Assembly (NCBI GenBank): GCA_000004695.1
Contig: CM000154.2
Location: forward strand, 2,624,001-2,688,000
Origin: Dictyostelium discoideum
Taxonomy: Eukaryota
Length of the DNA stretch: 64,000 nt
Direction of reading: 5' to 3'
Position numbers and translations under genes: made by a program. The notes below the pieces were generated by a model. The model did not search any database and was not told where the DNA came from. It saw nothing but the letters and a program-made list of their open reading frames with translations. Of this stretch, positions 1 through 64,000 are shown one piece after another. Position 1 is the stretch's first letter. Every line of letters starts with the position of its first letter.

Positions 1-476
1 TATTTATTTATTGGTAAAAATATTGTATAAAATAATAAAATTCTTGAATAATCATCACTACCATCAATTAGAAAATGATTTCTATTTTGAAGTGAACTTA
101 AAAATATGAACGAAAGTATAGTTGAAAAACGAGTTTTATAACCAATTAACATTGAAAAATAAATACAACCATGTATAAAGAAAATTACAACTGCAAATTC
201 AAATGATCCACTAATTTGGTGAAGTGAATATCTCTCTTCTTGAATAGCTGATGATCTTGGATATGATCCATAGTCTGTATAAAATTCGGTTAAATTTTGA
301 CATCTTAATATTAAATCAACCAATAAATAAATTGAAAATAAAACTCTATATAATGATAAACTTTTATAATCTAAATAAAACCCATCTTTAATTTTTTCAA
401 TTAATTTACCACTAATAATTGATTTTTTATTATTATTATTAATATTAATATTATTATTATTACTATATCTCATCAT
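1..476 (-). CDS. HTTM-domain (vitamin-K gamma-carboxylase-like) membrane protein, 5' portion only. The ATG is at 476..474 and the gene runs off the window start.
   Basis: The minus-strand ORF reads MRYSNNNNINI..SLSLYRVLFSIYLLVDLILRCQNLTEFYTDYGSYP..NRNHFLIDGSDDYSRILLFYTIFLPINK. The 'N..I.DGGD..R.LLF..FLP' signature plus the hydrophobic helices fit the HTTM domain. There is no stop before position 1. Confidence 0.5.
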   Translation of the reverse strand, partial: MMRYSNNNNININNNNKKSIISGKLIEKIKDGFYLDYKSLSLYRVLFSIYLLVDLILRCQNLTEFYTDYGSYPRSSAIQEERYSLHQISGSFEFAVVIFFIHGCIYFSMLIGYKTRFSTILSFIFLSSLQNRNHFLIDGSDDYSRILLFYTIFLPINK

Positions 477-763
477 TATTAAAATTATATTTTTATCATT
501 TGATTTATATTATTATAATATATCTTTTTTTATATAAACATATATATATATATATTCTGGAAATTAAAAGAAGGAAAAAAAAAAACAATTAAAAATAAAA
601 ATAGTGTTTTAAAACAAAAAAGAAAATTAAAATTAAAATGATAATTCAAAAGAAAAATAAAAAAAAATAAAAAAAAAAAAAGCTATCTTTTTTCACAACC
701 CAACTGAAATCTTTTCGACCAGCCCGGAATCAGTTAAACTCGCGTGGATTTCAAAAAACAGAA

Positions 764-804
<41 letters not shown>

Positions 805-1143
805 ATTTTTTAAAATAATAAACATAAAAAATAATACAAGACTTAAATTAAAATAAATCAAAGATATATTTTGAGAGAAATTTAAATTTGGGATAAAAAA
901 AATTAAAAAAAAATAAGAATTCTAAAATTTAAGTGAAAAAATGAATAATTAAAAATAAAAAATATCTCAAAAAAAAAAAAAAAAAATTATTTTTAATTTT
1001 TTAATTTTTATTTTTTTTATTTTTTTTATTTTAAATTTTTTATTTTTAATTTTTTTTTTTTTTTTTTCTAATTTTTTCACTCTTTTCGTTATCAGTTGTT
1101 TGATTAACTAGTTATCAGAATTGAATTTTACAATTCCCCCCCC

Positions 1144-1198
<55 letters not shown>

Positions 1199-1514
1199 AA
1201 CAACAATAACTCAACAACCACAGGTGGATTTTAAAAATAGATTTATCAGTTGTGAGTTAAAAATAAAACAAATCAATTGTTTTATTATAATTCCACCAAA
1301 ACACACCCACCAAAAAAAAAAAAAAAAGTTGAAAATAATAAATAAAAAAACTAAGATCGTAAATTAATAGTTATTTTATTTTTTTATTTTACAACCAATT
1401 AAAAAAAAAAAAAAAAAAAAAATTTTATTCTTAATAAAAATAAAAAATAATTGTAAAATAAAATTGTATTAATATATATATAAAAATAAATAAAATATAA
1501 ATAAATAAAAGAAA

Positions 1515-4500
1515 ATGGAAGGTGTGGAAGATGATTTATCAAAATTATTAGAAGAATTATCATCAGGTGTTGTTTTAAATAATATTCAAGAGAAATTGAA
1601 TCAATCATCACCAAAGTTACAAAGTTTTATTGATGATGAAACTGGAAGTAATGCAGAAGATGTTAGAAGAGTGTTAGATGCAGCAACAGATACAGAGTCA
1701 AACTATGGTGGTGGAGCCAACTCAATTACAAATACACCAAATTTTAATTCTCATAGGGGACATCAACATCTTCAGCTTCATACAGAGTTATCATTAGATG
1801 CACTTAGACCAGTATCAGAGAATTCACCATTACACAAAAGTGCAACAAGACCAATCTCAACTTCTATTAGATTACCAAGATTAAGTGTTTGTGAGGATGA
1901 TAGTTCATCATCTTCTTCTTCATCCGATGGTGACTCTAATAGCTCATCAGATTCATCTGATAATTCATCAGAACAATCAGATGATGATGATGTTCATCTT
2001 CATCTTCATCTTCATCGTCATCATAGAAAAGTGAAAGAAGATGAAGGAGATTCATTTGAATCATCATCAGAATCATCAGAACAATATGGATCTCCAAGTA
2101 CTTTAAGAAGACAAGAAGCTTTAAAACTTGAAAAAATAATGCAAATTCAAGAGAAAAAGAAATTATTAAAAGAGAAATTAAAAGAACAAGATGAATTAGA
2201 ATTAAAAGAAAAACAAGAATTAAATGAAATTACAGTTCAAAAAGAAATAAAATTAAAAGATAAGTCAAATTCAGTTCAAAATGATATTGTTGATAGTGAT
2301 AATAATAATAATAATAATAATAATAATTCAATAACAATTGAAGAACAACAACAAGAAAAACAACAACAACAACAACAACACCACCACCACCATTCAACAC
2401 CAAATAAACCACCAAAATCTAGATCAGTTTCAATATCTACACCAGATTCAAATATTGTTGTTGCAGGTGGCAATGTAATTAGTAAAGAGAGAAAGAGATC
2501 AATTTTAGCATCATTTGAAGAGGGTTCACCAATGAGATCATCTTCAAGATTACCATCATCTAGAGGTGGTTCAATTAAAATCAAAGTTTCAAAGGTTTTA
2601 GAAGAAGAAATGCAACTTCAACAAGAATTTGAAAAACAAGAACAACTTAGACACTCTGCTAGATTAAGTCAATTAATTAGAGATTTAAATATGTCTTCAA
2701 ATTTACAAGATCAACAAGATCAACAATTAAGAAAAAATGAAAATAGTAATAACAACGAGGGTGATGATAACAATGAAAATGTTTCAAATGATAATAGTAG
2801 TGATAATGAAAATCAAAATATTAATGGTTCAATTTTAATTAAAGAAGAACAACAAGAAAAGATAGAAATAACTACAACCATAACAACTGTAATAACACCA
2901 CCACCACCAGCACAAGAACCACAACACCAACAACAACCAAAAATATTAACACCAGAAGAAGTAGAAGAAGAAAGAATTAGAGTATTAAGAATTGAAAGAA
3001 TGAAAGATCAAGTATTTTCACAATTGGATGAATTAGAGGATCCATTATATTCAAATGGAAGTAGACAACGTAATGGTGGTGGTGGTGGCGCATCAACAAG
3101 TGCAGAACCATCAATGATGCAAATTCCATTGACAAGATTAGAGGATACTGCATCATCATCATCATCACCAACATTACAAGCAACCAAAACAACTACAACC
3201 ACTACAACTACAACCACTACAACCACAACAGCAACATTACCAATAAATAATAAAAATTTAAATATTCAAGGTAGACCAAGAAAAGATTCAATTTCAGATC
3301 ATTGGGATATTGGTAGAAAAGAACAACCACGTCGTTCAATGACATTGAATATTCAAAGAGTTGGTGAGGACTTTTCAGTAAAGAAAGCAGAGGCAAAGAA
3401 AGTTAATCCTGATCTTGAAAAGATATTGGTACACATTTCATTGGTTGATCAATCTCACAAGGTTATTTGTATCACAGAGGATTTTACAGTTAAAGATGTT
3501 ATCGACCTCTTTTCCGAGAAATTAGGGTTAGTTCAAACTGAATTCTTTTCATTGGCAGAGGTTACATCGGATGGCTATGATAGATGGTTGGATCCAAATA
3601 GAGCGGTTAAAGAAGCTGGTATTAAAAACCTATCAAAGTTAACATTTAAAATCAAATATTTCAAACAACCAAAGAAGCTATCTGATAGTAAAGCAGTTCA
3701 TTTATACTATTTACAAATTCAACAATCCGTTGTAAATGGTACATACCCATGTTCAGAGGCAATGTCCTACAGATTAAGTGCACTTCAATTCTACATTACA
3801 TTTGGTGCATTCGATAAGGATAAACATATAGCAGGCTTCCTTGATCATGGTTCATTATCAGAGTTTATACCTTCAAACTTTTTCTTTGAACTCACTGATG
3901 AGGTCATTCAAAAACGTCTTTTCCATTTACATTCTCAAATTAAATGTAGTTCAAGTATTGAAGCAAAACTTAGATATTTAGATTTGGCAAATAAAATTCC
4001 AACCTTTGGTGTCACATCTTTCCAAGTTTTCGATGGTATTCGTGAATCATCAATCGTTAGACAAAAACGACATCTTTGTGTAGCTGAAGATGGTATCTTA
4101 ATCTCTAGAAAAGATAGAGCAGGTTATGATTTCTTTAGTTATAAAGAAATTATATCTTATCAAGTTACAACTAGAGGTTTAAAAATTCAAATTCCACATT
4201 CTTCAATAACTCCAAATGTAAATATATTTTTAAATCAAATAGTAACAAATAGTAATGTTACTAACATATTAATATTATTTTTATTATTTATTATTACTCT
4301 TATTATAGACATCAGAAACAATGAGTTTTGATACATCATCATATGATCAATCGAATAATATTATAGATTTAATGATGGGATATAAATATTTCATTCAACA
4401 TGATGAATTTATAAGAGGTATTGGTGCACCAGTTGAACAAGTTGATTTAAATATTTCTTTATTGTTACCATTATTTCAACCACCAAAAATTAGAACAAAG

Positions 4501-4782
4501 AGTGATCCACTTCGTAGTCGTTTAGAGTTATTCAAATTGAATTATCTTGGACTCTGTCAAAATTTCCATACAAAACCAATCTCAAAATTAATTGATCAAA
4601 TTGATTACATTCTAGATAAAGAAGGTTCATTTAGAAATCGTTTAGCATTTGAAAAAGTTGAATTACCATCTTTAAATTTAAGAGGTTCTGATTTATCTTT
4701 TATTGCTGATGCTTTAAAAGATACTTTAAATTTAATGTAATTATTATTATTATTTTTATTAGTGGTTAATTTACTTTATTAA

Positions 4783-4822
<40 letters not shown>

Positions 4823-5057
4823 TAGAATTGAAGAAGGTGAAAGTATTGTTGAAAATTTAAATATTTTATCATTAGATTTATCAAATAATCCATTATTGGC
4901 AACTGATGCATTTGAACCATTAAAAATTATTATGACTTGTAATACAATTATTCACTTAAATTTAAAGAATATAGGTTTATCAAATAAAGGTGTTATGGTA
5001 TGTATAATAATTTTTAATAATTTAATAATTTTTATTTTAATAAATTAAATATTAATT

Positions 5058-5152
<95 letters not shown>

Positions 5153-5736
5153 CCCCCTTAAAAAAATTTTTTAAAAAATTCCCAAATTTTAAAATTTTTA
5201 AATTTGGAAAAAAAAAATTTAAAAAACCGGGGGCCAAATTTTTTTTAAAAAAATTAAAAATTTTTTTGGGAAAATTTAAACCCTTTTTTTTTAAAAAACC
5301 CCTTTTCCCCCTTCCGGGGGGTTTATTTTTTTGAAAAATTTTTTCCAAAAAAAAAACCCCAAAAAATTTTAAATTTTTTAAAAAATTTTTCCCCAAAAAA
5401 GGGTTCCCCCCTTTTTTTCAAGGGTTTAAAAAAAAAATTTTTTTTTTTAAAAAACCCCCAAAAGGGGGGGAAAAAACCCCAANNNNNNNNNNNNNNNNNN
5501 NNNNNNNNNNNNNNNNNNNNNNNNNNNNNNNNNNNNNNNNNNNNNNNNNNNNNNNNNNNNNNNNNNNNNNNNNNNNNNNNNNTTTAAAATTTTTTTGCCC
5601 TTTGAAAAAGTTGAATCCCCTCTTTTAAATTTAAAGGGTTTGGATTATTTTTTAAAGGGGAAGGCTTTAAAAAAACCTTTAAATTTAAGGGAAAAATAAT
5701 AATTTTTTTTAAAGGGGGGAAATTCCCTTAAAAACC

Positions 5737-5774
<38 letters not shown>

Positions 5775-6010
5775 TAAAAATTAAAAAAGGGAAAAGATTT
5801 TTTAAAAATTTAAAATTTTTTCCCTTGATTTTTCCAAAAAACCCCTTTTGGCCCCTTAAGCCTTTTGACCCCTTAAAAATTTTTTTGCCTTTTAAACCAA
5901 TTTTCCCCTTAAATTTAAAAAAATAGGGTTTTCCAAAAAAAGGGGTAAGGGAAGGGAAAAAAATTTTTAAAAATTTAAAAATTTTTTTTTTAAAAAATAA
6001 AAAATAAAGG

Positions 6011-6088
<78 letters not shown>

Positions 6089-7367
6089 AAATAATAATAA
6101 TAATAGCCGTTAGTAACAATTATTGAAAAATATCCAAATATTGAAACATTACAAATTGGTAAGAATAGAGTTAATGAATCAGGTGTCAGAGTTATTTTAA
6201 GAGCAATTAAGAATTTTAATGTAAAGATTGAAACACTTGGATTTGAAGAAACCAATTTAACCGATTCAGGTTGTTTAATTATTGATAAACTTTTATCAAA
6301 TAATAAAACCATAAAGAATTTAAATATTTCTAAAAATCTTATCACTGAAGAAGGTTTTCATCATATATTCGAAGGTATTAAAAGAAATAGTCTTAGTTTA
6401 CAAGATCTCAATATAAGTGGTAATAAAATCAATAGTAAACTTATGATTAAATTCATTAAATGGTTAGCTTCAAGTGAAACTTCAATCATAACTTTAAATA
6501 TTGCTAAAACTGGTTTAGAATCTTCATTTGGTGCTGAACTCCAAAAATTCTTGGTTGGTAATAGTTGTCATATTAAATCTTTGGATACTTCTTATAATGA
6601 TTTGGGTACTTCTGGTACTAAAAATGTTATCAAAGGTATTATCAATAATCAAACCATTACAGAGTTATCACTTTGTGCTAATAAAATTAGTTCAAGTGGT
6701 TGTAATGATTTATGTCAATCTTTGGAATTAGCTTCTGCAACTTGTTCAAAATTATATTTACGTCATTGTGGTTTAGGTTCAAGTTCATTAGTTAGAATTG
6801 CAAATATGTTAGAACTAAATAAAACTATTACAACTTTAGATTTATCAATGAATGAATTTTCTGTAAGTAAAAAAAAAAATAAAAAAATAATAATAAAAAT
6901 AATTAATAATAATTAATATTAATCATTATTTATTTATTTATTTATTTTTTAAAAAGAAATCTTCATCAAGTGCAATTGGAACAATGTTAGAAAAAAATGA
7001 AACACTTCAAGAGTTTTATTTAGCAGATTCAAGTTTAGGTGCAAGAGAAGTTGAATCTATTTTGAATGGTTTAAAGAATAATTCAACAATTAAAAAAATA
7101 TTTTTAGATACCAATCCGATTGGTAAAAAAGGTATTTCATCACTTGCAAATATGTTAAATACAAATACAGGATTGGAAGTAATAACATTAAGACACACAA
7201 ACTTAAATGGAAAAGATATTTTAGAATTATTAAAACAATTATCTACAAATATCCCAATTAAAATCATTAATTTAACTGAAAATACTTTAGATAAAATCAC
7301 TCCACAAATTAAAAATGCAATTAATGATCAAATTAAAAGACTTCATACAATCAATATTCAATATTAA
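1515..7367 (+). CDS. Large multi-exon gene for a protein with an N-terminal low-complexity region, a FERM domain, and ribonuclease-inhibitor-type leucine-rich repeats. Proposed CDS is join(1515..4217, 4309..4736, 4826..4997, [intron containing assembly artefact], 6107..6862, 6957..7367).
   Basis: The 938-aa ORF 1515..4331 carries a FERM signature (ILVHISLVDQSHKVICITEDFTVKDVIDLF..; HLYYLQIQQSVVNGTYPCSEAMSYRLSALQFYITFGAFD; PH-like C lobe LCVAEDGILISRKDRAGYDFFSYKEIISYQVTTRGLKIQ). Donor GTAAAT at 4218 and acceptor AG at 4307-4308 join in frame to ORF 4321..4740. Donor GTAATT at 4737 and acceptor TTTTAG at 4824-4825 give an LRR exon (IEEGESIVENLNILSLDLSNNPLLATDAFEPLKII..NLKNIGLSNKGVM) that ends at donor GTATGT at 4998. 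Acceptor AATAG at 6105-6106 opens a long RNI-like LRR exon (PLVTIIEKYPNIETLQIGKNRVNESGVRVILRAIKNFNVKIETLGFEETNLTDSGC..). Donor GTAAGT at 6863 and acceptor AAAAAG at 6955-6956 lead to the final exon, which ends TINIQY then TAA at 7365-7367. Phases are consistent at every junction. The 4998..6106 interval contains low-quality sequence and an N gap. Confidence 0.7.
5044..6100. other. Low-quality, mis-assembled stretch that includes the N gap 5483..5582. It is made of homopolymer-inflated sequence and a degraded duplicate of 4640..5000.
   Basis: 5583..5960 reads as a base-stuttered copy of the upstream exon and intron. For example 'gccctttgaaaaagttgaatcccctcttttaaatttaaagggtttgg' corresponds to 'gcatttgaaaaagttgaattaccatctttaaatttaagaggttctg', and 'cccttaaatttaaaaaaatagggttttccaaaaaaaggggtaaggg' corresponds to 'cacttaaatttaaagaatataggtttatcaaataaaggtgttatgg'. 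5050..5480 consists of poly-T/poly-A with ccc/ggg stutters. Confidence 0.8.
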
Positions 7368-7993
7368 TTTTTTTAAAATTAATAATTACACACACATATA
7401 TAAAATTTAAATATATAAAAATATAAACGTATACAAATATAATAATAAATATAATAAATAATAAACTATATTTTTTATTTTTTATTTTTTTTATAAAATA
7501 ATCCAGATTTAACTCATTTATTTTTTTAATTTAAATTAAATTTTATCCCACTTTTTTTTAAAAAAAAAAATTGAAATAAATATAAAAAAAAAAAAAAAAA
7601 TAAAAATAAAATAGGAAAAGAAATGATTTTTTTTTTTTTATAAAAAGAACCAGATATGTGTTTTATTTTGAATAGATCTTGAATAACTTGAGAGAGGATG
7701 TGTTGGCGAAAACAAGAAGCACCACGAGTAGGTCCATCCACTTTGCTTCTCAAAAATTAATTAGTTAAAATATTTAAATTGTAAACTTTAATTTTAAAAT
7801 CTTTTTGAAAATAGAGATGGTTGGAAATAAATAAATAAATAAATAAATTAATAAATCTAAAAAATGGGAGCAAGAAGAAAATGGGAAATCTATTTCTATA
7901 ATATGGCGACACGCTGCAAGCTTTTTCACTTCCTTTAATTTCTTTTTTCTTTTTTTTTTTTTTTTTTCTTTTGTTAAAAACTTTTAAAAAATA

Positions 7994-8440
7994 GGTAATA
8001 CTCTGGAATTACAAATATTCTAATTAGCACATTTACACCACAATAATAAATTAATATTATATAATTGTGGTTTTTTTTTTTAAACTTGTTTAAAAAAAAA
8101 AATGTAAATGAGGAGTGGTCAGTCGTTCCTTAATTAGGTTGAGAGCACATGTCTGGCTCTCCAACTTTCCCACTTTAACTGATCACAGCACTAATTAATC
8201 ATTAATTAAATAATCAATTAATTAAAAGATTTGGCTTCAAATGACCTGAGTACAAAGAAAATTTAAAAGAATTTAAACATCTACATATCCTATAAAAAAT
8301 TTAATAATTTTTTTTTTTTTTTAAATAGAGATTTCTAAAGAAAAAAAAAATATATCTATAAAATATAGGTGTGATGTTTTCTTTTTATGATTCTTTGGAG
8401 TAAAAATCTTTTTATTACTCTTTTAACCCTATTTTTAAAA
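7994..8440. repeat. Copy 1 of a ~430-450 bp dispersed/direct repeat of unknown type, either a possible ncRNA gene or a degenerate mobile-element fragment.
   Basis: It shares the following blocks with 9494..9915: 'ggtaatactctggaattac..ctaattagcacatttac', 'gtaaatgaggagtgg(t/c)cagtcgtt(t)ccttaattagg..catgtctg..ttccaactttcccactttaactgatcacagcactaattaatcatt', 'ggcttcaaatgacct(g/a)agtacaaagaaaatttaaaagaatttaaacatctacat' and 'gtgtgatgt(a/t)ttct..ttatgattctttggagtaaaaatctttttattactcttttaaccct'. Identity is about 90% with indels. Confidence 0.6.
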
Positions 8441-9493
8441 ATGATAATAGTAAAAAAAAATATGGATAACTTTATAAACTTGGAAATAAAAATTCGTTTT
8501 TACCTATAATAAAAGAGAAAGAGATAAAAAGAGAATTTAAAAAAAATTAGTACATACTTTTTTTTATATTTATTTATTTATTTAGGTATTTTATTTATTA
8601 GAGAATATTTTTTTTGGCTATTTATATTAAAACCTTTTTAATATAATAGTAAATCGATACTAAATAATATTATTTTAAAATGAACATTTAAAAAAAAAAA
8701 AAAAATAATGGTATTAAAAATAAAAAAAAAATAAAAAAAAATAACAAAAAAAAAAAAAAAATAAAATAAAATAAAAATATATTTAAATAAAAATAGAAAA
8801 TAAAAATAAAAATAAATTTCAATGGTTAATTGTGACAAAAAATCCTATTACCCCCATTTGGTAATGTAAAAATTTTTTTTTTTTTTTTTTTTTTAATGTA
8901 GAAATAAAAGATAAAAGGGTGTGATAAAAAAAAAAAAAAAAAAAAAAATTAAAAATTAAAAAAAAATTAATGGAATACAACATTCAAATCAAATTTTTAT
9001 AAGATAATAAAATTAAATTTAATTATCAGCCACCCCTAAGGGGTGTTTTTGTTTTTTTTTTTTTTTTTTTATTGTAAGAGATATTATTTTAAAGTAACCA
9101 AAAATATAATTATTAAATAATGTTTAACTTATTTAATTTATTTTTTTAATGAAATAGAGTTAATTTTGGAGTCCATAAAAACTGCCCATATAAAATAAAT
9201 AAAAAAAAAAATAAAAATAAAAATAAAAAACCTATAAACTCTCAAGAGTTTTACTCCATACTTGTATAATTAAAAATAAAGAATAAAAAAAAAAAAAATT
9301 TTGGATTTTATGAGATGGAAATTTTATTAAAAATAAGAGAGTCCCTATTCCTAAAAAAAACAATTAACGGTCAATAAATATTTACTTGAATGAGAGGTTT
9401 TCCTTTTTTTTTTTTTTTTTTTTTTTTTTGTTTGTATTAATTAAATTATTTTTTTTTTTTTTTTTTTTTTTGTTTTTTTATTGTTTAAAAAGA

Positions 9494-9915
9494 GGTAATA
9501 CTCTGGAATTACTATATTCTAATTAGCACATTTACTCTACAAAAATGATTAAATGATTGTAGTTTTTTTTTTTTTTTTTTTTCATTTAAAAATAAAAAAA
9601 AAAAAAGTAAATGAGGAGTGGCCAGTCGTTTCCTTAATTAGGATGAAAATACATGTCTGATTTTCCAACTTTCCCACTTTAACTGATCACAGCACTAATT
9701 AATCATTAAATAATTTAATGAAAGACTTTGGCTTCAAATGACCTAAGTACAAAGAAAATTTAAAAGAATTTAAACATCTACATAACATAAAATATTATTA
9801 ATTTCACTCTAAATTAAATAAAAGTAAAAAACAATAATAATTATAGTAGTGTGATGTATTCTCTTTATGATTCTTTGGAGTAAAAATCTTTTTATTACTC
9901 TTTTAACCCTCTTTT
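9494..9915. repeat. Copy 2 of the same repeat, in the same orientation and offset by exactly 1,500 bp.
   Basis: See copy 1. The sequence outside the ~450 bp blocks is not duplicated. Confidence 0.6.
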
Positions 9916-10492
9916 AAATAATAATAGTTAATAAAAAAAAACACATTATTTGTACATATTTGACCTAAAATTAAAAAAATGAAGAAAGAGAAAAAAAAAA
10001 AAAAAAAAAAATGGAAATTAGTAAATTTAATTTATAAACTAAAAAAAAAATACCTTTTTAATAATCTCTCTCTCTTTTTTTTTAATTGACTCTTGCTTGT
10101 TTGTCAAATAAAAAATAGTTAAAATGAAAAAAAAAAAAAAACATTTATTGTGATATAAACTTTCTCTTTTTTTTTTTTTTTTTTAATTTTATTTTAATTT
10201 TATTTTAATTTTTCTGTTTTTTATTTTTTTATTTTTTTTTTTTTTTATTTTTTGTTATTTTTTTTATAATAACAATGATATTATCGCCACCACACATCTC
10301 CTTTGGGAAATTTAAATTAAAATAAAAAAAAAAATAAATAAAAAAAATCTTTTTCATAAATATCTTTTTTATTTTTATTTTTCTGTTTTTATTTTTTTTT
10401 TTATTTTTTTTTTATTTTTAATTATTTTTATTTTAAATTTTTTTTTTTTTTTTTTTTTTTTAATCTTATCTTTCACCAATTAAAATGTGATC

Positions 10493-11507
10493 TTATTTTT
10501 TAACAATTTGAACAATATCTTCATCTGCTAAAACGTGATCCTTACCACAACGTTGAGGGTTATGTTTAGCTGAAGAACCCCAAACCAAAGCACTAAATTA
10601 AAATTAAAAAATAATAAATATTAATAAATTAATAATTATATTTATGATAATAATAAAATAATAATAATAAGCAATAATGATTTCATTTGTGTGGTGTATT
10701 TTTTTTTTTTTTTTTTTTGTGTGTGGTAATGGTAGTTGAGTGTGTATTTAAGTGTGTGGATAAAAATTAAATTTTTAAAAAAAAAAAAAAAAAACTTACT
10801 ATCTAAATTGTCTAATAATTGAATTATGAATATGATTACAAAAAGTTTCAATTGAAGCTTCTTCACCACCTCTAATGACGACTGGTTCATTGTAATCTGG
10901 AATGAGACCTTTTGGTTTAGTGTAAACTCTAATCAATTTTAAGTATTCCCAAATTTTATCGAGGAGGGCATCTAAATTCCATTCCAAATGAGAAGAGATT
11001 GGAACATAATGAGGAATTTTATCTAAAAGGTCCAACTCTTCGATAGAGATAGCATCGATCTTATTTAAAACGTAAATACATGGAACGTAGATACGATTGC
11101 CTTCAATGACATCGATGAATTCATCCACTGTACAATTTCCACGTAAAATCACATCTGCATTGTGAATTTTATATTCTGCACAGATTGCTTTCACAGTTTC
11201 ACTATCCAATTGGGTTGGATTGACATTTGGTGTATGTGAAAAGTTAATACCACCCTTCTCCTTCTTTTTGAATGTGATTGGTGGTGGTTGTTTATTCAAT
11301 CTAATACCAAAACCATCCAACTCTCTCTCTATAATCTTTTTATGTACCAATGGTTTCATTGCATCCAATACAATTAAAATAAGATTACATGTTCTACCAA
11401 CTGCAATAACTTGTCTACCTCTACCTTTACCATCTTTTGCACCTTCAATAATACCTGGTAAATCTAATAACTAAAATATATATATTATATATATTAATTT
11501 CAATTTA

Positions 11508-11541
<34 letters not shown>

Positions 11542-12111
11542 TTAAAATATATATTATAATATACTTACTTGAATTTTAGCACCTTTATAATTAATTACAC
11601 CAGGAATACATGTTAAAGTTGTGAATTCGTATGAGGCAACTTCAGATGAGGTACCAGTTAATTTAGTTAATAAAGTTGATTTACCAACTGATGGGAAACC
11701 AATTAAACCAACACGAGCATCACCTGCTTTTGATACATCGAAACCTTCACCTGCACCTGCTGCTGCACCTTTACTTGGTCCTAACAATAATTCTCTTTTA
11801 TATTTTGCTAATTTTGCTTTCAATACACCTAAATGAAAGCTTGTAGCTTTATTTTTTTGGGTACGAGCCATCTATTTATATTTATATATTTATTTTATTG
11901 ATTGATTGATTGATTGGGTTAACATTTTATTCTAAAATAATTTATTTCTTATTTATCATCACTTCCACTATATTGATTGTGTAATATTTCAAATTTTAAA
12001 TTCCATTCTCATTGTAATTGAAGCAAAAGTGATGAATTAATCTGTAAAAAAAAAAAAAAAAAAAAAACTTACCTCATCCTCGACCTCTTTGATTTTTTGT
12101 ACAAGACTCAT
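10493..12111 (-). CDS. drg1: Developmentally regulated GTP-binding protein (DRG family, DRG1-like Obg-type GTPase with a TGS domain). CDS is complement(join(10493..10592, 10800..11470, 11569..11871, 12073..12111)).
   Basis: Exon 1 encodes [13 protein letters not shown] and ends at donor GTAAGT. Exon 2 (ORF 11554..11871) encodes [49 protein letters not shown] (the G1 P-loop)..[18 protein letters not shown] and ends at donor GTAAGT. Exon 3 encodes [46 protein letters not shown] and ends in phase 2 at GTAAGT. Exon 4 starts after an AG acceptor at 10593-10594 and encodes [33 protein letters not shown] followed by TAA. This is the canonical DRG C-terminus, and the total is about 370 aa. The paralogue call (DRG1 rather than DRG2) rests on remembered motifs in the middle and C-terminal regions. 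Confidence 0.85.
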
Positions 12112-12934
12112 TCTGTATTATATATTTTCTCCCTATATATTGTATAAACTAAAACCTAATTAATTAAAGTTATTTCGATTTAGAAAGGATGTTCTATATA
12201 TATAATTGGAAACGAAAAAAAAAAAAAATAAAAAAAAAATGAAAAAAAAAAAAATTGAAAAAAATTTTAAAAAAAAATAAAAAAAAAAAAGTGAAAATGC
12301 AAAAAAAAAAAAAAAAAAATAAAAAAAAACTAAACAAATAATTTTTGATTTAATGTCAATTCCAATTGGAATTTTTAATATTTATTCATTTGTTTATTTT
12401 CATTTATTACTTTCCATATTATTTATTTGAAATTTTTTTTTTTTAAAAAAAAAAAAAATTTAAAATATGATTTTAATTTATTTGATAAATTTTTTTTCCA
12501 ATTTTATTCAAACTTTTTTTTTTTTTATAGTTTTATTTTTTTGTACAATTTTATTCATCTAAAAGTATTATTATTATTTTCTGATTTTTAATTCTAAAAA
12601 AATATTTTTAAAAAAAAAAAAAAAAAAAAAAATTTAATAAATAAATGAAAAAAAAAAAAAAGATATAAAATAAAAAAATTAAATAAATAAATGAAAAAAA
12701 AAAATAAATAAATGAAAAAAAAAAATAATTTGCATTGATTGTTGCCCCCTAAAACTTTTTAAATCTAAGTTTGTGTTTTTTATTATTGGGGGAGAAGAAA
12801 AAAAAAAAAAAAAAAAAAAATTAAAAATAAAAATAAAAAAAAAAAAAAAAATTAAAAATAAAAAAGAATGGTCATAGAAGATCTTTTTTCCTCCAATAGC
12901 ACCATCTCATTTTTTTTCGCTTTTTTTTTTTTTT

Positions 12935-12983
<49 letters not shown>

Positions 12984-13045
12984 GTTTTTATCAATTTTTT
13001 TTTTGCATCAAAGGCGAGATTTTATTATTGTATGCAGTGCAATGA

Positions 13046-13079
<34 letters not shown>

Positions 13080-13677
13080 CTTATTATAATAATAACAACG
13101 CAAGGTAATTAATTAATTTTAACCATCCATTCAAATAACAGGCAGAAATAAAAAAAAAAAAATAAAATAAAAATAAAAATAAAAAAAAAAAAAAAAAAAA
13201 AATATCGACTGGTAAAAAAAAAAAAAAATAAATAAATAAATAAAAAAAAAAGTAGTAGTAACCCTTTTTCATTAAAATTTGAATAAAAAAAAAATAAATG
13301 AAAAAGAATTACTCTTCACCCATAACCACCTTTTTTTAAAATATTACTTCCACATTGCCCACAAAAAAAAAAAATAAAAAAAAAAAAAAATAAAATAAAA
13401 TAAAACTTAAATTATACATTACCACAAAAAAAACAAAAAAAAAAAGTAAAAATAAACAAAACAATAAATCATTAATAATAAAAAAAAAAAAAAAAAAAAA
13501 GGATTTATTTTTTTAAAAATCTGTGCTTTAGTTTTCAAAAAAAAAAAAAAAAAAATTAAAAGGAATTAAAAAAAAAAAAAATTTGGAGGTGGCCATTTTT
13601 ATTTCGGGTCTATGGGTAAACCCCTCTTTTCTCTCAAAATTTTTTAATAATAATTTTTAAATCCTTTTGGAAAAAAT

Positions 13678-16602
<2,925 letters not shown>

Positions 16603-16647
16603 AAATATTTCATTGAAAATATAAAATTATTTATAATTTTATAAGTA

Positions 16648-16686
<39 letters not shown>

Positions 16687-16826
16687 ATTTAAAAAAGATA
16701 AAAATAAATATTTTGATTTTAAAAAAATATCATTATATTTTACTTTTCTTTTTAAATTTATCATGTTTTTTTATTTATTTATTCATTTATTTATTTATTT
16801 TTATTAATTAATTTAATCTCAAATTA

Positions 16827-16857
<31 letters not shown>

Positions 16858-16945
16858 AGATTTAATAAATAAAATAGATTTTAAAATTCTGAACATTTGC
16901 TCTATACAAAATATATATTATATACAAAAAAACGTAATTTATTTT

Positions 16946-16983
<38 letters not shown>

Positions 16984-17021
16984 CAGTTTGGTTTGGGGTT
17001 TTTATTTAAAATATTATAAGG

Positions 17022-17573
17022 TTAAATTTCATTAGGAAGCGAAAACAACGAAGAAATATCGTAATTGATATAGTTATTTTGATCTGTTGAAACTGAAGGT
17101 GTTGATTGTGATAAAGGTGTAGTTAAATGGTGATGAGTTTGATGAATATGATGATTTATAGTGCCAGTGGTAGAAGCTGACATATTTGGAGTTGGGATAT
17201 TGTTGTTGTTGTTGTTGTTATTGTTATTATTATTGTTATTGTTATTGTTATTGGTTGTGGTGGTTGTAGTATTTAAATTATTAGGTTGAGTTGGATGATA
17301 AGGTAAATGACTCATTTGAGCATGTTCTTGTTTAATATGTTGATGTTGTTGTAATGGTTGTATCCTATGTTGATTATCATCAAAGAGTAAAAAATCGTTA
17401 TTGTTTTCAATTGTATAAGTATTGGTTGTATTATCAGAAGGAATCAATGTTTGGGAACCAGATGTGGATGACCCCCAATAGTCATAATAGTATGGTACCT
17501 CGTGTGGTTCAATTGGGTGACTATTTGAGAATGTTGTATCCGTATTATTACTATTGACTTGTGAATTATTAGT

Positions 17574-17614
<41 letters not shown>

Positions 17615-17796
17615 GATGTTGGTTATGTGTAGTATTTATATGTTGTTGATGGTGTTGAACTTGTTGTGGATGATGTTGTTGAGCTTGTTGTGGATGATGT
17701 TGTTGTTGGTGGTGTTGTTGTGATAGTTGTTGTTGGTAATGTTGTTGCATTAATTGATATTGTTGTTGATATTGTTGATGTTGTTGCATTAAATAT

Positions 17797-17867
<71 letters not shown>

Positions 17868-18063
17868 GGCTTGTTGTTGTTGTTGATAATGATGTTGTTC
17901 CATTGAAGATTGATTTGGTATGATATTTACAGATGTTGAAGAAGGCATTGAAGGTTGTTGAAGATGGAATTGTTGAAATTGTGCATTTTGAATTTGTTGA
18001 TCAATTGGTAATTGTTGAATATGAGGTTGTTGAGAAATAACAGGCATTTGTTGTTGTTGAATA

Positions 18064-18106
<43 letters not shown>

Positions 18107-19521
18107 GCTGTTGTTGTTGTTGTTGTTGTAATTGTTGTTGAGTTTGTTGTTGAGTTTGTTGTTGAGTTTGTTGTTGTTTTGAATTTTTTGGAGATTGTGG
18201 CACTTTTTGTTTGTCATGTGTCTTTTTGGAAGAAAGAGATGGTGAAGAATTTGGGGTTGTTTGAGCCCTAATTATTTTTGGTGCAACCAAAGGTTCATTG
18301 GTTGTTATTGCTGTATTGGTATTACTACTATTGTTATTATTGTTATTATTGTTATTATTATTATTAATACTATTGGTACTATTTGTACTATTATTTAAAT
18401 TATTTGTAGAGGTTGTTGTACTACCAGAGAGTGCAAAAGGTGGAATATTTGATTTTTCAGAAGAATTTGTTGTAGTAGTTGTAGTAGTTGTTGTTGTTGA
18501 AGAGGAAGATTGATATAAAGATATTGGAGATAAAACTGGAGAACTACCATCCTCTGCATCTTCATCGTCATCGTCGTCATCATCTTTCTCTTTGTTTAAA
18601 GATTTTGAATCACCACCAATTTTTTTGAGTAGGGTAGAATTCCAATGATTTTTAATTGCATTTGCAGGTCTACCATCCAACATTTTAGAGATTGCAGTCC
18701 ATTTATTACCCAACGAAGCGTGAGCATCAATGATAATTTTATCCTCTTCAGGGGTCCAATTTGTTTTTCTAACCTCTGGTGAGAGATGATTGAACCATCT
18801 CTCTCTGCATTGTTTACCGATTCTACCGGGTATTTTAGCTGCTATTGAAGACCATTCCTTTGGTCCACATTTATTAACCAACTCTACCAATTTTGCATCC
18901 TCTTCATCCTTCCAAGGTCCCTTAACTATACCAGGACTAGAAGGTTTACCATTGTCTTTACTGGTTGTAGATTGCCATCTCTCCTCTGAATTTTGATATT
19001 TACTCTTACTGCTACTTCTGCTGTTTTTACTCTTTTTAGATGGTGACATTGGTGCTGAGCACGGCCCCAATGAAGGTGACATACTCAATGGAGTTGATGG
19101 TGCTGATAACGATGCATTTGCAAATGCCATTTGCATCGAAGTTAAACCAGGTGATGCTGATAATGGTGTTAAAAGTGGTGATGACACCAATATTGGTTTC
19201 AAACTATTATTGTTACTCATTAAATATTCATTGGTTAAATTGGATGTTGGTTGTCCAACACCCATATCCTCCTCTAGTTTTCTTTTACTTCCCATCATTG
19301 GTGATAATATTTGCTGTTGTTGTTGTTGAGTTTGTTGGTGATGATGATGATGTTGTTGTTGGTGATGATGTTGCTGTTGTTGTTGTTGTTGTATATTTTG
19401 TGGTTGAGATGATAATGTTGGTGTTAATGGTGTTAATGAAGTTGTAATGGAGGGTGGAATCATAGAAGTAGATGTCGTACTCTCTCCGTAATTTTGTTGT
19501 TGTTGTTGTTGTTGCTGCTGC

Positions 19522-19576
<55 letters not shown>

Positions 19577-19751
19577 GCTGTTGTTGATGATGGTGATGTT
19601 GATGTTGATGTTGATGATTTTGGTTAATATTATTATTATTATTGTTGTTATTATTGTTATTATTATTGTTATTATTGTTATTATTATTATTACTATTGTT
19701 GTTCGTTGTCATGATCATATAATGCCCCCCTGTGGATCCACAATACAACAT
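17022..19751 (-). CDS. R2R3 Myb-domain DNA-binding protein, 909 aa, single exon, rich in poly-Q and poly-N.
   Basis: There are two consecutive Myb repeats: GPWKDEEDAKLVELVNKCGPKEWSSIAAKIPGRIGKQCRERWFNHLSP and VRKTNWTPEEDKIIIDAHASLGNKWTAISKMLDGRPANAIKNHWNSTL. The ORF is continuous. The exact start is uncertain; MLYCG.. at 19751 and MIMTTNN.. are both possible. Confidence 0.8.
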
Positions 19752-19825
19752 TTTAGTAAATTGGTTTTTTTTTTTATTGTTATTATTTTTATTTTATAAA
19801 TAGTTTTATTATTAGTTTGTTGGTA

Positions 19826-19895
<70 letters not shown>

Positions 19896-20144
19896 GTTAT
19901 TTGAAAAAAAGGGTAAAAAAAAAAAAAATTGAAAATTTAAAAAAAAAAAAATAAAAATAAAATTAAATAATTTGAAAAGATTTTTTGGTTAATATATATA
20001 TATATATAAATATTTAATTTATTGAGATTTAGTATGTATATGTGTTATTGTTTGAAAAAAAAATAAAACAATAAAAAAAAAAATAAAAAAATAAAAAAAA
20101 AATAAAAATTAAAAAAAACATAAAAAAAGAGAAAATTTAAATTA

Positions 20145-20244
20145 NNNNNNNNNNNNNNNNNNNNNNNNNNNNNNNNNNNNNNNNNNNNNNNNNNNNNNNN
20201 NNNNNNNNNNNNNNNNNNNNNNNNNNNNNNNNNNNNNNNNNNNN
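20145..20244. other. Assembly gap, a run of 100 N.
   Basis: Run of N. Confidence 0.99.
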
Positions 20245-20376
20245 GCTCGGTACCCTAACCTAATTCCTTGCATTGTTGCTTGTGAAAAATATGCATGTAT
20301 TAAACCACTTTGTAATCCTCTTATACCTTCTGTCTTGTAAATCTGTTTAAATGCATCCCATACTCCATTATATATT
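20245..20376 (-). CDS. Truncated exon of a mitochondrial-carrier-family (SLC25-like) gene on the minus strand, cut off by the gap.
   Basis: The minus strand reads (acceptor ..cacaaag)|IYNGVWDAFKQIYKTEGIRGLQSGLIHAYFSQATMQGIRLGYR and then runs into the gap. This is the typical 'EG..GL..G' carrier repeat context. Confidence 0.4.
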
Positions 20377-20945
20377 CTTTGTGAAAATTAATACACAATT
20401 TTAAAATATTAAAAGAATTAAAAAAATTAAAATAATAATGAAATGAACGAGATTAATCAAAAAAAAAAATAAAAAAATAAAAAAACAAAAAAAAAAAATA
20501 ATATAATATTTAAAAAAAAATTATTACCTATTTACTAGAATAACGATAATAATAATATACTAATAATAGTAATTAATAAAGGTGAACTTTTTATACTATT
20601 ATTATTATTATATTTTTATTTTTATTTTTTCCTCCTTTGTATTGATATTAATATAATGAAACAATTCTTGTTATTTGTGTTATTGCTATTGTTTTTTTTT
20701 TTTTTTTATTGCGATATCTTTTTTATTGTGTTAAATTCTCATAAAATGAAGTCTATTATTAGATTAGAACTATTAATTAATTTTATATTAAGGAATTATT
20801 TTTTTTTTTTTTTTGGTTTTGTTTATTATTCCCTATTTATTTTATTTTAAAACAGAACTTTATTTTAATTTAATTTTATTATATTTATTATTTTAATTTA
20901 TTTTTATTTTTTTTTTTTTTTTTTTTTTTGAAAAACACTATAGAG

Positions 20946-21010
<65 letters not shown>

Positions 21011-21519
21011 GCAAAAAAAAAATTTGAAAAAATTAAAAAAAAAAAAATTAAAAATAAAAATAAAAATAAAAATAAAATTAAAAATAAAATTAAAAATATT
21101 TTATTAGATTCAAAATATGAAAATAAGATCCAAAAAAAATAAATAAAAAAATAAAAAATAAAAAATTATAAGATTAAAAAAAAAAAAAATAAAAAAAAAA
21201 AAAGATATTGTTACTTTATGTATAAATTTTCCAACGACAATGTTTTTTTTTTTATTTTATTTTTTTTATTTTTTTATTTTTTTTTTTTTGTTTATCAGAT
21301 GTGTGTATTAACATTCTTTGAAATTTTTCAACTTTTTTCCATAAACTTTAAAATGATCATATGTTTTTTAACTGACTGTTTTACCAACAATAAATAGACT
21401 TTGAAAAAATGATAGCAACATAAAGATTGTGGTTGGGTGAAATTAAACCCATATTTATAAATTATTTAAAAAATAATAAAAAGATGTTTTGGTTAGTATT
21501 TTTAAATCCTAAGGTATAT

Positions 21520-21708
21520 TTAAAAAAAAATAAAAAAAGACCATCTTTTAAGATTTGTAGTGGCACAGCCACGACAACATTGTTGAGATTGAACCACTTG
21601 ACCGTTGTAAGAGGTGACTTTAATCAATTTCTCGTCTTTTGTGGTATCGATATGTTTAACTCTCCACTTGAGGTTAATATCCAATGATTTTGGAAAATGA
21701 TCCAACAT
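21520..21708 (-). CDS. Small 61-aa ORF in a GC-enriched ~190 bp island. The alternative explanation is an snRNA-like ncRNA on the plus strand (see findings).
   Basis: ATG at 21708. The translation is MLDHFPKSLDINLKWRVKHIDTTKDEKLIKVTSYNGQVVQSQQCCRGCATTNLKRW... It uses C-ending codons of the kind seen in highly expressed Dictyostelium genes (ACC, TAC, AAC, CGT, GGC, GCC). I recognise no family. Confidence 0.3.
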   Translation of the reverse strand: MLDHFPKSLDINLKWRVKHIDTTKDEKLIKVTSYNGQVVQSQQCCRGCATTNLKRWSFFIFF

Positions 21709-22114
21709 AAAAAATAAAAAAATAAAAAGGTAAAAACAATTGTTTTCAATATGAAAATGGATAACTTTTAGTTTAGATTTTTTTTTTTTTTTTTTTTATG
21801 TTGGATCATTTTTTTTTTATTTTTTTATTTTTTTTATTTTTTTTTATTTTTTTTTTCTTTTTTTTTTTTCTTTTTTTTAATAATTATTTATTTTTGATCT
21901 ACTTTTTCAAAAAAAAAAAAAATAATAAAAAAAAAAAAAAAAAAAAAAATTTTATTTGTATAGATAATTTCTTTTTTTTTTTTTTTTAGTCTTGTTTTTT
22001 TTTTTCTTTTTTTTTTTTTTTTAGTCTTCTTTTTTTTTTCCTTTTTTTTTTTTTCTTTTTTTTTTTTTGGTTTAGCTTTTTTTTTTTTTTTTTTTTTGTT
22101 GGTTATTGATAAGT

Positions 22115-23389
22115 TTATTGTTGTTCGACTGGAGTGGCATTGGTTTCAGTGACAACAGTGACGACTGGAGCAACTGGTAAAGTGTTATTTGATGCCATAG
22201 CGATCATATCAGCATAGGTTGGTTGCTTCTTTTCGTTTGAAGAATCAGTGGTGGTGGCAGTGGTGACTGGGGCAGCTGGAGTTGGTGCGGTTTTCGATTT
22301 ATCTTCAACTTTTGATGGTGATTTCTTTGGTTGAGATGATTGAGTGGTTGATTTTTTGTTTGATGGAGCATTGGTTGAAGCTGCGGTTTGAGTGGTGGTT
22401 GTTGTAGTTGGAGTAGCGGTAGCAGTTGATGATGATGAAGCAGCAACATTTGAAGTTGGTGCAACTGGAGTTGTTGTTGTTGTTGTTGGTGGTGAAACTA
22501 CAGTGGTTTCAACTGGTAATACGCTTTTTTTATCGGCTGGACCCCATTCCATTTTTTTAGTTTCAACAACAGATGTTTGTTGTTCACTTCCATTTAAAGG
22601 TGGGAAATGTTGTGGACCTGGTGGTACAACAACAGTTGCTGCCTTTTGGCTGTGTTTCTCTTTATGTTCATCGTTTGATGAATGATTAGATTTCTTTGAT
22701 TTATTGTGATGTGATTTTGGTTTATTAGAAACTGATGATTTTCTTTCGGTATTGGTGGTGGTAGTTGAAGTTGTAGCAGTGGTGGTTGTAGTGGTTGTAG
22801 TGGTGGTTGGTGATGATGGTGAAGCGGTAGTTGTGGTTGGGGTTGAAGTGGTAGCAGTTGAGGTGGTTGTATTATTATTATTGCTATTATTATTGCTATT
22901 ATTATTATTATGGTGTGAAATATGTTTTGGTTTTCTTTGTGTATGACGCTTTTCTGTATTTGTATTAGTTGGTTTATTTTCTGTATTCTCTGTATTATTA
23001 TTTATATTTTCTTTTGGGGTAGTACTATTATTATTGCTATTTGAAAAATGACTATTATTATTATTGTTGTTGTTGTTATATGTATTATTAAAATCTCTTC
23101 TTGGTGGTCTTGATGAATCTTTTGGACCACGTTGATAGTGTTTACGTTCACCATTTCCAGTGGTGGTAGCTGGTTGTTGTTGTTGTTGTTGTTGTTGGGC
23201 TTGTTGTTGTTGTTGTTGTTGTTGTTGGGCTTGTTGTTGTTGTTCATAGTTACTGTTACTGTTATTGTTATTGTTATAATTTCTTGACCATTGTTTTTGA
23301 CCATTATAATATGAAGATCTATGTGATGAAGCAGCACCAGATGCAGCTGAAGATTGATATGGAGTGAATTGAGCACCGTTTGGTCTACC

Positions 23390-23426
<37 letters not shown>

Positions 23427-23793
23427 GCTGGTGATGGTGTTTTCATTAAAGATTCAGATTTAATTCTAGCTTTAATTTGTTTATCTTTAAAGGTTAAATT
23501 TTTAATTTGATCGTGTGCTTCTAATGCATCTTCCTCTTTATCGAATTGAATGAACCAATAGTTACCAATATCTGATCTGACTGATGATATGGTTTTACCA
23601 GTTTCTGAAAAGATTCCTCTAATCTCTTCAACTGGTGTCTCTGTTGGGATATCTCTTAAAATAATAATATTTCTTTGTAATTTAAATGATGGTTTAATTA
23701 ATGTTTTGGTTTCATCTATAATAACATTTGAACTTTTTGACATAACTTCAACAATTAAATTCATATCAGTTGTTAAATTTTTAACCATCTAAA

Positions 23794-23826
<33 letters not shown>

Positions 23827-24078
23827 TTTTATTTAGTAAATATATTTTTTTTTTTTTATTTATTTATTTTTAATGTTAAAACTTACTTTGAAATTTGCAA
23901 TAACTTCAATTGCAACAAACATTTCATTATTCATTCTACTTGTAAGATAATAATCTGTTGATAAATTCTCACGAGATAAATAATATTCAATTTGTTTTTT
24001 GATGGCATCTTCCAAAGCTTTTCCTTCTAAATTTTGTGGCGTTATCGGTGTTGTTGTTGATGATGATGATGATATCAT
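22115..24078 (-). CDS. La protein / La-related protein with a La motif followed by an RRM. CDS is complement(join(22115..23788, 23887..24078)), with a possible extra 5' exon.
   Basis: Exon 23887..24078 encodes ..ALEDAIKKQIEYYLSRENLSTDYYL..MFVAIEVIANFK, which is the La motif. The donor is GTAAGT, and acceptor AATTTTAG precedes ATG 23788. The next exon encodes MVKNLTTDMNLIVEVMSKSSNVIIDETKTLIKPS (the continuation of the La motif) and then an RRM (RNIIILRDIPTETPVEEIRGIFSETGKTISSVRSDIGNYWFIQFDKEEDALEAH). The C-terminus is low complexity. Confidence 0.8.
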
Positions 24079-24533
24079 TTTATGTGTGTATATATAAGTA
24101 TTTTTTTTTTTTTTTTTGTTTATTTATTTATTTACAATATTTAATTAAGAATAATAAATGTTAATATTAATTTTTTTTAGAAAAAAAAAAAAAAAAAAAC
24201 CCAAAAAAAAAAAAAAAACCCAAATTTAAAAAAAAAAATAAAAAAAATTAAAAAAAAAAGGGGCCGGGGCCCTTTTAAAAAAAAAAAAAAATTTAAAAAT
24301 AAATTAAAATTAAAAAAAAAAACCCAAATACCCCATTTTTTTTTTTTGAAAACGCCAAAAAATAAAAAAAAAAATAAAATAAAAAATATAGATTTGAGGT
24401 TTACCAGGATTTTTAAATTTGGATTTCTGGAAATATTTGATTAGCAAATGCATCATCATTAATTTCCCAAATAAATATCTTGTAAATTTAATATATGAAG
24501 AAATAAAGAATTACAAAATAGAAGAAGAAGAAG

Positions 24534-24565
<32 letters not shown>

Positions 24566-24606
24566 AAATATAAATTTATATTTCGATAATTATTGAGTGA
24601 ACATAC

Positions 24607-24706
24607 CTAATTTTGGTTGAGAAGTAGCTGAGGCAGCAGTGTTGGTGGTTGAATCTGCTGATGATGGTTGTTGTTGAGTGGTTTGAGCGTTATCCAAAGT
24701 TGCCAT
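24607..24706 (-). CDS. Possible additional 5' coding exon of the La gene, or an independent short ORF.
   Basis: It encodes MATLDNAQTTQQQPSSADSTTNTAASATSQPKL plus a G (phase 1) and ends at donor GTATGT. An in-phase AG acceptor lies inside the La first exon (..CAAAATTTAG|AAGGAAAAG, which would give ..L-E-GKALEDAIKK). That implies a 580-bp intron (24027..24606), which is long for this genome and contains low-quality-looking sequence. Confidence 0.25.
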
Positions 24707-24895
24707 TTTCTGTTGTATAGTTGATTGTGATGGTTAAATATTCTATCTAAAAAAAAAAATTGATGATATTTAAAAAATCTTTTTAAAATCGCTTTCTTAA
24801 TATTTATTATAATTAGTATTTGCTTTAAAAACTATTATTTCTATTACTACTATTATATATTTCTTTTTTTGTGATAATAATTCATAAGGTGTATT

Positions 24896-25110
24896 TTGTT
24901 TTTGTTTTTTTTTTTTTTTTTATTTTTGTTTTTGTTTTTGTTTTTGTTTTTGTTTTTGTTTTTGTTTTTGTTTTTGTTTTTGTTTTTGTTTTTATTAATA
25001 TACAGGTTTTATAAAAGGAAAAAAATGAATGTTCCTTTTTTTTTTTTAAAAAAAAATGAATGTTCCTTTTTTTTTTTTAAAAAAAAATGAATGTTCCTTT
25101 TTTTTTTTTA
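24896..25110. repeat. (TTTTTG)n microsatellite followed by three tandem copies of a ~30-bp unit.
   Basis: ttttgtttttgtttttg.. runs 24900..24985. 'aaaaaaatgaatgttcctttttttttttt' occurs three times in 25020..25110. Confidence 0.9.
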
Positions 25111-25390
25111 AAAAAATAAATAGGTTTCTTTTATTATTTTTTTTTGTTTCTTTGTTTTTTTTGGTTTTATTTTTATTTTTATTTTTATTATATTTTATTT
25201 TTATTATATTTTTTACAGTAACCAAGAAAGACAAAAATGATAAATAGAGAAGAAAAAAAAAAAAAAAATAAAAAAATCTTTTTTAAACAGGAGAAAAAAA
25301 TAACAAAAAAAAAAAAAAGAGTTTCAAAAGTGGTCTTTTTTAAACAGGAGAAAAAAATTTGTGTTAATCTTTTTTTTTTGTTTTTTTTAA

Positions 25391-25422
<32 letters not shown>

Positions 25423-25562
25423 TAAAAAATAAAAATTAAAAAAAAATAAAAATAAAACCCTTTTACCTGTTTTATTGTTATTATTATTATTATTTATTTT
25501 ATTTTTATTATTGTTTTTTTATTATAAAATAAATGACCCAATGTTGATATGAACACATAAAT

Positions 25563-25570
25563 TCCCACAA
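25563..25570 (+). promoter_or_regulatory. DUSE-like upstream element (TCCCACAA) of the type that precedes Dictyostelium ncRNA genes.
   Basis: It matches the [AT]CCCA[CT]AA consensus exactly. A GC-richer island ending in a T-run starts about 58-60 bp downstream. Confidence 0.3.
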
Positions 25571-25627
25571 TAGATAAAGATTAGATTAAATAGTAACAAT
25601 TAATATAAAAAAGTATTATCCTTTTTT

Positions 25628-25700
25628 GCATTTACAAGGGGAAGAGGGTGGGTTGGTGCGTGTTATTTCTAAATAGTGGGGTTTTTTTATGACAAACACG
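25628..25700 (+). ncRNA. Candidate small ncRNA (class-I-like or Pol III transcript) downstream of the DUSE motif.
   Basis: 'ttgcatttacaaggggaagagggtgggttggtgcgtgttatttctaaatagtggggttttttt' is a GC island inside an AT-rich intergenic region and ends in a T7 run. Its 5' end lies about 60 nt downstream of the DUSE. Confidence 0.25.
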
Positions 25701-25831
25701 GAGTGTGTTAAATTTAATTTTTTTTTTTTTTTTTTTTTTTTCTCTAAACAACTTTTAAAACCCAAAATATTATAATATTAAAAAAAATAATTGTAAAAAA
25801 GAGTAAACGAAGAAATTTTGTTTTGTTTTGG

Positions 25832-25888
<57 letters not shown>

Positions 25889-26599
25889 TCGATATGATTT
25901 GATTTGATTATGATTTTAATGATGTGAAGGGAAGGAATAGTTTTTAAATATTTTTTAAATATTTTTTTTATAAACATCCAAAAATGGTTAAATAATAAAG
26001 AAAGGAAAAAAATAAAAAAAAAGAAAAATAAAAAATAAAAAATAAAAAAATTTGTGTTGATCTTGTGTATAAATATTTAACTGTTTTTGTGGTAGTACTA
26101 TTATCATATTAATTATTATCGTACTATTATTATTATTATTATTATTATTATTACTACACCTATTTATTTTTATTATTATTATTATTGGCCTGCTATTGAA
26201 TCTTTAAAAATATACTTTTTTTTTTATGTGTTTTTAATAATATATTATTTAATTTTTAAAAAAAAAATATATTTTTTTCTTTTTTTTTTTTTTTTCAAAA
26301 ACTTTCTGTTTGATATATCCTTCTGTTTCAAATCCTTTTTGTAAAAAAAAAAATCCAAAAACTTAATTACAAAGAGATACTAATAAAAGAAAATAAAATT
26401 TCAATTTCAAAACCGAAAAAAAAAAAAAGGAAAAAAAAAAAAAAAAAAGGTTTTTTTTTTTTTTCAAAAAATAAAAAAAAAATAAAAAAAAAAAAAAAAC
26501 ACAAAAAAATTATAAAAAAAAAAAACTCTGATGATGGCACTATTGCTTCCAATAAATTATTTGAATAGTCATGAAAATTGCCATTTTGTCATTTATTTC

Positions 26600-26661
<62 letters not shown>

Positions 26662-26998
26662 CTTTTTTAAACTAAAATTTTGATTTTATTAATTTTTTTT
26701 TTCCAAATTGATTTAAAAAAAAAATAAAATAAAATAAAATAAAAATAATAAAAAATTAAAAAAAAAAATAAAAAAAAAAAAAAAAATTCTGGATAAAAAA
26801 ACCAAATTGTCTATTATTACTCTAAAATCCAACATTTCTTTCCATTATTGATCTCTAATATTTATGAATAAATAAATAAATAAAAAATAAAATAAAATGA
26901 CATATGTCAATAAACTAAATTTAATTATAATTGTTTTTTTTTTTTTTTTTTTTTTAATTGTGTTTTTTTATTATTGAAAAATTGAAAAATTGATTAGT

Positions 26999-44322: not shown

Positions 44323-44660
44323 ATAAATAAATAACTTTTGCTAATAACAATAACAACAACAACAACAACAACACATAATATCGCATTTTTTTTTTTTTTT
44401 TTTGTTATTTTATTTGTTTATTTATTATTTTCTTTAATTATACCAGACTTGTTATTATTTATATCATATCTATAATTTTGTATCTTTTTTTATTTTTCCC
44501 AAATTGTAATTGTTATTTAAAACTTGAAATAAATATATATATATGAATGACTCCTTTATTTTGAAAAGGAGTGCTTGTTTATTTATTCTATTTTTTTTTT
44601 TTTTTTATTTTTATTTTTTATTTTTTTTTTACTATAATGAATATTTTATTTTATTTTATT

Positions 44661-45007
44661 TTATTTAAAATTTGAGGATATTATTAAAATTATAGAAAGT
44701 AATAAAAATACAAATATTAAAAGGTTATTGTGTTTTAAAGTATTTGAATCACTTGAACCTGAACCATATCCTCTATAGAATTCTGGATCACCAAATAGAT
44801 AATGAGAGGAATAATTATATTCTGGATCATACATTAATCCAATTGATAATGAATTATTTGATATTAATGTTTCACCTGTTTGATAAAGTGTTAAAACAAA
44901 TTTTAAAAGGTCACATTTTAAACATGCGAAATTTAAATAACAATATTCATTTCTATAAACAGTTAATACATCTGGAGTTGTATCGATTGATAAATTCTTT
45001 CTAAAAT

Positions 45008-45038
<31 letters not shown>

Positions 45039-45135
45039 ATAATTAAATATTATTTTTATTATTTTTATTGGTATTTAATTATAAATAATAATAATAATAA
45101 TAAAAAAAAAAAAATAAAAAAAATGATTAGAAAAT

Positions 45136-45171
<36 letters not shown>

Positions 45172-45588
45172 TAATAATTAATATTCTTACCCTTCAGAAA
45201 CAACACAATATTTACTTTCTAAATAATTTAATTTTTGATAAACTAATTTTTCACCATTTATACATTGATTAATTTTGAAATAAGTTTTACAAGATGTTGA
45301 TGAACAATTCTTGGGATACCATGCACATGGAGAATCTGGAAAATTTATATTATCTAACTCTGAGGCATTACAATTTAATGTTCTGTATCCATCATCCCAT
45401 ATAAATAAAAAATCACTTTTAACTGGTGATCCAAATAATACTCTATGAATTTTAACTTCACCAGTACAATCTAATGTATCAAAATTTTGGATCATATAAA
45501 CTTTTGGGTTATAATATCCGAAAATATTAAAAACTCCAAAATTTAATATTAATAATAATATTATTATTAAATTGTTTTTTAAAATCAT
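44661..45588 (-). CDS. Predicted secreted or membrane-anchored cysteine-containing protein of unknown family. CDS is complement(join(44661..45000, 45191..45588)).
   Basis: A signal peptide (MILKNNLIIILLLILNFGVFNIFG) is followed by ..LDCTGEVKIHRVLFGSPVKSDFLFIWDDGYRTLNCNASELDNINFPDSPCAWYPKNCSSTSCKTYFKINQCINGEKL..CVVSEG, which ends at donor GTAAGA in phase 2. Acceptor TTTTAG is at 45001-45002. The second exon encodes KNLSIDTTPDVLTVYRNEYCYLNFACLKCDLLKF..GYGSGSSDSNTLKHNN and then the hydrophobic tail LLIFVFLLLSIILIISSNFK followed by TAA, which looks like a GPI signal or TM anchor. Confidence 0.55.
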
Positions 45589-46442
45589 TTTTTTTTTTTT
45601 TTTTTTTTTTTTAATAAAATAAAATAAAATGAAATGAAATTAAATGATAATATTTTAAAAAATAAATTAAATTAAATTAGATTTTGAAAAAAAAAAAAAA
45701 AAAAAAAATATCTATTTGATTTATTTTTAATTTTAATCTTTTTATTTTATGGTAATAAAACTATTATTATTTTTATTATTATTATTATTATTATTAGTTT
45801 TGGGTGATTTTTACGGTTTTTCTTATTTAAATAATATAACATAAAAAATTCAATAAAAAAAAAAATAATGTTAATAATAAAAAAAATTAAAAAATACAGG
45901 AAAAAAATAAAAATTAATTAAAATATAATAAAAAAAAAATAAAAAAATAAATTTTATTTAAAATAATCAGATCTATATCAAAAAAAAAAAAAAAAACTTT
46001 TTCTTTTTGGTATTGATACTACATAACATTTTTTTAAAAATTTTTAATTTCTTGTTTTACATTGGTATACTACAGGTCTGTGTGTTTGTTTTTTTTTTTT
46101 TTTTTTTTTTTTGATTTATGAAAAGGTGTTTTCTCACCCATTTTGTTTTATTTTTATTTTAATTTTTTATTTTTATTTTTATTTTATAGTGGTGTAAAAA
46201 TGAAACTGATATATATATATTTCAATTTTAATTTTTTATATGTGGGTTGAAAAAGTGTTTAAAAAAAAATAAATTTACAAACGTTGATGGATTTTTTTTT
46301 TTTTTTTTTTCAATTTTAATTTTAATTTTTGATTTTTTTCACTGAAACCTTTTGTCCCACTTAAGATTTCTTTTTTTTTTTTTTTTGATTTTTTGATTTT
46401 TTTTTTTTTTTTTTTAAGCAATACTAAAAAAAAAAAAAAAAA

Positions 46443-47921
46443 ATGGTATCTGTTAGAAATGCAAAGATAATTTCATTGATTTATCAAATATTTGCTATTT
46501 TGGGTGAAATAATTTTATTATTATTATCTCCAAATGATAAAGAAGAAATTGAATTTAATCCACCATCACCAATTTCATCACCTTCTTCCAATAGTTCAAC
46601 ACCACCAATATCTGCTTCAAAATTACATAATCAAGTTTCTTCATCATCAACTTCATCATCCACTTCATCATCAACTTCAACTTCAACTTCAACATCTTTG
46701 TATGATAAACAACAAGCTACAAATGATTCAATAGAGATTGCCAGTAGTTTAACCAAAGCCATTTCAATTGCAACTCTACAAAATTCTTTACTACCACATA
46801 ATCAAATCATTGCAAGATCATTGGTACCAAAGAGATTAAGTAGAAAGAAAGTTATTGTTGTAACATTAGATGGTGGTGGTATTAGGGGTATTGTAACATT
46901 AACAATTTTAAGAGAGTTACAAAAAATGATGGGATTGGATATAATTGATAAAGCACATATGGTATGTGGTACTAGTACTGGATCAATCATTGCTATGGGT
47001 CGTTCCAAACCATTACCATATGATGAAATAGTTGAAATTTATAAAAACTTTGGAAAAGTAATTTTCAAAGGTACAGTTAAAAACTTTTTAGTTGGTGCAA
47101 CACTTGCAAATTCTGATAAAAAAGAACAAGAATTAATAAAAGTTTTTGGTAATAACACTATGGGTAATTTTGCTCAAAATAAAAAATTATTTGTTGTTGT
47201 TTCAAAATTAAAACATAACAATTCATTATTACAACAACAGCAAACACCACAACAAACTTTTATTAATCAATCAACACCTTCTTCATTACAACAACCACAA
47301 CAACAACAAATTTTAATTAATCAACAACAAGAAAGTGAATTTAAAACTAAAATCATTTCAAATTATAATAAAAAGTATGAAAATGTTAAAGTTTCAGAAG
47401 CATTAAATGCATCATCGGCAGCACCAATTTATTTTAAACCAGTGGAGATTAATGGTCACAAATATGTTGATGGAGGTATTGGTTATCAAAATAATCCAAT
47501 TTTATTGGCTCATAAAGAATGTTTGAAATTATTTGGTGATATGACAGAATATTTATTCATTTCATTAGGTACTGGTACTTTTGAAGCAACTAGTACTGTC
47601 ATCTCTCCAAGTAGTAAAAAAATAATATTCCAAGCTCAAGAAACCTTTAAAAATGCTGTTGGTTTAATTAAAAATGCTGCTTCAAGTATTGGTGATTCTG
47701 AAACACCTCATCAAATTTTTAAACAAATGTCAAATTATAAAAATGTTAGTTACTATCGTTTCAATCCAAAATTAACTCAAAACTTTTCTTTGTCCGATAC
47801 AAGTAAATCAAGTTTAGATGCAATGGAAACTGAAGCACGACAATATATGCAATCTCAAGATATGATTAGAGAAGTTCAAAATCTTAAAAATGAAATTGAA
47901 TCAATAATTAATTCCTCTTAA
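46443..47921 (+). CDS. Patatin-like phospholipase (PNPLA/iPLA2 family), 492 aa, single exon.
   Basis: VIVVTLDGGGIRGIVTLTIL contains the oxyanion GGGxRG motif. HMVCGTSTGSIIAMG contains the GxSxG nucleophile. YVDGGIGYQNNP contains the catalytic DGG/Asp. The N-terminus is S-rich and low complexity. Confidence 0.85.
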   Translation: MVSVRNAKIISLIYQIFAILGEIILLLLSPNDKEEIEFNPPSPISSPSSNSSTPPISASKLHNQVSSSSTSSSTSSSTSTSTSTSLYDKQQATNDSIEIASSLTKAISIATLQNSLLPHNQIIARSLVPKRLSRKKVIVVTLDGGGIRGIVTLTILRELQKMMGLDIIDKAHMVCGTSTGSIIAMGRSKPLPYDEIVEIYKNFGKVIFKGTVKNFLVGATLANSDKKEQELIKVFGNNTMGNFAQNKKLFVVVSKLKHNNSLLQQQQTPQQTFINQSTPSSLQQPQQQQILINQQQESEFKTKIISNYNKKYENVKVSEALNASSAAPIYFKPVEINGHKYVDGGIGYQNNPILLAHKECLKLFGDMTEYLFISLGTGTFEATSTVISPSSKKIIFQAQETFKNAVGLIKNAASSIGDSETPHQIFKQMSNYKNVSYYRFNPKLTQNFSLSDTSKSSLDAMETEARQYMQSQDMIREVQNLKNEIESIINSS

Positions 47922-48361
47922 ACAAAAAAAAAAAAATAAAAAAATAAAAAATTTAATTAATAATTAAAATTGTATTACTAAATAAAAAAAAAATAAAAAA
48001 AAAGAAAATAATAATAACAATAAAAAAAAGAAAATAATAATAATAATAATAAAGATAACCTAAATAGATTATTACTCTTTTTTTTTTTTCATGTTATTTT
48101 ATTTGAATAATATTAAAGAAAAAAAAGAAAAAATCATTGATTAGATTTTTTCCTATATAATTAATAAAAACACAAAAAAATGTTTTTTTGATCTCGGCAT
48201 TCATCGAAATTTGTTTATTTTTATTTTTTATTTTTATTTTTTTTTTATTTTTTTTTTTTTATTTTTTTTTACACCAAAAGAAATCTAATATTTTTATTTT
48301 TTATTTTCAAATTTTTTTTTTCATTATTTTTTTTTTTTTTTTGGTATGGTTAATAAATAAA

Positions 48362-49274
48362 ATGAAAAATGGTTTTTTATTTTTAACGATAATTTTATTA
48401 TTATCAATTTTCATTACATTTTCAAATTCTCAAAATTTGTCAAATTTGGAACAAAATTGTTTGACGAATTTGGGAAATAAAATTTCGAAATATAAAGATC
48501 CAAATTCATGGTGTTCCTCTTTTTCTTGTGCTCTTTCAGCTGATTCATCAAATTTATATATAGAAACATTAAAAATTGAAAACACAAATGGAGTCACAGC
48601 AGCTTTAAATTACACTGACTTTAGTTGTTTCTCTAATTTGACAAAATTGTAATTATTGACTTTTTATTTTAATTTTTATTATTTTTACTATATTACTAAT
48701 AAAATTCTTTAAATAGAGATATTACTCATTATACCTTAAACTATAGTTCCTTTTTTGGTGATATTTCAGAAAAAGGCTTGGCAGGTAAGTAACACTTTAA
48801 ATAATTAATTAAAATAAAAAAAGACAATATTAATAGATTTTTAAATAATTTAATTATAGTTTCAATTGTTTTAAATCAAACCTTTAATTTTGATTTCCCA
48901 AAATTGGTAAACTTTCCAACAACTTCATTGTATGTATTTTTAAAAAAATATATATATATACTCAATTTCATGATCAAACAAAATATTAATATTAATTAAT
49001 TCATAAAGAGAATTTGTTTTGGCATATACACCAGGTACTATTGGACAATTTAATGCAAGTTCTTTTGGAAATTTAAAATCATTAATTTTCACCACCAATC
49101 CTCTACTACCATCAATTCCAGCATCAATGACTCTTCCCACTTTATACAACGACTTAAATTCAAACCAACAGATTCAATTAGATAAATTTCGATTTGTGAC
49201 CAGACAAGTTCCAAATCTTAATTATTTTAACATTACTGAATTGTATGTACATTTGTTTATTCCAAAAATATAAG

Positions 49275-49332
<58 letters not shown>

Positions 49333-49699
49333 TATTATTAATAAATATTACTCTCTTTTAGGTATTTAGTATTAGAACCAACTATAACAGGGACTGGAGA
49401 TTTCAACTCTTTTACCAATGTCCAAATTTTTACTTTAATCGTGGATACAGACACACAGGTTATTGGTTTCCCCAGTATTTTTACATTAAGTAATAATATC
49501 ATACAAGCGTAGGTAATCATCTTTTAAATAATTTATTTCAATAATAAAATAAATAAAATAAAATATTCAAATAATTAACATTTTTTAATAAAATTTTAAA
49601 GTGAATTAAAAGCGAAATTTTCCCCTCCTGCTTCCATAATTGATATTACACCTTCTTCAAAACTTAGATCTTTGTGAGTTATTTGCAACAAACAAAAAA

Positions 49700-49738
<39 letters not shown>

Positions 49739-52700
49739 AATTTATCTTTTATTATTTTCTAACAATAAATTTTCAATAGGAGATATATACAAATTAATAC
49801 AGGAATTTCAAGTAGTTTTGCTTATCCACCTCCAAATGGTTTCCCTTTAATTCTTCCAACTTCAATTGAATTAATCTTTTTTCCAAATACTGGTTTTAAT
49901 TTACCTCAATTAAATATATTACCAAACTTAGGTTATTTAGATTTTTCAGCAAATTCAATTACATCATTACCTGCAAATATTGGCCCTTCCTTAAAATATC
50001 TGTAAGTTTAATAATTATTATATCTATTGTAAAAAAAAAAAAATTATTAAACAATCCTTTTATTTATTTATTTTTTTTTTTTTTTTTTTTTAATAGCGAA
50101 CTTTCAGAGAATAGTATAAGTGGAACAATACCGCCTTTGTTATTTTGCAATATGCTATTGGATGTTAATAATAATAATTTTAATGGTTATTTACCAGAGT
50201 GTTTTCAATGTAATGTATTAAATACTCTTATATTAATATGATGATTTTCTTTCTAACTTTTAATTGTTTTTACAAAAAATAATAATAATAATAATAAAAT
50301 AAAATAAAGGCTATTACAATTTCCAACCAATTTTAAGTGTATTTTTTTCTGCGAATCCAAATTTAATCGTTTCAGGACCATGTACTTTAAAACCAGTACC
50401 TAATTTTAGTTTGGATCCAGTTTTAAAAACATTTAGGTTATGGGGTTCAAATCTTGGGTATGCTTATCCTACTACACCATCCAACGTTTCATTTACATTA
50501 ATTTCAATACCAAATTCTGAATTTTTTGGTACTTACAATGATATAATGACAGCATCAGTAATAGAGTTTTCCTTTATGGGTTCAAGCTTTACATTACCTT
50601 TGACTCCAAACCCACCAAATATTTTCAATGTCCATTCGGATGGAGTTGCATCATTCTCATTTAATGGTCAGTATTTCACATATAACACAAGTGATGTAAC
50701 AATTACACTTAGTGGATATCCATGTCAAGTGACTTTTGCATCATTTCAAACCATAGCTTGTATGGGACCATCATTCCAAAATAGTTCTGAATTGGTTGTA
50801 AACTTTAAAATTGGAATTTATTCAACCCAAATTTCAGTGATTCTAGGTGCAGAAAGTAATAATGTTACAATGTGTACACAGAGTTGTAATCATGGTTATT
50901 GTAGTACTGTAGGTACTGTTGGCAAATGTATTTGCAATCCTGGATATGCAGGTAATGATTGTTCCGTTTCAAATCCATGCTCTTCAACTTGTTTGAATGG
51001 TGGAAATTGTGATTATTTTAAAGGTATATGTAATTGTACCTCAAGTTGGAGTGGTACTGATTGTGGAACACCATATATTGAATGTGCCAATGAATGTAAG
51101 AATGGTCAATGTAATTATCAAACTGGTATGTGTTTATGTAATATAGGTTGGGGAGGAACAATTTGTAATGAATTTTCACTTGATTGTCCAAAGAATTGTA
51201 GTTTTTCAAGTGGGGGTGGTGTTTGTAATCGTACAGTAGGCGAATGTAAATGTAATTCAAATTATCAATCAAATGATTGTAGTATCCCATATGTTGAATG
51301 TAATAGTAATTGTAATATTAATTCAAATGTTGGAAATAAATGTAATAATCAAACCGGTATTTGTATTTGTTCTACCGATTGGCAAGGTTTATCTTGTGAA
51401 TCACCAAGTCATTATATCTCATCAATTCAACCAACAAACACTGATGGTGGATTTGTTTTAATTTATGGATGGTTTGGTGGTAGTGGTTATCATAATAATC
51501 CTATGGTTACAATTGGTACACTTGAATGTAAAATAAATTCAATCAATGAATCTTTGATTAATTGTACAATTGGTAGTGGTTCTGGTACTAAATCAGTTTC
51601 AGTACAACAAAATGGTTATTCATATGTTGGAAAGGATATTTTCCATTATACTGATATTACTTATAAATGTCCAAATGATTGCTCTGGACATGGTACTTGT
51701 AACAAATTAATTGGTCAATGTAAATGTTTTAGTGGATGGGGTGGTTTTGATTGTAATGGTAAAAATATAGTTCAATCATCTTCAACAACAACAACTACTA
51801 CTACTACTACTACTACAACATCAGCATCAACAACAGCAACTACAACATCTGGCAATACAACACCAGAGCCAACACAAGAACCAATTGTAATTCCAGAGAC
51901 AGTTACAACAATTAATACAACTATTGGTTCAGCTTTAATTAATAATGAAAAAACTTTATATGAAATTAAAATTTCAAAAATTGTTGAATTAGATTTCAAT
52001 GGTGAATCAGTTAAAACTATAAATTTACAAGAGAAATGGAATGTTGAAATAATAGCAGAAAATAATACATACATTTTCAAACAAACATTAAATGGTACAA
52101 ATTGTACAGTAACCTATTCAATTGAAGAGGTTAAAACCACTAGAGATTATAATTTTGCAGGATTGGATTTAACATTGGATGCTGGTGGTATTAAAATCAC
52201 AGTTAAAATTGAAAATTATCAATATTTAAATTCATTAAATACATTACAACTTCAAATTGAATCATTAATTGGTTCAACAGCAAAAGACCAAAATGATGAT
52301 GAAGATAACGAATGTAATAAAGAGAATTTATCAGTAGATACAAATGAAATGGACAAAGATCAATTATTAAATTATATAACAATTTCAAAAGATCAAAAAA
52401 TATTATATGGTAGATTTATTAATAGAGTCGTCAGTGATACTAGACCAACATTTATTACAACATCAGTAGTTTCAAATAATGGAAATTCAGTTATACTTGG
52501 TTTAAATTTACCACATTGTATAAATTCATGTTTAATTGATCCTGGTATGTTATTTTTTTTTTTTTTTTCCAAATTCCCTAATTTACTAATTTTTTTTTTT
52601 TTTTTTTTTAAGATTTCTCTGTTTTAGTTTCTTCATCTTATAAAACCTGTGATAATTCTAAAGATTCAGGAAGACCAGCTTGGCTTTTACCAGTTGCTAT

Positions 52701-52834
52701 AGTTGTACCATGTGTTGTTGTGGCTTCAATAATTATAATCGGTGCTGTAATATATAGAAAAAATAGAATGGCAATTTTAGTTGCAAAGAATAAATATTCA
52801 TTTAGTCTTAGAAAAATGTCTAAAAAAAATTAAA
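48362..52834 (+). CDS. Intron-rich type I membrane protein with a signal peptide, leucine-rich repeats, multiple EGF-like repeats, an IPT/TIG-like domain and a C-terminal TM helix. Approximate exons are 48362..48648, 48717..48784, 48860..48929, 49009..49242, 49362..49508, 49602..49673, 49780..50001, 50097..~50214, ~50310..52544 and 52614..52834.
   Basis: The signal peptide is MKNGFLFLTIILLLSIFITFSNSQ. Canonical donors lie at 48649 (GTAATT), 48785 (GTAAGT), 48930 (GTATGT), 49243 (GTATGT), 49509 (GTAGGT), 49674 (GTGAGT), 50002 (GTAAGT) and 52545 (GTATGT), and all pair with in-phase AG acceptors. The LRR exons include ..LPQLNILPNLGYLDFSANSITSLPANIGPSLKYL. The large exon encodes more than 8 Cys-rich EGF-like units (CNHGYCSTVGTVGKCICNPGYAGNDCS..CLNGGNCDYFKGICNCTSSWSGTDCG..) and GGFVLIYGWFGG..ECKINS (TIG-like). 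The last exon encodes D-FSVLVSS..PAWLLPVAIVVPCVVVASIIIIGAVIYRKNRMAIL..KKN followed by TAA at 52832-52834. The junction between about 50214 and 50310 cannot be made in frame with canonical sites, which points to a possible 1-bp sequence error. Confidence 0.65.
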
Positions 52835-53136
52835 TTATTAAATAATTAATAATAAAAATAATAAAATTAAAAAAATAATTATTTATTTTCTAAATTAAAT
52901 AATAAAACAATAATAATAATTTATAATATAAAAATATTGATTATTAATGGTAATAATAATAAAAGAAAATTCATTTTTAAAAAAGCATTTTGATCAAATT
53001 TTCTTTTTATTTTTTTTTTTTTTTTTAATTTTTTTTTTTTTTTTTTCGTTTAAACTAAATTAATTTTTATTTTTTTTTATTTTTTATTTTTTATTTTTTT
53101 ATTTATTTTTTTGCATACTTACATGTAAAAACAATC

Positions 53137-54075
53137 ATGTCAAGATTATTTAATAATTTTCTATTGAAAACGAATAAAAATCAATTTATTCAATCATTTT
53201 CAACAAAATCTCAAATTAACAACAATATTTTCAATAATTTAATAAAAAATGAAAAAATATCATTACCCCCACCACCTTTTTTATCCTCGTCATCCCCATT
53301 ATCAATGAATAATATATTTAATAGAAATAATAAAAATTTATACACAACAAATAATTTTAATTATAATAAATTACAATTTACAACTCAATCACCCAATCCA
53401 ACCCCAACCCCAACCCCAACCCCAACTCCAACCCCAACCCCAAATAATAATGAAAATAATAATAATAAAAATAATAATAATAATAATTTTAAAGAAGAAC
53501 AAAAGAAAATATTACAAGAAAAGAATAAAGCAATTGGATTATACGTTTTAATTGCAATTATTGGTATTTTAGGATTATCATATGCAGCAGTACCATTGTA
53601 TAGAATATTTTGTAGAGCAACCGGATATGGTGGTACAACAAGAGATGCTGATGATTTTGATGTAATTAGAAAAAGAAATTTAGATAGAACTGTTTACCCA
53701 ATTAAAGTTACATTCTCAGCATCAACAGCCAATAAAATTCCATGGACATTCAAACCAACTCAAAGTACAATCGAATGTTTACCTGGTGAACCAGTTTTAT
53801 GTTTTTATAGAGCAACCAATAATACCGACACACCAATTATTGGTGTTGCAACTTATAACATCACTCCAATGAAAGCTGGAACCTATTTCACTAAAATTCA
53901 ATGTTTTTGTTTCGATGAACAACGTATCAATGCTCATGAAACAATTGATATGCCTGTATTATTTGTAATAGAACCCGAACTTTTAGATGATAAAAATATG
54001 AAAGGTGTTTCTGATATAACCTTATCTTATACTTTCTTTAAATCAAATGATCAAGGTGAATATGAAGAAATTTAA
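53137..54075 (+). CDS. cox11: Cytochrome c oxidase copper chaperone COX11 (CtaG family), 312 aa, single exon.
   Basis: An N/T-rich presequence is followed by a TM helix (IGLYVLIAIIGILGLSYAAVPLYRIFCRATGYGG), then ..KVTFSASTANKIPWTFKPTQ..GEPVLCFYRATNNTD..ATYNITPMKAGTYFTKIQCFCFDEQRINAHETIDMPVLF. This is the conserved CFCF copper-binding motif and the COX11 core. Confidence 0.85.
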   Translation: MSRLFNNFLLKTNKNQFIQSFSTKSQINNNIFNNLIKNEKISLPPPPFLSSSSPLSMNNIFNRNNKNLYTTNNFNYNKLQFTTQSPNPTPTPTPTPTPTPTPNNNENNNNKNNNNNNFKEEQKKILQEKNKAIGLYVLIAIIGILGLSYAAVPLYRIFCRATGYGGTTRDADDFDVIRKRNLDRTVYPIKVTFSASTANKIPWTFKPTQSTIECLPGEPVLCFYRATNNTDTPIIGVATYNITPMKAGTYFTKIQCFCFDEQRINAHETIDMPVLFVIEPELLDDKNMKGVSDITLSYTFFKSNDQGEYEEI

Positions 54076-54216
54076 ATTTAATAAAATAAATAAATAAATA
54101 TAAATTAAAAAAAAAAAAATTATTAGAAATAAAAAAAAAAAAAAAAAGTTAAATAAATGATATTCTTTTTTCTTTTTTTTTTTTTTTTTTATTATTATTA
54201 TTATTACTATTATTAC

Positions 54217-54262
<46 letters not shown>

Positions 54263-54321
54263 TAATAGTTATTATAATTATTTTTAAATTTCTATTTTTT
54301 TTGAGTTTTTTATTATTAAAT

Positions 54322-55738
54322 TTATTTACTGATTTGAGTACTGAGGATTGGAGCTAAAATTGCAACCAAAACAATTGCAACAATAATTAAAAGAATATAC
54401 ATTTTCTTTCTGGATTTTTTATGTTGTCTATTTGCTTCAGCTAAATTTTCAACACCTTCTTTAGTATTTAATACAGTGGATTCAACGTTTGCTTCGATTT
54501 GATTGAGTAATTCACCTTGAGTCTCAACCAAAATAGCCATATCTAAAAACAATTGATGTAACTCTGCAATACTTTGTTCCAATTTCAAAATATCATTATG
54601 TCTATCTTGAATATAATCCAATGCATTCTTTGCTTGTGTATGTAAATGTGTATAAAGAATAGTTTCCTCGAAAATCTTTTTAGAATCACCTGAATCTATA
54701 GCTTCCCTAATCTCTTCTTGTGTTGCATCGGGTTTTACTAATAAATAAATCATATAAAATTAAAGGTTATTTTAATTAGTATACTTTTGTTTTTTTCATT
54801 TTCAATGATGGATGATGATGATAAATTTACATACCAATTTTATATTGTCTTTCAATCTTTTCTTTATATTTATTTTTATAATTATTTTGAATTTCTTGAT
54901 ATTCTCTCATCATTTCCACAAACTTTTGTGTTAATGTATTGTGCATATTCGATCTAATACGTACTTCTGTTGGTGTTGCTGTTTTTGTGGCTGCAAATTT
55001 ATCGTTATTTATTTTCATTGTATCTAATTTCTTTTTTAATTCAGAGAATGATTTATTTGTACCATCTAGCATTTGTTGTATATCATCTTCATATTCTAAA
55101 TATTTTAAATAAAAAAAATAATAGATAAATAAATAGATATTAAAATATTTAATATATTAGTATCTATATATTCATTTATCATAGTGTTATTAATTGTAGA
55201 AATTATAAAATATTTCAAACTAATCTTTTTTCTCAACTATTTCTATAACTAATTCTACGACCAATACTACTATTTAATAATTAATTTAAAATTAGAAAAA
55301 AATAAATAAAAAAAAAAAAACATACTTGAACCTTGATCAACATTAATCGAATTTAAAGATAAAACATATTTGTCCTCTATACTTCTTACACTCCTTTTAA
55401 CTGATGTCATTAAAGTTTTTAAAACACCAACTTCTTGATAAAATTCTGGCATAAATTCTTCAGATGCTTCTGGATCATCTGGACCTAATTCAATATCGTT
55501 GATTGATGGATCTTCATAATTTGATCCTGATGGTTCTGATGGAGACTCTGGTGTTTCTTCTCCTCCTTTTCCCTTTTTACCTTTTTTCTTTTTATCCACT
55601 TCAGGTTTAACACCACCTGCATTCTAATTTTTAATTTATTTATTTATTAGTTTCTATAACCTTTTTTTTTTTTTTTTTTTTAAGTTTTATAATTTTAAAT
55701 TTGATATTTACTCTCAATTCTTGTAAACGATCCTCCAT
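54322..55738 (-). CDS. Syntaxin-1-like plasma-membrane t-SNARE (Habc plus SNARE motif plus TM). CDS is complement(join(54322..54737, 54835..55095, 55326..55623, 55712..55738)).
   Basis: Exon 1 encodes MEDRLQELR (compare syntaxin-1 MKDRTQELR) and ends at donor GTAAAT. Exon 2 encodes NAGGVKPEVDKKKKGKK..FMPEFYQEVGVLKTLMTSVKRSVRSIEDKYV..DQGS and ends at GTATGT in phase 1. Exon 3 encodes K-YEDDIQQMLDGTNKSFSELKKKLDTMK..VRIRSNMHNTLTQKFVEMMREYQEIQNNYKNKYKEKIERQYKI and ends at GTATGT in phase 1. Exon 4 encodes V-KPDATQEEIREAIDSGDSKKIFEE..IQDRHNDILKLEQSIAELHQLFLDMAILVETQGELLNQIEANVESTV..RQHKKSRKKMYILLIIVAIVLVAILAPIL followed by TAA. Confidence 0.85.
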
Positions 55739-55890
55739 CTTTTTTTTTTTTTTTTTTTTTTTTATATTTTATATTTTTATTATTATTATTATTATTATTG
55801 TTCCTTTTTAATTTCTTTTTATTTTTTAATTTTATTCTTTCCAAAAAAAATAAAAATAAAAATTAATAAGTTGATATATTGATACAATTG

Positions 55891-55921
<31 letters not shown>

Positions 55922-57577
55922 GATTTTCCTGGTTTTATTTTCTTTTTTTTAAAATGTTATAATTTTTCTATATAGTTTTAATTTTAACTATGCCTAATTT
56001 TGAAATATTAATTTGAATTTTTAAAAATAAAATTATTAATATTATTAATTCTTTCTATGAGGGGGTTTTTTTTTTTTATTTGTTTTTTTATATTTTTATT
56101 CAAATTTTATTTTGTGTGGTGTGTTGCTGTTGAATGTGTTAAGTGGGTGTAGAAGTAGAGTTATTGTTTCTACCTTTAATATTAATGTATTTTTTATTAT
56201 TATTATTATATTATTATTTTTTATAAATTATAAATTTATGAATTATTATAAAAAAAAAAAAAAAAAAGACGATGAGTAAATTATTTTGTTTATTTTTTTT
56301 ATTTTTTATTTTTTTTTTTTTGTTATTATTAATTATTTCTATGTGTTCAGTCGTCTTTGTTGTTTATTAGATTGGAAAAAAATAAAAAAATAATAAAATT
56401 AAAAAAAAATTAAAAAATTGAATTAATCTAAAAAATAAATAAAAAATAAATATAAAAATAAATACTTTAAAAGATCTTTATAGTTTTAAAAAAAATTAAA
56501 ATTAAAAAAAAAAAAAAAAAATAATAAAAAAAATTTAAATTATTTTTTTTTTTTTTTTTTTTCATGTTCATGTTTTTTACCACACGTAAAAAAAAAAAAA
56601 TAAAAAATAAAAAATAAAAAAAATAAAAAAAAAAATAAAAAATAAAAAATAAAAAATAATAATTAATTTTCAGGGAAAGTAAAGAACACTCAATCAATGT
56701 TCGAGGGGGGGGGAAATAAACGAAAAATAAAATTAAATAAACTATTCTATCAAATATTGACAAGTAAAAAAAAAAAAAGTAAAATAAAATAATTGATAGT
56801 TTTAGATTATGGGATGTTTGAATTGAAAAAAAAAAAGTTGATTTCTTTTTAATCCCGTTAAAAATGCGCCAGGTGGTCAAAAATCGAAAAAATAAATAAA
56901 AAAAAAAAAAAGGTAACATAATTGTATTATAGTATAAACATTAAAGTACTTCCAATAAATTTTCTATTTTAATTTTTTTTCTTTTTTTTTTTTTTTTATA
57001 TAATTATTTATTTATTTTTATTATTTATTATTTTTTTATAAATTTTTTGAAATTGGACTGTTGGTAATCTTTAATTTATTTCCAAACATATGAAAAAAAT
57101 AAAAAAAATAAAAAAAATAAAAAATAAAAATTAAAAAATAAAAAATAAAAAATAAAAAAAATAAATAAAAAAAAATAAAAAAAATAGAAGACAAAGCGAT
57201 TGCATCATACTTCGAGTTTGGAACAATTTGGCAATAATTTTCAAAGAAATCCATTAAACAAAAAAAAAATAAAAAAAAAAAATAAAAAAAAAAAACACAA
57301 AAAAGGTTTAAATTAAATTTAATTAAATAAAAAGAAAAATAGTAATAAAAAAATCAGATTATTTCAATAATATATCAAAGGAAAACAATATTAATTGGTT
57401 TAAAATGTTTTCCTTTTTCTTCTTTTTTTTTTTATTTATTTTATTTTTATTTTTATTTTTATTTTTTTATTTTTTTTTCACGAACGAAACAAATTTTTTT
57501 TTTATTTTTTTTTTTATTTTTTTTTATTTTTTTTTTTTTTTTTTTTTTGCCCAAAACAAAGATAATTAATTAAAAAA

Positions 57578-58251
57578 ATGATAAATAGTTCATTTTCTAT
57601 TTATAAAAATAAAAAAATATTTTTAAATATTCCAAATATTTCGTCATTATCAAATCAAAGATTATTTTATTCGCAATTAAAAGTTGGTGAAGTTAATATT
57701 CCACCAATTCAACAAACAAATGAAGTTATTATTACAAATAAAAAATCACGTAATATTTGTGATAAATCAAAAATAGGAAAAATAGAACATGTAAATAGAC
57801 CATCAATATCAAAGGAAGAATCATTATTTCAAATATTTCAAAAGTATGAATTTAATAAAAGGGAATTATCAAATCAAACCATTTGGATACCAATTATAAA
57901 AACACAAAACTATAATTTCAATCCACTCTCTGTTGCAGAAATTGATCAATATCATCAAAGTGCTGATTTTAAATTATTAGAAACTTTTAAAAATTTATTA
58001 TCAAAAGAATTAAGATCAATAAATGATAAAAAAGGAAAAGAAATTTTTAAAGTTGAAAAATCATTATTTATAACTGAACCAAAACAACAAAATCAACAAA
58101 ATCAACAAAATCAACAAAATAATAATAATAATAATAATAATTCAATTTCAACAATTATTGAAAAACCTGAAGATTTTTTAAATTTTGATAAATTAAAACC
58201 ATTAAAATCTTATTTTAATAAAAGTATATATAATATAAATCAAATTATTGG

Positions 58252-58284
<33 letters not shown>

Positions 58285-59470
58285 TGAAAATAATAATAGT
58301 TTTAATCAAGCATTAGTATGGACTCAACAAATTTTACCAAATAGTTATAGAATTCAAAGATCACCAAATACTTTACCAAATGATTTAGCAACTGAATGTT
58401 TTAATTATATTTATCCAATTTTAAATCTTTTAAATTATATACATCAAGATAATTTCTCATTTACAATTCATTCAATTACAAATTGTACTGAAACCGATCC
58501 ATATAGTGATCAATTAAAATTAAAAGTTCGAAAAATTCGTAGAATTCTTGAAACCAAAATTCAAGATTCAAGAAAAAGAATTTTCAAACAAAAATATGAA
58601 CCAATTAAAGATACAATTGGTATTACTTTTGATAATATTATAAATTTAAATGGTTTAGATAAATATATATCAAATAATAATAATAATAAAGATGGTGGTG
58701 ATAATAATAATAATAATAATAATAATAAAGTATTATTTGTAATTCAATTATTATTAACATCAGAAACAAATGATTTATATATATCAATTGGTAGATCAAG
58801 TCATACAGATGGTAAAGGTTGGTCATTCCCATTACCTTATCCACAAGGTGTTGTACCACTTGAACGTGATCAAGTACCACCAAGTAGAGCATATAAAAAA
58901 TTAATTGAATCATTTCAATTAATGGGTAAAACTCCAACACCAGGTTCAACAATTGTTGAATTAGGTAGTTCACCAGGTGGTTGGACTTCAATATTAAATC
59001 GTCTTTATGAATATGATGAGGATCATTATAGTAATAATAATGATAATAATAAAAATAATAATAATGGTGATAATATAGAATCAATACCACCATTTGAAAT
59101 TCATGCAATTGATAGATCAAAATTAGATGCTGGATTTAATGATTGTAATAATATTTTTCAATATCAAGAAAATGGTACAAAATGGTTACCAACAAATCAT
59201 TTAGATGATTTAGAGAGTAATCCTGTTGGTTGGGTATTAAATGATATGTCAATTCCACCTGAACTTAGTTTAGAAACTTTAGAGAAATGGATTAAAGGTA
59301 AACATGCTCAATATTTCATTTGGGCAATTAAATTTATTGGTGATGAAGATTATAAATCAACAATTTCAGATTTTAATAAATTAATGGAAAAATATAATAT
59401 TAAAGATTTTAAAGTTAAACATTTAATTTATCAAGGTAATGAAATAATGTTAATGGGTAAAATTTATTAA
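57578..59470 (+). CDS. RlmM-like (bacterial-type, FtsJ-fold) rRNA 2'-O-methyltransferase family protein, 630 aa, single exon, with an N-terminal extension.
   Basis: ..PSRAYKKLIESFQLMGKTPTPGSTIVELGSSPGGWTSIL contains the SAM-binding G-x-x-PGGW motif of FtsJ/RlmM. ..IHAIDRSKL..WVLNDMSIPPELSLETLEKWIKGKHAQYFIWAIKFIGDEDYKSTISDFNKLMEKYNIKDFKVKHLIYQGNEIMLMGKI parallels the RlmM C-terminal region 'W.VCDMVEKP..V..L...W......ETIFNLKLPMKKRYEEV..NL.YI...L.EHGI.AQIQARQLYHDREEVTV'. Confidence 0.65.
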
Positions 59471-59595
59471 ATTATTAAAATAAATAAAAAAAAAAAAAAA
59501 AAAGTTTTTTTATAATATAAAGTTTATATTTTATTTTATTTTATGATACAAAATTGATTTTTTGAATGTGTTGTTGTTGTTGTTGTGTTTTATTA

Positions 59596-60417
59596 TTAAG
59601 CAGATAATAAAGTTTCAAATGATTGATTTGTACCATTTTCTAAAACTCTAACTATTGGAGTATATTCACAACGTTTATTGTTTACCAAGTATTGAGTTGC
59701 ATGACTGAATGCTGTTTTCTTTTCATTTGGTGATGATTTTGAACCGATCCAAGTATAGATTTCATTACCTAAATCAATGATGAAAACATCTTCAGATTTT
59801 AATGAGGATTTATTGATTTTACCACGTGAAACTTCAGAGAATTTAAGTGAACCAGATGCATCTGATAATTTGTATAAAACTTTTTCAGATTTGGTTGGGG
59901 CAGTTTCGTGTTTAGCAGCGATTGCACCTTTTCCACCTAAAAGTTTCCAAAATTCAGCTGGAATATCGGAATCGGTTTCACAGAAAACTTCAACTTTTGG
60001 TAAACCTTTTCTTTCTGCATCGATTGCACGTGCAACTTCAGCGGCTTTATTCTTTTCTTGTGGACTTGATTTACTACCATTGAATTGATAAATAGTTAAA
60101 CCTGCATCCAAAAGGAAACAGTCACCACTATTCAATGAACTGGTTGCCAATGGTACTTCAGCGACTTTAGCATTCTTATCACCACTAATATGTAATAATC
60201 TTGGTTTATATTCTGTTGGTTTAACATGATTAAATCCTGATTCAACACCACCTGATAAAATGAAATATTTTGGGAATAATGATAAAAAGCTTGGACTTTC
60301 ATATGATTGACATTGACGATATTGAATTGGTGCACCACCTAAGAAATCATCTAATTCAACTCTATTTTAAAAATAATAAAATAAAATAAAAATATATAAT
60401 CTTAGTAAATAATAATA

Positions 60418-60463
<46 letters not shown>

Positions 60464-60831
60464 CTTGGTCTCCGATTAATAATAACTTACGTTTTATAAG
60501 CAGCAGTGCCAGCTTCATCTTGAGTAGTAAAAGTACCTAAAAAGAAATGAATATCATGTTTAAGTGAATTACCTTCTTTAAAAGTATGTAAAATGATATA
60601 ACTATCACCATCATAGAATTTACCATATGATGATTCTGGAACTGGGACAACTTTAAAATTTTCAATTCTCCAAATCTTGAGACCTGGTGCTTGACCAACA
60701 CCTTTCCATTGAGCTTCAGTTGAAGCTGCATCCAATCTACATTTTTTATCTAAATCTGTTCCAATACCAGCTATAATAAATTTTTAAAAAAAAAAAAAAA
60801 AAAAATTATTATTAATAAATTGTGCAACTGA

Positions 60832-60894
<63 letters not shown>

Positions 60895-60940
60895 TACCAA
60901 CATTAGTTGAAGTAATATCTAATTTTCTATTCTTAATCAT
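59596..60940 (-). CDS. sevA: Severin (gelsolin-family, Ca2+-dependent F-actin fragmenting protein). CDS is complement(join(59596..60361, 60491..60770, 60898..60940)), 362 aa.
   Basis: Exon 1 encodes [14 protein letters not shown] and ends at donor GTAAGT. Exon 2 encodes [93 protein letters not shown] and ends at GTAAGT. Exon 3 encodes [88 protein letters not shown] followed by a stop. Every segment I can compare matches my memory of D. discoideum severin, and the reconstructed length is 362 aa. One coordinate inside exon 2 was anchored to the ORF track because my manual count near 60490-60735 was off by 1 nt. Confidence 0.92.
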
Positions 60941-61875
60941 TTTTGTATTTGTTGTTTTTATAATTGTTTTTTAAATTAATGATTTTAATAAAAAAAAAAA
61001 AATTGTTTAATAAATAGTTGAAAAAATAAAAAAAAAAATAAAATAAAATAAAAAGTCAAAAAATTAAAATATCAAAAAAAAAAAAAAAATAAAAAAAAAA
61101 TAAAAAAAGTTTAAATGAAAAAAATCCCTTTTCATATAAAACAGTTTTCATTAGATCCTTTAACATTTTTGTGAACGATGACTTGGGATCTGGAGATATC
61201 ACCTTTTAATTTTTTTTTTTTTTAATTTTTTTTTTTTTTTTTTTTTTATTGCCCTCTTCCCTTTGGTTTTTTATGATATTTTTTTTTTTTTTTTATTATT
61301 ACTTTTTTTTTTAGTTTGTATATAAAACCCTCTTCCTTTGGTTTTTTGTAATATTTTTTTTTTTTTTTATCATAAAAATTATTAATTTGTCCAATTCAAA
61401 AAAAAAATAAAAAGTTAAAATATTAATTTTTTTTTTTTTTTTTATAATAAAAATTTGATTTCTTTTGAAACCATGGGGTTATTTTTTTTTTTTTTTCCCA
61501 ATTCACTGAAATCCGCTAACCTGGATTCTCTTTAATATTTGATATTTTTTATTCCTAAATAAAATAATAATAATTTTTTATTTTTTGGCAAACATATTTT
61601 TTCTATTTATAAATACAATTCTCTCTTCATTTCTTTGGTTTTTTTTTTTTTTTTCTTTTTCTTTGGTAAAATCTGTTTGAGTTTTAAATTGATTTTTGGT
61701 TTTTAAAATAGTGACTTGTCATCTTTTTTTTTATTTTTTTTTAATTTTTTTTTTCCAATTTTTTATTTTTAAAATTTTTTATTTTTTTTTTTGTTTTTTT
61801 TTTTTTTTTTTATTTTTTTTTTTTTATTTTTTTCTTCAATTGTGGATAATTAAGAACAACACACGCACGCACACC

Positions 61876-62640
61876 ATGAGTAATAGCGATAAAAATAATA
61901 ATAATAACACTAATAATAATAACAATAATAATAATAATAATAATGGTAACTTTGGTATTTGGGAAGAACCAGATGATGATTCAACAAATGAAAATGAAGA
62001 ATTATTTAATAATTTAATTACCAAAACAACAAAATTTATTGACGACGATGAAGAGGAAGAAGAAGAAGAATCTTCATGGGATACTTTATATGCCAAACAT
62101 GTTGAAACTTCAAACACTACACAACCATTCAATAATAGTAATAGTAATAATAATAATTTTCAAACACAACCAACAAATATTTCAACATTAAATCCAAATA
62201 ATAATAATAGCAATAATAGTAGTAGTGGTAGTAGTAGTAGTAGAGGAGTTAGAACTCCAAGAGGTACAAGATCTAATTCACCACCACAACCATCAAAGAA
62301 TGAAACAGTTCAAAAAGAATCAAGTGGTGATATATCAGAAGGTTTCACTCTTATTGATTCTCCAAATGATAATAATGATAATAAAAATAACAATAAAAAT
62401 AATAATAATGATAGTAATATTGTAGATGATGATGAAGATGAGGAAGAATTCCCAACTCTTTCAAAAAAGAATCAAAAGAGAAAACCAAAGAAATCAACCT
62501 CATCACCATCATCAACATCATCACCAATTGTATCACCACAAACACAAACCTCAAAGCTTGAATCCTCAATGGATGTTAGTCCATCTTCTGGCAAACAATC
62601 TTGGAGTGAATTATTAAAGAATGTAGCAGATGAAGATATA

Positions 62641-62673
<33 letters not shown>

Positions 62674-62768
62674 TCAAACCAATATCATCAAGAAGAAGAG
62701 AATTACTATGATAGTGATGATTATGATAGTTCTCCATTTGCAATTATCAATAATAGTTCAACTACTAC

Positions 62769-62799
<31 letters not shown>

Positions 62800-63546
62800 A
62801 CAACAACAACAACAACCACTACTACTACAAATTCATCCTCTTTACCAATAGTAAATTCACAATCGTTTGAAGAGGGCGAAGAGATTACATCAGATATTAA
62901 GATTGGTATTAAACCAAAAACTGTTACAGTTCCATTCCAATCAACACTCTCTCTTAGAGCAAGAACAAAACAAATTAAAAAAGTTCAACAACAACAACAA
63001 CAATCCTCAAAATCAAAACCAAATAATAATAATAATAAGTTTGTAGATAATAATCCATACGCAGTATTAGAGGAAGAGGAAAGAGCACTTCAATCTGCAA
63101 TTAAAGCTTCACTTCTTTTAAATAGCCCTGTTGATTTAGATTCAAAACAACAAAATGTATCTCAACAAAAACAACAACAAGAACAACAACCAACTACTAC
63201 TACAAACTCTGTATCATCATCTAAATCTAAATCTGTAGCTACTACAGATAAAAATAGAACAACTTCAACAGCAGTAGCACCAACAACATCTTCAAATAAA
63301 AAAGCTAATAAATCAAATAAAACTTCAACTGCTAATACCACCGCTACCACCACTACTACTGCGTCATCCAAAAAGAATAAATCTAATAGCAATAAATCTT
63401 CAAATGTATCAAACACAACCACCACTACATCAACAACAGAAAATAGTGCCTCTGAGGGTAGTTTTATTAAAAATGCTGTTATATTCATCTTCATTTTGCT
63501 ATTAATGGTTGTTGGATTCAAATACACACAAACTTTAAATCAATGA
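61876..63546 (+). CDS. Low-complexity, tail-anchored protein with a ubiquitin-interacting-motif (UIM)-like helix. It is about 556 aa counted from ATG 61876; the ORF track's upstream extension uses non-ATG starts.
   Basis: MSNSDKNNNN.. is followed by acidic and S/T/N-rich tracts. PYAVLEEEERALQSAIKASLL fits the UIM pattern e-e-e-e-x-A-L-x-x-A-I-x-x-S. The final residues FIKNAVIFIFILLLMVVGFKYTQTLNQ form a single C-terminal TM helix before TGA at 63546. Confidence 0.55.
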
Positions 63547-63560
63547 AACATTAGAAAATA

Positions 63561-63639
<79 letters not shown>

Positions 63640-63660
63640 GTATTGATAATAATAATAATA
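63561..63660. repeat. (AAT)n microsatellite in a 3' flank.
   Basis: A perfect aat/ata run of about 30 units. Confidence 0.95.
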
Positions 63661-63825
63661 ATAAATAATAATATAATAATATTAATTAAATAAATGAATA
63701 AATTGAATTTCATATTATTTTTTTTATTTTTTAATTTTTTTTTTTTTATTTTATGTTAACCCAAAATAGTTTTTTTTTTAAATTTCCAAATAATTATTAT
63801 ATGTTTAAAAAAATGATATTAATTT

Positions 63826-63990
63826 TTAAACTCCACAAGGCTTCATACAAATTAAAGCATTAAATCCAGAGAAAAGTCTTCCACATCTTGCAATACATTC
63901 ATTTCTATAATTAGTTCCTGTGGTTGTCCAATTTTCAATATTGGTATTTTCTTCATTATTTTCATTTGAATGAACAATATTAATTGACAT
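63826..63990 (-). CDS. Short (54 aa) Cys-containing ORF at the window edge. It may be a small protein or the first exon of a gene that continues beyond the window.
   Basis: MSINIVHSNENNEENTNIENWTTTGTNYRNECIARCGRLFSGFNALICMKPCGV followed by TAA. It uses Dictyostelium-preferred codons (AGA, GGA, TGT). The ATG lies 10 nt from the window end, so the true start may lie outside the window. Confidence 0.25.
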   Translation of the reverse strand: MSINIVHSNENNEENTNIENWTTTGTNYRNECIARCGRLFSGFNALICMKPCGV

Positions 63991-64000
63991 TATTAAGTAA

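Follow-up and report, generated by a model that had tools for sequence, protein, structure and literature searches.

The window analysed is a 64-kb stretch of Dictyostelium discoideum chromosome 5 (chr5:2,624,001-2,688,000; window-to-chromosome offset 2,624,000, anchored on two annotated genes that match exactly in length and strand). Its interval 7368-10492 is bordered by two convergent genes, a FERM/LRR gene with the stop codon at 7365-7367 and a DRG GTPase gene with the CDS end at 10493. A sequence-only reading had described the interval as a 3.1-kb gap free of ORFs, and the longest ORF on either strand is indeed a low-complexity frame of 75 aa with a TTG start. The gap is, however, not empty, since each of two published plus-strand lncRNA models located there holds one copy of a repeat pair; the interval is thus transcribed. 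Coding exons or a micropeptide in the repeats are ruled out by stop codons in all frames and by 1-nt frame-shifting indels between the copies inside conserved blocks 1 and 2. Exact-protein look-ups with the small ORFs 7526-7753 (-) and 8387-8509 (+) and with the DRG exon ORF gave no match, and that with the Myb ORF led to a second D. discoideum assembly (GCA_054883475.1); protein searches, made against a database apparently without dictyostelid sequences, yielded nothing above 69% identity for the DRG exon and a single match (38%) for the FERM segment.

The lncRNA models were located via Files S4 and S6 of Rosengarten et al. (2017; G3 7:387; PMC5295588) after coordinate mapping. According to the searchable text of that survey, its models come from strand-specific, rRNA-depleted RNA-seq, an intergenic lncRNA is an intergenic transcript model of at least 200 nt, and the detection bar was low (at least 2 reads; median maximum 1 RPKM). 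Both models are intergenic, longer than this minimum and without substantial coding potential, except that the 5' end of model 1 overlaps the last 68 nt of the FERM/LRR CDS. The FERM/LRR locus was evidently not counted as a gene by the survey, because DDB_G0289311 is named there as the left-hand neighbour. Model 1 could be a 3' extension of the FERM/LRR mRNA, and copy A could then lie in read-through or in a long 3' UTR, because the model starts inside the last FERM/LRR exon. A T22 run (8876-8897) is found 38 nt upstream of the start of model 2.

Table 1. Coordinates of transcript models, neighbouring genes, repeat copies and structural elements.
Feature	Position in window	Position on chr5	Strand	Remarks
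lncRNA model 1, DDB_G3972875	7300-8700	2631300-2632700	+	1400 nt; Rosengarten 2017 File S4; contains copy A
lncRNA model 2, DDB_G3969847	8935-10291	2632935-2634291	+	1356 nt; Rosengarten 2017; contains copy B
DDB_G0289317		2634493-2636111	-	DRG gene
DDB_G0289319	17022-19751	2641022-2643751	-	Myb ORF
Repeat copy A, full blastn extent	7935-8460		+	structured core 7982-8441
Repeat copy B, full blastn extent	9441-9937		+	structured core 9484-9918
P1 closing helix, 5' strand, copy A	7982-7995		+	UUUUAAAAAAUAGG; pairs with 8428-8441
P1 closing helix, 3' strand, copy A	8428-8441		+	CCUAUUUUUAAAAA; copy B equivalent 9908-9918
Conserved block 1	7994-8040; copy B 9494-9539		+	90% identical
Variable segment 1	8041-8099; copy B 9540-9602		+	small hairpin, then U-run/A-run hairpin; z -3.1 to -4.2
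Conserved block 2	8100-8212; copy B 9603-9709		+	most GC-rich part (36%)
Covarying hairpin in block 2	8141-8161; copy B 9645-9665		+	loop ACAUGUCUG invariant
Long hairpin, copy A	8250-8399		+	150 nt; 48-49 bp; z -4.0 (+), -5.1 (-)
Long hairpin, copy B	9747-9879		+	133 nt; 44-46 bp; z -2.15 (+), -4.8 (-)
Invariant small hairpin in block 4	8397-8420; copy B 9877-9900		+	GGAGUAAAAAUCUUUUUAUUACUC; seen in both copies

Extent, divergence and folding of the repeat pair

The two copies are paired by blastn in direct orientation with E=1e-130, in agreement with the sequence-only reading, whose quoted sequence strings are all present in the interval; neither blastn nor nhmmer revealed a third copy within the 64-kb window. 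The location given there for the copies holds, but the extent was too short, as homology reaches about 50 bp further left and about 20 bp further right. The identity, put at about 90%, was measured as 80.3% over 533 aligned columns and is strongly uneven along the alignment, amounting to 90% at 7990-8040, 85% at 8100-8212, 92% at 8229-8290 and 94% at 8369-8438, while the AT-rich segments between these blocks are 67%, 69% and 53% identical, which is near the level of unrelated AT-rich DNA. The exact 1,500-bp phasing claimed for the pair is true at the left edge only; the offsets from copy A to copy B are 1500, 1499, 1503, 1504, 1497 and 1480 bp, and because of this variation the phasing is not a feature. 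A larger repeat unit of 1.5 kb was considered and rejected, the flanks outside the copies showing no detectable similarity beyond low complexity.

Both copies are base-for-base identical in the independent assembly GCA_054883475.1, which differs from the interval by four homopolymer-length changes and 2 SNPs (9030 and 10435), all outside the copies; an assembly duplication is therefore excluded and the duplication is real. It is not the recent segmental duplication once suggested, since unconstrained segments have diverged to near-random identity, from which it follows that the duplication is old and that the blocks were held constant.

Folding of each copy alone gives the same closed multi-hairpin architecture, comprising a closing 5'/3' helix, a small hairpin beside a U-run/A-run hairpin, a GC-richer branched module, a long hairpin and an invariant terminal hairpin. 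Comparison of the minimum free energies with those of dinucleotide shuffles gave whole-unit z-scores of -5.4 (+) and -6.6 (-) for copy A and -2.7 (+) and -5.0 (-) for copy B, and values from -2.2 to -5.1 for sub-hairpins; the 150-nt windows of the interval with z of -3 or lower are located mostly in the two units, the exceptions being 8920-9069 and 10180-10329, which contain paired A and T runs. The unit termini are complementary in both copies over 9 bp (in copy A, 7987-7995 with 8428-8436), or over 13 bp with one bulge. In block 1, CAUUUAC(A/U) at 8030-8037 pairs with (U/A)GUAAAUG at 8103-8110. The sequence of variable segment 1 has diverged, yet both copies keep both of its hairpins, the stem of the small one being CCACAAU..AUUGUGG in copy A and CUACAA..UUGUAG in copy B. 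Block 2 includes a 51-nt run (8160-8210) without any difference between the copies, which carries the DUSE-like 9-mer TCCCACTTT at 8168-8176, and a hairpin that reads GAGAGC-ACAUGUCUG-GCUCUC in copy A and GAAAAU-ACAUGUCUG-AUUUUC in copy B. The base of the long hairpin is composed, in copy A, of block 3 (8229-8290) and the 5' half of block 4 (8369-8397); its sequence is conserved between the copies, and the apex (8291-8368 in copy A) is unrelated between them, yet paired in both.

The minus-strand folds are more stable (-105 vs. -96 kcal/mol for copy A, -96 vs. -77 kcal/mol for copy B) and contain more G-U pairs than the plus-strand folds. This higher stability is an awkward fit with plus-strand transcripts. 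A choice of strand from G-U pairs was attempted and abandoned, the counts of broken pairs being similar on both strands and the energies alone favouring minus.

Compensatory base changes

The sequence-only reading had named compensatory changes between the folded copies as a check, and such changes are found: five base pairs in three separate helices have changed on both sides with pairing kept, where 0.19 would be expected in this single pairwise comparison of two sequences. Structure prediction from a single copy leaves the count at 4-5 doubly changed, still-paired pairs against the same expectation of 0.19. At 7992/8431 in P1, a T-A pair of copy A corresponds to G-C in copy B (9492/9911), at 8037/8103 an A-T pair of copy A corresponds to T-A in copy B, and the block 2 hairpin contributes three doubly changed pairs (8143/8159, 8145/8157 and 8146/8156); the strands of the compensated helices are separated by 439, 66 and 13 nt, respectively. 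These five pairs take up 10 of the 21 block substitutions, and no random placement of the 21 (0/20,000 permutations) reached the observed compensation. Broken pairs number 3-6, against about 10 expected, and controls with slid partners gave 0-2 compensated pairs vs. 8 in the real structure. One template switch could account for all three changes in the block 2 hairpin, in which case the independent events would number three, not five.

Known RNA classes, mobile elements and transcriptional noise

A search of the whole window with Rfam 15 at gathering thresholds found no match, and at E of 10 or lower, applied to the interval and to each unit, all hits were far below the cut-offs and none was common to both copies; the named ncRNA classes that the sequence-only reading had entertained are thus represented by no family at or near threshold. 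No tRNA was predicted by ARAGORN. Likenesses to hammerhead, U7, SRP, RNase P/MRP and telomerase RNAs seen by eye are unsupported by Rfam and were treated as chance. Class I RNAs (Rfam RF01414; Kjellin et al. 2021), which measure 42-65 nt and carry an 11-nt motif, with a DUSE some 60 nt upstream, resemble the core as Dictyostelium-specific ncRNAs with a 5'/3'-joining stem and a structure conserved above sequence. The core does not have the features that define them; it is about 450 nt long, has no Rfam match, and its 9-mer is merely DUSE-like, the DUSE consensus [AT]CCCA[CT]AA being absent from 7368-10492.

The sequence-only reading had named a snoRNA-like RNA as one option and pointed to a C-box-like TGATGT, which is present at 8372 and has no D-box partner. 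The sole box C/D-like pair consists of AUGAGGA (8108-8114; one mismatch to RUGAUGA) and CUGA (8179-8182), found on the plus strand of both copies. Block 2 might accordingly be read as a plus-strand box C/D snoRNA of about 75-80 nt within each lncRNA, the adjacent hairpins serving as RNase III entry sites that release it. The boxes are 75-76 nt apart in both copies and lie on the transcribed strand, the 18 nt upstream of the putative D box are invariant, and the variant C box AUGAGGA was accepted for the validated orphan snoRNA OR8; known D. discoideum snoRNA genes (Aspegren 2004; Diesend et al. 2022) are likewise intergenic, sometimes duplicated or clustered with nearby paralogues (CD11a/b), have boxes 50-100 nt apart and have been proposed to undergo RNase III processing. 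Nevertheless, this assignment appears very unlikely. None of the 47 validated box C/D snoRNAs of Diesend et al. (2022), defined by snoScan and at least 100 RNA-seq reads, lies in chr5:2,624,001-2,688,000, although a candidate with such box scores would have passed had its reads numbered 100 and its 5' end been distinct; the published snoRNA probes of that study have no match in the window either. The first three bases of the C box (8108-8110) are buried in the covarying helix 8030-8037/8103-8110, the possible terminal stem has 2-3 bp at best, and an internal covarying hairpin is atypical of the class; boxes free to form a k-turn beside a short terminal stem and a discrete expressed RNA of 66-113 nt are thus not seen here. 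Rfam snoRNA models scored far below threshold and belonged to different families in copies A and B. The conserved unit has six times the length of a box C/D snoRNA, and blocks 1, 3 and 4 would be left unexplained.

An LTR or a fragment of a known transposon had also been considered. Two direct repeats of about 500 bp around about 1 kb of non-coding DNA would suit the LTRs of a degenerate LTR retrotransposon or TRIM with the internal region 8461-9440, but the probability of this is close to negligible: the units start with TTTTAAAAAATAGG and end with CCTATTTTTAAAAA, not with TG..CA; no tRNA-complementary or TGG-type PBS follows copy A (8460); a pyrimidine-/T-rich tract stands on the plus strand before 9441 in place of a polypurine tract; flanking direct repeats or target-site duplications are absent; the internal region has no ORF and 4-25% GC in 100-nt windows; each copy is situated mid-way in its own transcript model; and the divergence is block-wise (85-94% vs. 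53-69%), with half of the block substitutions in compensated pairs. A small non-autonomous element of about 460 bp (MITE, foldback or SINE-like), inserted twice or duplicated and transcribed incidentally, with selection acting on an active master element (e.g., on its RNA or terminal inverted repeats) and not on a host function, would agree with the size, the AT-richness, the strong folding potential and the complementary termini, as well as with the A9 run that adjoins the end of both copies, and two subfamily members of a structured retroelement would be expected to show covariation too. It is still judged unlikely, as the D. discoideum DNA searched (the window and one overlapping locus) holds no further copy, neither copy has a visible target-site duplication, the collections searched, apparently without dictyostelid DNA, gave no match, and the same orientation, the 1.5-kb spacing and the two similar-sized transcripts fit tandem gene duplication better than two insertions; the block-wise conservation with covariation is a further difference from MITE, foldback and TRIM elements. 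In these collections, a metagenome scan with CCCACTTTAACTGATCACAG returned 0 matches and one with GATTCTTTGGAGTAAAAATC returned 3 matches, 21-28 nt long and attributed to chance, in unrelated contigs with 31-51% GC. No D. discoideum repeat family of such size and shape is known to have been described.

The absence of any RNA function is, in the present assessment, quite unlikely; the similarity would then result from patchy gene conversion between the adjacent duplicates or from a lower mutation rate of complex than of homopolymer-rich sequence, the hairpins would be DNA palindromes kept by template switching, and the transcripts would be low-level noise or read-through. The AT-rich spacers do consist mostly of slippage-prone homopolymer runs, template switching can mimic compensatory changes in local inverted repeats, the threshold for lncRNA detection was very low, and the documented plus strand is not set apart by its folding energies. 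On the other hand, conversion tracts would need to skip three spacers of 16-78 bp, and partners 439 nt (7992/8431) and 66 nt (8037/8103) apart are hard to ascribe to local template switching. Nearly half of the block substitutions fall in compensated pairs while the 51-nt stretch has none, and the hairpin apices are wholly different in sequence and both still paired.

Proposed origin and role of the shared core

The locus probably represents two tandemly duplicated plus-strand lncRNA genes of about 1.4 kb each that share one structured core of about 450 nt under selection. The suggestion that the copies are related elements, and perhaps members of an ncRNA gene family, finds support, since each copy lies in a published plus-strand model and the copies differ by compensatory pair changes. 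An ancient tandem duplication may have copied one lncRNA gene together with its promoter, in a unit of about 1.5-1.6 kb, after which both copies would have drifted to near-random similarity, sparing a domain of about 450-470 nt. Pairing kept by two-sided changes in three helices argues for selection on the RNA fold, and such selection would make the core the functional part of the transcripts.

The Dictyostelium lncRNA models that consist of anonymous read pile-ups and show no sign of function number in the hundreds, and it is by evidence such as two-sided pairing changes that a functional structured RNA can be told from transcriptional noise. The two loci, which are intergenic, ORF-less and richer in GC than the surrounding intergenic DNA, were already catalogued by Rosengarten et al. 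(2017) as anonymous Cufflinks models, and the searchable text of that paper is silent on paralogy, a shared core, structure and covariation; newly seen are the old paralogy, the retained core and the helices kept by two-sided changes. Literature searched by the two identifiers contained no mention of them in other papers, and literature searched by sequence string contained nothing relevant.

The cores could, with rather low probability, be founders of an undescribed dictyostelid family of structured ncRNAs of about 450 nt that serve a regulatory role or form a dedicated RNP; each would be built from a closing helix, a three-way junction, a single-stranded segment of 51 nt that is invariant and a hairpin with a variable apex, and would be distinct from generic lncRNAs, miRNA precursors and transposons. 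If so, they would be among the few protist lncRNA loci with direct evolutionary evidence of a selected fold. Finding the fold in other dictyostelids would establish a novel ncRNA family in an organism that serves as a model of multicellular development; many genomic copies would mean an overlooked small mobile element.

Given two lncRNA genes with a shared core, the nuclear RNase III DrnB with RbdB may, as a low-confidence guess, act on the long hairpin and perhaps also on the hairpins beside it; the lncRNAs would then be small-RNA precursors that yield miRNA-like products or release the block 2 module. The core may alternatively act as a protein-binding scaffold. With 44-49 bp, the long hairpins are long enough for a duplex of about 21 nt. 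None of 13 published miRNA sequences that were compared maps to the window (0/13), and neither arms nor blocks occur among the hairpins and reads listed in the supplement of Liao et al. (2018). The D. discoideum pri-miRNAs of mir-1176, mir-1177 and mir-7097 (Liao et al. 2018; Meier et al. 2016) are Pol II-type transcripts of intergenic origin in which a long poly-T tract immediately precedes the start and a long hairpin is embedded; similarly, T18-T26 runs precede the repeat units, the T22 run precedes model 2, and each unit has one hairpin of 133-150 nt with a conserved base. In contrast to these pri-miRNAs, the conserved part of the units far exceeds a miRNA duplex and includes the branched GC-richer module and the closing helix.

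Divergence of the two repeat copies

Self-BLAST of the window pairs 7935-8460 (copy A) with 9441-9937 (copy B) in the same orientation (80.3% identity over 533 columns, E=1e-130), which confirms that the two repeat copies are related; neither self-BLAST nor a profile search of the 64 kb reveals a third. The independent Dictyostelium discoideum assembly GCA_054883475.1 has the two copies without any change, its only differences from the window in the interval 7368-10492 being two SNPs (9030 and 10435) and four changes of homopolymer length, and this recurrence argues against a duplication created by misassembly. The four conserved blocks are listed in the table; the three intervening segments (8-12% GC) have identities of 67%, 69% and 53%, approximately the level of unrelated AT-rich DNA, and the flanks beyond the copies show no similarity above low complexity. 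Since the copies are the same in a second assembly and their spacers have diverged to a nearly unrelated level, the duplication is real and old, not recent as the sequence-only reading had proposed in one of its options. The 1,500-bp phasing described there holds for the left edge only, the gapless block offsets being 1500, 1499, 1503, 1504, 1497 and 1480 bp; the earlier observation is real, but it was imprecisely described.

Features of the interval and its surroundings (window positions; A and B are the repeat copies)
Feature	Position	Strand	Remarks
Assembly gap 1	5483-5582		100 N, within FERM/LRR gene
FERM/LRR stop codon	7365-7367	+	left flank of interval 7368-10492
DRG coding-sequence end	10493	-	right flank of interval; convergent with FERM/LRR
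Assembly gap 2	20145-20244		100 N; ~958 bp in newer assembly (L001 8649-9606)
Model 1, DDB_G3972875	7300-8700	+	chr5 2631300-2632700; 1400 nt; Rosengarten et al. 2017 supplementary tables
Model 2, DDB_G3969847	8935-10291	+	chr5 2632935-2634291; 1356 nt; same source
Block 1	7990-8040		A vs B 90% identical
Block 2	8100-8212		85%
Block 3	8229-8290		92%
Block 4	8369-8438		94%
Closing helix (copy A)	7987-7995 with 8428-8436		joins both ends; predicted fold
Small hairpin and adjacent U-run/A-run hairpin			enclosed by CAUUUAC/GUAAAUG; predicted fold
Branched module, GC-richer	block 2		predicted fold
Long hairpin, 133-150 nt	base in block 3 and first half of block 4		predicted; apex sequences unrelated between A and B
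Small hairpin, invariant	8397-8420		predicted fold
Compensated pair	7992/8431		T-A in A, G-C in B
Compensated pair	8037/8103		A-T in A, T-A in B
Compensated pairs	8143/8159, 8145/8157, 8146/8156		GAGAGC...GCUCUC (A), GAAAAU...AUUUUC (B); loop unchanged
TCCCACTTT sites	7546-7554, 8168-8176, 9672-9680 (+); 13909-13917 (-); 49135-49143 (+)		first three in interval

Predicted fold and covariation of the core

Folding copies A and B separately, on either strand, gives the same architecture (see table). Against dinucleotide shuffles, whole units (repeat copies) reach z-scores of -5.4 (copy A) and -2.7 (copy B) on the plus strand and of -6.6 and -5.0, respectively, on the minus strand, and the 150-nt windows of the interval with z <= -3 fall mostly inside the two units, the exceptions being two paired A-run/T-run stretches (8920-9069 and 10180-10329). 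Within lncRNA model 2, the sequence CACCCCUAAGGGGUG at 9032-9046 makes a GC-rich hairpin without mismatches, and a T run comes after it; with the A and T runs on its flanks included, the local folding z is approximately -3. The only SNP nearby, at 9030 (T instead of C in GCA_054883475.1), is just outside the hairpin.

The compensatory changes that the sequence-only reading proposed to look for were found, with 10 of the 21 block substitutions making up five double-changed pairs in which pairing is kept. As a control for circularity, the structure was predicted from a single copy; it contains 4-5 compensated pairs against 0.19 expected, a number reached in 0 of 20,000 random placements, and 3-6 broken pairs against approximately 10 expected. 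The consensus structure contains eight compensated pairs, which fall to 0-2 when the partners are slid by 1-3 columns. Should one template switch account for all three changed pairs of the one stem, the number of independent events would still be three, spread over helices with strand separations of 13, 66 and 439 nt. This single pairwise comparison of sequences provides good evidence that the pairing is under selection. Counts of broken pairs do not discriminate between the plus and minus strands. The minus-strand folds of the units 7990-8438 and 9490-9918 are stabler than the plus-strand folds by 9-19 kcal/mol, and G-U pairs are 2-3 times commoner in minus-strand folds of longer cores (7980-8448, 9483-9928); both copies thus have their stabler fold on the strand opposite to that of the published, plus-strand transcript models.

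Transcript models and the kind of element

The interval contains no ORF longer than 75 aa, in agreement with the sequence-only reading, but it is not empty, as two already catalogued, uncharacterised lncRNA loci are located there (models 1 and 2), with copy A in the middle of the former model and copy B in the middle of the latter. The models derive from rRNA-depleted, strand-specific libraries and lenient lncRNA criteria (at least 200 nt and at least two reads, without a coding filter), and the median maximum lncRNA abundance was 1 RPKM (Rosengarten et al. 2017). Their starts are 1635 bp apart and their ends 1591 bp apart, a spacing that fits one complete lncRNA gene duplicated in tandem. Model 2 has a T22 tract of its own 38 nt upstream of its start, an arrangement (poly-T, then start) that is described for Dictyostelium Pol II promoters, those of pri-miRNAs among them. 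Model 1 also includes, upstream of copy A, GC-richer islands at 7640-7760 and 7860-7930 (up to 40% GC), which hold short minus-strand ORFs (75 and 51 aa) and have neither a counterpart upstream of copy B nor significant structure.

Comparison of the copies indicates that the two loci are old paralogues, whose sole retained part is a core of approximately 450 nt with a conserved, covarying predicted fold; the paralogy and the covarying core are new here, the lncRNA loci themselves being already catalogued. The element is rated as a structured lncRNA or a precursor. The sequence-only suggestion of a small-RNA family was not borne out by Rfam, which gave no match in the whole window at gathering thresholds and only weak sub-threshold matches that are not common to both copies. 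No tRNAs were found, two metagenome scans returned chance matches only, protein-database searches yielded no relatives from dictyostelids, exact-protein look-ups of small ORFs gave no match, and the interval has no match to the consensus of DUSE, the upstream promoter element of Dictyostelium small-ncRNA genes. The 9-mer TCCCACTTT, present five times in the window against 0.59 expected, resembles DUSE but fails its consensus; block 3 starts approximately 62 nt downstream of it in both copies. The transcribed strand has a conserved box C/D-like pair (AUGAGGA 8108-8114, CUGA 8179-8182), but a box C/D snoRNA is unlikely, as the putative C box has its first three bases inside a covarying helix and the 47 validated snoRNAs (snoScan plus expression) are all located outside the window. 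Likewise, the 13 published mature miRNA sequences that were compared with the window have no match in it, and the blocks do not appear among the hairpins listed by Liao et al. 2018. Coding sequence is ruled out by stop codons in all frames and 1-nt indels within blocks 1 and 2.

The copies lack TG..CA termini, PBS, PPT, a target-site duplication and uniform divergence, and are very unlikely to be LTRs; a small structured mobile element of another kind is a less probable alternative to the lncRNA reading. A different explanation concerns copy A, which could be part of a long 3' extension of the FERM/LRR mRNA, because model 1 begins 68 nt within the FERM/LRR coding sequence and this locus was evidently not counted as a gene by the survey, which gives DDB_G0289311 as the left neighbour. 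The omission was likely due to the 100-N gap and the poor sequence around it (~5040-6100), which is stuttered and of low quality, including T74 and T75 runs; the newer assembly has a 1489-aa product annotated at the locus. By the preferred guess at function, RNase III (the nuclear enzyme DrnB and its partner RbdB) would have the long hairpin as a substrate, perhaps together with the hairpins on either side, and the lncRNA transcripts would then be precursors.

Genomic placement and neighbouring annotations

The Myb ORF of 909 aa (17022-19751, -) agrees in strand and length (2730 bp) with DDB_G0289319 (chr5 2641022-2643751, -), and the DRG GTPase gene matches DDB_G0289317 (chr5 2634493-2636111, -) in the supplementary tables of Rosengarten et al. 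2017, which places the window at chr5:2,624,001-2,688,000 in the same orientation. In GCA_054883475.1 the Myb ORF is unchanged, and locus L001 is 99.4% identical to window 6972-20144. The window is nuclear DNA of D. discoideum, and its ORFs contain the poly-Q and poly-N tracts typical of this species.

A published lncRNA model of 450 nt (20465-20915, +; chr5 2644465-2644915) adjoins gap 2 and has no similarity to the repeat units. Two minus-strand "lncRNA" models (1190-5024 and 6105-7507; Rosengarten et al. 2017) overlie the plus-strand FERM/LRR ORFs and are split at gap 1; they may represent either genuine antisense transcription or strand-switch shadows cast by the mRNA of a gene then unannotated. 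The 337-aa DRG model in GCA_054883475.1 appears to end at approximately window 10843, so that the last exon, encoding the C-terminal end (region 10493-10842; L001 ~18910-19260), would be missing from it; the dictyBase model DDB_G0289317 ends at 10493.
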